Under the pieces are notes generated by a model. That model had not been told where the DNA came from. It ran no database searches and saw nothing but the letters and a program-made list of their open reading frames with translations. A stretch of 33,522 bases of DNA from a bacterium (GTDB lineage Bacteria > Patescibacteriota > Minisyncoccia > Phycocordibacterales > Phycocordibacteraceae), in the NCBI GenBank assembly GCA_021781865.1, contig JAJXVZ010000002.1, forward strand, positions 1 to 33,522, read 5' to 3'. Made by a program: the position numbers and the translations under genes. Positions 1 to 33,522 of this stretch are shown in pieces (within the stretch, counting starts at the first letter, position 1; the number at the start of each line of letters is the position of its first letter).

Positions 1-903
1 TATCGTGAGGTCACCTGGATTGACCTCGAGCAGCCGACTGAGGAGGAAATACGGGATACTGCTCATGAGTTTTCAATCGGTGAACGCCTCGAGCAAGAAC
101 TGCTTTCCCCAACCCCGACCTCGCTCGTAGCACGAGAAGACGAGATGACGCTTCTGGTACTCCATTTCCCTGCGCACAGCGCGGAAGATGATGCGACGAA
201 AAATCAGGAAATTGATTTCATCGTCGGCGATCACTTTATCCTTACGGTACGCTACGAGGTCGTGGCGCCCCTGCATCATCTGCAAAAGCTTCTCGAGACA
301 CAGAGACTCGTCTTGAAGCGTGTCGCTCTTACCACTGACGTCTTACTCGAACTTCTTTTCGTGCATTTATATACCTCAGTGCATGATCACACAAACCATG
401 TCGTAAATCGCCTTGAACGCATAGAACAAGACATGTTTGACGGTTCCGAACGGAAAACGATACTCTCGATTCTACAAGTCAGTCGCGAATTTTTGCATAT
501 GGAAATAGCGCTGGCGGACCAAGAGGAACCGCTTGATCGTTTCCTTGCGGCGCTTGCAGAACGAAATTCATTTGGAACATCTTTTCTAGAACGCACGGAA
601 CGCATACGCACCGAGCGCATCCAAATCGCGCGTCTCGTTGAGACGCACCGTGCAATTGCGACCGAATTACGCGAAACTAACATCGCGCTACTTGAATCGC
701 GCCAAAACGAAATTATGAAAACGCTTACCATCATCACGTTCAGTGTTCTTCCTCTCGAGCTCATCGCTCTCATTTTCGGTATGCACATGCTCGGAACGCC
801 TCTTGAGCAAAATCCAAATGCCTTTTGGATCATTGTGGCAATCATGTTCGGTCTTGTCAGCTTTATGGTGCTTTTTTTCGCACGAAAGCGATGGATTTTT
901 TAA
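1..903 (+). CDS. corA: CorA-family divalent metal ion transporter, 5' end outside the window
   Basis: Frame 1 is open from base 1 through the listed ATG at 145 to the stop at 903. The C-terminal TM pair (TLTIITFSVLPLELIALIFGMHM and FWIIVAIMFGLVSFMVLFF) followed by KRWIF matches the CorA architecture. The signature position reads GMH rather than GMN. Confidence 0.8.
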   Translation, partial: YREVTWIDLEQPTEEEIRDTAHEFSIGERLEQELLSPTPTSLVAREDEMTLLVLHFPAHSAEDDATKNQEIDFIVGDHFILTVRYEVVAPLHHLQKLLETQRLVLKRVALTTDVLLELLFVHLYTSVHDHTNHVVNRLERIEQDMFDGSERKTILSILQVSREFLHMEIALADQEEPLDRFLAALAERNSFGTSFLERTERIRTERIQIARLVETHRAIATELRETNIALLESRQNEIMKTLTIITFSVLPLELIALIFGMHMLGTPLEQNPNAFWIIVAIMFGLVSFMVLFFARKRWIF

Positions 904-906
904 TGT

Positions 907-2367
907 ATGAAATGGCTCGCCAAAATCCTTAAAAAAGGAAGTATTATACATACTCAGTATCCACCTGTATTTTTTACAAATACGCTCTCGGGCCGGAAAG
1001 AGGTTTTTGTGCCACAAAAACCTGGTATCGTACTCCTTTATTCCTGCGGACCGACCGTATATGCTCGCACACACATCGGAAATCTTCGTACTTTCGTGTT
1101 CGCGGATACTATCGCACGCACACTTGCCGCAGCCGGATATCGTGTGCATCGCGTCATAAATATAACGGATGTCGGTCACCTCGTCGGCGATGGCGATTTT
1201 GGGGAAGACAAGGTGGCGGTTAGTGCCGCACGCGAGCACCTGACACCAGAAACAATCGCAAATCGCTATACAAAACTTTTTCTTGAAGACCTGGACGATC
1301 TTTCCGTCGACACGAGCGATATTCAATTTCCCCGAGCAACAAAATACATCAAAGAACAGATAGCACTTGCCAAAACCCTTGAGGAAAAAGGCCTTGCGTA
1401 TCGCCTTGCGGACGGTCTTTACTTCGATACGGAGAAATTCCCCGGTTATGGAAAACTTGGGGGGCTTTCCAGTGAGGAGCTTGAAGCTGGCGCACGTGTC
1501 AGAGTCGTTAAAGGGAAACGTCATCCTGCCGACTTTGTCCTTTGGCGAACCGCAAAACCAAACGATCTTCAACAATGGAATAGCCCGTGGGGTCGCGGCA
1601 ACCCCGGTTGGCATATCGAATGCTCTGCGATGGTGCGCGCTTTGCTTGGACAAGAAATTGATATTCATACCGGTGGGGAGGATCTTGCACACATACATCA
1701 CAATAACGAGATCGCTCAATCGGAGTCAGTAGGTGGCCGCACTTTTGTCCATTATTGGATGCATAGCGCTTTCCTCACCATGCGCGGTGAAAAGGCATCG
1801 AAATCGCTCGGCAACGTCGTGTATCTTTCCGACATCGTCGAGAAAGGATTCCATCCACTTTCCTTGCGTTATTTCTTCTTCCAGGCACAGTATCGCACAC
1901 CGCTCTCCTTTTCCTGGGACGCACTTGCAGGTGCCGCCGGCGCACTCGATCGACTTTGGAAAATATCTCGCGTCATCGCACGCGAATCAAAACGCAAAAG
2001 TGCTGCTTCCGCAGTCCGTGATCAATTCCTGGCTACTATGCGTGACGACCTTGCGACCCCGCAAGCACTCGGCATCCTCTGGAGTGTTCTAAAAAGTGAA
2101 GAATACGCGCCTGAAGAAAAATGGGGACTTCTGGAGGATGCACAAGCACACCTCGGTCTCTCACTTCTCAACCCACCCCAACAATCCAATCCCCTCGAAG
2201 AGAAAGACGTGCCGAAAGAGATATGGGACCTGCTTACACGCCGGGAGGCAGCACGTGCCTCGAAAGATTTTAAAAAGGCCGACCATATCCGTAATGCTAT
2301 CGAGCACAGTGGATATCGTGTGGACGACGGTCCGGATGGGCCTGTGTTAACTCAAGAGACTCTTTGA
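907..2367 (+). CDS. cysS: Cysteinyl-tRNA synthetase
   Basis: Class I motifs HIGN (HIGH) and KASKS (KMSKS) are present, along with NTLSGRKEVF near the N-terminus and a WHIECSAM motif. The length of 486 aa fits CysRS. Confidence 0.9.
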   Translation: MKWLAKILKKGSIIHTQYPPVFFTNTLSGRKEVFVPQKPGIVLLYSCGPTVYARTHIGNLRTFVFADTIARTLAAAGYRVHRVINITDVGHLVGDGDFGEDKVAVSAAREHLTPETIANRYTKLFLEDLDDLSVDTSDIQFPRATKYIKEQIALAKTLEEKGLAYRLADGLYFDTEKFPGYGKLGGLSSEELEAGARVRVVKGKRHPADFVLWRTAKPNDLQQWNSPWGRGNPGWHIECSAMVRALLGQEIDIHTGGEDLAHIHHNNEIAQSESVGGRTFVHYWMHSAFLTMRGEKASKSLGNVVYLSDIVEKGFHPLSLRYFFFQAQYRTPLSFSWDALAGAAGALDRLWKISRVIARESKRKSAASAVRDQFLATMRDDLATPQALGILWSVLKSEEYAPEEKWGLLEDAQAHLGLSLLNPPQQSNPLEEKDVPKEIWDLLTRREAARASKDFKKADHIRNAIEHSGYRVDDGPDGPVLTQETL

Positions 2368-2379
2368 TACAATTGGTGA

Positions 2380-3744
2380 ATGACGACATCCGATCGTGTT
2401 CCCCCGCAGTCCCTTGAATCTGAGCGCGCACTCCTTGGTGCCATTCTCTTAAAACCAGACGCCATCCATGATGTGTCGGATCTTATTCGCGCAGATTCTT
2501 TCTATGCAGAGAAACATCGACTTATATTCAGCGTTATGCGCGAGCTTGCCGAGCGTGGCGAACCGATTGACCTCCTTTCTCTCTCCGAGCGACTACAGAA
2601 CCAAGGTTTGCTTGAACGTGGCGGTGGCCGTAGCTATCTGGCAGAGCTTATCGGATCAGCTCCAGCGCCTGGAAATTTCTCGCATTACGCAGAACTTGTC
2701 TCACGCAAGTTCCTCATGCGCTCCCTCATTGAGGCTGCATCTACTATTACCGAATCCGCATATGATGAGGCGCGAGAAACAATGGAGGTGCTCGATGAAG
2801 CTGAAAAAAGCATATACGCAATAGGTAATGCTTCCGCGGCGCACAAATTCACTGCCATTGGCGATAAAATTCACGAGGCATGGGATCGTATCGAAGCTCT
2901 TTCAAAGAAAGAAGATGGCATTCGTGGTGTTCCCTCAGGTTTCCCTTCTCTCGATAATCTTCTCTCAGGCTTCCACCCTTCCGATCTTGTCATTATAGCG
3001 GCCCGCCCCTCAATGGGAAAAACTTCGCTCGCCTTGGACATCGCACGAAATGCCGCTGTACGTCATAATGTTGCCGTCGGTATTTTCTCGCTCGAAATGA
3101 GTTCGGAACAACTTATCGATCGCATGCTTGCCGCGGAGTCTTTCGTCAATTCATGGAAATTGCGCACGGGCCAGGTGAGAGAAGAGGAGGATTTCGGCCG
3201 CATACGCGATGCGCTTGAATCGCTTTCAAAAGCCCCCATTTTCATAGACGATAAGCCGGGCAATAATATCCTCGCGATGCGCGCGGTCGCACGGAGACTG
3301 AAACGGGAGCGCGGTATTGGACTCATCGTCGTGGATTATCTTCAGCTCATGACTCCGACCTCGGCTAAATCTTCCGATTCCCTTGTCCAGCAGGTCACCG
3401 AAATATCCCGTTCGCTTAAATCGCTCGCGCGCGAACTTGCGGTACCAGTGATTGCGCTTTCACAACTTTCGCGTGCAGTTGAGCAACGTGGCGGCAGGCC
3501 GCGTTTGAGCGATCTACGCGATTCCGGGAGTATCGAGCAAGATGCCGATGTCGTTATGTTCATTCATCGCGAAGACAAGCGCAATCCGGAAAATAGCCAG
3601 CCAAATATTGCAGAAATTCTTATCGAGAAACACCGTAATGGCCCGACAGGTAAAACTGAACTCTATTTCGATGAAAAACGCGCCACATTCCAGCCAGTAG
3701 ATACGAGCGGCTACGGTGACCTCGCAGGTGAGTTCTCTAACTAA
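2380..3744 (+). CDS. dnaB: Replicative DNA helicase DnaB
   Basis: The N-terminal PPQSLESERALLGAILL box, Walker A AARPSMGKTS, LIVVDYLQLM and ALSQLSRAVE motifs are all typical of DnaB. No intein-sized insertion is present. Confidence 0.9.
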   Translation: MTTSDRVPPQSLESERALLGAILLKPDAIHDVSDLIRADSFYAEKHRLIFSVMRELAERGEPIDLLSLSERLQNQGLLERGGGRSYLAELIGSAPAPGNFSHYAELVSRKFLMRSLIEAASTITESAYDEARETMEVLDEAEKSIYAIGNASAAHKFTAIGDKIHEAWDRIEALSKKEDGIRGVPSGFPSLDNLLSGFHPSDLVIIAARPSMGKTSLALDIARNAAVRHNVAVGIFSLEMSSEQLIDRMLAAESFVNSWKLRTGQVREEEDFGRIRDALESLSKAPIFIDDKPGNNILAMRAVARRLKRERGIGLIVVDYLQLMTPTSAKSSDSLVQQVTEISRSLKSLARELAVPVIALSQLSRAVEQRGGRPRLSDLRDSGSIEQDADVVMFIHREDKRNPENSQPNIAEILIEKHRNGPTGKTELYFDEKRATFQPVDTSGYGDLAGEFSN

Positions 3745-4346
3745 TGGATCATATTGACGAACTTGCTCGTGCTCTAGCCCGCTTGCCAGGGATTGGCCCC
3801 CGACAAGGTAAACGTTTTGTGTATTACTTACTTTCCGCGCCAACCTCAGAACGTACGAAACTCGCGGAACTTATCTTGTCGCTTGGTAAAGATGTTCGCC
3901 AATGTTCCGAATGCTTCCGTTTTCATAACGAAACTACTACAAATGTCTGCAGATATTGTTCTGATCACGGACGAGATGACGCAATTTTGATGTTTGTTGA
4001 GAAAGATCAAGACCTTTCCGCAATAGAACGTGCGGGTACGTATCATGGGCGTTATTTCGTACTCGGCGGCGTACTCACCCTGTCGGGTAAAGGTGCAATC
4101 CGTGAGAAGGAATTATTACAGATGGTTGAAAAACGTCTGGGGAACGGCCTGAAGGAAGTGGTACTCGCGCTTTCGGCAACAAGCGAAGGCGAGCACACGG
4201 CAGACCGCGTGCGTGCATTGCTCGCGCCATACCGCGATCATTTGAAGATTTCTGAACTCGGACGTGGCCTCGCGACCGGCAGCGAGCTTGAGTATTCCGA
4301 TGCACAAACGTTGCGTGCCGCTCTTATAAACCGCAGAGAGGCTTAA
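3744..4346 (+). CDS. recR: Recombination protein RecR
   Basis: It has an LPGIGPRQGKRF helix-hairpin-helix, a C4 zinc finger (CSECFRF...CRYC) and a Toprim-like C-terminal half. The start overlaps the dnaB stop by 1 nt. Confidence 0.9.
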   Translation: MDHIDELARALARLPGIGPRQGKRFVYYLLSAPTSERTKLAELILSLGKDVRQCSECFRFHNETTTNVCRYCSDHGRDDAILMFVEKDQDLSAIERAGTYHGRYFVLGGVLTLSGKGAIREKELLQMVEKRLGNGLKEVVLALSATSEGEHTADRVRALLAPYRDHLKISELGRGLATGSELEYSDAQTLRAALINRREA

Positions 4347-5692
4347 CGATCTTGAATAAAAGTCAATGCGCGGCCCTTAAGCGAAGCGCGGCCGGTACGA
4401 CCGATGCGGTGAACATAATCCTCATATGTGGAAGGAAGGTCATAATTGATGACGTGTGAGACCGCTGGAATATCCAATCCACGCGCCGCAACATCAGTGG
4501 CAACAAGCACGTTCACCTTTCCTGCCTTGAGAGCCTCCAATGCGCGCAAACGCGCTCCATGCGTCTTATTACCATGAATGCTCTCCGCGTGAATGTGAAG
4601 ACGCGAAAGCGCCTTAGCGAGCTTTTCTACGCCGAACTTGGTACGGCCAAATACAAGTACTCGACTGAACTCCCGATCTTTAAGAAGATTCGCGAGTACC
4701 TCGAATTTATCTTTTCCGCGAGGAATACGAACAACATCTTGATCAATGCTGCTCGGCGTATCGCGCATCTTTACTGAAATGATCACGGGGCTCGTGAGGA
4801 AATCACCGATGAGCCGCTCAATATCTTTCGACATTGTCGCGGAAAAGAAGAGCGTATGACGCTCTTTGCGCATTTTTGAAAGAATTATGCGCATGTCATC
4901 AATAAAACCCATGTCGAGCATACGATCCGCTTCATCGAGAACGACTGTACCAAAACCGGAAAGATCAAGCGCACGACGTTCCATCAAATCCTTGAGTCGT
5001 CCGGGCGTACCAATAACGAATGCCGGATCATTGCGAAGCATCGATATTTGAGGACCGATATTCGCGCCACCAACCGCGACCATGCCACGGAATCCGAGAC
5101 CACGTGCAAATCCTGCAAGTTCTTTTTCTATCTGCACCGCAAGTTCTCTGGTCGGTGCCATGATAAGAACACGCTCACCTTTCTGCTTCACTACTTTGTC
5201 GATAAGCGGAATGAGAAATGCGGCAGTCTTCCCCGTTCCTGTCTGAGCGAGACCGACAACGTCTTGGCCGAGCAAAGCATGTGGAATTGCTTTATCTTGA
5301 ATTGGCGTTGGAAGTTCGTATTTTCTCGCAGCGATATTTTTTTTCAGATGATCGTTAATATCGAAATCGGAAAACTTATGCTCAGGAACAAATACTGGTT
5401 CTTCAGTGCTGACAACCGCCTTATTCATGAATTTTGAAATTTCTGCTTCAGTCTCACCGAAAGAACCAAATCCGCCACGACGCGCGCCTGCGTGTCCATG
5501 ACTACCATATCCACCGCGTCCATAATTACCACGATCTGCAGGACGGCTCCCATTGCGTCTGCTGAATGAGCTGTCTCGACGAGATCCATAAGAAGGACGG
5601 GCGGAGTACTTCCCCCGTTGGTATGAGGAAGAATGTACACTACTGTGCGAGTCACTATTAGATGATTGATGATTCCAGCGCCCTATTTGCAT
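4343..5692 (-). CDS. DEAD-box ATP-dependent RNA helicase with an N-terminal Arg/Gly/Ser-rich low-complexity region
   Basis: Motifs AQTGTGKT, DEAD, SAT and HRIGRTGR are present. The first ~85 aa are RGG/SR-rich. An internal Met (MNKAVV) is an alternative start. Confidence 0.85.
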   Translation of the reverse strand: MQIGRWNHQSSNSDSHSSVHSSSYQRGKYSARPSYGSRRDSSFSRRNGSRPADRGNYGRGGYGSHGHAGARRGGFGSFGETEAEISKFMNKAVVSTEEPVFVPEHKFSDFDINDHLKKNIAARKYELPTPIQDKAIPHALLGQDVVGLAQTGTGKTAAFLIPLIDKVVKQKGERVLIMAPTRELAVQIEKELAGFARGLGFRGMVAVGGANIGPQISMLRNDPAFVIGTPGRLKDLMERRALDLSGFGTVVLDEADRMLDMGFIDDMRIILSKMRKERHTLFFSATMSKDIERLIGDFLTSPVIISVKMRDTPSSIDQDVVRIPRGKDKFEVLANLLKDREFSRVLVFGRTKFGVEKLAKALSRLHIHAESIHGNKTHGARLRALEALKAGKVNVLVATDVAARGLDIPAVSHVINYDLPSTYEDYVHRIGRTGRASLKGRALTFIQDR

Positions 5693-5746
5693 ATAAAATA
5701 TAGCTAGCTAAATAAAAGCCTTTGCATTTGCTTTCGATATTTAGGA

Positions 5747-6064
5747 TTAGGAAATCGAGTCGATTTTTACCTTAAGAAGCGGTTGACGGTGCCCACGACG
5801 TTTATAATAACGACTCTTCGGTTTATACTTCACAACCTCAATTTTTTTTCCTTTCCCTGCGAAAACAACGGTGCCCTTGACCTCTGCGCCCTTGATAACG
5901 GGCGCACCGATGGTCGTGTCCGAGCCGTTGTCAACGAGGAGCACCTCGCTGAAGACAACAGTGTCGCCTTTCCCCAAGTCTTCCGGAAATTTCTCGATAG
6001 AAATAGTGTCGCCTTTCGAGACGACATACTGCTTCCCGCCGGTCTTGATTACGGCCACTTCCAT
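5747..6064 (-). CDS. rplU: 50S ribosomal protein L21
   Basis: The N-terminus MEVAVIKTGGKQYVVSKGD and the basic C-terminal KYKPKSRYYKRRGHRQ are typical of L21. Confidence 0.9.
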   Translation of the reverse strand: MEVAVIKTGGKQYVVSKGDTISIEKFPEDLGKGDTVVFSEVLLVDNGSDTTIGAPVIKGAEVKGTVVFAGKGKKIEVVKYKPKSRYYKRRGHRQPLLKVKIDSIS

Positions 6065-6092
6065 AGTCGTTATAATCTAACATTCTTCTGTA

Positions 6093-6131
6093 TAAAAAAC
6101 AAGGCTGCGCGGAATGTTCTCCGACACAGCC
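6093..6131 (-). terminator. Putative intrinsic terminator after the 6142-6570 ORF
   Basis: On the minus strand, a GGCTG...CAGCC hairpin (6103-6107 paired with 6127-6131) is followed by TTGTTTTTT (the A-run 6094-6099 on plus). Confidence 0.45.
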
Positions 6132-6141
6132 TCAACATGTT

Positions 6142-6570
6142 TCATTGCCGCTGATTGGTTACCGTCGTGGGGGTTGCAACCACCACCCCATTAACCATGG
6201 TGAAATGCATGGGCGGTATCGGATCATCCGTCCGCACGATGCAGAGATGGTAGCCGCTATCGCGAAACACTTTACCATCTTCGATAATCAAGATATTACT
6301 CTTACCCGAGTGAATAACCCCGACGAGTGAATATTCCCTCCCGTTTGATAGAACTTTTGAAATGGGTGTTGTCGCCTCGGACACGTATCCATGTCCATCG
6401 GATACACCAATCATTACCCCTGCGGCAGCAATGACGGTGAACAGTAATAGTACGGATCCAAATCGCGTGTTCGCATCTTTGCGCCACTTCAAATCTGTCA
6501 CCGCCAAGGCTGCCAGTACACAGAAAATAAAAAGCACCACGAATGAACTCAAATACACTGTCATTCCCAT
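6142..6570 (-). CDS. Hypothetical membrane protein (two N-terminal TM helices)
   Basis: A GGAGG Shine-Dalgarno sits about 8 nt upstream of the ATG. It has two hydrophobic helices followed by a beta-rich soluble part. I recognise no family. Confidence 0.55.
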   Translation of the reverse strand: MGMTVYLSSFVVLFIFCVLAALAVTDLKWRKDANTRFGSVLLLFTVIAAAGVMIGVSDGHGYVSEATTPISKVLSNGREYSLVGVIHSGKSNILIIEDGKVFRDSGYHLCIVRTDDPIPPMHFTMVNGVVVATPTTVTNQRQ

Positions 6571-6645
6571 TTCAATTCCCTCCGTTTCAATTGTAACCTC
6601 GGTGTGAGGTTCCTTTCTGTTTATTTTTTAACACATATTGCAAGA

Positions 6646-7725
6646 TCAATCAAGTTCCTGCATGGGCTTCTCAAGAAATTCAGGCTCGATGCCTATTTTT
6701 GAATCGGCTATGCGGTAGACATCCTTATCTATTTTACCAAGCTCTTTGTATCCGCTATTATAATGCGAAACGGTCGTGCCGAGTGAAATACCAAGTTTCT
6801 TATAGAATTGCTCATAAGCAGCAACGTGCTTCCCTAATTCCCCTACCCTTTGCTGAATTTCCACCGCCTTCTCTTCGATTTTAAGTGCCTTGAGTCCTTG
6901 CATAACAGTCTGGAGGTATGCAAGAAATGATGTTGGCGAAACAATAATGACCTTATATTTGCTCGCCGCCCTCTGAATGAGATTTTCATCTTCTCCACCG
7001 CCAACTTGATTCGTGAGAAGATCATAATAAATTCCCTCTGAAGGAATAAACATGAACGCAAAGTCCATTGTGTTTTCCTCGGGCCGAATATACTTTGCGG
7101 TTTCCTGGATGCGTAGTTTGAGATCATTGATGAACGCTTTTTCAAATGTTGGCTTCTCTGTCTCGCTCGCATGCACGAGACGATTGTAGTTATCAAGTGA
7201 AAACTTCGAGTCAATCGGGACAATCTTGTCATTTATGAACACTGCAGCATCGACAATCTCACCATTCTTGAATGAATACTGCATCTGGTATATCCCTGGC
7301 GGAAGTACATTCTTCAAAACGGTTTCCAGATAATATTCTCCGAGGATGCCGCGCTGCTTCGGATTTTTGAGTATGTCTTGAAGACTCTGCAGCTGTTCCG
7401 CGAAACTTTGTGTCTGTCGACCAATCTCCTTCACTGAAGTGATCTCTTGCGTTATCTCTTTGATGAGCCGGGTGGATTCGGAAAATTGGCGGTGCGCATT
7501 CTCTTGCATCGCACGAGACGTATCTGAAACGCGCGCGTCGAGCGTCTTTTCAAGATTCTGCAACTGCTGTTGCAAAAGCACCATGCTACCTTCGTCGCGG
7601 ACGGGTTCGTGGCGACGTAGGATGAAATAAAGAGCAATGCCCTGCACAACAAAAAGAGCAAGAATGACGAAAGAAATATTCAAAATGCTCATGTCTGTAG
7701 TATACTCTGCCGTATGGCTATTCAC
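6646..7725 (-). CDS. rmuC: DNA recombination protein RmuC
   Basis: It has an N-terminal TM helix, a long coiled-coil, and a C-terminal nuclease-like region with FAFMFIPSEGIYYDLL and IIVSPTSFLAYL, as in the RmuC family. Confidence 0.8.
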   Translation of the reverse strand: MNSHTAEYTTDMSILNISFVILALFVVQGIALYFILRRHEPVRDEGSMVLLQQQLQNLEKTLDARVSDTSRAMQENAHRQFSESTRLIKEITQEITSVKEIGRQTQSFAEQLQSLQDILKNPKQRGILGEYYLETVLKNVLPPGIYQMQYSFKNGEIVDAAVFINDKIVPIDSKFSLDNYNRLVHASETEKPTFEKAFINDLKLRIQETAKYIRPEENTMDFAFMFIPSEGIYYDLLTNQVGGGEDENLIQRAASKYKVIIVSPTSFLAYLQTVMQGLKALKIEEKAVEIQQRVGELGKHVAAYEQFYKKLGISLGTTVSHYNSGYKELGKIDKDVYRIADSKIGIEPEFLEKPMQELD

Positions 7726-8169
7726 GAAACTATAAAGAAAGCGATTCCAGACGCACTCCGCGCACGTGACGAGGTACGGCTCCGGACACTCCGCTCGATT
7801 CTCACCGCGATGACGAACGAAATCGTCGCCAAAAAACGCAAGCCCAATGAACTCCTAACCGACGAGGAAGCTCTTGTGGTGGTGAAGCGTGCCGTTAATC
7901 AGCGCAAGGATTCTATTGAACAATTCGAGAAGGCGTCGCGAAACGACCTCGCGGAACCAGAAAGAGCCGAGCTTGCCATACTCAAATCCTATCTCCCCGT
8001 CCAAATGAGTCGTGAAGAAATCATCAAGATCGCGCGCGCGAAGATGACAGAACTCGGTATCTCAACAAAGACCGAAACAGGTAAGTTCACCGGCATCTTA
8101 ATGAAAGAGTTGAGTGGAAAAGCCGACGGTGGCGATGTCAAGGCGGTTGTGGATACCTTGCTTACGTAA
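7714..8169 (+). CDS. GatB/YqeY domain protein
   Basis: The sequence IKKAIPDALRARDEVRLRTLRSILTAMTNE...LAILKSYLP...GKADGGDVKAVV is characteristic of the YqeY family. Confidence 0.8.
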   Translation: MAIHETIKKAIPDALRARDEVRLRTLRSILTAMTNEIVAKKRKPNELLTDEEALVVVKRAVNQRKDSIEQFEKASRNDLAEPERAELAILKSYLPVQMSREEIIKIARAKMTELGISTKTETGKFTGILMKELSGKADGGDVKAVVDTLLT

Positions 8170-8255
8170 CCCTAATCACAGATGTTTTATTCTCATTGAC
8201 ACTGTGTTATTGCCTGGCATACTTACAAGTATGCCGATGTATGGAGGGTAATCCG

Positions 8256-8495
8256 ATGAATGATCCAGTGAAAAAAATGAAGGAACTCATGCGTATACAT
8301 GGGATTGATGCGCGTTTGAAGAAAAGAAAGATCGAAGATCAGTCCACACCGGCGCCCCGAGAGGAACCTCCGGTGAGGGTTCCTCGCGAACAAACACCCC
8401 TTCGCAACATCCCAGGCATTATAGAGGACGCAAGAGCACACGAAAAGCGAAATCCATCGCCTCCGGAAAATGACGATTCTCCGAACACGCGGTAA
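8256..8495 (+). CDS. Small hypothetical protein, Pro/Glu/Arg-rich
   Basis: I trimmed the start to the ATG at 8256, which is preceded by a GGAGGG Shine-Dalgarno at 8243-8248. A hairpin plus T-run follows the stop. No recognisable domain. Confidence 0.45.
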   Translation: MNDPVKKMKELMRIHGIDARLKKRKIEDQSTPAPREEPPVRVPREQTPLRNIPGIIEDARAHEKRNPSPPENDDSPNTR

Positions 8496-8512
8496 TAAAA
8501 GTGTGCACCTGT

Positions 8513-8541
8513 GCCGGTGGCGAACCACCGGCTTTTTCTTT
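8513..8541 (+). terminator. Intrinsic terminator
   Basis: The hairpin GCCGGTGG-cgaa-CCACCGGC is followed by TTTTTCTTT. Confidence 0.7.
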
Positions 8542-8856
8542 CATATTTAACGTATTGCGGTATATCATAAAACTAATTCGTGAGTGTGGGCCAATGTTAA
8601 ACGAGTCGGCAGTACAAAAGCTTATGCAATGTAAACAGTTGGACAAAGAGATTAGCGAAACACGGTACTTGGCTGCAGAAATAAACCCTGTGAAACGCAT
8701 TAAGGAATTCAAAACAGTTAAGAATCTCGGGCTAATGATGTGCGGCCCAACAGGATTGAATTTCGCTAATCAATTCTAATTACTTCTTTCGAAGTAAATG
8801 TCCATCCCCGAAACAAATGCTCTTACCATTATGGCAGACTACGAGCTGGAACTCTG

Positions 8857-8928
8857 TGACCCTACGGGGAGTCGAACCCCGATTTACGCCGTGAGAGGGC
8901 GCTGTCCTAGCCATTAGACGATAGGGCC
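8857..8928 (-). tRNA. tRNA-Glu (anticodon CUC)
   Basis: The reverse complement folds by hand as a cloverleaf. The parts are acceptor GGCCCTA/TAGGGTC, D stem GTCT/GGAC, anticodon stem GCGCC/GGCGT with loop CTCTCAC, a 4-nt variable loop, and T arm CGGGG-TTCGACT-CCCCG. CCA is not encoded. Confidence 0.85.
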
Positions 8929-8964
8929 GATGTATTGTTTTATATCAGAATTGCTGCGTGTACG

Positions 8965-10239
8965 CTACGGTTTTTGTTTCCATGTCTCTTCCTGGCGTAC
9001 GAGCCGTACTGCATCGGAAGGGTCGCCAAGCAATGCTTCAACGATTCGTTCTGTGCGAATCGCTTGAGATCCTTTTATCAATACGACATCACCGATACGA
9101 ACGATATCGACAAGAGCTGCTGCGGCCTCCTGGGAATTACTAAACCATAGTGCTTTATCGTTTTTTAACGTTGCAACGAATGCACGGGCACGAATACCAA
9201 CCGCTACAACCATATCAGCTGAACTGTCTGCAAGCGTACCTATGCGTTCATGCTCCATGACAGAATAACGTCCAAGTTCCAGCATATCGCCAAGAATGGC
9301 AATGCGCCGCTTCGCACGAGGAAATATTTTCAAGGTCGCGAGCGCTTCTTCAACCGCCGCAGGCGAAGAATTGTAGGAGTCATCGATTATAACGGAACCA
9401 TTCTTCCCGGGGAAGATCCGTCCGCGACCAGGTGGTGGTTCGTAATTTTCAAGTGCGGTGAGCGCATCAGAAAGTGGTATTTCGAGTGCATAAGCAGTAG
9501 CAAGAGCTGCAGCTATAGGAAATACTTGTGTCCTGCCAACCGAGCCACGAATAATAAGATCTCGAGTTTCTCCTGAAATACTGACTTTCGCGATCATACC
9601 CATCACCCTTTCTCCTGACTCATAAAAATCAATGTCACTAATATGGACAACGGCATTATTCGAAGTTCCGTATAAAATACTGCGCGCTGGTGTACGCACC
9701 GCACTGTCGAGTGCGTATTGGTCGTCGGATGGAATGATAAGAGGAGCATCCGCGGCAAGCGCATACGCTGGAGAAAATTCTTCTTCTCGTACCGCTTCGG
9801 GTGACGCATATGCCTCGACGTGCACAGGTATTTCAGGCAACCGTGTTATCACAACAACATCTGGCGTTGCAATGCGCAACATTCTAGCGAGGTCACCAGG
9901 TCGGTCCGCTCCTACTTCAAGCACAAGCATATTCGGATAATGATTTGGTAGAAGAAGAAGTCCGAGAGCACTTTTCATAACCGAATACCACGCGAGTGGA
10001 TTACCCCAGGGACTTTTTACGCCAAAAATAGTGAATGGGACGCCGAATTCGCTATTAAAACTCTTTTCACTTTTGCGTACAAGGAATCGTGTGGAGAGTG
10101 CCATGGCAACGGCATCTTTCGTTGATGTCTTCCCAACGGACCCGCTTACCATCACAATGCGCGGTCGATAGCGGTGCACAACGGCACGAGCAAGAAATGC
10201 GAGTTTGAAGACGACAATGGATTTAAAAATTTTCCTCAT
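8965..10239 (-). CDS. murF: UDP-N-acetylmuramoyl-tripeptide--D-alanyl-D-alanine ligase (MurF)
   Basis: It has the Mur ligase P-loop VSGSVGKTSTKD and an NSEFGVPFT motif, matching NNEIGLPLT of MurF. It sits directly downstream of ftsI in a dcw cluster. Confidence 0.75.
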   Translation of the reverse strand: MRKIFKSIVVFKLAFLARAVVHRYRPRIVMVSGSVGKTSTKDAVAMALSTRFLVRKSEKSFNSEFGVPFTIFGVKSPWGNPLAWYSVMKSALGLLLLPNHYPNMLVLEVGADRPGDLARMLRIATPDVVVITRLPEIPVHVEAYASPEAVREEEFSPAYALAADAPLIIPSDDQYALDSAVRTPARSILYGTSNNAVVHISDIDFYESGERVMGMIAKVSISGETRDLIIRGSVGRTQVFPIAAALATAYALEIPLSDALTALENYEPPPGRGRIFPGKNGSVIIDDSYNSSPAAVEEALATLKIFPRAKRRIAILGDMLELGRYSVMEHERIGTLADSSADMVVAVGIRARAFVATLKNDKALWFSNSQEAAAALVDIVRIGDVVLIKGSQAIRTERIVEALLGDPSDAVRLVRQEETWKQKP

Positions 10240-11981
10240 GGAATCGTTGTGGTTGCGACATTGCGATCGGGAGGCACAGCATAATAATTAATGAGAAAAT
10301 GTACTAGGTCAAGCAATGAAGTCGAGAGAGATTGTTCCGCATATATAACATTTTTCGGATCCTCCGTATAGAGAAGGATGATAAATTTTGGATTAAATGA
10401 TGGGAAAAAGGCGACCTCGGAGTTAAAAAACTTATTTTTGTAATAAGTGCCCGTGGGAGTTGGTAATTGCGCTGTACCAGTTTTCGCAGCTACTGACATA
10501 GTGGGAATTTTTGCGGAAATGCCATTTACCTTAAGCGCATTATCCCACAAAGCATCCATCATAACGGTCGTCTCGCGCGCCGCTGCCACTGAAAAAATTC
10601 GAGTGCCACTTCCCCAGTTGATAGGTTGCGAAACTCCTGAATTGAGAATGATACTTGAAACCAGATGAGGTCGTACGAGTATGCCGCCATTCGCTACGGC
10701 AGCAAGTGCACGAACCATTTGTATAGGCGTTACCGCAATCCCTTCACCGAAAGAAGCCGTATCATAATATATCTGTTGCGGCTTTGATAAGTTTGAGAGG
10801 AGCGCATCAGTCTCGTGTGGCAAATCTATGCCTGTTTTTTGTCCAAAAATATTTGTGAAATATTGCCGAAACCGCGACTGACCAAGTTGTTCGGCAACCC
10901 AGGATGCTCCGACGTTTAACGAGTCTTGAATGATGGTCAACATTGGAATAACGCCATATGCTTTAAGGTTCCAATTACATATGCGATCACCGTCAACCCG
11001 GATACAGCCAGTGTCATTGTACGTCGTCTGTGGTGTCACCGCTCCAGCAGTAAGTGCTGATGCCATTGTGATTGGTTTCATTATTGAACCATACTCGAAC
11101 ACGTTCTCAACTAACGGATTTACCAATAATGACGGGTCGAGATTTTGAAGGTCATTAGGATCAAAGGTTGGATATGATGCAATCGCATAGATCGCACCAG
11201 TTTTGGGATCCATGATGACGCCACCCGAGCTTTCACTTGAATATCGCTGATTTACCTTAGTAATATCGTCCTGCAATCGTGTTTGGACTTCGGGTTCGAT
11301 TGTCGTTACAATATCACCTTCGTTCGCATTTTGTGTACTAGAAAGTAAATTATTAGCGTTCGAGAAAAGTTCTGCGAAGAAATTTTTGTGAAGCGCGTCG
11401 CCTGAGCGTGAAAGGACGCTGTTGTACGCCGCTTCAAGACCAGTTTGGCCAGTGGGTGTGCCACCGGATCCATCGGAGACGATGCCTATGGATTGCGCCG
11501 CAAGCGATCCGCCCGGATAATAGCGCCAAGTCTCACGCAATACCTGTACGCCGGGAATGGCGAGAGCGGCAAGTGCACTCCCGTTTGCATTCGAAAGATG
11601 ATATGCGACCTCTATGTACACTTTAGTTTTATCCATGGCGTCGGCAAGAAACGCTGTGTGAGTAACCATTGTCGAAGACGCTATAGAATTTATAGCCACA
11701 TAAGCTGCTTCTGCATTAATAATTTCTTGCGGATCTATCGCGACAAGAAATCCGGTAGCGAGCGTTGCTGCGGAAATTAGTGTGCCATCCTTACGGGTAA
11801 AATAAATGGAACCGCGATCAAAGAGTCCGCTTCCACCCGATGCAAACTGCTGATTTGCCTTCTGCACATATTCCTGTCCATGCACAATCTGAAGAAAATA
11901 CAGACGTGCAAAAATACCTAAAGCAATCAGAATAATGATTGCGAGAACAATACGAATACGTTTACGAAACTGCGCGCGCAT
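10236..11981 (-). CDS. ftsI: Penicillin-binding protein, FtsI-type transpeptidase
   Basis: It has an N-terminal TM anchor and the motifs SIMK (SxxK), SLN (SxN) and KTGTA. It occupies the ftsI position after the ftsL-like gene. Confidence 0.85.
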   Translation of the reverse strand: MRAQFRKRIRIVLAIIILIALGIFARLYFLQIVHGQEYVQKANQQFASGGSGLFDRGSIYFTRKDGTLISAATLATGFLVAIDPQEIINAEAAYVAINSIASSTMVTHTAFLADAMDKTKVYIEVAYHLSNANGSALAALAIPGVQVLRETWRYYPGGSLAAQSIGIVSDGSGGTPTGQTGLEAAYNSVLSRSGDALHKNFFAELFSNANNLLSSTQNANEGDIVTTIEPEVQTRLQDDITKVNQRYSSESSGGVIMDPKTGAIYAIASYPTFDPNDLQNLDPSLLVNPLVENVFEYGSIMKPITMASALTAGAVTPQTTYNDTGCIRVDGDRICNWNLKAYGVIPMLTIIQDSLNVGASWVAEQLGQSRFRQYFTNIFGQKTGIDLPHETDALLSNLSKPQQIYYDTASFGEGIAVTPIQMVRALAAVANGGILVRPHLVSSIILNSGVSQPINWGSGTRIFSVAAARETTVMMDALWDNALKVNGISAKIPTMSVAAKTGTAQLPTPTGTYYKNKFFNSEVAFFPSFNPKFIILLYTEDPKNVIYAEQSLSTSLLDLVHFLINYYAVPPDRNVATTTIP

Positions 11982-11989
11982 GGCTCTTT

Positions 11990-12283
11990 TTAGCGCAATG
12001 CGGTAATGGCCGTTGCTGGAACAAATATTTGGGCAGTTGGTGCCGTGTATCCTTCCGCACTGTAATCTGTATTCGTGATTTTTGCCACCGAAGCAAAATA
12101 TTGCGATTCTAGCGTTGCAACCGCCGCCTCGTCATTCTTAACTGACTGAGAAAATTCAACCGTAAGTGCTGCATAACTCATGACAACGGCCATGAGTCCT
12201 ATATAAGTAACAGAAAGAACACCAACCATGACGTAACAAAGCTGAAGGAGAGAGAACGAAAAATGTTGGCGAAGATTAGACAT
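11990..12283 (-). CDS. Small bitopic membrane protein in the FtsL position of the dcw cluster
   Basis: I trimmed the start to the Met at 12283 (MSNLRQHF...), which gives an ATGTCTAA overlap with the rsmH stop. It has a single TM helix. The longer listed ORF would overlap rsmH by about 180 nt. Confidence 0.55.
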   Translation of the reverse strand: MSNLRQHFSFSLLQLCYVMVGVLSVTYIGLMAVVMSYAALTVEFSQSVKNDEAAVATLESQYFASVAKITNTDYSAEGYTAPTAQIFVPATAITALR

Positions 12284-13232
12284 AAGAGAGCATGTAAGAA
12301 GTTGGATTTGTTGACTCTGCATTTGGCACAGCGGCACTTCGTTCAAATACACGTAATTTCGCGCTACGCGCACGGCGATTCGCGTGAATTTCCGCACGCG
12401 AGGGTATAATCGGTTTTTTTGACACCAATAATCCCGCTCCGGTGTTTGCCGCATCACGTAGCATGGTTTTCACGATACGATCCTCGATGCTGTGGAAAGA
12501 AATAACGGCGAGGCGTCCACCAGGTGCAAGCATGCTGATCGCCGCAGCGAGGCCTTCCTGTAAACTTCCTATTTCATCGTTAACTACAATACGGAGTGCT
12601 TGAAACGTCTTCGTCGCGGGGTGAATTTTCCGTTTCTGATACCAATGTGGCGTACCTGCAATAACCGCAGCGACAAGCGCATTCGTTGTGAGAATTCGTT
12701 CGCGAGCACGCGCTGCAACAATCGAACGCGCAATACTGCGTGCGAAACGTTCTTCGCCATATTTGAAAAGTATGTCGGCAAGCACTGCCTCAGAAGAACT
12801 ATTCACAATATCAGCTGCCGTCTCTCCACCATCTCCATACATCATGAGGAGTGGCTCATCATTTTTAAAAGAAAATCCACGGAATGACGCAATTTGATAG
12901 CCACTCCATCCGAGATCAAAAAGTATTTTATCGACCGGGGCAATTCCGAGGCGCTCAAGAATACGCATAAGGTTACGGAAATTATCATTCACCAAATGAG
13001 CGATGGGACGCCCTGGTCGACGATCAAGAGCATATGCCATACGTCCTCGCTCAACCGCTGCGGAATCAGCATCGATGCCAACGATGACACCCCCCTCGCC
13101 GAGTGCGGCAAGAAGCGAAGCAAAGTGACCTGCTCCACCAATAGTTGCGTCAACAACTGTGTCGCTAGACCGCACCGCAAGCGCGGCGAGCACTTCGTTC
13201 ATAAGCACGCTATCGTGACGGACTTTTTCCAT
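12276..13232 (-). CDS. rsmH: 16S rRNA m4C1402 methyltransferase RsmH (MraW)
   Basis: The sequence HDSVLMNEVL...VDATIGGAGH...DLGWSGYQ...FHSIEDRIVK is typical of RsmH, and the gene follows mraZ. Confidence 0.9.
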   Translation of the reverse strand: MEKVRHDSVLMNEVLAALAVRSSDTVVDATIGGAGHFASLLAALGEGGVIVGIDADSAAVERGRMAYALDRRPGRPIAHLVNDNFRNLMRILERLGIAPVDKILFDLGWSGYQIASFRGFSFKNDEPLLMMYGDGGETAADIVNSSSEAVLADILFKYGEERFARSIARSIVAARARERILTTNALVAAVIAGTPHWYQKRKIHPATKTFQALRIVVNDEIGSLQEGLAAAISMLAPGGRLAVISFHSIEDRIVKTMLRDAANTGAGLLVSKKPIIPSRAEIHANRRARSAKLRVFERSAAVPNAESTNPTSYMLSYV

Positions 13233-13233
13233 A

Positions 13234-13662
13234 TCAATGGATATCGCCTACTTTCTCGGCGAATGCATCAGCATTCCGCTCAATTTCGGAAGTGTATTTT
13301 TTCCACGCACCTTCTTCCCAGATCTCGACTCGATCGGCGACGCCGGCAATTATCGCTTTTTCCTCGATCGATGCGAAAGATTTTAAATGCTCGGGAATCA
13401 GCACGCGGCCCGTCCCGTCAACCTCGACCTCGGACGAACCGGCTAAGAAGAGGCGTGCGAGACCACGCCGTGCCGCACTGCCATTCACCTCTACCGCGTA
13501 GGCCCGTGCTTGTTTCTCCCACTCCTTGCGAGAATACACGTAGAGACAATGATCAAGGCCGCGCGTTACCACAACGACGCGGCCTAGATCCTTTCGGAAT
13601 TTCGAAGGGACCGAAATCCTATTCTTTGAATCAAAAGTGTGTAGGTATTCTCCAAGAAACAT
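13234..13662 (-). CDS. mraZ: Transcriptional regulator MraZ
   Basis: It has MFLGEYLHTFDSKNRISVPSKFR and a second SpoVT/AbrB-like repeat (DGTGRVLIPEHL). It is the first gene of the dcw cluster. Confidence 0.9.
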   Translation of the reverse strand: MFLGEYLHTFDSKNRISVPSKFRKDLGRVVVVTRGLDHCLYVYSRKEWEKQARAYAVEVNGSAARRGLARLFLAGSSEVEVDGTGRVLIPEHLKSFASIEEKAIIAGVADRVEIWEEGAWKKYTSEIERNADAFAEKVGDIH

Positions 13663-13689
13663 AGCGGACGGTTATGTAGTGCGGGAATA

Positions 13690-13760
13690 GGCCACCATTC
13701 CAATTTCCCACTCTATATAACCATTATTGGATTATATACCACTTTCTCCCACATTATTAT
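13690..13760 (-). promoter_or_regulatory. Putative mraZ promoter with MraZ-box-like GTGG repeats
   Basis: On the minus strand, GTGGGagaaaGTGGT (13752-13738) abuts a perfect TATAAT (13736-13731). More GTGGG/GTGGC copies lie at 13711-13691. The -35 is weak. Confidence 0.4.
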
Positions 13761-14238
13761 ATGAAGTTATCCACACTGTAGTTCCCAGGGCATCTCCTAT
13801 ACCCTATTGATCCAGGTCCTGCAAATATCGGGGAAAAATTGGCTTGAGAACTTACTTCCATTGTTGGTCTGTATCTGCTTACTGACGAAGGACAGAGAGC
13901 TTCCTGCACCTGTGAAATGGAGTCTTATGGCGCTTTTGACCGAGTTGTGGTTCATAGATGCGCAGCATGACAAGGGCTTGTTGCATGTTCTGCGGATACT
14001 GTTTACCAAGCGATTTAATCTGTTACATCCTTGGAGAACCAGCGGTATATCTTGTGCTGCTAAAACGGTTCCTTTCCCAAGGAGAGGTATCGGTGGTACC
14101 GGAGATTCCCGAGACATGCACGCGACCAGAGAGTGTCTTTATTATCGCGTATAAGAAATGTTTTTCCATTTCGATGGTGATGGATATTTCGTATCTCGAC
14201 GGCTATGCGATCCACCCACCACGTGGGGTTTTATTATG

Positions 14239-14712
14239 TTACGATACCTTCTCGATTGTATACGTTTGTTTACCAGATGGCGTCTCAAAAGTAAAAATAT
14301 CACCCTTCTTCTTCCCCATAAGTGCTGCGCCGAGTGGTGAGACGTGCGAGAGCTTCTTCACGCGCATGTCGGCTTCTTCACTACCGACGATGGTATATTC
14401 GTGTGCGGTAGGATCCCCTTCCTTCTTGATTGATACTTTCGAATTGAAACTAATTTCACTCTTCTTTTTCCCGTCAGTGAAAATTTTTGTATATTTCACG
14501 AGTTCTTCGAGCTTCTTGACACGTTCTTCTGTTGCGGCCTGCAAATCACGCGCTTCCTGATATTCAGCGTTCTCTGAAAGATCACCGAGCGAGCGAGCAT
14601 ATTCGAGGTTCTTTGCAATCTCAGTACGACGCACTGTTTTTAAGTGCTCTAATTCTTTGACCATTTCGTCAAACTTCTCCTGCGAGACGAATGTTTCTTT
14701 TGCATTAATCAT
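14239..14712 (-). CDS. greA: Transcription elongation factor GreA
   Basis: It has the N-terminal coiled-coil region (LEHLKTVRRTEIAKNLEYARSLGDLSENAEYQEA) and a C-terminal FKBP-like domain (VSPLGAALMGKKKGD). Confidence 0.9.
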   Translation of the reverse strand: MINAKETFVSQEKFDEMVKELEHLKTVRRTEIAKNLEYARSLGDLSENAEYQEARDLQAATEERVKKLEELVKYTKIFTDGKKKSEISFNSKVSIKKEGDPTAHEYTIVGSEEADMRVKKLSHVSPLGAALMGKKKGDIFTFETPSGKQTYTIEKVS

Positions 14713-14755
14713 GTTTTAGAAGAGACTCGGCTAAGTGATGCGGTTGGTATGAATC

Positions 14756-14785
14756 ATTGTACGTGAATACTACCCTAGAATGCAA
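14756..14785 (-). promoter_or_regulatory. Putative sigma70-type promoter for greA
   Basis: On the minus strand, TTGCAT (14785-14780) is followed by an 18-nt spacer and TACAAT (14761-14756), about 45 nt upstream of the greA ATG. Confidence 0.4.
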
Positions 14786-14866
14786 TAGCATGCCCTGCCG
14801 ATCTAGATGAAATGCAAGAGGAGTAGTGGAGTATGCCCTACTGATAGACGTCAGCGCTAATTAGCA

Positions 14867-16549
14867 TTATGGTGTACTGGTTGCCGTGCCACCAACGTAA
14901 GGAGAATTCTCCGCATGCAATGCATCAAAAAGTTGTTGCATGACGTTTACGGATTCTTCACCCGCGCCCGAAGGTCCGCGTTCAAGCACAACCGCGAAAG
15001 CATATTGCGGATTATCAAAAGGGAAAAATCCTTCGGCCCAGGAATTATCATATTGATTATTTGCACCGACTTGCGCGGTACCAGTCTTCGCTGCTACTGC
15101 TAGGTAAGATAGATTAATCGCGTGAGCGAGAGCACTCGTTACACCGTCACGCATTCCCGCACGCACGACGGAAAGTAAGCTGGCGTTGACAGGTACTGTC
15201 GTGTATACGGGCGCTTCTCCTGCAAGTAGGGTTGGTGTAAAGAGTTTGCCACCATTCGCTAGCGCGGCAGTTGCACGCGCCATTTGTATCGGTGTTACCT
15301 GTACCGCGTACTGTCCGATGGAAGTATCGTATGTATTACCAAGATACCAGGGTTCGTGAAAAACCTCTTGCTTCCATGCAGGGGTCGGAATAATTCCGCT
15401 CGCCTCGTTCGGCAAATCGATGCCAGTCGAACTCCCAAAACCGAACTGGTGATACCAGTAATCGAGTCGATCGATACCAAGACCCTTCTGGCTACCGAAA
15501 CCACCGCCCACTGTGTAAAAAAATATGTCCGATGACCATGCGATTGCCTTTTCCACATTGACCGGACCGAGCGCCCTCCAACCCTTAAAGATAAAGGACT
15601 TGTTCGGATTATATGGATCTGGGATTGAAAGGAAACCTTTATCATCAATAATTGTATTTGGCGTAATGATTCCATCCGTGAGTGCGCCAGAAGCAATAAA
15701 CGGTTTTACAATGGAGCCGGGTGTATAACCCTGTATTGCATGATCAAGGAACGAATCGCCTGGACTGCTGTTATAAAGCGCAATAGTACTCGCTGGACCA
15801 CCACTTGCCATAACATTCGAGTCGTAGCTCGGATATGAGACGATTGCACGCACGGCCCCCGTGTGAACGTCCATTATGACGCCTCCTCCAGCGAGGAAAT
15901 GCTGATTGGTGGCAACATTTACAAGTGCCTGTGCGAAAAGTTGCTCGAGGTTTGCGTCAATCGTTAATTGAAGATTGCTTCCGTCCCTTGCTGGAACAAC
16001 AATGCCTTGAGAACGAACTTTGCCAAGCGCATCCACCTCAGTAAGCAACTCCCCGTTCTTCCCCGCAAGGAGCGAATTATACTCAGCCTCAAGTCCGGTA
16101 ACACCCGTTTCTTTCGTGTCATAATAGACGCCTTTTGCATCCTTCTTCGGATATGAAACATACCCGATAATCTGACTCAAGGAAGGAACCGAGTAACTCC
16201 TCACAACACTGCCATCTGGTTCCGCAACATTATTGGCAAGTACAACGCCATGCATGTCAGTAATAATTCCGCGCGATGCAAAAATTGTCGTAGCTACAAG
16301 ACTGTTGTGTGCACTCTCAGCCGCAAAAGCGGCGCCATTAATTATTTCGAGATTCCATGCACGGGCGACGAGAATAACAATGAGAATTGCGAGTACGAAC
16401 GAGAGTGAGAAGAACGTCCTTTGCGGAAGAGGTTTTTCAAGCCGTCCTTCAAAACGTGCGTGATCGAAAGCGGGCGCATTTGACGCATCGAGAAATATTT
16501 CATCCAGAGTTATTTCAATATTTTTTCGCCGTTTACGTCGCCACATCAT
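14867..16549 (-). CDS. mrdA: Penicillin-binding protein 2 (elongasome transpeptidase)
   Basis: It has a TM anchor and the motifs SIVK (SxxK) and KTGTAQ. It lies immediately downstream of mreBCD. Confidence 0.85.
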   Translation of the reverse strand: MMWRRKRRKNIEITLDEIFLDASNAPAFDHARFEGRLEKPLPQRTFFSLSFVLAILIVILVARAWNLEIINGAAFAAESAHNSLVATTIFASRGIITDMHGVVLANNVAEPDGSVVRSYSVPSLSQIIGYVSYPKKDAKGVYYDTKETGVTGLEAEYNSLLAGKNGELLTEVDALGKVRSQGIVVPARDGSNLQLTIDANLEQLFAQALVNVATNQHFLAGGGVIMDVHTGAVRAIVSYPSYDSNVMASGGPASTIALYNSSPGDSFLDHAIQGYTPGSIVKPFIASGALTDGIITPNTIIDDKGFLSIPDPYNPNKSFIFKGWRALGPVNVEKAIAWSSDIFFYTVGGGFGSQKGLGIDRLDYWYHQFGFGSSTGIDLPNEASGIIPTPAWKQEVFHEPWYLGNTYDTSIGQYAVQVTPIQMARATAALANGGKLFTPTLLAGEAPVYTTVPVNASLLSVVRAGMRDGVTSALAHAINLSYLAVAAKTGTAQVGANNQYDNSWAEGFFPFDNPQYAFAVVLERGPSGAGEESVNVMQQLFDALHAENSPYVGGTATSTP

Positions 16550-16800
16550 CTCTTGATGATACCCGTCCTAACTCGACTACGCACGGAAAACGCTATAAGG
16601 GTCACGATGGCGCCAGTTATCGCAAAAAATGGAGGAATTCCTGTAGACGGTGTGTAATAAAGCGTATCGAGGAATATGCCGCTCGCAAACGGTAAGAACG
16701 GCTCAATGGGTGAAGAAACAAGCGCGAGAAATGCCGTAAAGGGCCACGGGAAAAATATCGCAGAAATAAGAGCAGAACAAGTGAGTATTCCCCGAATCAT
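16546..16800 (-). CDS. mreD: Rod shape-determining protein MreD-like membrane protein
   Basis: I trimmed the start to the Met at 16800 (MIRGILTC...), which makes an ATGA overlap with the mreC stop. The protein is polytopic and hydrophobic. The call rests on synteny. Confidence 0.6.
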   Translation of the reverse strand: MIRGILTCSALISAIFFPWPFTAFLALVSSPIEPFLPFASGIFLDTLYYTPSTGIPPFFAITGAIVTLIAFSVRSRVRTGIIKR

Positions 16801-17639
16801 GGCAAGGTCGAGGTTGCTTGCGAAAGTGCATTGAGTAGCGCTGTACTCACACCGCGCACAGTGACCCATGAGACTGAGAATAGATCGAGTGCTGGTGTGA
16901 TACGGAGCGTAACCGCTGATGATGTCGGATTGCTGTCGATACGAGTAACTTTGCCGATTGGAAACATTCCTGGACCAGGACCAAATATGATGTCACCAAC
17001 AGCGATGCTCGCGGAGCGGGGGAGTTTCGCATTCATGGTACCGGCACCAGAACCCGTAATAGTAAGCGGTATATCCGTAGGGCCAGCCCAACCAGCAATC
17101 CTGACACCCGGCGAAGAAAAGAGTGTTGCGCGAGAAAAATCTGAAAAAACCGTAGAAATGACACCAATTGGAACATCGCCTGCGCCGAACACTTCCTGCC
17201 CGAGCGCAACACCTGCCTGAGCGCCCGCAGCAAGCACAAGAGTGTCATACGGTGTTTCAGGTGGGCGGGCGACAACACCCGCGAGAATTTCAGATGGCAT
17301 GTTTTTCTCAGAAGTGGGAGATCCGAGTAGCGCTTCAAGGCTGGCGTCTTTCTGGAGTAACGCTTGGTTCTCGTTTGCGAGCGCCGTATTTTCGTTCACT
17401 AAACTCTCGTTCTGTAAGGAAAGCTTTGTATTATTCCCAAAACCAGAGAAGAACGCGTGACTTTCAGCTGCGAGTGAATCCGCGCTATGGAATAGCGGCG
17501 CTAACATTTGCCAAAAAAGATTTGGTGCAAAAAATCGCACTAGAAAAAGAAGTGCAACGACGATAAGCGCAAAACCGCTCCACGGAATTTTCGCAGACGA
17601 TAGGAACGCGTTACGTTTCGCTAAGAATGTCTTCTTCAT
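16797..17639 (-). CDS. mreC: Rod shape-determining protein MreC
   Basis: It has an N-terminal TM helix, a coiled-coil (NESLVNENTALANENQALLQ) and a beta-barrel C-terminal part. It lies between mreB and mreD. Confidence 0.8.
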   Translation of the reverse strand: MKKTFLAKRNAFLSSAKIPWSGFALIVVALLFLVRFFAPNLFWQMLAPLFHSADSLAAESHAFFSGFGNNTKLSLQNESLVNENTALANENQALLQKDASLEALLGSPTSEKNMPSEILAGVVARPPETPYDTLVLAAGAQAGVALGQEVFGAGDVPIGVISTVFSDFSRATLFSSPGVRIAGWAGPTDIPLTITGSGAGTMNAKLPRSASIAVGDIIFGPGPGMFPIGKVTRIDSNPTSSAVTLRITPALDLFSVSWVTVRGVSTALLNALSQATSTLP

Positions 17640-18663
17640 CGATAAAAAAATCTGTGTAGGACACTGGGTCCTCGGTCACAATACCTGCACCACGTACTAC
17701 CGTGGTAAGCGGCTCCGGCGCGATCCGCACGGGCACCCCGAGCATTTTTGCAAGTACTTGCGGCAATCCTCGTAAAAGTGCACCGCCACCGAAAACGATT
17801 ACACCACGTTCAAGCACGTCGGAAAGAAGTTCGGGCGGTGTCGCTTCAATAACCTCTTTCATTGTATCCATGAGTATTTCGAGAGATGGTGTAATAGCTT
17901 CACGAACGTGCGCATCAGTAAGTGCTATCTCACGCGGTAATCCAGTTGCGAAATCACGACCACGCACATTTCGCGAGAGTGTTTCAGTAAGAGGCACAAC
18001 CGCACCAATCCCTATTTTGACGTCCTCGGCAGTCCGTTCGCCGATACCAAGCTTGAATTCGCTACGAACATAATCAATGATGTTCTCATTGAAACGATCT
18101 CCAGCAACATGCGAACTCTTCGCGGCAACGACACCCTTAAGCGCGATAACAGCGATGTCGGTCGTACCGCCCCCAATGTCGAGTACCATCGTACCAATAG
18201 CTTCAGTAATTGGTAATTTCGCGCCGATGGCACCCGCAACAGCTTCTTCGATGATAATCGCTTCGCGTGCACCCGCATTCTTTGCCGCATCACGAACTGC
18301 ACGACTCTGTACGTTGGTTACCCCCGTTGGCACGCCGATTACAACGCGTGGACCAAACATTCGTGCGTGTCCATTTTGGGCTTTATTGATGAGATATGTA
18401 AGAAGTTCTTCAGTTACCTCGAAATCGGAAATGACGCCATGTGAAAGCGGGCGAACAGTACGAATATGAGAGGGTGTTTTGCCGATCATTGTTTTCGCCT
18501 CCTTCCCTACCGCAACAACCTGGTGAGTCTTATCGTTAACCGCTACCACTGATGGTTCATTGAGAACCACGCCACGGCCACGAACATAGACAAGTGTATT
18601 TGCCGTCCCGAGATCAATCGCGATGTCATTGCTGAAGATTAAATTTTTTGAAAATCGTGCCAT
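17611..18663 (-). CDS. mreB: Rod shape-determining protein MreB
   Basis: Actin-fold motifs DIAIDLGTANTLVY, VVIGVPTGVT, DIGGGTTDIAV and VFGGGALLRGL are present. I placed the start at the Met at 18663, just after the proS stop. Confidence 0.9.
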   Translation of the reverse strand: MARFSKNLIFSNDIAIDLGTANTLVYVRGRGVVLNEPSVVAVNDKTHQVVAVGKEAKTMIGKTPSHIRTVRPLSHGVISDFEVTEELLTYLINKAQNGHARMFGPRVVIGVPTGVTNVQSRAVRDAAKNAGAREAIIIEEAVAGAIGAKLPITEAIGTMVLDIGGGTTDIAVIALKGVVAAKSSHVAGDRFNENIIDYVRSEFKLGIGERTAEDVKIGIGAVVPLTETLSRNVRGRDFATGLPREIALTDAHVREAITPSLEILMDTMKEVIEATPPELLSDVLERGVIVFGGGALLRGLPQVLAKMLGVPVRIAPEPLTTVVRGAGIVTEDPVSYTDFFIDEEDILSET

Positions 18664-18664
18664 A

Positions 18665-19912
18665 TCATTTCGCAAGAAGCTCCGCATATGACCTCTTCAT
18701 GATAGTTCCGGTTACACGCTCAACGACTTCGAATGCGCCAGTCGCAACCGTGTTCTTGCCGACTACTATACGGTATGGAATACCGAGCAGATCGCTTTCC
18801 ATGAATTTCTCGCCGGCACGCAAATCGCGATCATCATAGAGAACGTCGATATTGGCATTTACTAAGTCGCGATATAGAGCATCCGCCATTTTTTTTATCT
18901 CATCGTCCGTCTGCCCAAGAGACACAAGATGCGTGGAAAACGGTGCGACCGCCTCCGGCCAAACAAGGCCTTTCTCATCAGCCATGAGCTCAACGATTGT
19001 ACCCATGAGACGCCCCGGACCGATGCCATAACTTCCCATGAAAACCGGTATTGACTTCCCTTCTGCATCTTTATATGAAAGACCGAGTGCTTCAGAAAAT
19101 CGTGTGCCGAGTGTAAAAATATTTCCAACCTCAATTGCCTTAGTTTCCTTAAGATTTTTCTTATCCATACCGGTGACCGCGTACACTTCCGAATCATCGT
19201 ACACTTCCTTATTCAAAGCGAGTCGCTTCGCACTGTCGATATAAATAGTGTCCTCACCCGCAGCACAAACAGTCTGGTACTCATGCGAATATTTGCTGAA
19301 GGAACCGCCAGAAGCAAAGGTGCGATAGGTCTTCGCGCCGATGCCAACACGCTCGAAAATCTTCTCATACGCGCCGGCGACTTTTTCATAAAATTCGGCA
19401 TGGCTCGCGGCATCCTTCGAAAAGGAATATAGATCTTTCATGATAAACTCGCGCGCGCGCATGATACCGGACTTCGCCCGCATCTCGTTGCGAAACTTGT
19501 TTTGAAATTGGTAAACGTACCGCGGCAAATCTTTATACGAAGCGACGTATTCGGACATAAGCGCCGTAAGCGCTTCTTCGTGCGTATTGCCAAGACCGAG
19601 CTCGTTGCCGTTTTTTAATCGTGTCTTAAACCATACATCAACAATCTCATCATTCCAGCGACCACTCTTCTTCCAAACTTCCGGATCCTGCAGAGCGGAA
19701 AGAAACACCTCTTCCCCGCCGATTGCGTTCATTTCCTCGCGAATGATGTCAATGATTTTATTAAGCACACGCAAGCCGAGCGGAAGGAAATCGTAAACGC
19801 CTGCCATCTCTTTATGAACATAACCCGCACGTACTAAAAGCTGGGCATTTTTTGCAACCTCGTCCGCGGGCGCCTCGCGACGGGTTTTGGTGAATAGGTT
19901 CGACTGTCTCAT
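18665..19912 (-). CDS. proS: Prolyl-tRNA synthetase, short bacterial-type form
   Basis: From the trimmed Met at 19912, the sequence MRQSNLFTKTRREAPADEVAKNAQLLVRAGY aligns with bacterial ProRS N-termini. Class II motifs and a C-terminal anticodon-binding domain are present. At ~415 aa there is no room for a full INS domain. Confidence 0.85.
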   Translation of the reverse strand: MRQSNLFTKTRREAPADEVAKNAQLLVRAGYVHKEMAGVYDFLPLGLRVLNKIIDIIREEMNAIGGEEVFLSALQDPEVWKKSGRWNDEIVDVWFKTRLKNGNELGLGNTHEEALTALMSEYVASYKDLPRYVYQFQNKFRNEMRAKSGIMRAREFIMKDLYSFSKDAASHAEFYEKVAGAYEKIFERVGIGAKTYRTFASGGSFSKYSHEYQTVCAAGEDTIYIDSAKRLALNKEVYDDSEVYAVTGMDKKNLKETKAIEVGNIFTLGTRFSEALGLSYKDAEGKSIPVFMGSYGIGPGRLMGTIVELMADEKGLVWPEAVAPFSTHLVSLGQTDDEIKKMADALYRDLVNANIDVLYDDRDLRAGEKFMESDLLGIPYRIVVGKNTVATGAFEVVERVTGTIMKRSYAELLAK

Positions 19913-19919
19913 GCGCAAC

Positions 19920-19948
19920 AGTATACGCGCATCCTGCAACCTCGGCAA
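19920..19948 (-). promoter_or_regulatory. Putative proS promoter placed for a leaderless or near-leaderless transcript
   Basis: On the minus strand, TTGCCG (19948-19943) is followed by a 17-nt spacer and TATACT (19925-19920), then 7 nt to the ATG at 19912. No Shine-Dalgarno is present. Confidence 0.3.
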
Positions 19949-20213
19949 AAAAGATCTCGCATTCCCTTTTTGGGGAGGATCAGGTAAAACACGGACTGCC
20001 ACGATATTCTTCGCCTATCCGCAGCATCCATGCGAACGCGGCAAGAATGAAAATACGAATGAGAGGCTTACACCGAATCTTCCCGAAACGCTTAGAATTC
20101 AAAAAATATTGTTAACAGTTATACAATTTCGTTACAAACCCTGCATCAGAGTAAATTGAGCCTGTTGTCTGGCGAAGGACGTTGGTTCATTCCTTAAGCC
20201 CACCGTTTCGAAC

Positions 20214-20240
20214 CCCAGCCTACGGCTGGGTTCTTTTTTA
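20214..20240. terminator. Hairpin terminator between rseP and proS, with the T-run on the plus strand
   Basis: The hairpin CCCAGCC-tac-GGCTGGG is followed by TTCTTTTTT on the plus strand. On the minus strand it lies just after the rseP stop but has no U-tract. Confidence 0.5.
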
Positions 20241-21326
20241 TCCGATAATCTTAAAGATATCGTGCGCGGTCACGACAACCATGAGCAAAATAAGAAATGC
20301 GAAACCCACAGTGTTGAATGCACGCGCGATATTCGCCTTTATCGGACGACGAATTATTCCCTCAATGATTACAAACAAGAGTCTACCGCCATCAAGTGCT
20401 GGGATGGGAAGAAGATTGATAAGAGCAAGATTAATGGAAATGATCGCCATAATCGAGAAAAGATCGCCAATGCCCTGCGCCGAAGCGTTCCCAACCACTC
20501 CGGCAATGCCGATTGGACCAGAGACCTGCGAGAGGTTTGCGGAAAATGTGAATATCCCGTAGAAAAAATGCCAAAGTCCTTCTGCAGTGAGCAGAGTTGC
20601 GCCCCAGGTAAGTGATGCACCCTCGGTAATCGCCGCACCAAATGAGAGTGGCACAATACCAACTGTGGCGACCTCAACGCCAAGCGCATACCGTGAGGGG
20701 TCGGAAGGCACAACGCCTTCCGTGGGCTTCGCAATGATATTCTGCTCGCTTCCCGCACGCTCCACATTGAGCGTAACCACACCTCCAGCACTTGCCGCAA
20801 TGAATTTTGCGAAGCTCACAGGATCAGTCGCGTGCCACACCCCTCGTGCATCTTTTGCCTCTATAATCGAGTCTCCCACAAGAAGCCCCGCATGCGCGGC
20901 GGGTGTTCCTGAAATCACATTCGCAACCATAAGCTCCATATTTCGAGCATTTGCGAGATCGTTCTCTGAAAGCGCGCGCGGTGTTCCCGCAACAAGTGCC
21001 CCCGTAATAAGTACGTAGGCAAAAAGAAGGTTCATCGTGACTCCAGCGATAAGCACGAGTGCCTGCAAGAAACGTGGGCGTGCTGAAAACGCACGTGGAT
21101 CTCCGCCGCCGCCGTCTTCACCATAAATTTTTACGAAACCGCCAAAAGGCAACCAATTGAGCGTATAGGAAGTTTCGCCTATTTTTGCGATCGTCGCTGC
21201 CCGCGGCGGATATCCAAGACCAAACTCATCGACACGCATTCCCGAAAGTTTCGCTACAATAAAGTGCCCGAGCTCGTGTACAACGATAAGTGCAACGATA
21301 ACAATAATGAAAATAAAGATACTCAT
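20238..21326 (-). CDS. rseP: Site-2 zinc metalloprotease RseP (M50 family)
   Basis: It has an HELGHF zinc motif in the first TM helix, a central PDZ-like region and a C-terminal LNLLPIPALDGG motif. Confidence 0.9.
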   Translation of the reverse strand: MSIFIFIIVIVALIVVHELGHFIVAKLSGMRVDEFGLGYPPRAATIAKIGETSYTLNWLPFGGFVKIYGEDGGGGDPRAFSARPRFLQALVLIAGVTMNLLFAYVLITGALVAGTPRALSENDLANARNMELMVANVISGTPAAHAGLLVGDSIIEAKDARGVWHATDPVSFAKFIAASAGGVVTLNVERAGSEQNIIAKPTEGVVPSDPSRYALGVEVATVGIVPLSFGAAITEGASLTWGATLLTAEGLWHFFYGIFTFSANLSQVSGPIGIAGVVGNASAQGIGDLFSIMAIISINLALINLLPIPALDGGRLLFVIIEGIIRRPIKANIARAFNTVGFAFLILLMVVVTAHDIFKIIG

Positions 21327-21338
21327 CTTATGATTTTC

Positions 21339-21890
21339 TTATTGAGAAATCTCAATCTGTTTTCTCTCTAAAATAGCTGCGATTGTATCATTCCCGGCAT
21401 CAACAAGCTTCTGAATCTCATCTTTCAAACGAATTATTTCATCTTTTCCTATGCCTCCCTCTTTCCCCGACGCCTCAAGCATCTTAATTGCGTCGGTACG
21501 ATGCGAACGTAATGTGACTCTCGCGTGCTCAGTTTTATCGCCAGCAATTTTTAAAAGTTGCGTACGACGTTCATTAGTAAGTTCAGGGAAAGAAACCCGT
21601 AGACCTTGCTCGTCGGTTGAAATTCCAACTCCGAGATCAGCATCGGTAATCCCCTTTTCAATTGTTTTTAGTAGATCTTTGTCCCATGGAATGACCCGGA
21701 GCGTACGTGCATCTTCTACTGAAACAGAGGCTAGTTCGCGAAGCGCTGTTCGTGTTCCATACGCTTCGGGCTTAATCGCGTCAAGCAGAGTTGGTGTCGC
21801 ACGACCAGTGCGAACTCCTGCGAGTTCGCGTGTGAGCCATTCTTCGGTTTCCTTAATATTAGATTTTAACTGTGAAAAATCATATGTCAT
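21339..21890 (-). CDS. frr: Ribosome recycling factor
   Basis: The sequence LAGVRTGRATPTLLD...LRVSFPELTNERR and the 183-aa length are typical of Frr. Confidence 0.9.
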   Translation of the reverse strand: MTYDFSQLKSNIKETEEWLTRELAGVRTGRATPTLLDAIKPEAYGTRTALRELASVSVEDARTLRVIPWDKDLLKTIEKGITDADLGVGISTDEQGLRVSFPELTNERRTQLLKIAGDKTEHARVTLRSHRTDAIKMLEASGKEGGIGKDEIIRLKDEIQKLVDAGNDTIAAILERKQIEISQ

Positions 21891-21897
21891 GAAGACA

Positions 21898-22608
21898 TCA
21901 TATCAAATTCTCTGGAAGTACAAGAGAGAGATGTTCGAGGATCATGCGTATCGGCGCACTACGCTCATGAAGATAGTTGCGCAAAAAAGCAATTTCGAAG
22001 AGGAGCGCGATGATAGTCTTGTCGTCTTTATGTTTCCTAAGCGCCCTATATGAGGCCATCTCAATGCCGTTCACGATCGCAATGGTTTCATCGCGAGATT
22101 CACGCCGTTCTTCTTCATCTTTCCCACTTGCAAGTTTTTTAATGAGCGCGCTACGTCTCTCTCTTGTTCCTTCAATAAACATACGGGCAACTTCTGAGAT
22201 TTTCTCCTGCTGCTTTGCGGCATGCACCTCAAGCACCGTCACACGCGAACGGAGCGTTGGCAAAAGCCCGCCAAACGTCGGTAATATAAGAAAAAGGTAT
22301 ACCCCCTTGGGGGGTTCTTCGAAAATCTTTAAAAGCGCATTTTGTGCCTCATGATACATACGACTTACTGCAATAATGAGTACTTTGTACTCGCCAACAA
22401 AAGACGCTCCCGTGGCAAGATCAAAAATTCGCCGTGCATCCGCAACTGAAAAAAGCCCGTATCGCAACACAATGACATCGAGATTGTCGTTCGCTCTGGA
22501 ATCGAGTTCTTGTCTCATCCAAGTTCGTGCTGTCTCAATTCCAGACTCTGCTTCTGCCGCCTCAATGATAAACGCGTGATGTCGCATGAATTGATTATAG
22601 ATCTGCAT
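21898..22608 (-). CDS. holB: DNA polymerase III delta-prime-like clamp loader subunit
   Basis: It has the NALLKIFEEPP box and the TLRSR sensor motif. The N-terminal P-loop is degenerate, as is common for delta prime. Confidence 0.7.
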   Translation of the reverse strand: MQIYNQFMRHHAFIIEAAEAESGIETARTWMRQELDSRANDNLDVIVLRYGLFSVADARRIFDLATGASFVGEYKVLIIAVSRMYHEAQNALLKIFEEPPKGVYLFLILPTFGGLLPTLRSRVTVLEVHAAKQQEKISEVARMFIEGTRERRSALIKKLASGKDEEERRESRDETIAIVNGIEMASYRALRKHKDDKTIIALLFEIAFLRNYLHERSAPIRMILEHLSLVLPENLI

Positions 22609-22822
22609 TCTTTACTAACCGATAGTTGACAATGTTGGGAATGATATTATACCAGTTTATAGAAATTAAAAGGTTCATAGCTTGTGGGTAAATTATAAAA
22701 TGGCTTCTCAGTGATAGTAATAGTCACCGCTGCAGAAATGGGGGCGTTTGATTTGAAAATTCCAGATGGAGGATCGGGGTCGTGAGGTCAATTTTTATCG
22801 ATATCCGCTCTTCCCTCTTTTA

Positions 22823-23848
22823 TTATTGTTTTGCCAAAATACTCTTTTGATACATGCCCAGATGATTAAGTGCAATTCCGGTACCGCGCGCTACGCAATA
22901 GTAAGGGTCTGTCGCAAGCTTCGCGACAACGCCGGTGCGGCGGTAAACAAGTTCAGGCATCTGCCGTAACTGCGAAGAACCACCGGTGAGAATAATCCCA
23001 TTGTCGATAATGTCAGCAGCGAGTTCAGGCGGAGTATCCTGCAATACCTTGCGTATCGCCTGCGTCATTTCGCGCAATTCGCGCACCATAGCCGTCACGA
23101 GATCGTTTGTCGAGATATCAACGGTGCGTGGAAGACCGCTTACAAGGTCACGCCCCTTGACTGGCAAGGTAAGTCCTTCGTTCATCGGCACGGCGGAACC
23201 AATCTTTATTTTGACCTCCTCCGCGGTCTTATCGCCAATCGCCAGGTTGTGACTCTTCTTCACATAATCAACGACTGCGCGATCGAGACGATCGCCTGCG
23301 CATTTCACGCTCGTTGAAGCGACGATGCCGCCGAGTGAGATCACGGCGACATCTATGGTACCGCCACCGATGTCCACGATCATGCGCCCCATAGGCTCAT
23401 GGATAGGAATACCGGCGCCGATGGCGGCAAGTATAGGTTCCTTCACCACATACGCGTTTTTCGCGCCCGCTTTCAATGCCGCCTCAATAACCGCTCGCTT
23501 CTCGGTTGAAGTCACTCCAGCGGGAACCGAAACAAGTACCGTCGGTTTAAAGGGATTGCGCTTAAGCGCTTTCCTTATGAAATATCGAAGCATGGCCTCA
23601 GTTACGCGATAGTCGGCGATAACGCCGTCCTTCATAGGACGATACGCGATGATATCATCCGGCGTACGACCAATCATCTGCTTAGCTTCTGCGCCGATCG
23701 CGAGAATTTTATTACCGCCCTGCTTTCCACGCGCTTTCCCCACAGCAACAACGGATGGTTCATTGATAACGACGCCCTTCCCAGGCATGAAAACAAGAAC
23801 GTTTGTCGTCCCAAGATCAATGCCTAGTTTGGGGGAAAAGAAAGACAT
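22823..23848 (-). CDS. mreB: Second MreB/Mbl-family actin-like protein
   Basis: Motifs LGIDLGTTNVLVF, VLVSVPAGVT, DIGGGTIDVAV and LTGGSSQLRQM are present. It is clearly a paralog of the 17611-18663 gene. Confidence 0.85.
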   Translation of the reverse strand: MSFFSPKLGIDLGTTNVLVFMPGKGVVINEPSVVAVGKARGKQGGNKILAIGAEAKQMIGRTPDDIIAYRPMKDGVIADYRVTEAMLRYFIRKALKRNPFKPTVLVSVPAGVTSTEKRAVIEAALKAGAKNAYVVKEPILAAIGAGIPIHEPMGRMIVDIGGGTIDVAVISLGGIVASTSVKCAGDRLDRAVVDYVKKSHNLAIGDKTAEEVKIKIGSAVPMNEGLTLPVKGRDLVSGLPRTVDISTNDLVTAMVRELREMTQAIRKVLQDTPPELAADIIDNGIILTGGSSQLRQMPELVYRRTGVVAKLATDPYYCVARGTGIALNHLGMYQKSILAKQ

Positions 23849-24063
23849 TACTTCTGCATCATAGCGCCGCCACGCGACTCTGGGAAGCGTCTTTTCGTTA
23901 GGTGATAGATGTTTTCGAATACGAATGAGAAGGGAATTCCCTTCAAAGAGTAGCCGCGATGGCTACTGAGGTTTAAATTTATTAACTCGATCAGTTCCTG
24001 CGTTCTTTCCACGTATAGAAAGTATATCGAGAGAATGATACGATGCTCACAATGCAAGGAGAA

Positions 24064-25356
24064 ATGAATTTCGTCATCGAGGGCGGGAAGAAGCTCTCTG
24101 GACGGGTCGAAACAAGTCGTTCGAAAAATGGCGCTGTGGCACTCCTCGCCGCCTCCCTTTTGAATCGCGGCAGAACAACACTTAAGAATGTCCCGAAAAT
24201 CGAGGAAGTAAATCGACTTGTTGAAGTACTCCGCTCGATCGGTATTTCGGTCGAATGGCATGGTGCAAATCTTGTCATTGAACAACCTGAAAATATTTCC
24301 CTCAATACTATCGACCGTGGTGCAGCAGCCAAAACACGTAGCATCCTGATGTTTATCGGTCCGCTCATTCACCTATTCAAAGAGTTTGAGTTGCCGCAGT
24401 CGGGAGGCTGTACACTCGGATTGCGTTCAGCCCGTCCACATATTATGGCGCTTGAGAAGTTTGGCGTCACAATAGAAGCGCGCTCGAAAAGTTATCGCGT
24501 TACCCACACACAGCTTGTTCCAGCGGAAATCGTCCTTTACGAATCGAGTGATACCGCTACTATCAATGCTCTTCTCGCCGCCGCACGTATCAATGGCACC
24601 TCTACTATTAAATACGCTTCGGCAAACTACCAAGTTCAAGAGGTATGCGGGTTCCTGAAGACGCTTGGTGTCTCTCTGGACGGGATCGGCACAACAACGC
24701 TTACCGTTCACGGTATCCCTGATTGTGCGAAGGAAATATCCTATAGTGTGGCACAAGATCCGACCGATGCGATGTTTTTCATAGCGGCGGCAGCCGTTAC
24801 CGGCTCCGCAATAATAATCACGGCTGCACCGATAGAATTCTTAGAGATCGAATTATTACTTTTGGAAAAAATGAAGTTGCAATTCACGTTATCAAATCCA
24901 CGATTATCTGAGAATGGAATTACAAAACTAAAAGATATCCGTGTTGAGCCGTCTGCATTGATCGCTTTCCCCGAAAAAATCCACGCACGCCCCTATCCAG
25001 GCCTCAACATCGACAATCTTCCCTTTTTTGCGGTAATCGCCACCCAGGCCAAGGGTATAACGCTCATTCATGATTGGACATACGAGAAACGCGCAATTTA
25101 TTACACGGATCTCGATCGTCTCGGAGCAATAACGAATCTTCATGATCCACACCGCATCTCAATCGAGGGCCCGACAAAGCTCAAAGCGGCAGAGGTCATC
25201 TGTCCACCAGCGCTACGACCTGCAACTATTATTCTTGTCGCAATGCTCGCGGCAGAAGGTCGTTCAACACTTCGCAACGTCTATAGCATCAATCGCGGCT
25301 ATGAAGACATAGTGACGCGTCTTCAACAGCTCGGAGCCTCTATTGAAGCAACATGA
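24064..25356 (+). CDS. murA: UDP-N-acetylglucosamine 1-carboxyvinyltransferase MurA
   Basis: MNFVIEGGKKLSGRVETSRSKNGAVALLAASLL matches the MurA N-terminus. The active-site loop SGGCTLGLRSARPH retains the Cys. The start could also be 24043. Confidence 0.85.
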   Translation: MNFVIEGGKKLSGRVETSRSKNGAVALLAASLLNRGRTTLKNVPKIEEVNRLVEVLRSIGISVEWHGANLVIEQPENISLNTIDRGAAAKTRSILMFIGPLIHLFKEFELPQSGGCTLGLRSARPHIMALEKFGVTIEARSKSYRVTHTQLVPAEIVLYESSDTATINALLAAARINGTSTIKYASANYQVQEVCGFLKTLGVSLDGIGTTTLTVHGIPDCAKEISYSVAQDPTDAMFFIAAAAVTGSAIIITAAPIEFLEIELLLLEKMKLQFTLSNPRLSENGITKLKDIRVEPSALIAFPEKIHARPYPGLNIDNLPFFAVIATQAKGITLIHDWTYEKRAIYYTDLDRLGAITNLHDPHRISIEGPTKLKAAEVICPPALRPATIILVAMLAAEGRSTLRNVYSINRGYEDIVTRLQQLGASIEAT

Positions 25357-25646
25357 AATTTGTCGGTGATATTCTTCCCGAGTTTGAGAAAAGGATGGCA
25401 GGAGCACCCAAAGGGAAGAAGCGTCTCACCGAACGCGGTGAACTGATGCGTTTTTTCCTTCGACATTTGAATCATTCTCGAGCACACGACGGACTTCCTT
25501 CCATGACGATGGCGCACCTTGGTACTGTTCTAGAAAAAATACCGACGCAAGATCTTTACTATTTAAAAAGTGTGTGCAGTCAGGCAAAAAATTTCAGTAA
25601 GAAGTTTTGGTGGGAACTTGATCCTACAAAACACCCATTACGCTGA
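25353..25646 (+). CDS. Hypothetical protein, translationally coupled to murA
   Basis: There is an ATGA start/stop overlap with murA. The protein is 97 aa with no recognisable motif. Confidence 0.5.
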   Translation: MKFVGDILPEFEKRMAGAPKGKKRLTERGELMRFFLRHLNHSRAHDGLPSMTMAHLGTVLEKIPTQDLYYLKSVCSQAKNFSKKFWWELDPTKHPLR

Positions 25647-25667
25647 TTTTCTGTTATATTATGGAAC

Positions 25668-26225
25668 ATGAAAAAGATTGTGCAAGAAAGTGCGAAAATA
25701 TTGCGTGATATTGCGAATCCCGTGCCAGAAAAACTTTTCGATTCGGTAGAACTCACGCGCATAATCGAAGATATGAAAAAAACGCTTGATCCTGAACTCG
25801 AAGGTGTCGCACTTGCCGCTCCACAAATTGATATACCCTACCGCATATTCATTGTCCGAAAAGATCGCACGATTCCTATAAAAAAAATGACCCGCGGTGG
25901 CACAGCAGATAAGCCTCCCGAAAAACAAAGCGACCCGCCCGCACCTGACGTGGAGGTGTATATAAATCCAGAAATTGTAAAGACCTCAAGGAAACGCGCG
26001 TATTCGGACGAAGGATGTCTCTCTGTCCGCGGCGTATACGGTACGACCAATCGACATGAGCGTGTTACTATTCGCGCCCGCCGCATTGACGGCTCGCGAT
26101 TCGAGCGCGGCGGCGGCGGCCTCATGGCTCAAATATTTGAGCACGAAATTGATCATTTAAACGGAGTTCTATTCATTGATCATGCCGAAAACCTCATACA
26201 TGTCTCGCATGCCACCAGCTCATAA
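25668..26225 (+). CDS. def: Peptide deformylase
   Basis: Motifs LAAPQI, EGCLS and HEIDHLNG are present. There is a ~25-aa insertion (KKMTRGGTADKPPEKQSDPPAP) between motifs 1 and 2. Confidence 0.9.
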   Translation: MKKIVQESAKILRDIANPVPEKLFDSVELTRIIEDMKKTLDPELEGVALAAPQIDIPYRIFIVRKDRTIPIKKMTRGGTADKPPEKQSDPPAPDVEVYINPEIVKTSRKRAYSDEGCLSVRGVYGTTNRHERVTIRARRIDGSRFERGGGGLMAQIFEHEIDHLNGVLFIDHAENLIHVSHATSS

Positions 26226-27048
26226 TTTCGTTTATTTTGGCACGCCCAAGGTCGCGCACGATACACTGGCGATTCTTATCAAATCCGGCTTCATACCCAC
26301 CGTTGTGGTAACCTTGCCGGATGCCCAGAAAGGACGGGGCCTTGCACTCAAACCTTCCGAAACAAAAATCCTCGCTCTCGCGCACGGCATCAAAGTACTT
26401 ACGCCTTCCTCACTTGATGCGAACGCCATCGCCTCTATTAGCGCGTATAAGTGCGCCTATGCCATCGTTGTTGCCTACGGGAAAATATTTCCCGAAGAAC
26501 TCATAGCTGCCTTCCCATTGGGCGTGTTAAATGTTCATTATTCGCTTTTACCAAAATACCGCGGCGCGACCCCGCTTGAGGGCGCGCTTCTCGCCGGTGA
26601 TACAGAAACTGGCGTGACTATCCAGAAAATGGCAAAGGAACTCGATGCGGGAGATATTTTTGCCCAAGAGACGATACGCATCGTTCCCTCTGAGACCGCA
26701 CGTGAATTACGGCCACGTCTTATTTCCATGGGTGCCGAATTGCTCGTCAAAACGCTCCCTGCCTTCCTTTCCGGTACTGTCACGCCAATCCCGCAAGACG
26801 CGCCGCACTCCTCTTGCACTCGAAAACTAAAAAAAGAGTACGGACTGCTTTCACTTGCTGACCCCGATGAAATCAATTGGAACAAGTACCGCGCTTACGC
26901 CGATAGTATTGGTACCTATTTCCTTCACAACGGGAAACGCGTAAAGATAGTGTCCGCTTCTTTTAAAAATCAGAGATTCATTCCCGAACTGGTCATCCCT
27001 GAAGGCAAGCGTGAAATTGATTACATAACTTTCTGTAAAGTGGATTAG
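26209..27048 (+). CDS. fmt: Methionyl-tRNA formyltransferase
   Basis: VYFGTPKVAHDTL at the N-terminus, VLNVHYSLLPKYRGATPLE and the position after def support the call. The start choice among 26176, 26200 and 26209 is uncertain. Confidence 0.85.
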   Translation: MPPAHNFVYFGTPKVAHDTLAILIKSGFIPTVVVTLPDAQKGRGLALKPSETKILALAHGIKVLTPSSLDANAIASISAYKCAYAIVVAYGKIFPEELIAAFPLGVLNVHYSLLPKYRGATPLEGALLAGDTETGVTIQKMAKELDAGDIFAQETIRIVPSETARELRPRLISMGAELLVKTLPAFLSGTVTPIPQDAPHSSCTRKLKKEYGLLSLADPDEINWNKYRAYADSIGTYFLHNGKRVKIVSASFKNQRFIPELVIPEGKREIDYITFCKVD

Positions 27049-27142
27049 CGGTCTGAATTTCTTACAGATTTGGCGAATCTGGCATATCACACCCTTCATC
27101 AAAATACGTAACTTGTGATAGACACTCAATTCGCAGAATGCC

Positions 27143-27505
27143 CTAACGTCCAAGACGTATCATTCTCTTGATCGCTGAACTTCCGCGCTTTAAGAGCCGT
27201 TGCGCACGTCCGCGCGAATGACGTATTTCGGCCTCAAGCTCGCTACGTACCTTATCCGCCGCACTCTCGGGAGACGGCTTCACCGCCTCAGCATGAAATA
27301 CTTTCCCGTCAATAATAAGACGAGCAACGAGACGGCACGGCTCCGCCGAACGCCCTTCTGGTGGCGCGTTCTCTATCTCTATCTCGAGCAATGCGCGATC
27401 ACCCTCCTCTCCAATAAGACGCAATGGGGCCGCAAGTTTCTCCTCAAGAAGAGCTTCAGTTTCTGCATTGAGTTGATACTTCGTCGCTTTGATAGTGATA
27501 TTCAT
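27143..27505 (-). CDS. hpf: Ribosome hibernation promoting factor (HPF/RaiA family)
   Basis: MNITIKATKYQLNAETEALLEEKL and a ~100-aa beta-alpha-beta-beta-beta-alpha sized protein with a basic tail fit this family. Confidence 0.7.
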   Translation of the reverse strand: MNITIKATKYQLNAETEALLEEKLAAPLRLIGEEGDRALLEIEIENAPPEGRSAEPCRLVARLIIDGKVFHAEAVKPSPESAADKVRSELEAEIRHSRGRAQRLLKRGSSAIKRMIRLGR

Positions 27506-27516
27506 TATGTGGGACT

Positions 27517-27735
27517 TTAGCCGTTAATACTAATCATTTTAGCCCGTGAACGGTGTCCTGTCAGTATCTGCACTTTACTGAACGGTATCCCCTGTTGAGC
27601 AGCGATAATTTCACGTACGCGGTTATTCGCACGATTCCCGGCTGCCGGCTCTCGAACTGAAATGGCAAGCGTCTCATCTTTCCTTTCAATTTTCTCGCGT
27701 TTCGCACCTGGCGTGACAAATACTTTTATATACAT
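27517..27735 (-). CDS. DUF167 (YggU-like) protein
   Basis: VTPGAKREKI...ISVREPAAGNRANNRVREIIA...ILTGHRSRAKMI is the DUF167 pattern. Confidence 0.75.
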   Translation of the reverse strand: MYIKVFVTPGAKREKIERKDETLAISVREPAAGNRANNRVREIIAAQQGIPFSKVQILTGHRSRAKMISING

Positions 27736-27989
27736 TAAATTTTTGGATAATTCGCGTGCAAATAGGCAACAATATCTTTCGACTCATACATTTCAACCCC
27801 TCGCCCGCCGTCGACAAGATAGGGTACTTGCCGTTTGCCGCCTCGTGCGATAAGCTCCGCAGCTATCGCGTCATTTGCGATGTTCTTTTCTTCAAATGAA
27901 ACTCCGAGTTCTTCGCCTGCCTGAAACACCGTGCGGCAGAATGGACAGCCAGTTTTCACGTAAAGAGTCAATGTGGTTTCCGGTGTCAT
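27735..27989 (-). CDS. Glutaredoxin-like protein
   Basis: It has a CPFC redox motif in TLYVKTGCPFCRTV and a thioredoxin-fold size. I trimmed the start to the Met at 27989, just after the PEBP gene stop. Confidence 0.75.
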   Translation of the reverse strand: MTPETTLTLYVKTGCPFCRTVFQAGEELGVSFEEKNIANDAIAAELIARGGKRQVPYLVDGGRGVEMYESKDIVAYLHANYPKI

Positions 27990-27990
27990 G

Positions 27991-28476
27991 TTATTTTCTG
28001 GAATAACGACCGATGAGTTCGGTCTCTGCAATTATGGACGGTGCAAGCGCGGTGAGTATTTCATTTTTAGTCGCACCCGGTTGCAGTACCAATGGCACAC
28101 TAAGCGCGTAAAGTTTAAAAAAATAACGGTGCTCCCGTGGCTCGTATTCAGGAGGCGGACAAGGACCGATGTAATGTAAATCGCCTCTTGTCGTAGCCCC
28201 CGACGTGCCAACGACCACGCCTTCAGGAATCTCATGTGTTGCCGGAGAGATGTTGAAAAGCGTCCAGTGATTGAAGCTTTCAATCATAAATTCCTTCTTT
28301 TTCACTTCTGGTATGTCCGGATCATCCATAATGAGCACGAGTGATTGCGCTTCCTCGGGTACACCGCTGATTGAAAGTGGGGGTGATAATTCTTGATTTC
28401 CGTCGCACGTGTACTTCGTGGGAATCGTTTCGCCGTTTTTAAATGCAGGACTTGTGAGCGTTAGTTCTTTGTTCAT
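27991..28476 (-). CDS. PEBP (YbhB/YbcL, Raf kinase inhibitor-like) family protein
   Basis: LIMDDPD...HWTLFNI...YIGPCPPPEYEPREHRYFFKLYAL is the PEBP signature. Confidence 0.8.
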   Translation of the reverse strand: MNKELTLTSPAFKNGETIPTKYTCDGNQELSPPLSISGVPEEAQSLVLIMDDPDIPEVKKKEFMIESFNHWTLFNISPATHEIPEGVVVGTSGATTRGDLHYIGPCPPPEYEPREHRYFFKLYALSVPLVLQPGATKNEILTALAPSIIAETELIGRYSRK

Positions 28477-28487
28477 GTCTTCATCCT

Positions 28488-28509
28488 ATCATTGCAGGCA
28501 ATGATTTTT
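28488..28509. terminator. Hairpin at the boundary between the recombinase ORF and the PEBP gene
   Basis: The hairpin is ATCATTG-cagg-CAATGAT, with TTTTT on the plus strand. On the minus strand it directly follows the recombinase stop (28508-28510). Confidence 0.3.
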
Positions 28510-30079
28510 AAGTTAAGATATCAGAATCGTCCATTCGGGCGACACGATTCCGGGATAGCTCAATGGTAGAGCAGCGCCCTGTTAAGGCGTTGGTTGCAGG
28601 TTCGAGTCCTGCTCCCGGAGCAGCAATAAAACTCACCTCATTTTCTGAGAAATTTTGGCGTGCGACGCGGAGCGTCGCCCAATGTTCTACGGGGGTTTGT
28701 TCAACTTTTCGATTTCGCAAAGTCAGGTTCGAGCCGAAGATTTTTTGGAGGGAGGATTTTTTGGAGGGGAGGTCGAAGTTTTTGGCTATTTCGTCCAGCA
28801 TTGAAGCGTGGTTTACCCACTCCTGCATGGGTTCGAGCCACGCACAGGCGTTCTGTTCAAGACGGGCTATCTGCTCCTCGAACGACTTACGATCCGATAT
28901 GAGAGCGCGACGGCGTTCAAGGTAGTCGGCACGCTCGATGTCTTGGGCTATGTAGAGGTCGGTAAGGCGGTCGAGTTGGCGGGAGATGTCCTGTACTTTC
29001 TCACGCAATTCTTGAACGAACGCTTCGGTTTCGCGCGAGGTCTTATCCTTGTCCTCGTCCATAAGTCGGCGTAGCTCCTCCGCCCACAATGGCGGGAGAT
29101 CGTAGCTGGAAAGTATCGTATTGAGTTGAGGCGATAGTGCTTCCTCTCTGACATACGGCTCGGCACAGACGCCTTTCTTCTTCGTACAGCGATAGTAGGT
29201 ATGGCCTTTCTGTATCTCGCCCGTAATCATGCAACCGCACTCACCGCAACGTAGAAGCCCGCACAGGGCTTTGGGTTGGGTGGTAGCTTTCTGCGGGTGG
29301 CCTCGCTCTATAATTACTTTCTGCACTTTGTCGAACAGACGTTTTTCGATGATGGGAGTATGCCGTCCTTCGTGCAATTCTCCGCCGTAGGTAAAGAGGC
29401 CGCAGTAAAAGGAGTTGGTAAGGATAAACCGCACGCGGTCTTTGTGGAAAGGTAAGCCGCCGAAACTCTTGACGCCATTCTCAAACATAAATGTAGAGAT
29501 GTCTTCAAGACGGCGGTCGCCTTTGGCGTATAGCAGAAAGGCGGCTCGTATCACTTTCGATTTCTTCCGGTCTATAACAATCGTCTTAGACCGCACATCG
29601 TTTAGGTAGCCGACAGGCGCACTGCTCGGAAACTCGCCACGCTTAACTTTGAGACGTAGGCCACGCTTCACGTTTGCGCTTAGGTCGCGGATAAATTGGT
29701 TAGCCATGCCGAACTCGACGGACATCATCAGGACGTTATCGGTCGGGTAGTGGTTGCGGTCGTGGGTGCGGATATGCTTGATCGTCCCCTCCTGTAGAAA
29801 CCAACTGATCTGCCCGCCGTCCACTGGATTGCGTGCTAAGCGATCTAACTTCCAACAGACAATGCCCTGTGCCTCGCCGCGCTGTATGCGCTTCATCATG
29901 TCGTTGAACACAGGACGGCCGGGCATCTTGGCGGTACGCTTCTCCACAAACTCGGCGGCAACTTCTAAACCTTCCTGTTTTGCTAAAACCCGAAGCTCGG
30001 CTAGCTGGGCTTCAATAGAGAGGACTTGTTTGTCCTCGACATCGGTGGATTTGCGGGCGTAGAGGAAGTAGCTGAGCAT
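28508..30079 (-). CDS. Large serine recombinase
   Basis: I placed the start at the Met at 30079 (MLSYFLYARKSTDVEDKQVLSIEAQ), which gives the resolvase catalytic-Ser motif. It also has a recombinase domain, a Cys-rich zinc ribbon (CGLLRCGECGCMITGE...YYRCTKKKGVC) and a long coiled-coil. The last ~36 codons are antisense to tRNA-Asn. Confidence 0.9.
   Translation of the reverse strand: MLSYFLYARKSTDVEDKQVLSIEAQLAELRVLAKQEGLEVAAEFVEKRTAKMPGRPVFNDMMKRIQRGEAQGIVCWKLDRLARNPVDGGQISWFLQEGTIKHIRTHDRNHYPTDNVLMMSVEFGMANQFIRDLSANVKRGLRLKVKRGEFPSSAPVGYLNDVRSKTIVIDRKKSKVIRAAFLLYAKGDRRLEDISTFMFENGVKSFGGLPFHKDRVRFILTNSFYCGLFTYGGELHEGRHTPIIEKRLFDKVQKVIIERGHPQKATTQPKALCGLLRCGECGCMITGEIQKGHTYYRCTKKKGVCAEPYVREEALSPQLNTILSSYDLPPLWAEELRRLMDEDKDKTSRETEAFVQELREKVQDISRQLDRLTDLYIAQDIERADYLERRRALISDRKSFEEQIARLEQNACAWLEPMQEWVNHASMLDEIAKNFDLPSKKSSLQKIFGSNLTLRNRKVEQTPVEHWATLRVARQNFSENEVSFIAAPGAGLEPATNALTGRCSTIELSRNRVARMDDSDILT
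28549..28620 (+). tRNA. tRNA-Asn (anticodon GUU)
   Basis: Hand-folded cloverleaf. The parts are acceptor TCCGGGA/TCCCGGA, D arm GCTC-AATGGTA-GAGC, anticodon stem GCGCC/GGCGT with loop CTGTTAA, variable loop TGGTT, T arm GCAGG-TTCGAGT-CCTGC, and discriminator G. CCA is not encoded. Confidence 0.9.
28619..28778. repeat. Left copy of a ~160-bp inverted repeat (IR-L), starting at the last 2 nt of tRNA-Asn
   Basis: It is the reverse complement of 33232-33400. Bases 28619-28730 are identical to rc(33289-33400), and 28743-28778 are identical to rc(33232-33267). A 12-nt versus 21-nt variable patch lies between these blocks. Confidence 0.9.
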
Positions 30080-30097
30080 GTTTCCATAATAGCACAA

Positions 30098-30171
30098 ACA
30101 GGACAAAACAGGACAAGTGATTGTGGATGACAAAAACGGACAAAAGTGTATCCTTACAGGTGATGGACAAA
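30098..30171. promoter_or_regulatory. Divergent control region with iterated GGACAA(A) motifs
   Basis: GGACAA(A/G) occurs at 30101, 30111, 30138 and 30165, with a GATGACAAAA variant at 30126. On the minus strand, TATTAT (30091-30086) lies 6 nt upstream of the recombinase ATG. Confidence 0.35.
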
Positions 30172-30339
30172 GATAGACTCCTTACTGCACAGGAAGTCGC
30201 AAAGAAATTACGTGTGAGTGAACGCTCAGTTATGCGCTACATCAAAGCAAAGAAACTTCGTGCCACAAAAATCGGTCAGTGGCGTATCAAAGAAATTGAT
30301 ATCATTAAATTCCTCGGAGCCTATAGTAATAAAAGATAA
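30127..30339 (+). CDS. Excisionase-type (HTH_17/MerR-like) DNA-binding protein
   Basis: LLTAQEVAKKLRVSERSVMRYIKAKKLRATKIGQWRIKEIDIIKFL matches the excisionase-family HTH pattern. The start could be TTG 30121, ATG 30127 or ATG 30163. Confidence 0.75.
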   Translation: MTKTDKSVSLQVMDKDRLLTAQEVAKKLRVSERSVMRYIKAKKLRATKIGQWRIKEIDIIKFLGAYSNKR

Positions 30340-30344
30340 TCGTT

Positions 30345-31415
30345 ATGTCTCCGACAAAAATAAAAGTTATTGATTTGTTCTGTGGTATAGGAGGTCTGAC
30401 CCACGGACTCATTAAAGAAGGTCTTGATGTTGTCGCTGGCATTGACAATGATTCAAGTTGCAAATTCGGCTATGAATACAATAATAAGGCTCAGTTCATT
30501 GATATAGATATTCTTGAAGTTACAGCCGATAGGATCAACCAACTTTTTGGATCAGAGAAAGGCACGATTCGTGTCCTTGCGGGCTGTGCTCCTTGCCAAC
30601 CTTTTTCAAAACTGAATCTTAACGCTATTACAGAAAAACAATTAGAACCGTTAGGAAAGTTTGCCCAATTGATTGCTGAGACTCAGCCGGATATTGTCTC
30701 AATGGAAAACGTGAGTGATCTTGCCATTAAAAATAAATATCCGGCGTTCGAGAGTTTTTTAAAAGTTCTTACTGATAATAATTATCACTACAAGTACGAG
30801 GTTGTTGATGTCTCAGAGTTTGGCGTACCACAGAAAAGACGGAGACTCGTTTTACTTGCGTCAAAATTTGGTGAAATTCAATTAATAAAAAGAACTCACA
30901 AAGATAAGCGGGTTACTGTCCGAGACGTTATTAAACATTTAGAGCCAATAAAAAACGGTGAGGTAAGCAAGAGAGACCCACTACATCGATCAAGGAAACT
31001 TGCCCCGATTAACCTAAAAAGGATAAAAGCCACTCCGCATGATGGAGGTAGTTCTAATAGTTGGAGTAAGGATTTAATCTTAGATTGTCATAAAAAAAAG
31101 TCGGGTAAAACATACCGTCACACTGTTTATGGACGTATGAGTTGGGATCAACCTGCTCCAACTATGACGACACAGTGTGTAGGATTAGGAAATGGCAGAT
31201 ATGGTCACCCTACGCAAAATCGGGCGATAAGCTTGAGAGAAGCGGCAATATTTCAGACATTCCCAAAGGATTATCAATTCCTTCCATCCTCGGAGCCAAT
31301 TGTAATAAATAAAGTTGCAAAATTTATCGGGAATGCTGTACCGGTAAGACTCGGATCAGTTATTGGCAAGAGTATAAAGGAACACTTGAGCAAAAATTAT
31401 GAAGGAAGAACATAA
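30345..31415 (+). CDS. DNA (cytosine-5)-methyltransferase
   Basis: C5-MTase motifs are I DLFCGIGG, IV PCQPFS, VI MENV, VIII QKRRRLVLLAS, IX RAISLREAAIFQTFP and X GNAVPV. Confidence 0.92.
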   Translation: MSPTKIKVIDLFCGIGGLTHGLIKEGLDVVAGIDNDSSCKFGYEYNNKAQFIDIDILEVTADRINQLFGSEKGTIRVLAGCAPCQPFSKLNLNAITEKQLEPLGKFAQLIAETQPDIVSMENVSDLAIKNKYPAFESFLKVLTDNNYHYKYEVVDVSEFGVPQKRRRLVLLASKFGEIQLIKRTHKDKRVTVRDVIKHLEPIKNGEVSKRDPLHRSRKLAPINLKRIKATPHDGGSSNSWSKDLILDCHKKKSGKTYRHTVYGRMSWDQPAPTMTTQCVGLGNGRYGHPTQNRAISLREAAIFQTFPKDYQFLPSSEPIVINKVAKFIGNAVPVRLGSVIGKSIKEHLSKNYEGRT

Positions 31416-33132
31416 GCCTTTTGAATTTGAATTCTCTCTTGAAGTTCTCAATCATTTAGGCAGGGGTCTATATAGAAGTTTTGCAACTGTTATTGCGGAG
31501 GCAGTTTCAAATGCCTGGGACGCAGAAGCGAAAGAAGTTAAAATCACTCTCGACAAGACAGGTCTTATTGTTGAAGACAACGGAAAAGGCATGGATGCTA
31601 ACGATTTTAGATGTAAGTTCCTAAAAGTTGGATACTCCAGAAGGCAGGACGAAACCAATAAATCAAAGCGAAATGTAATTGGTAGGAAGGGCATCGGAAA
31701 GTTAGCAATGCTGTCTATTTCTGAAAAGGTAACTATCGTCTCAAAGAAACAAGAATCAGAAATAACCGGTGGAAAAATTAACAACCCTAAATTAGATAAA
31801 GAGATTAGAAAGGACGGCAAGTATGCTCTCGACAACTTATCAAACCAAGAGAAGACCAAACTTTTTGGCAAGCCTAATACTAAGAAGACAGGTACGAAAA
31901 TACTTTTTGAGAAAATTAAAACCAACCTCAATAGCGAAGATATGATTCGCAAATATCTTGCAACTCAATTCAATTTTATTTTTAGCATAAAAAAGGGCGA
32001 CTCGTTTACTATCAAAGTAAATAATAAACCCGTTAGCATTAAGGACTTGCAAGAGTTGAATGACAACACTCAGTTCATATGGTACGTCGGCAAAAAAGAT
32101 AAAAGGTTTGGAGATAGATTTAAGAGTCTTGATAAGGAAAAGGTTATTAAAAATACAAACTTTGTGTTTGAGGGTAAGACCATTGAGATTAAAGGCTTTA
32201 TCGCTTCCGTGAAAAGGTCAGGCCAGTTGCTTCTTAGGGGTTCGAACGGTGATTTCAAAGCAAGTGTTAATCTCTTCACAAACGGCAGATTAAGACAGGA
32301 AAGTCTTTTTGAGGAGATCGCAAAGAAAACACTTACGGAGGAATATCTTTATGGCGAAATTCACGTTGATGGTTTTGAGGACAGTGAAAACGATCGATTC
32401 ACGAGTTCACGCGAAGGGATAATCAAAGATGATCCTCTTTACCAAAAGTTTCTAGAGGAACTTGAAAAAGTGTTAGTAGTTATAATTCAAGACTGGACTC
32501 CCTGGAGAAAGGAACTCAAACAAGATGGGGATATTGATCAAGACTCAAGACCTGGTTATGAAGTAAGGATGGAAGAGAGTCGTAACCGGCGTGAAAAAGA
32601 CTTCAGAGATAAAATAAATGAGAATATAAGTGATAAAGCTACTAAAGACAGTTTAAAGGAGAAGCTAAAATCTCTTTCATATAAAAATACCTTGATTTAT
32701 CAAGATTTGTTTATTTTGGAGAATATTCTTAGAGAATATATTAAACTTAAAAAAGTAGAAGAAAATTACTTTGACACTAAAATAGCCGACGAAAAGAATA
32801 TTATTGATCGTATTAAGCAAGTCAGAGGAGACAGAAGGGCAGACGAAGCAACGCATGCGCTGAAAGGGAAAATTGTAAAAGAAGAACACTTTCTAAACTA
32901 TGCAGATTTGTATGATCTTGGGGAAATAATCGATCTTTATTTGGAAAAGAATAAAAAGAACCCAACTCCTAAGAAATATAAGAAAGAATTGTCTGCTGAC
33001 GCTAAAGAAATCAATCCAGTTAGAAATCCAATCATGCATACAAACGAGATAACCGATCATGTATTGGTATGGGATAAGATTAAAAACCTCATTGATTATA
33101 TTGAAAGGATAAAGGATAAGAAAGTAAAATAA
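31399..33132 (+). CDS. GHKL (HATPase_c_3/MORC-like) ATPase with a C-terminal HEPN-like domain
   Basis: Bergerat-fold motifs are EAVSNAWDA (31498-31524), DNGKGM (31576-31593) and GRKGIGKLA. The C-terminal helical domain has ILENILREYI, LYDLGEIIDLY and VRNPIMH (Rx4H, 33022-33039). It overlaps the MTase gene by 17 nt. Confidence 0.75.
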   Translation: MKEEHKPFEFEFSLEVLNHLGRGLYRSFATVIAEAVSNAWDAEAKEVKITLDKTGLIVEDNGKGMDANDFRCKFLKVGYSRRQDETNKSKRNVIGRKGIGKLAMLSISEKVTIVSKKQESEITGGKINNPKLDKEIRKDGKYALDNLSNQEKTKLFGKPNTKKTGTKILFEKIKTNLNSEDMIRKYLATQFNFIFSIKKGDSFTIKVNNKPVSIKDLQELNDNTQFIWYVGKKDKRFGDRFKSLDKEKVIKNTNFVFEGKTIEIKGFIASVKRSGQLLLRGSNGDFKASVNLFTNGRLRQESLFEEIAKKTLTEEYLYGEIHVDGFEDSENDRFTSSREGIIKDDPLYQKFLEELEKVLVVIIQDWTPWRKELKQDGDIDQDSRPGYEVRMEESRNRREKDFRDKINENISDKATKDSLKEKLKSLSYKNTLIYQDLFILENILREYIKLKKVEENYFDTKIADEKNIIDRIKQVRGDRRADEATHALKGKIVKEEHFLNYADLYDLGEIIDLYLEKNKKNPTPKKYKKELSADAKEINPVRNPIMHTNEITDHVLVWDKIKNLIDYIERIKDKKVK

Positions 33133-33190
33133 GAATCAGCATCGGGAGTTTTGTCGATCTGAAAGATGGCGAAAAATAAATTGCCTATAA

Positions 33191-33451
33191 CACGCGCACG
33201 GGAAGGGCGGGGCAAGTGTTATATCTAGCGTCTTCGACCTCCCCTCCAAAAAATCCTCCCTCCAAAAGTCTTCGGCTTTCGTATTTTTGAACCTGACTTT
33301 GCGAAATCGAAAAGTTGAACAAACCCCCGTAGAACATTGGGCGACGCTCCGCGTCGCACGCCAAAATTTCTCAGAAAATGAGGTGAGTTTTATTGCTGCT
33401 TGTTTGTACGACCCAATACGAACGCATTTTACCCGAAACGGAGGCCTCTAG
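33191..33451 (+). other. ATG-less in-frame copy of the recombinase C-terminal coding segment with a different tail
   Basis: The frame is open from 33191 to TAG at 33449-33451. It translates to FDLPSKKSSLQKSSAFVFLNLTLRNRKVEQTPVEHWATLRVARQNFSENEVSFIAA plus CLYDPIRTHFTRNGGL. The recombinase has ...QKIFGSNLTLRNRK...FIAA plus a tRNA-antisense tail. Confidence 0.6.
33232..33400. repeat. Right copy of the ~160-bp inverted repeat (IR-R)
   Basis: It is the reverse complement of 28619-28778, with one 9-nt frame-preserving indel patch at 33268-33288. Confidence 0.9.
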
Positions 33452-33522
33452 GGTAGTCATTCGGGGGTAGTTTACCCCTACATTCACCCCTACATTCGAC
33501 CTATACCGGAATGTAGGGGTAG

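Follow-up and report, generated by a model that had tools for sequence, protein, structure and literature searches.

A methyltransferase and GHKL ATPase cassette related to BbrUII/HgiDII restriction-modification systems, with a probable HEPN-like domain, on a tRNA-Asn-integrated serine recombinase element

Among described systems, the closest to the gene pair analyzed here are the Type II restriction-modification (R-M) systems BbrUII and HgiDII (NCBIfam family NF050001; SalI isoschizomers, GTCGAC), in which the gene of a C5 methyltransferase (MTase) adjoins, in the same orientation, that of a restriction enzyme consisting of an N-terminal GHKL ATPase, a middle module, and a C-terminal PD-(D/E)xK-like domain of about 250 aa. 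Fusions of a GHKL ATPase with a C-terminal HEPN-type domain, encoded by a DNA methylase gene (paraMORC/GHKL-HEPN(Ymh) fusions, R.NmeAIP type), were predicted computationally in R-M neighbourhoods in 2008 (PMC2441816) and 2013 (PMC3710099), and have been proposed to form an RNA-targeting arm of R-M (Orlowski & Bujnicki 2008, PMC2441816; Anantharaman et al. 2013, PMC3710099; Iyer et al. 2008, PMC2292703). A common logic, namely that of a latent HEPN RNase tied to R-M as a suicide or second-line response, is represented by PrrC-EcoprrI and RloC (PMC3710099), although these proteins have ABC-type ATPase domains, associate with Type I systems, and are unrelated in sequence to the present pair, the analogy being functional only. 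Our search of the literature found no tested system composed of a GHKL-HEPN protein and an MTase.

The window that we analyzed is a whole stretch of 33,522 nt, derived from a genome that is probably of a member of Patescibacteria. Sequence comparisons identify a gene pair near its end as a domain-swapped variant of the known R-M lineage, and each gene listed for this region in an initial annotation was recovered at its position. The features of the pair are as follows:
30345-31415, plus strand: C5 cytosine DNA methyltransferase (PF00145 over its full length, E 2.6e-56), the predicted self-marking part of the cassette
31399-33132, plus strand: GHKL ATPase of 577 aa, the putative effector (HATPase_c_3 at 2e-22), with the HgiDII-like N-terminal and middle module at residues 8-382 and the Rx4H C-terminal domain at residues ~410-577
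33022-33039, plus strand: codons of R542-N-P-I-M-H547, the Rx4H motif and putative HEPN catalytic site

By homology, the first ~380 residues of the 577-aa protein are related to the BbrUII/HgiDII Type II restriction enzymes and comprise a GHKL ATPase and a middle domain. Residues 8-417 match NF050001 with an E value of 8e-87, and the score of 292 bits, obtained over model positions 1-405 of 659, lies below the curated whole-protein cutoff of 550 bits; a bona fide member from Burkholderia scores 650 bits over positions 1-659. In BLASTP, the two proteins share 34% identity over residues 8-382 only. The Bergerat-fold ATP-binding motifs I-IV are intact, with E34, N38, D60, M65, the G95-K101 stretch, and T166 invariant in 38 sequences, and G62 and G64 kept in at least 90% of them. 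Foldseek aligns ~420 columns of the protein to the N and M domains of Hsp90/TRAP1 and to GyrB43 (GyrB 43K) at E ~1e-10, but with a TM score of ~0.3 and a model pLDDT of 66. PADLOC REase_II models match the protein as well, and its C-terminus matches the PADLOC candidate PDC-M34B at 6e-8. As regards the multi-gene systems MADS, Mza, DISARM, and Druantia in PADLOC, the search gave only generic MTase models, a weak mad1 HTH match (9e-6), and a weak MzaB ATPase-domain match (1e-5), and no signature proteins. Initially, no named defence system with exactly this gene set was noted, but the NF050001 and REase_II matches and the previously described GHKL-HEPN fusions place the pair within known systems. 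In contrast to that of the Ymh fusions, the GHKL module here is of the HgiDII lineage.

The similarity to the BbrUII/HgiDII enzymes does not extend to the C-terminus. The Burkholderia member ends in a region with a D...ExK motif (...RLDITY...VVVELKRP) and weak matches to SduA_C and HSDR_N. Neither such a nuclease C-terminus nor a match to SduA_C or HSDR_N was found in the 577-aa protein, which has instead an all-alpha domain of ~170 aa (AF2 model, pLDDT 81.6) with the Rx4H motif. Neither R542 nor H547 varies among 38 close relatives or within a 15-member alignment of the C-terminal domain with identities down to 20%, in which the E-N-x2-R residues are likewise invariant; Rx4H is present also in the 34-37% identical proteins of loci L020-L023 and L123. 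HEPN_Swt1 was matched independently by six of the 15 C-terminal domains and no other family recurred, with E values of 0.05-0.06 for the 577-aa protein and 0.0056 for the best relative, all of them under the 27.5-bit cutoff. A Foldseek search of the PDB with the domain gave nothing at E < 1, and its top, non-significant hit was a HEPN toxin (7ae9_A; E 2.4, TM ~0.2). The domain is probably a Swt1-like HEPN domain, in contrast to the Ymh domain (PF09509) of the previously predicted fusions, to which we found no match. The invariant motif is in line with the GHKL-HEPN assignment made initially, whereas the assignment to a HEPN family stays below profile thresholds, since no match of the 577-aa protein or its relatives exceeded the curated cutoffs. 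It appears probable that the PD-(D/E)xK-like DNA nuclease of the BbrUII/HgiDII lineage has been swapped here for an RNA-cutting domain.

Full-length comparison gives 45% identity between the MTase and the partner methyltransferase of a bona fide BbrUII/HgiDII enzyme. The MTase gene is overlapped by the GHKL open reading frame (ORF) by 17 nt. In tabulated gene neighbourhoods, an MTase gene lies directly upstream of the GHKL-protein gene in all 18 genomic relatives, from Patescibacteria, Anaerolineaceae, Alphaproteobacteria, Nitrospirota, Bdellovibrionales, Gammaproteobacteria, Fimbriimonas, and Bifidobacterium, which places the cassette within a known R-M lineage, as a variant with a swapped domain. 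The pairing occurs on plasmids too, and the cassette is also found without the recombinase described below, beside a Type I R-M system. Hence the two genes, as proposed initially and as judged from their conserved linkage, are a two-gene R-M-like cassette. The GC content of the cassette is 35-40% vs. 48-52% in the host and recombinase sequences. No palindrome avoidance was detectable in the host DNA within the window.

We consider it fairly probable that the cassette acts in an R-M-like manner, in which the methylase marks host DNA and the HgiDII-like sensor module activates a HEPN-like RNase. The C5 methyltransferase would modify the host DNA at a specific site, and the GHKL ATPase with the middle module would sense the unmethylated target. 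Either foreign DNA that is unmethylated or the disappearance of the methylase may trigger ATP-dependent activation of the RNase, which would arrest the invader or the cell itself (as abortive infection or addiction) and leave DNA uncut. Gene content, homology, conserved linkage, the domain swap, and the att structure are shown by the present analysis, whereas the sensing of DNA, the activity as an RNase, and toxicity as the result are what we infer.

Since the characterized relatives HgiDII and BbrUII cut DNA, the pair might instead be an ordinary DNA-cleaving Type II R-M system, with the 577-aa protein as a divergent isoschizomer-type restriction enzyme and the Rx4H domain or the middle region acting as a DNase of an unrecognised type. 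The homology of residues 8-417, the REase_II matches, and the 45% identity of the MTase to the partner of a bona fide member are in line with this explanation, and the C-terminal domain of R.HgiDII itself was long without assignment (PMC2441816). Nevertheless, we regard it as unlikely, given that the PD-(D/E)xK-like domain is gone, that the non-homologous all-alpha domain in its place bears a HEPN signature and recurrent weak HEPN_Swt1 matches, and that the NF050001 score is under the cutoff.

R-M systems can act as addiction modules. The cassette is always carried by, or adjacent to, mobile DNA (recombinase elements, plasmids, and defence islands) and its GC content is foreign, as could be expected if it served mainly in post-segregational killing that stabilises the element, whose loss would dilute methylation and free the toxin. 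Such a role is compatible with defence and so is no exclusive alternative, and the cassette occurs also in defence-island-like settings by Type I R-M and GmrSD genes, the usual signature of anti-phage genes; as the main function, we find addiction slightly less probable still than DNA cleavage. Very improbable, in our opinion, is a non-toxic, MutL-like repair accessory of the methylase, acting in a Vsr-like manner on T:G mismatches from 5mC deamination: the weak MutL matches of the ATPase domain are limited to the Bergerat fold, the closest relatives are restriction enzymes, and the HEPN-like domain has no obvious role in repair, even though a dcm-vsr pair lies near the cassette on a Paracoccus plasmid. 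Our preferred explanation is still that of a methylation-dependent sensor coupled to an RNase.

The cassette is a part of a larger mobile element. Tycheposons (bioRxiv 10.1101/2020.12.28.424599), as well as phages and ICEs with large serine integrases, are known to insert site-specifically at the 3' ends of tRNA genes, where tycheposons and other tRNA islands may build up in tandem at one tRNA and carry defence cargo. These properties are shared by the present element, which, however, encodes a serine recombinase, while most tycheposons encode tyrosine recombinases. Its remaining features are as follows:
28508-30133 (probable start at 30079), minus strand: ORF of a large serine recombinase (integrase) with Pfam domains Resolvase, Recombinase, and Zn_ribbon_recom
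28549-28621, plus strand: tRNA-Asn(GTT), found by ARAGORN, which with its 3' end contributes the attB-derived arm of attL
28616-28623: attL crossover region (CGGAGC/AGC), the junction of the 3' ends of tRNA and recombinase
28619-28778, minus strand: left arm (R) of an inverted repeat, a P'-type arm, supported by inverted-repeat search, sequence, and protein conservation
30121-30339, plus strand: small HTH_17/excisionase-type ORF (Pfam HTH_17 at 3e-14; TIGR01764 excise) that diverges from the recombinase gene
33232-33400, plus strand: right arm (R') of this repeat, in which the recombinase 3' end occurs a second time in inverted orientation
33401-33451, plus strand: tail, reading CLYDPIRTHFTRNGGL and a stop, which forms the P-type arm of an internal, intact attP
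33452-33522, plus strand: start of a conserved non-coding X module, which runs past the window

The region represents the end of an integrated mobile element that lies next to the tRNA; the recombinase domains and the att structure bear out the initial proposal of a tRNA-targeted integrative element. The recombinase, which would insert the element at the tRNA-Asn 3' end, retains the invariant YxRKST catalytic motif and the active-site Ser and has more than 6400 homologues, mostly in Patescibacteria. Its gene is adjacent to the tRNA, as noted initially, but it does not begin there: the gene meets the tRNA with its 3' end, and past the family-conserved ...SFIAA the ORF runs antisense through the tRNA. 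Because the crossover falls within the 3' end of the recombinase's own gene, the integrated gene reads into the tRNA, and antisense-tRNA peptides form the C-termini in ~90% of the best 120 recombinase homologues. The crossover was placed by the identity between the window and contig L001 from 28616, by the inverted repeat from 28619, and by variants of the host that split at 28621-28623. At the latter positions, assemblies of the same host (99.7-100% identical) pass into three other continuations, which indicates that the tRNA-Asn 3' end is an insertion hotspot. The element is longer than the unit of 28508-33451 delimited initially, whose listed features are all present: other contigs with the identical 4.9 kb run on into a hairpin, a Replic_Relax gene, and an Mrr_N-GmrSD gene. 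Accordingly, attL and an internal attP are visible within the window but attR is not, as it lies past the window end.

The small HTH gene, placed initially within the defence operon, is on the evidence of gene neighbourhoods a part of the recombinase/integration backbone. A small HTH gene in divergent orientation to the recombinase accompanies unrelated cargo elsewhere (loci L038 and L125 and the contig of P0149), and none is present at MTase-GHKL pairs that lack this recombinase. The homologue in L038, where the cargo is a diversity-generating retroelement, is 53% identical and adjoins the recombinase, and in L012, L013, and L125 an XRE-type HTH occupies the same position. The protein is a candidate directionality factor or regulator.

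The 160-nt inverted repeat (28619-28778 vs. 33232-33400), which was missed in the initial annotation, contains perfect blocks of 112 nt and 36 nt, and its arms differ by a net 9 nt, in frame. In the left arm lie the final ~53 codons of the recombinase that are conserved in the family (FDLPSKKSSLQKIFGSNLTL...SFIAA). The region 33232-33451 is therefore an inverted, near-identical recombinase 3' end followed by an intact attP-type arm, the tail, which carries a mimic of the tRNA T-arm (ACGAAC at 33419-33424) located 4 nt farther from the core than the T-arm on the tRNA side. The tail is conserved after R' in L012 and many further loci, and is contiguous with the recombinase in ~9 of the best 120 recombinases. 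Of 69 related recombinase loci, 59 show such an R'/tail architecture, with arm identities of 88-100%; most are from Patescibacteria. Exact attL/attP/attR triads with cores of 3-7 nt were seen in sibling loci (L060, L076, L082, L092, L102, and L111), and hence these elements carry two inverted attP modules, of which integration at the tRNA 3' end consumes only one. That several contigs end at or near the repeat (L004 covers precisely 28731-33288, with the window, L001, L003, and L007 stopping at 33519-33536) could point to an assembly artefact or a meaningless decayed remnant. We consider this hardly credible: the structure recurs in five independent assemblies of the element (window, L001, L002, L003, and L007), in L012, whose tRNA differs and whose recombinase shares just 52% identity, and in the 59 related loci, and is backed by the exact triads.

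While the idea of GHKL-HEPN fusions predates our work, we found no account in the literature of a serine-integrase element that keeps a second, inverted, intact attP with an integrase-3'-end arm. The yeast 2-micron plasmid encodes the tyrosine recombinase FLP, whose FRT sites lie inside inverted repeats. In Myxococcus phage Mx8, attP is located inside int, which encodes a tyrosine recombinase, and integration alters the C-terminus of Int. Like the former, the present element has recombinase sites inside long inverted repeats that part two unique segments, and like the latter, it has attP within the integrase gene, the C-terminus of which is replaced on integration; however, both comparisons concern tyrosine recombinases of unrelated hosts, and inversion or amplification of the present element is only a candidate. 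Tentatively, and with rather more doubt than in the case of the cassette, we propose that this recombinase family represents serine-integrase elements built like a bacterial 2-micron, in which a module of integrase 3' end, crossover core, and tRNA-mimicking arm occurs twice in inverted orientation, one copy used in integration and one intact, here with an R-M sensor rewired to an RNase as cargo. The spare attP could flip the integrase-bearing segment, which would restore or remove the natural C-terminal tail of the integrase, or alternatively might permit re-integration or amplification. We found no evidence of segment flipping, including that of the whole unit by the recombinase, as suggested initially.

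The X module that follows the tail matches no Rfam family. It contains direct copies of CCCCTACATTC at 33475-33485 and 33487-33497 and an inverted copy at 33509-33519, and is present after the tail also in L038, L044, L051, L053, and L075.

The genes that the initial annotation had placed in the island were all recovered with ARAGORN, the ORF list and Pfam:

28549-28621, + strand: tRNA-Asn(GTT) (ARAGORN)
28508-30133 (likely start 30079), - strand: large serine recombinase (Pfam Resolvase, Recombinase and Zn_ribbon_recom)
30121-30339, + strand: HTH_17 protein (PF12728; also TIGR01764 'excise')
30345-31415, + strand: C5 methyltransferase (MTase; PF00145, E 2.6e-56, full length)
31399-33132, + strand: HATPase_c_3 (GHKL) protein of 577 aa, with a 17-nt overlap with the MTase gene

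The GC content is 48-52% in the host sequence and the recombinase gene, as compared to 35-40% in the genes of the MTase and the GHKL protein. The adjacency of the recombinase to tRNA-Asn holds, but the gene does not begin there as had been stated: it is its 3' end that abuts, and the ORF continues through the antisense strand of the tRNA. While the observation of the island itself is confirmed, its earlier interpretation is supported only in part.

Tabulation of gene neighbourhoods, which had been proposed as a check, indicates that the C5 MTase and GHKL genes are co-oriented, the former ending where the latter begins, in 18 of 18 loci from species-representative genomes. The same arrangement occurs on plasmids of Paracoccus, Haloplanus, Halobaculum, Rhizobium, and Burkholderia, and full-length alignment of the window MTase with the partner of the Burkholderia enzyme shows 45% identity. 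Since a 91%-identical cassette adjoins a Type I R-M system and lacks a neighbouring recombinase, the MTase-GHKL pair is an autonomous cassette. The HTH gene, initially taken for a member of the defence operon, lies outside it, as small HTH genes accompany the recombinase with unrelated cargo. For instance, in locus L038 a 53%-identical HTH_17 gene is next to the recombinase, and the cargo is a diversity-generating retroelement, while XRE-type HTH genes occupy the equivalent position in three other loci (L012, L013, and L125) and in the contig of P0149. On Paracoccus plasmid pBM153 (L123), a pair of MTase and GHKL-Rx4H genes is divergent from the gene of a 179-aa small serine recombinase and adjoins a dcm-vsr pair, a layout that fits the reported association of small serine recombinases with defence genes (PMC13552941). 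In another locus (L027, 14894-17641), a 915-aa ORF in which a large serine recombinase is fused to tRNA-methyltransferase (MnmA) domains is most simply explained by an element integrated within mnmA; its island also holds a Type I R-M system and an MTase-GHKL cassette.

More than 2600 homologues of the 577-aa protein were retrieved at E <= 1e-5; they are uniformly about 570-585 aa long, carry only the annotation 'ATP-binding protein', and originate from Paceibacterota, Roizmanbacteria, Cytophagaceae, Robiginitomaculum, and others. The conserved motifs of the protein are those of GHKL ATPases (N38, DxGxG at 60-64, GRKGIGK at 95-101, and T166) and a C-terminal R542-N-P-x-M-H547. Residues 8-417 fall in the BbrUII/HgiDII restriction-enzyme family of NCBIfam (E 8e-87), with a score of 292 bits over positions 1-405 only of a 659-position model whose cutoff is 550 bits. 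In the suggested PADLOC search, two REase_II models match residues 8-377 and the candidate PDC-M34B matches the C-terminal domain. A bona fide family member, from a plasmid of Burkholderia glumae, reaches 650 bits, and its alignment with the window protein is confined to residues 8-382 (34% identity). The additional C-terminal domain of this member reads ...RLDITYRASSGRHVVVELKRP, shows weak SduA_C and HSDR_N matches, and is read by us as a PD-(D/E)xK nuclease. Since the homology stops at residue 382 and the genuine member has its own C-terminal domain, the window family retains the ATPase and the middle module of a true Type II restriction enzyme, with the nuclease domain exchanged. In locus L022 (2416-7593), a single MTase gene precedes first a nuclease-type HgiDII-like gene interrupted by internal stops and then, after another 0.9 kb, a HEPN-type paralogue; this may represent a snapshot of effector replacement.

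[quoted passage not shown] Its Rx4H motif and an upstream E-N-x2-R are invariant in a 15-member alignment with identities down to 20%, which includes Nitrospirales, gammaproteobacterium, and Paracoccus plasmid relatives of 34-37% full-length identity to the window protein. When these domains were scanned one by one, HEPN_Swt1 was matched in six of the 15 and no second family was recurrent, the E-values being all sub-threshold (0.05-0.06 for the window protein and 0.0056 for the best relative). The AF2 model of the domain is all-alpha (pLDDT 81.6), and the match to PDC-M34B (E 6e-8) also counts in favour of HEPN. A Foldseek search of the PDB with this domain gave nothing significant, the best hit being a HEPN toxin (E 2.4), and a search of PDB sequences with the C-terminal profile gave no match.

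The novelty of the cassette had been overstated, given the BbrUII/HgiDII match and the previous prediction of GHKL-HEPN proteins in R-M neighbourhoods. Orlowski and Bujnicki noted the GHKL N-terminal domain in R.HgiDII, leaving its C-terminal domain unassigned, and described R.NmeAIP as a GHKL-'Hypoth_Ymh' fusion (PMC2441816). The paraMORC GHKL ATPases of R-M operons were defined by Iyer et al. (PMC2292703), while Anantharaman et al. recognised Ymh as HEPN and proposed paraMORC-HEPN proteins near R-M systems as analogues of PrrC and RloC (PMC3710099). We found no experimental test of a GHKL-HEPN and MTase pair in the literature. The cassette is thus a fresh variant of an already predicted type and not an unknown system. 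Its best-supported reading is that of a methylation-gated toxin on a tRNA-integrating element: the MTase would protect by methylation, the HgiDII-type ATPase module would sense unmethylated sites, and the Rx4H domain would be the effector, probably acting on RNA; of these steps, sensing, RNA cleavage, and outcome are inferred. Given a genuine HEPN-type effector, this widespread cassette (>2600 homologues) would be a case of a classical Type II R-M sensor rewired from the cutting of foreign DNA to an RNA-level response of abortive-infection type, a possibility that comparative genomics predicted in 2013. Palindrome avoidance was uninformative as a guide to the MTase site.

The architecture of the integrase is less expected than the cassette. 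A 160-nt inverted repeat (28619-28778 vs. 33232-33400; arms R and R') consists of perfect blocks of 112 nt and 36 nt, with a net in-frame length difference of 9 nt between the arms. The left arm encodes the last ~53 conserved recombinase codons, and in the right arm, where no terminator was predicted, the reading frame runs on into a tail, CLYDPIRTHFTRNGGL*. An identical 4.9 kb sequence was found in several further assemblies. We rejected an assembly artefact as the source of the repeat, which is present also in other assemblies and in related loci, with exact att triads. The layout of L012, from a Patescibacteria genome, is as in the window despite a 52%-identical recombinase and a different tRNA (Ala), and its tail, SLYESARTHFTKNC*, shows synonymous changes relative to the window tail. 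An 8-nt direct repeat, TCCACAAC, was considered as the far boundary of L012 and dismissed: the adjoining arm is without P-type geometry, and the repeat is probably due to chance.

More than 6400 proteins belong to the recombinase family; among the best 120 of these, ~90% of C-termini are antisense-tRNA peptides (G[FL]EP...), and ~9 proteins have the tail in contiguous form. A complete recombinase 3' end is present in 69 loci (67 of the 80 GTDB loci, the window, and L012). It is abutted by a tRNA in 50 of them (Gln, Asn, Leu, Tyr, Val, Thr, Arg, Glu, Gly, Ile, Lys, or Ala), and in 59 the 3' end recurs 1.4-10 kb upstream as an inverted copy (44-219 nt, 88-100% identity). The invariant Gly-Ser-Asn in 81 recombinase genes (FGSN codons, ~28728-28740 of the window) is nearly always encoded by GGCTCGAAC(C), a tRNA T-arm look-alike; this near-constancy implies that synonymous positions are constrained, and hence that the constraint acts on the DNA. 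As compared to the gene copy (28731-42 in the window), the corresponding stretch of R' (33268-33288) has a T-rich insertion of ~9-10 nt exactly inside the GGCTCGAACC motif, and many elements, divergent ones included (L042, L054, L061, L090, L098, L101, and others), have a like insertion in R' with the arms otherwise identical, which yields ...FxFLN... or a stop.

In six loci and two less clean ones, three junctions per locus could be delineated:

R/tRNA junction: attL
R'/tail junction: internal copy, inverted
host/tail junction: third copy, direct relative to the recombinase

Identity between the third and internal copies starts exactly where that between attL and the internal copy ends, with an overlap of 3-7 nt (cores GCTC, GAG, TGGTGA, GTGA, and GTGCG). 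Such an exact hand-over is the hallmark of recombination between attP and attB. The element thus bears two inverted modules with an attP (R-core-tail-X), of which integration uses up one and leaves the other intact. The TCGAAC of the tail arm lies 18 nt from the core, and the tRNA T-arm 14 nt from it. A shift of such kind, of ~4 nt, reportedly distinguishes attP from attB half-sites in serine integrases, according to work on the LI/A118 integrase.

Segment A of the window, with the genes for the recombinase, HTH protein, MTase, and GHKL protein, lies between attL and the internal attP; position 33451, initially given as the island end, falls at the stop codon that closes a short ORF, and segment B and attR are outside the window. 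The suggested flipping of the unit by the recombinase was not borne out among the assemblies, GTDB loci, and recombinase proteins compared: five assemblies extend across the right-hand arm and its flank, and all have a single orientation, and the contiguous tails, found in one of 80 GTDB loci and in the ~9 of the best 120 proteins, could not be traced to a flipped copy. The spare attP might serve inversion of segment A that restores the natural tail of the recombinase, re-integration, or 2-micron-like amplification. We found no description of a spare inverted attP architecture in the literature. For many tRNA-targeting serine integrases, the recombinase loci supply precisely defined natural attP/attB pairs; both these pairs and the conserved second attP bear on the use of such integrases in genome engineering and on the build-up of genomic islands in small Patescibacteria genomes.

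Host sequence of 99.7-100% identity has three other continuations after 28621-28623 in other assemblies, one of them a recombinase of the same family. The tRNA-Asn 3' end is an insertion hotspot with four downstream sequences in one host (the window; L028, L029, L030, and L036), and L030 bears a tandem CCGGAG scar there. Contig L001 contains the identical element with a left flank encoding NYN and Hsp70-like proteins. Its left junction, which has the core CGGAGC and a P-type arm whose encoded tail (MLVDVRT*) is degenerate, had zero matches in reference genomes and is read by us as attR of a second element lodged between the tRNA and the window-type element; the degenerate tail and another tRNA-Asn recombinase in the same sample favour this over a free-form attP. 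The neighbour element (L001, 1-7217) encodes the NYN protein, the Hsp70-like protein (837 aa; weak HEPN_AbiV match at its C-terminus, E 0.0099), and Yip1 and AAA proteins, and may represent further defence cargo.

Contig L002 continues the right end of the window (3244-6410) with a long perfect hairpin (3373-3463), a Replic_Relax gene downstream of it, and then a Type IV restriction gene of Mrr_N-GmrSD type. This arrangement suggests a plasmid-like module and a further defence gene immediately past the window. Replic_Relax was rejected as a fixed component of the element, as it occurs in two of 80 other recombinase loci, with a different orientation in L066. Directly after the tail there is a conserved, non-coding module, X (33452-33522 of the window; also in L038, L044, L051, L053, and L075), composed of TTTACC, an ~11-nt word repeated twice directly, a spacer, the inverted word, and GGTAG, and in tandem in some loci. 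Four assemblies terminate in it within 17 nt of one another, and no Rfam families were found in this region; X could perhaps provide binding sites or an origin. Sibling recombinase elements (L037, L038, L039, and L125) differ in cargo, which includes a diversity-generating retroelement (RT, bAvd, and target gene), an EcoRI-type methylase with GmrSD-HNH, zinc-ribbon/RDD proteins, and HEPN_AbiU2, and in the case of L125 all three tail copies are located within a single chromosome.

Follow-up and report, generated by a model that had tools for sequence, protein, structure and literature searches.

A putative serine recombinase island at a bacterial tRNA-Asn gene that carries an internal inverted copy of its predicted attachment site

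We have analyzed a 33 522-nt stretch of bacterial DNA (GCA_021781865.1 JAJXVZ010000002.1:1-33522; hereafter the window), near the end of which lie two long inverted repeats; the contig stops at 33522, 122 nt beyond the second of them. With moderate confidence, we interpret the locus as one end, adjoining the tRNA, of an integrative island that a large serine recombinase (LSR) mobilizes; its attachment site (attP) would lie inside the recombinase gene and a spare, inverted attP within the element, recombination between homologous copies giving rise to isomers.

The inverted repeats and the recombinase gene

A repeat search of the window found two pairs of arms that are 100% complementary, one of 112 nt (28619-28730 and 33289-33400) and one of 36 nt (28743-28778 and 33232-33267), separated by a patch of 12 nt on the left (28731-28742) and 21 nt on the right (33268-33288). 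A perfect inverted match of 112 nt within 33.5 kb is far beyond chance. The search and direct reading of the sequence both bear out the two repeats of the preliminary description, at 28619-28778 (IR-L, or X; minus strand) and 33232-33400 (IR-R, or X'; plus strand). IR-L contains a GC palindrome (28662-28678) and a T-loop-like motif, GGCTCGAACC, whose reverse complement lies at 28725-28735; in the IR-R patch, a 9-nt insertion interrupts this motif.

IR-L had been read as the 3' end of a recombinase gene, in agreement with the minus-strand ORF and our domain search. The gene (28508-30079, minus strand) encodes 523 aa from its ATG, the ORF being open from 30133, and its product matches the Pfam families Resolvase (PF00239), Recombinase (PF07508), and Zn_ribbon_recom (PF13408), all above cutoff. 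NCBIfam places it as XisF/Ccr-like, and the R-K-S-T catalytic motif is invariant among 31 homologs. Within IR-L are encoded the LSR residues ...FDLPSKKSSLQKIFGSNL...SFIAA; the ORF then passes the repeat end by 111 nt (28508-28618), through the antisense strand of a tRNA-Asn gene, which adds 37 residues. As previously described, the plus strand of IR-R translates into the same peptide with QKSSAFVFLNL instead of QKIFGSNL and continues into another tail, CLYDPIRTHFTRNGGL, followed by a stop codon. This tail (16 codons plus stop) occupies the adjoining 51 nt, Y (33401-33451, plus strand), which we take to encode the native recombinase C-terminus and to serve as a P-type half-site; the 37 tRNA-antisense codons appear to stand in its place in the resident gene.

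Several observations point to protein-level constraint on the Y tail. The family motif is x-L-Y-x-x-A-R-T-Y-F, and 44 distinct sequences conserve Y while its codons turn over synonymously: leucine is encoded by six codons and arginine by CGA, AGA, and CGT, and diversity by codon position runs 3 > 1 > 2. LSR homologs are alike up to ...SFIxA and diverge thereafter. Among 120 of them, 81 have a tRNA-antisense tail and six have L-Y-x-x-A-R-T-Y-F, and within single 90%-identity clusters, fusions of the recombinase to at least four different tRNAs coexist with native-tail forms. The recombinase ORF thus appears to cross attP, such that free and integrated forms would differ in their C-termini.

Attachment sites, boundaries, and mobility

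The tRNA-Asn(GTT) gene (28549-28621, plus strand), identified by ARAGORN and by Rfam (73.7 bits), would supply the B-type half of the chromosomal attachment site. The earlier observation that the outer repeat end coincides with the tRNA 3' end holds: since the tRNA occupies 28549-28621 and the repeat runs from 28619, the repeat begins at the last acceptor-stem base. Identity between IR-L and IR-R stops at 28619, and identity with a second insertion of the same element (L088) stops at 28616; we therefore delimit the attL crossover core region to 28616-28621, comprising the last tRNA bases and the first IR-L bases. The core shared in relatives is only 3-5 nt, as with the 4-nt GGCT of an empty/occupied pair of loci (L131/L125). 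In these relatives the recombinase-proximal repeat copy likewise adjoins a convergent tRNA gene, of 12 isoacceptor types in all. The junction of IR-L with the tRNA-Asn 3' end is thus probably attL, with IR-L as its element-side arm.

Spacing of an outer motif is consistent with this assignment. The T-loop heptamer of tRNA-Asn is 14 nt away from the repeat end, and a T-loop-like heptamer is found at +14 in 36 of 44 tRNA flanks of relatives; on the Y side, its distance from the repeat end is 18 nt in the window, and 31 of the 41 Y flanks have it at +18. In serine integrases, the zinc-ribbon-domain motif is shifted by 4-5 bp between attB and attP (PMC11722253), and the heptamer spacings, as measured on tRNA and Y half-sites, agree with that shift. 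IR-R and the next 51 nt would together duplicate the element's attP intact and in inverted orientation, with recombinase 3' end, core, and native tail, IR-R being the left arm of this copy.

IR-R is not an element terminus, and the element goes on beyond the contig end. Following Y is a conserved segment downstream of attP, Z (33452-33522, plus strand), with repeated 12-15-mers (33471-33485 and 33486-33498) and an inverted copy (33508-33522). In relatives, Y.Z is present again, inverted, at the element's distal end, and in at least eight loci with flanks long enough there is a third site, attR, in which chromosome is joined to the tail region (S.core.Y.Z, on the recombinase strand); all three sites are present in L125. 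The attR of the window's own element would lie off the contig, at a position that we infer by homology alone.

The preliminary description had proposed a search of related genomes for the empty site, which succeeded for a relative and failed for the window's own element. The predicted empty site was recovered in six metagenome contigs; one of these, L131, can be aligned with L125 to the left and right of one shared GGCT and lacks the 9.1-kb element, which sets the boundaries of that element exactly. No empty site was found in a search for that of the window's element. This element is mobile, as judged from L088, a contig independently assembled (MEGAHIT, k141) from a different sample, which contains both repeat copies: it is 100% identical to the window's element over 4907 nt, has a different chromosomal flank with the junction at 28616-28621, and ends 14 nt beyond the window's contig end.

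Recurrence and concerted evolution of the inverted copy

An inverted copy (median 157 nt) is present in 58 of 75 related loci of ultra-small CPR bacteria, and in the 58 there recur the inner boundary, (F/Y)DLPSKK, and an indel patch whose position in X' does not vary. The best match of X' is the X of its own locus in 58 of 59 loci, at 98% identity versus 64% for the best other locus, a pattern indicating that X' and X evolve in concert within each locus. No inverted copy was seen in four loci whose upstream flank extends over 10 kb; therefore, the spare attP may not be essential.

Orientation and proposed mechanism

Among relatives the recombinase segment is found in either orientation, that of the window in ~95% of cases. 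It had been pointed out earlier that exchange between the repeats would flip the segment containing the recombinase, HTH, methyltransferase, and restriction enzyme genes and join the LSR body to the other tail, and that the opposite orientation should be sought among relatives. That geometry is correct, the tail reached by the flip being the family's conserved native C-terminus, and the opposite orientation was indeed found, in L072, in L081, and in L084 as compared to L125. The latter two are 99-99.9% identical with the segment inverted; X' in L084 ends 40 nt short of the core, fused to unrelated DNA, reflecting either a deletion or a chimeric contig. L072 has a clean tRNA-Thr|X' junction, and L072 and L081 each miss one junction where the contig ends. 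The three assemblies of the exact window element (the window, L088, and L089) are all in one orientation, with no flipped copy among them.

The mechanism that we favor would begin with an island whose attP lies within the recombinase 3' end and consists of a coding arm X, a 3-5-nt core, and an arm Y that encodes the last 13-17 residues. Integration at a tRNA 3' end would split this site: X would stay on the gene, joined to the tRNA (IR-L at attL), so that the integrated recombinase ends in a tRNA-antisense peptide, and Y would move to the far end of the island (attR). A second, intact, inverted attP region, X'-core-Y-Z, would lie inside the element, IR-R being its X' arm. The integrated order would then be chromosome | Y.Z - cargo segment A - inverted(Z.Y.X') - segment B (recombinase plus cargo) - X | tRNA, of which the window would span tRNA to Z, with segment A and attR beyond the contig end. 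Gene conversion would keep the two X copies, and likewise the two Y.Z copies, nearly identical, and occasional crossing-over between copies would invert segment B, yielding a less common isomer, with X' adjoining the tRNA and the native tail restored to the recombinase. Host homologous recombination is the simplest catalyst for this inversion, and the one that we infer. Our preferred reading of the spare attP is that it may act as a recombinase-binding operator by the recombinase promoter, and may also offer homology for module exchange.

An alternative that we hold to be unlikely is a programmed switch, in which the recombinase, perhaps with the HTH protein, would recombine attL with the internal attP at the core, toggling its own C-terminus between native and tRNA-antisense tails and thereby its activity or directionality, and would settle in the tRNA-fused state with the enzyme crippled. 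Both isomers occur with junctions exactly at the core (L072; L084/L125), the native tail is apparently under protein-level selection, and the outer 112 nt adjoining the core are the best-conserved portion of the repeat. The 95:5 isomer bias is unlike free homologous flipping at equilibrium, such that selection or directionality is needed, and it suits a one-way trap better; moreover, an attP-attP tetramer of SPbeta integrase has been seen on cryo-EM grids (PMC11722253). Against the switch, core-only exchange would not hold 150 nt identical, so that gene conversion would be needed anyway, and the exact window element is never seen flipped in its three assemblies. The switch would also need attL × attP recombination, against established pairing rules. 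In characterized serine integrases, synapsis is confined to attP with attB and, given a directionality factor, attL with attR; an attL × attP reaction is not known for them. In L084/L125 the crossover can be placed no more closely than within the core or the outer ~95 nt, so that homologous and site-specific exchange look alike there.

It is also rather improbable that no inversion takes place in situ and that an excised circle with two inverted attP sites integrates via either, orientation recording the copy used; the repeats may additionally permit flipping or amplification of such a circular form. The internal copy has core, Y, and Z intact and matches the functional site exactly across the usual 50-bp att length, an X'|tRNA junction of the L072 type is the product expected from integration via the second copy, and native-tail recombinases are also encoded on short, tRNA-less contigs (L006, L082, and L083). 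Yet equivalent sites predict that about half of insertions use the spare copy, whereas ~95% use the recombinase's own site; furthermore, no circular contig was recovered, minimal elements are without replication genes, and IMG/VR yielded no close relative.

The earlier suggestion of a transposon-like element with terminal inverted repeats, ending at 28619 and 33400, has very little probability left. The repeats are long and inverted and bracket the recombinase, which in ~16 relatives stands alone between them, but the two insertions of the window's element (window and L088) are identical for at least 122 nt past 33400, the sequence on the far side of IR-R is conserved between genomes and codes for the native tail, and the empty site puts the relatives' separate attR kilobases further on, so that the insertion reaches far beyond the inner repeat. 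IR-R is internal, and in relatives it is Y.Z and X that form the termini. No target-site duplication was found around the repeat pair, whose flanks (tRNA and Y) are unrelated, and a transposase-type element (DDE or other) was rejected, the only recombinase present being the LSR. It is scarcely credible, finally, that IR-R survives by chance from a second, head-to-head element since decayed, as had also been suggested, or that it is an assembly artifact: IR-R is a gene fragment without an upstream recombinase body and the contig stops 122 nt later, but fragment, inner boundary, and patch recur in 58 of 75 loci, homogenized with the resident gene, and are reproduced in the independent L088 assembly, whose k-mer of 141 exceeds the 112-nt repeat. 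The layout is also shared by relatives L003, L012, and L017, whose assemblies are long contigs or a closed chromosome.

Comparison with known systems

The domain set, the precise short-core junction with the empty site of a relative, and the half-site shift all argue that this is an LSR integrative element. It shares with the serine integrases (phiC31, Bxb1, A118/LI, and SPbeta) the catalytic, recombinase, and zinc-ribbon domains, conservative insertion at a short core, and a 4-nt difference in outer-motif spacing between chromosomal and element half-sites, as for attB versus attP. It differs in that attP lies within the recombinase gene, with integration rewriting the enzyme's C-terminus; in its use of many different tRNA genes as targets rather than one locus; in keeping inside the element a further attP, intact and inverted, whose flanking identity extends over 150-500 bp; and in having no more than a candidate directionality factor, the HTH protein. 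Attachment sites in coding sequence, with C-termini that differ between integrated and free forms, are also found in the repressor of mycobacteriophages BPs and Brujita and the SSV1 integrase gene split by attP, examples of integration-dependent gene alteration; here, by contrast, the serine recombinase itself is altered, and the new tail comes from the tRNA antisense strand.

Like tycheposons (bioRxiv 10.1101/2020.12.28.424599), a minority of which use large serine recombinases, and like SCC/Ccr elements, this is a small integrase-bearing island at the 3' end of a tRNA or conserved gene, with defense or adaptive cargo, arrays, and cassette turnover. Those elements are described with flanking direct partial-tRNA or att repeats, whereas only 3-5 nt are duplicated here and the conspicuous repeats are inverted, with one copy internal.

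The invertible segments of Hin, Gin, Cin, and Pin also have inverted repeats in coding sequence, inversion that swaps the C-terminal part of a protein, and a recombinase encoded beside or within the segment. Their enzymes are small invertases with a C-terminal HTH, as opposed to the large integrase-type enzyme here; their repeats are 26-34 bp rather than at least 150 nt; and they recombine two equivalent sites, unlike attL and attP with an isomer ratio of ~95:5. An enzyme of the Hin/Gin type acting on two equivalent 26-34-bp sites was rejected, given the 523-aa LSR and the differing outer halves (tRNA versus Y). The yeast 2-micron plasmid (Flp/FRT) provides an analogy only: the circle inferred here would have two long inverted repeats, each with a site for the recombinase, and two flippable unique segments, but Flp is a tyrosine recombinase of a eukaryotic replicating plasmid, and neither a circle nor a replication function was observed here.

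Cargo and a conserved stem-loop

The first gene of the cargo operon encodes an excisionase-type HTH protein (30121-30339, plus strand; Pfam HTH_17, TIGR01764) that could be a controller or directionality factor. It is followed on the same strand by genes for a type II C5 cytosine DNA methyltransferase (30345-31415) and a GHKL-ATPase restriction enzyme of the BbrUII/HgiDII kind (31399-33132; Pfam HATPase_c_3), the latter matching PADLOC REase_II at 1.6e-49 and an NCBIfam model at 8e-87, below the curated cutoff. GC content of the cargo is 0.35-0.40, as compared to ~0.48 in the host, and the element appears to be a small defense island inserted in the tRNA-Asn gene. Just inside IR-R is a stem-loop (33187-33222, plus strand) with a 7-bp stem and an invariant G-rich loop, GCGCACGGGnGGGnGGGGCAA. 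It is present in 33 loci, its inner four pairs 100% paired with compensatory changes, and its score was attained by none of 500 shuffles.

Inverted repeats and gene content

The 160-bp inverted repeats of the preliminary description are real and form a split repeat, in which positions 28619-28730 and 33289-33400 match over 112 nt (found by repeat search and by reading of the sequence) and positions 28743-28778 and 33232-33267 over 36 nt, each block being 100% complementary; between the blocks is an unmatched patch of 12 nt on the left and 21 nt on the right. The left copy (IR-L, or X) starts at the final acceptor-stem base of a tRNA-Asn(GTT) gene, because ARAGORN and Rfam place that gene at 28549-28621 on the plus strand. 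X is the 3' coding end of a large serine recombinase (LSR) whose ORF, with Resolvase, Recombinase and Zn_ribbon_recom domains, spans 28508-30133 on the minus strand; it encodes the stretch ...FDLPSKKSSLQKIFGSNL...SFIAA, past which the ORF runs for 37 extra codons (28508-28618) on the antisense strand of the tRNA gene. The right copy (IR-R, or X') encodes on the plus strand, as had been read before, the same peptide with 3 residues inserted, and after it CLYDPIRTHFTRNGGL and a stop. Three cargo genes lie between the repeats, for an excisionase-type HTH protein, a C5 DNA methyltransferase and a GHKL-type restriction enzyme of the BbrUII/HgiDII kind, with GC contents of 0.35-0.40 as compared to ~0.48 for the host. 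The window is the entire 33,522-bp contig and leaves 122 nt after X'. Rfam has no family for the repeat, for the two regions that follow X' (Y, and the conserved stretch Z downstream of it) or for the hairpin; its matches elsewhere were only tRNAs, group I introns and one SAM riboswitch. A perfect GC-rich palindrome, GCGACGC-GGA-GCGTCGC, is found inside each repeat copy (28662-28678 and 33341-33357), where it encodes the conserved A-x-L-R-x-A-R, and relatives have an equivalent.

The repeat as a family trait

Relatives of the recombinase number in the thousands, most of them in MAGs of CPR/Patescibacteria, among which this LSR family is abundant. In our survey of 75 related loci from GTDB genomes, 58 carry, upstream of the recombinase gene, an inverted copy of its last ~45-55 codons (median 157 nt, range 75-219 nt), with an inner boundary that is nearly always at (F/Y)DLPSKK. 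The pair spans 1.6-10.6 kb from outer end to outer end, and 16 loci have the recombinase alone between the copies. In 58 of 59 loci the second copy matches the local gene end better than that of any other locus, with 98% identity over the outer 112 nt as compared to 64% for the closest foreign one; evolution of the two copies is therefore concerted. This recurrence, together with concerted evolution with the resident gene, excludes the earlier suggestion that IR-R is the relic of a second head-to-head element. An assembly artefact is likewise excluded, since the same layout is present in large contigs and a closed chromosome (L003, L012, and L017), and in an independent assembly of the window's own element. 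Exact scans of GTDB genomes and JGI metagenomes for the repeat/attP sequence of the window's element gave no match.

Many second copies have an indel at the position of the window's patch, within the IFGSNL codons and directly 5' of CGAACC; in the spare copy this is an insertion of 9-17 nt in one subfamily and a deletion of 46 nt in another. The IFGSNL codons at 28725-28735 spell GGCTCGAACC, a mimic of the tRNA T-loop/Y-arm motif that lies ~112 nt from the crossover, and the patch in X' (33268-33288) breaks exactly that motif. We dropped the idea that IR-R encodes a small protein from a start codon made by the patch, since the inserts have lengths not divisible by three and the start is unconserved.

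An attP site inside the recombinase gene

The recombinase-attached copy adjoins the 3' end of a convergent tRNA gene with an overlap of 3-5 nt. ARAGORN detects this tRNA at 36 loci, with 12 isoacceptor types represented, and several further targets are intron-containing tRNAs, including one with a group I intron in L024. ARAGORN missed some target tRNA genes that group I introns interrupt (L024, at 6459-6746; also L012, L017, L039, L047, and L052).

Directly beyond the second copy lies Y, which is conserved across genomes and in the recombinase frame reads x-L-Y-x-x-A-R-T-Y/F-F-x-x-N, with a stop after 12-18 codons. The 44 distinct Y sequences use six Leu codons and preserve the Arg through CGA, AGA, and CGT, and their diversity is greatest at codon position 3 and smallest at position 2. 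This pattern implies that Y is translated somewhere; it is the native C-terminus of the recombinase. Among the best 120 homologues, 6 have the native tail and 81 a tRNA-antisense peptide instead, and single 90%-identity clusters contain both kinds of tail as well as fusions to at least four different tRNAs. The attP site is thus X-core-Y, within the recombinase gene itself, and the tRNA replaces Y upon integration, so that integration swaps the tail of the enzyme. A palindromic attP built from IR-L and IR-R was dropped, since the native tail and the empty site (below) show that X pairs with Y. Database homologues carry spurious C-termini (APRVGFEPTTNSLTG, AAGLGFEPR) that are tRNA antisense translations.

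In 36 of 44 tRNA flanks the distance from the repeat end to the start of a T-loop-like heptamer, TCGAACC, is 14 nt; for a similar heptamer in Y it is 18 nt (31 of 41). Half-sites of attB type and attP type differ by a 4-5-bp shift in serine integrases (PMC11722253), and the two heptamer spacings correspond to that shift.

Empty site and element boundaries

In loci with enough flank, an extra copy of Y and Z (150-344 nt, 80-100% identical) is found kilobases past the second copy, on the recombinase strand. The chromosomal flank before it, S, is unrelated DNA with only a 3-5-nt core in common; in one locus (L064) the 5' end of another tRNA gene lies 17 nt away from S, and in another (L074) S ends in a terminator-like hairpin. 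All three sites are present in L125, a related locus that has the S-Y.Z junction at 269-509, the internal inverted Y.Z at 6659-6899 joined to X' at 6896-7072, and X at 9211-9376 joined to tRNA-Asn. An empty site, the search for which among relatives had been suggested earlier, was recovered for L125: the predicted sequence, S + GGCT + tRNA-Asn, is present in six JGI metagenome contigs, one of which (L131) aligns to L125 1-272 and 9373-15188, with GGCT as the sole overlap and the 9.1 kb between absent. The element therefore runs, from chromosome to tRNA, as Y.Z, A, inverted Z.Y.X', B and X, where segment A is the cargo between the two Y.Z copies and segment B the recombinase-bearing part between X and X'. 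The inverted copy is an intact duplicate of attP, retained inside the element and homogenised with the functional arms. The repeats are thus not the terminal inverted repeats of a transposon, one of the alternatives first considered, since the empty site and the far Y.Z end place IR-R inside the element; nor is the flank beyond IR-R chromosomal, as it is conserved across genomes and moves with the element. The classical att duplication, in which the tRNA 3' end would recur in direct orientation on the island's far side, was looked for and not found, with only 3-5 nt shared.

In the window, an LSR island has integrated at the 3' end of tRNA-Asn. By homology, its X' at 33232-33400, Y at 33401-33451 and Z at 33452-33522 are the internal attP copy, and its segment A and attR are predicted to lie beyond the contig end. 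The end of the contig at Z is explained by the same homology: Y.Z is repeated in the family at lengths greater than the assembler k of 141, and an independent contig of the same element ends within 14 nt of the same position. A scan with the upstream region of tRNA-Asn for the window's own empty site gave no match. At the Z end of the contig (33471-33522), a ~12-mer, ACCCCTACATTC, occurs twice in direct and once in inverted orientation, in an arrangement that resembles a protein-binding array or hairpin. Short repeated Z motifs are common to a subset of relatives, in two of which (L005 and L036) segment A encodes TrwB/TraD-like coupling ATPases.

Inversion among relatives

The opposite orientation, sought among related genomes, is present. 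L084 is 99-99.9% identical to L125, with its recombinase segment inverted relative to Y.Z-segment A; the switch point is inside the repeat, and the L084 recombinase has the native tail. A clean reciprocal junction is found in L072, where tRNA-Thr is followed by X' (with patch), the hairpin, cargo and a recombinase pointing away, and in L081 the recombinase is joined to Y.Z, with inverted X' at the opposite contig end. The flipped state is rare (~2 of 75 loci; 6 of 120 proteins). In L084, three markers that separate X from X' remain with their own copies; the exchange therefore took place in the outer ~95 nt or at the core, a position that fits homologous and site-specific recombination alike. 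In L084 the spare copy (560-600) stops 40 nt short of the core, where it runs into the 3' end of a Mur-ligase-like ORF; the cause is either a genuine deletion or chimerism of the contig. A public metagenome contig (L082, 1-60) begins with an Illumina adapter, AGATCGGAAGAGCACACGTCTGAACTCCAGTCAC.

Of the inversion switch first proposed, then, the two orientations and the swap to the native tail are borne out within the family, and the flip itself would most simply be the work of host homologous recombination between the 150-nt identical repeats. We consider such a homologous, non-programmed inversion probable: serine integrases are not known to pair attL with attP, and homogenisation of the repeats in any case needs more than exchange at the core. 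A programmed switch, with which the exchange position is equally compatible, is for the same reasons unlikely. It might take the form of a three-site design (attL, attR, and the internal inverted attP) with which the enzyme would flip its own segment between full-length and tRNA-fused forms, such that DNA orientation, rather than a separate directionality factor, would set direction and activity; this design we regard as doubtful.

Mobility and cargo turnover

A contig from another sample, L088, is identical (100%) to window positions 33522-28616, 4907 nt that include both repeats, Y and Z, and has a different, non-tRNA flank beyond the crossover core. The window's own locus recurs in a third sample (L089, 99.8% identity), and a recombinase >90% identical is found at tRNA-Gln in L086. 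The window's particular element is mobile. In each of L088, L089, and L086 the junction with the target is made by the recombinase's own X. Alternative use of attP, by which the spare copy would serve as the second integration site of a circle with two inverted attP copies, has an intact duplicate to draw on and seems improbable; the circle would resemble the inverted FRT repeats of the 2-micron plasmid in geometry only. In the flank of L088 (4919-4960, CCGCATGTTGGTCGACGTTAGAACC) a TAGAACC heptamer stands at roughly the Y-type spacing, and an NYN-domain gene comes next.

At the same tRNA-Asn locus, L125 and L128 have identical recombinase segments and differ in the defence genes of segment A (a ResIII helicase with an N6/N4 methyltransferase in one, GmrSD with two methyltransferases in the other); the bay bracketed by Y.Z therefore turns over. 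In L128, identity between the outer and inner Y.Z is only 83%. Segments bracketed by the repeats thus occur inverted or exchanged among close relatives, and the island is built of two cargo bays, each bracketed by inverted repeats. Two family elements can stand side by side at neighbouring tRNA genes of one genome (L037, 1374-11491 and 12264-~21030; L072, 1-120). A phage origin is unsupported, IMG/VR holding no close relative (best identity 36%).

Candidate roles of the spare attP and relation to known systems

The homogenised inverted spare attP renders the integrase module invertible. Four candidate roles may be considered for it: an operator for autoregulation of the recombinase, a substrate of recombinase-driven, self-trapping inversion, the second integration site of a circle described above, and a homology handle for cassette exchange. 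Minimal elements have the spare attP immediately upstream of the recombinase gene, beside a conserved hairpin. In the window, this stem-loop is at 33187-33222, just inside X'; it is also present in 32 related loci and covaries, with a 5-7-bp stem, compensatory changes (AACAC/GTGTT, GGTGC/GCACA, ACCAC/GTGGT) and an invariant G-rich loop, GCGCACGGGnGGGnGGGGCAA.

By domain set, precise core junction, empty site and half-site spacing, the family belongs to the LSR integrative elements; it differs from characterised ones in having attP in the integrase gene, many tRNA targets, accepted via T-arm reading, and the three-site layout. The Hin and Gin systems are alike in outcome only, a C-terminal swap by inversion, and their defining features are not found here. 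We found no published description of the inverted spare-attP layout in the literature.

Serine integrases are major genome-engineering tools, and research into how their direction is controlled is active. Should the spare site regulate the enzyme or serve as its substrate, it would offer a new directionality control and a ready-made design for multi-site engineering, and the three-site flip, if true, would give an integrase a logic that is self-contained and self-limiting. Should the spare site do neither, a class of defence island common in tiny genomes has nonetheless had its boundaries and modular build defined. The anatomy of the islands also explains the spurious “GFEPTT”-type C-termini in recombinase annotations and the frequent contig breaks at recombinase genes in CPR genomes.

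Follow-up and report, generated by a model that had tools for sequence, protein, structure and literature searches.

We analyzed a 33,522-nucleotide stretch of bacterial DNA (the window) and found that a C5 cytosine DNA methyltransferase gene, together with the gene that follows it, forms a compact two-gene module that spreads horizontally and descends from a type II restriction-modification (R-M) system. The second gene encodes a 577-aa protein with an N-terminus predicted to be a GHKL ATPase that binds and hydrolyzes ATP and a C-terminus predicted to be a divergent HEPN homolog of the Swt1-like clade. By sequence comparison, this GHKL-HEPN protein appears to be a BbrUII/HgiDII-derived scaffold in which a PD-(D/E)xK-like C-terminus was exchanged for a Swt1-like HEPN domain. 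Table 1 lists the features of the locus.

Table 1. Features of the methyltransferase/GHKL-HEPN locus, in positions of the window
Feature	Position	Strand	Evidence or remark
Large serine recombinase	28508..30133	-	Pfam Resolvase, Recombinase, Zn_ribbon_recom
tRNA-Asn	28549-28621	+	ARAGORN; the recombinase 3' end runs into it
Perfect inverted repeat (112 + 36 nt, 100% complementary)	left arm 28619-28778, right arm 33232..33400	.	Repeat search
HTH_17 (excisionase-like) gene	30121..30339	+	Pfam HTH_17, E=3.3e-14; mobility module, outside the conserved pair
C5 cytosine DNA methyltransferase (M partner)	30345..31415	+	Pfam DNA_methylase, E=2.6e-56; PADLOC MTase_II, E=4e-83
Whole GHKL-middle-HEPN ORF	31399..33132	+	577 aa plus stop, ATG start
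Bergerat-fold ATP-binding core, aa 27-122	31477..31764	+	Pfam HATPase_c_3, E=2e-22
Middle (transducer/S5-like) domain, aa ~123-385	31765..32553	+	Common to BbrUII/HgiDII restriction enzymes
C-terminal all-helical domain, aa 405-577, putative divergent Swt1-like HEPN	32611..33129	+	Core from ~aa 432 to 570
E441-N-I-L-R445, HEPN Ex3[K/R] motif	32719..32733	+	E, N and R invariant in alignments A1, A3 and A4
R542-N-P-I-M-H547, HEPN Rx4H motif, polar residue after R	33022..33039	+	R, N and H invariant

The two-gene module and its surroundings

The two reading frames share 17 nt, the GHKL-HEPN gene starting before the stop of the methyltransferase. All 27 related loci have a C5 methyltransferase homolog upstream of the GHKL gene, directly abutting it in 26, and no third conserved gene was found near the pair across these loci. 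The ORF has more than 100 full-length homologs (57 to 91% identity) spread over many phyla. The methyltransferase is orthologous in layout to the M.HgiDII/M.BbrUII-type enzymes and has a similar target-recognition domain, which is 46 to 55% identical to that in the methyltransferases of HgiDII-type modules. Its predicted target site is GTCGAC or a close variant.

The DNA similarity to relatives begins only at about position 30353. The HTH_17 gene was considered as a possible R-M controller protein and was rejected because it lies outside this conserved cassette. A neighboring type I R-M system was likewise dismissed as a requirement, being present at two of the loci (L001 and L002) but neither in the window nor at most loci. 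The arms of the inverted repeat bracket the recombinase, HTH, methyltransferase and GHKL-HEPN genes. A promoter and terminator scan of positions 29900-33522 gave counts at or below shuffle expectation.

At some loci the module is damaged. The GHKL-HEPN gene alone is broken by an IS element at L009 and alone has a premature stop at L026, with the methyltransferase frame intact at both loci, while both genes are disrupted at L008. The recurrent disruption suggests that the GHKL-HEPN gene is harmful on its own.

The ATPase and middle domains

The initial annotation had assigned a GHKL ATPase to the N-terminus, and the ORF, the Bergerat motifs and the RNPIMH motif that it listed are all present. 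The ATP-binding core scored 80.1 bits with HATPase_c_3 (cutoff 25). Motif I is E34..S37-N38-A-W-D41-A (ExxxNxxD, with E34, N38 and D41), motif II is D60-N-G-K-G-M (DxGxG, with D60, G62 and G64), and motif III is G95-R-K-G-I-G-K-L-A (GxxGxG, with G95, G98 and G100). In an alignment of 41 homologs with 58 to 91% identity, these motif residues were invariant or at least 90% conserved. A Foldseek search with the N-terminal and middle regions retrieved the N-terminal plus middle domains of Hsp90/TRAP1 (E of about 2e-12) and also the ATPase module of SMCHD1. The profile match, the intact motifs and the Hsp90/TRAP1-like fold together bore out the assignment.

The middle of the protein had been described as a Lys-rich region without an obvious motif. 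Instead, it is a conserved domain, as indicated by its match to NCBIfam NF050001 (BbrUII/HgiDII), its Hsp90-like fold and its invariant stretches, which include N291-L-F-x-N-x-R-L-R-Q300 and D332-R-F-T-S-S-R-E339. Residues 8-417 align to positions 1-405 of the 659 in the NF050001 profile (E=8.2e-87). The score of the 577-aa protein, 292 bits, is under the family cutoff of 550 bits, and the match does not extend over the full length of the profile; true members from Burkholderia and Halobaculum scored 650 to 800 bits across positions 1-659.

The initial annotation had also placed the gene where an R-M nuclease would be expected. We found that the N-terminal GHKL and middle regions (about 400 aa) are homologous to the BbrUII/HgiDII restriction enzymes, with 31 to 34% identity to the Burkholderia and Halobaculum members, and PADLOC assigns the N-terminal part of the protein to REase_II. 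Since the BbrUII/HgiDII enzymes follow a homologous C5 methyltransferase (45 to 47% identity, target-recognition domain conserved) in the same gene order, the gene indeed holds the place of R in an R-M-like pair. Both kinds of module have spread via mobile DNA. However, the C-terminal ~260 aa of the family, which look PD-(D/E)xK/Shedu-like, are missing here, and an unrelated HEPN domain is found instead. The C-termini of HgiDII-type proteins have a D...(E/D)LK core with weak matches to SduA_C and HSDR_N, and neither an ENxxR nor an RNx3H motif was found in these proteins. An hhalign comparison of the two kinds of C-terminal domain gave only 0.3%. R.HgiDII was described as a GHKL domain plus an unassigned C-terminal domain (Orlowski & Bujnicki 2008, PMC2441816). 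The literature retrieved did not confirm a need for ATP in cleavage by HgiDII/BbrUII.

The C-terminal domain and related fusions

The C-terminus had been guessed to resemble Swt1-like HEPN domains. In support of this guess, hhalign of the C-terminal domain with a Swt1-like profile gave 96.8% (E=2.6e-10) with both motifs in register, compared with 0.2 to 0.3% for the controls, and both HEPN signatures are invariant. The Swt1-like profile used here was shallow (5 sequences), because the word-indexed homolog search with P0159, a standalone relative, gave only 4 proteins. The Pfam profile HEPN_Swt1 (PF18731) scored 13.3 bits with the full protein and 14.9 bits with the C-terminal domain alone, both below its gathering threshold of 27.5. 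Among the 41 homologs, it matched 24 at E<=1 (best E-value 1.5e-4); no other additional Pfam family recurred in the C-terminal domain.

An exhaustive profile search with the C-terminal domain (1.84e9 proteins) retrieved P0159 (E=8e-5) and P0161 (E=2e-4), which scored 56.7 and 33.4 bits with PF18731, both above the Pfam threshold. A 3570-aa repetitive protein (P0147), with 21 matched stretches in the profile search, was regarded as low-complexity noise. The PADLOC profile PDC-M34B matched aa 392-553 (E=6.2e-8), a similarity at the level of the domain only. The C-terminal domain aligns with the Swt1-like HEPN/PDC-M34B proteins from ENxLR to RNxxxH, and three standalone relatives (P0159, P0161 and P0167) rank as strong members of PDC-M34B. 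These relatives are short standalone proteins or carry other N-termini, whereas the domain here is fused to a GHKL scaffold. With the C-terminal domain as query, a word-indexed homolog search gave only same-family fragments, PDB sequences searched with the C-terminal alignment profile gave only noise (E>0.1), and no other nuclease motif or nuclease Pfam match was found in the protein. Literature searches found no publication on PDC-M34 and nothing specific for HEPN_Swt1/PF18731 or for GHKL, HEPN and defence together.

HEPN domains are defined by Rx4-6H with a polar residue (N, D or H) after the R and an upstream acidic Ex3[K/R] motif, and their fold is an up-down bundle of four helices in which an insert separates helices 2 and 3 and the active-site residues are juxtaposed (PMC3710099). 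In the C-terminal domain, a large insert separates the Ex3R helix from the RNx3H motif. As had been claimed, the C-terminus is helical, the last ~170 aa being predicted all-helical. The order of helices and motifs in the AlphaFold models is compatible with HEPN (pLDDT 73-74 overall, <50 at RNx3H). The suggested Foldseek comparison with HEPN structures gave nothing significant: the moderate-confidence model of the C-terminal domain matched neither HEPN nor any other structure in PDB and BFVD at E<1.

When the protein was shuffled, Rx4H arose in 31% of the shuffles and R[NDH]x3H in 5%. The bare Rx4H motif is therefore no more than chance, but the conservation of the HEPN residues is more than chance. 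Homologs checked down to 21% identity all retain R542, N543 and H547, as the HEPN assignment had required, and the sole invariant columns in relatives down to 21-28% identity are E441, N442, R445, L507, P540, R542, N543 and H547. A distant subclade carries R-D-x3-H in place of RNx3H.

The novelty of the fusion was overstated in the initial annotation, since GHKL-HEPN fusions in R-M contexts were described computationally in 2008 (PMC2441816) and 2013 (PMC3710099). The "restriction" proteins noted in 2008 combine GHKL with a Ymh-type HEPN domain (PMC2441816), and a later study took such paraMORC-Ymh proteins to be RNase effectors of the PrrC/RloC kind that sit within R-M systems (Anantharaman et al. 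2013, PMC3710099). In the paraMORC GHKL-Ymh (PF09509) systems, for example R.NmeAIP, a C5 methyltransferase is likewise followed by a GHKL-middle protein that ends in a HEPN domain with RNPxxH, a design that we verified at the Neisseria locus L008. The N-terminal modules are homologous (27% identity, with E=3e-17 for the related loci and 1e-12 in the plasmid collection), but the HEPN families differ. Hypoth_Ymh (PF09509) did not match the 577-aa protein, its C-terminal domain or the 41 homologs, and hhalign with the Neisseria Ymh domain gave 0.8%, aligning only the motif. The difference between the Swt1-like and Ymh HEPN families implies that the present protein arose by an independent GHKL-HEPN fusion and is a Swt1-like sister to the Ymh-type design predicted from genomes in 2013. 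In the accessible part of the 2013 table (PMC3710099), GHKL is absent among the Swt1-like fusions listed.

Two other known systems share part of this architecture. The anticodon nucleases PrrC and RloC also join an NTPase to a HEPN RNase at the C-terminus, are functionally tied to R-M and follow an abortive-infection logic (PMC3710099); however, their NTPase is ABC/Rad50-like rather than GHKL, and they occur alongside a complete type I R-M system, whereas here the HEPN protein replaces the restriction nuclease. In eukaryotic sacsin, Hsp90-like GHKL domains likewise occur with a HEPN domain at the C-terminus, and the NCBIfam sacsin ATP-binding domain matched aa 30-113 (E=7e-11; 42 bits, below the cutoff of 50). 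Unlike the present protein, sacsin is a eukaryotic giant of many domains that has another HEPN family and no methyltransferase partner.

Proposed mechanism and alternative readings

From these comparisons we infer an RNase activity, ATP dependence, DNA sensing and methylation control. The N-terminal module would be an ATP-dependent dimerizing switch that reports DNA without cognate methylation. Upon activation, two HEPN domains would be brought together or unlocked to form a composite RNase site that works without metal, as is the case for other HEPN enzymes. This site could then cleave cellular and/or phage RNA, leading to growth arrest or abortive infection and not to DNA restriction. The methyltransferase would protect the host, and the pair would double as an addiction cassette. 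As a whole, an R-M-derived module in which a methylation-reporting GHKL-HEPN switch has an RNase output has, in our judgment, about an even chance of being correct. That HEPN domains within R-M systems are suicidal RNases was proposed from comparative genomics in 2013, and we found no experimental test of this proposal for any GHKL-HEPN protein in the literature.

On the other hand, the HEPN RNase may be kept latent by contact with the cognate methyltransferase, in the manner of PrrC, and be freed once the methyltransferase is inhibited or sequestered by a phage factor, the GHKL protein itself not reading methylation. The 17-nt gene overlap is consistent with such a guard, since it suggests translational coupling and co-assembly, and the type I R-M systems near the module at L001 and L002 and the functional analogy with PrrC/RloC proposed for paraMORC-Ymh proteins (Anantharaman et al. 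2013, PMC3710099) point in the same direction. The guard model also gains from the N-terminal and middle regions, in which no DNA-reading domain is evident because they fold like Hsp90. Two points count against the methylation-reporting switch: we identified no domain in the 577-aa protein that would read a specific DNA sequence, and HgiDII-type site recognition might reside in the nuclease domain lost here. However, PrrC guards a complete R-M system with its own DNase, which this module does not have, and the enzymes from which the N-terminal module derives have to act on unmethylated DNA. The conserved target-recognition domain of the methyltransferase further suggests that site-specific methylation still matters. 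We consider the guard model unlikely.

A non-catalytic C-terminus appears very unlikely. The domain would then serve in dimerization or in RNA or nucleotide binding, and the protein would be a MutL/MORC-like accessory ATPase with an unlinked nuclease or would have a regulatory role. Hsp90 and MutL dimerize constitutively via their C-terminal domains, which offers a precedent for such a part, and the low model confidence at the RNx3H motif agrees with it. In addition, some HEPN domains are non-catalytic binders (PMC3710099). However, very few residues are invariant from 91% to 21% identity, and the predicted catalytic ones belong to them; no third gene is conserved near the module, and the recurrent disruption of the gene suggests harm on its own.

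A genuine DNA restriction endonuclease, in which unmethylated DNA would be cleaved, as by HgiDII/BbrUII, through the HEPN-like domain or through some other site that went unrecognised, shares its position, N-terminal scaffold (with the PADLOC REase_II call) and methyltransferase partner with proven GTCGAC restriction systems but is highly improbable, as the PD-(D/E)xK-like domain is absent with no other nuclease signature in its place, the characterized HEPN enzymes in the 2013 review (PMC3710099) and in the further literature retrieved are all RNases, and the metal-independent HEPN mechanism, which yields 2',3'-cyclic phosphate ends, needs the RNA 2'-OH (PMC3710099). That the HEPN-like domain itself is the DNA-cleaving or nicking domain of a methylation-sensitive, ATP-dependent type II restriction enzyme at GTCGAC-like sites is a faint prospect, and it would make the domain the first HEPN-fold DNase and a new catalytic fold of restriction endonucleases.

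The methylation-reporting switch with an RNase output can be approached in this module, a minimal case of HEPN in R-M with two genes in about 2.8 kb and nothing else conserved. The characterized HgiDII/BbrUII systems provide a natural control, since in them this scaffold carries a DNase-type domain and is paired with a methyltransferase whose target-recognition domain is similar. The minimal module and this control therefore make it testable whether DNA methylation status can license RNA-degrading abortive infection. If so, the boundary between restriction-modification and abortive infection would be blurred, and PADLOC PDC-M34B/Swt1-like HEPN, so far a candidate only, would be given a function. 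Such genes are at present annotated as "ATP-binding protein" or, via the N-terminal match, as PADLOC "REase_II", a label that may name the wrong substrate. In the window, GTCGAC occurs 4 times, an uninformative count next to the ~8 expected for a random hexamer by arithmetic.

The GHKL ATPase, its middle module and the restriction-enzyme scaffold

The N-terminal part of the GHKL-HEPN protein contains the three Bergerat motifs named in the initial annotation (AEAVSNAWDA, DNGKGM and GRKGIGKLA), with key residues invariant or at least 90% conserved among 41 homologs of 58-91% identity, and aa 27-122 match Pfam HATPase_c_3 (E=2e-22). The Lys-rich middle region, described in that annotation as having no motif, turned out to be a conserved domain. 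Using NF050001, the NCBIfam profile of the BbrUII/HgiDII restriction enzymes, we found that profile positions 1-405 of 659 correspond to aa 8-417 (E=8.2e-87), and PADLOC REase_II profiles match aa 8-377. The first ~400-450 residues of a full-length AlphaFold model (pLDDT 72.9) superpose on the N and middle domains of Hsp90/TRAP1 (E~2e-12) and on the SMCHD1 ATPase module. Residues 30-113 (window 31486-31737) also match the NCBIfam sacsin N-terminal ATP-binding domain (E=7e-11, 42 bits against a cutoff of 50); eukaryotic sacsin has a parallel architecture, in which Hsp90-like GHKL modules are joined by a HEPN domain at the C terminus.

The NF050001 match, which scores 292 bits against a family cutoff of 550, ends at position 405. 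The whole profile was matched by plasmid-borne Burkholderia glumae (668 aa, 650 bits) and Halobaculum (677 aa, 800 bits) proteins, each preceded by a C5 methyltransferase. The last ~270 aa of these proteins have hPWLLDPxW...RLD(I/L)...VV(E/D)LKRP in common and match SduA_C (E=0.006) and HSDR_N (E=0.007) weakly; this BbrUII/HgiDII-type region is a putative PD-(D/E)xK-type nuclease core. No relationship was found between it and the C terminus of the window protein (hhalign 0.3%). The BbrUII/HgiDII enzymes thus share the N-terminal module with the window protein, while their PD-(D/E)xK-like C terminus is missing from it, and profile comparisons show the window protein as a restriction-enzyme scaffold with a swapped C-terminal domain. 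M.HgiDII has been characterised experimentally as an m5C methyltransferase acting on GTCGAC, and transformation is restricted by BbrUII, a characterised type II system (PMC5867850; bioRxiv 10.1101/2023.09.16.557782). R.HgiDII was described as GHKL plus an unassigned C-terminal domain (Orlowski & Bujnicki 2008, PMC2441816).

The methyltransferase is an obligatory partner. In 27 of 27 related loci (Patescibacteria, Chloroflexota, Bdellovibrionota, Alpha- and Gammaproteobacteria, Nitrospirota, Armatimonadota, haloarchaea, Burkholderia and Neisseria), the GHKL gene is preceded by a homologous C5 methyltransferase gene, which ends at the GHKL start in all but L024, where a decayed second GHKL gene intervenes. 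With the methyltransferase directly upstream and the N-terminal module homologous to BbrUII/HgiDII enzymes, the earlier placement of the protein at the R position is well supported. HEPN-type and HgiDII-type modules share 46-55% identity in the methyltransferase target-recognition domain (no more than 6 gaps), which is as well conserved as the catalytic core; this suggests that the target site is the same or closely related. This conservation also hints that the shared N-terminal module, not the swapped domain, may couple to methylation state.

In L024 (380-5674), from a Nitrospirota MAG, what follows the methyltransferase is a different GHKL gene in fragments (1413-2165 and 2220-3101; 27% identity), and the intact GHKL-HEPN gene (3941-5674) lies about 2.5 kb farther on. 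This arrangement may capture one type of effector in the course of being replaced by another.

Features of the module and its surroundings (window coordinates)
Feature	Position	Strand	Details
Serine recombinase ORF	28508-30133	-	3' end antisense through tRNA-Asn
tRNA-Asn	28549-28621	+	
Perfect inverted repeat	28619-28778 and 33232-33400		112 nt + 36 nt, 100% complementary
23-nt near-repeat	30311-30333 and 31287-31309		21/23 identical
C5 methyltransferase	30345-31415	+	Pfam E=2.6e-56; overlaps GHKL start by 17 nt
GHKL-HEPN ORF	31399..33132	+	577 aa
RNPIMH motif	33022-33039	+	aa 542-547

The C-terminal HEPN domain

The RNPIMH motif was found exactly where the initial annotation had placed it. 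Since a bare Rx4H occurs in 31% of shuffles of the window protein (R[NDH]x3H in 5%), the case for HEPN rests on conservation and profile evidence. In alignments down to 21-28% identity, the sole invariant columns are E441, N442, R445, L507, P540, R542, N543 and H547; the Rx4H residues, whose conservation had been in question, are thus constant. These columns contain both signatures of active HEPN domains, Rx4-6H with N, D or H after the R and an upstream Ex3[K/R] (Anantharaman et al. 2013, PMC3710099). A distant Nitrospirota/Armatimonadota/Gammaproteobacteria subclade uses the allowed variant R-D-x3-H.

The direct match to Pfam HEPN_Swt1 is weak, with E=0.11 for the full protein and 0.034 for its C-terminal part (13-15 bits, where the gathering score is 27.5). 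HEPN_Swt1 matches 24 of the 41 family members (best E=1.5e-4) and is the only recurring non-GHKL Pfam match mapping to the C-terminal domain; a weak Smg4_UPF3 match in 20 of the 41 falls in the middle region. Residues 392-553 match PDC-M34B, a PADLOC candidate defence profile (E=6e-8).

An exhaustive HMMER search of 1.84 billion representative proteins with a C-terminal-only profile gave 37 matches, nearly all of them GHKL proteins of 558-616 aa with the domain at the C terminus. The search also retrieved the proteins P0159 (E=7.7e-5) and P0161 (E=2e-4), which are strong PDC-M34B members and score above the Pfam HEPN_Swt1 threshold (56.7 and 33.4 bits, respectively). When a GHKL-only C-terminal profile was aligned with five Swt1-HEPN proteins, hhalign gave 96.8% probability (E=2.6e-10, 114 columns) with ENxxR and RNxxxH in register, and the reversed-profile control gave 0.2%. 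The Swt1-like resemblance noticed earlier was borne out by this alignment and by P0159 and P0161, and the assignment of the domain as a divergent Swt1-like HEPN is well supported at the sequence level.

The C-terminal-domain model is all-helical, with an element order compatible with HEPN (pLDDT 74, pTM 0.66). Foldseek with this model, in which the RNx3H segment has pLDDT <50, gave no significant match in PDB or BFVD, and a PDB sequence-profile search with the domain was empty.

Known designs and a proposed mechanism

The combination of a C5 methyltransferase with GHKL and a C-terminal HEPN domain is not new. R.NmeAIP was noted in 2008 as GHKL + Hypoth_Ymh (PMC2441816). Anantharaman et al. 2013 (PMC3710099) classed Ymh (PF09509) as HEPN, described its fusions with GHKL ATPases of the paraMORC type in the vicinity of R-M genes, and suggested a functional analogy with PrrC/RloC. 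We verified this design in a Neisseria locus, where a C5 methyltransferase is followed by a protein with HATPase_c_3 and Hypoth_Ymh (E=3e-25). The N-terminal module of that protein is homologous to that of the window protein, whereas its Ymh domain and the window C-terminal domain are related only at the motif level (hhalign 0.8%). On these relationships, the same scaffold occurs with any of three C-terminal effectors (PD-(D/E)xK-like, Ymh-HEPN and Swt1-HEPN), with the two HEPN types as independent acquisitions.

Among the many Swt1-like fusions listed in the accessible part of the 2013 table (PMC3710099), GHKL is absent. Literature searches found no paper on the Swt1-HEPN/GHKL family or PDC-M34 and no experiment on any GHKL-HEPN protein, and homologs are named only 'ATP-binding protein' or 'hypothetical protein' in public records. 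The pair offers a clean, minimal system for asking if an RNase can serve as the effector of an R-M-like module.

Hsp90, MutL and MORC are ATP-driven dimerising GHKL switches. The GHKL-middle module would be such a switch, controlling a HEPN RNase whose active site would form between two domains, as in other HEPN enzymes, and the methyltransferase would prevent self-activation. The output would be growth arrest or abortive infection, directed at RNA because HEPN chemistry uses 2'-OH (PMC3710099). Of the original reading as an ATPase coupled to an RNase output, the domain identities and the R position are well supported, and the role as an RNase effector is what we infer from them. The trigger is the main uncertainty of the proposed mechanism. 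No DNA-reading domain was found in the GHKL-HEPN protein, and therefore a PrrC-like alternative has to be taken seriously, one in which the RNase is held in check by the methyltransferase protein itself.

Repeated inactivation of the gene in relatives hints that its product is toxic. An IS1380 insertion splits the GHKL-HEPN gene in Celeribacter (L009, 1675-5092) with the methyltransferase intact, a premature stop lies ahead of the RxxxxH motif in the related locus L026 (4001-5458), and the Neisseria gene (L008, 3965-5644) has frameshifts. P0164, a 158-aa protein, has methyltransferase motif I (FCGAGG) joined directly to the HEPN domain and looks like a deletion derivative.

Mobility and genomic setting

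GC is low in the segment that holds the M+R pair (0.35-0.40 against about 0.48-0.50), and the pair's neighbours are an excisionase-like HTH gene, a large serine recombinase and tRNA-Asn. The GC of the recombinase resembles that of the host, and the drop from about 0.50 to 0.35-0.40 (window ~30000-33132) sets in with the HTH/methyltransferase genes rather than with the tRNA. Since, in addition, DNA similarity to relatives is limited to about 30353-33130, with no other conserved gene, the cassette seems to have arrived independently of the recombinase.

Serine recombinase/resolvase genes adjoin the M+GHKL pair in the window and in loci L001, L002-L004, L005, L009, L014 and L015, in many unrelated hosts and varying orientation, and type I R-M systems lie next to it in L001 and L002. 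Within defence islands, the pair seems to move as a cassette associated with recombinases. In the window, the listed recombinase ORF begins at a TTG overlapping the HTH ORF, and its C terminus is uncertain; the true start is probably an internal Met (MLSYFLYARKS...).

The arms of the inverted repeat flank the serine recombinase, HTH, methyltransferase and GHKL-HEPN genes, and the left arm consists of the recombinase 3' coding end and the last 3 nt of tRNA-Asn. A simple assembly fold-back was rejected, as the sequences outside the two arms differ; the repeat could delimit a mobile or invertible unit, or could be left over from a second copy of the recombinase. One copy of the 23-nt near-repeat (TCCTCGGAGCC..GTAATAAA) lies shortly before the methyltransferase start and the other about 90 nt ahead of the GHKL start; the similarity may be due to chance, to a regulatory element common to both genes or to a scar of recombination.
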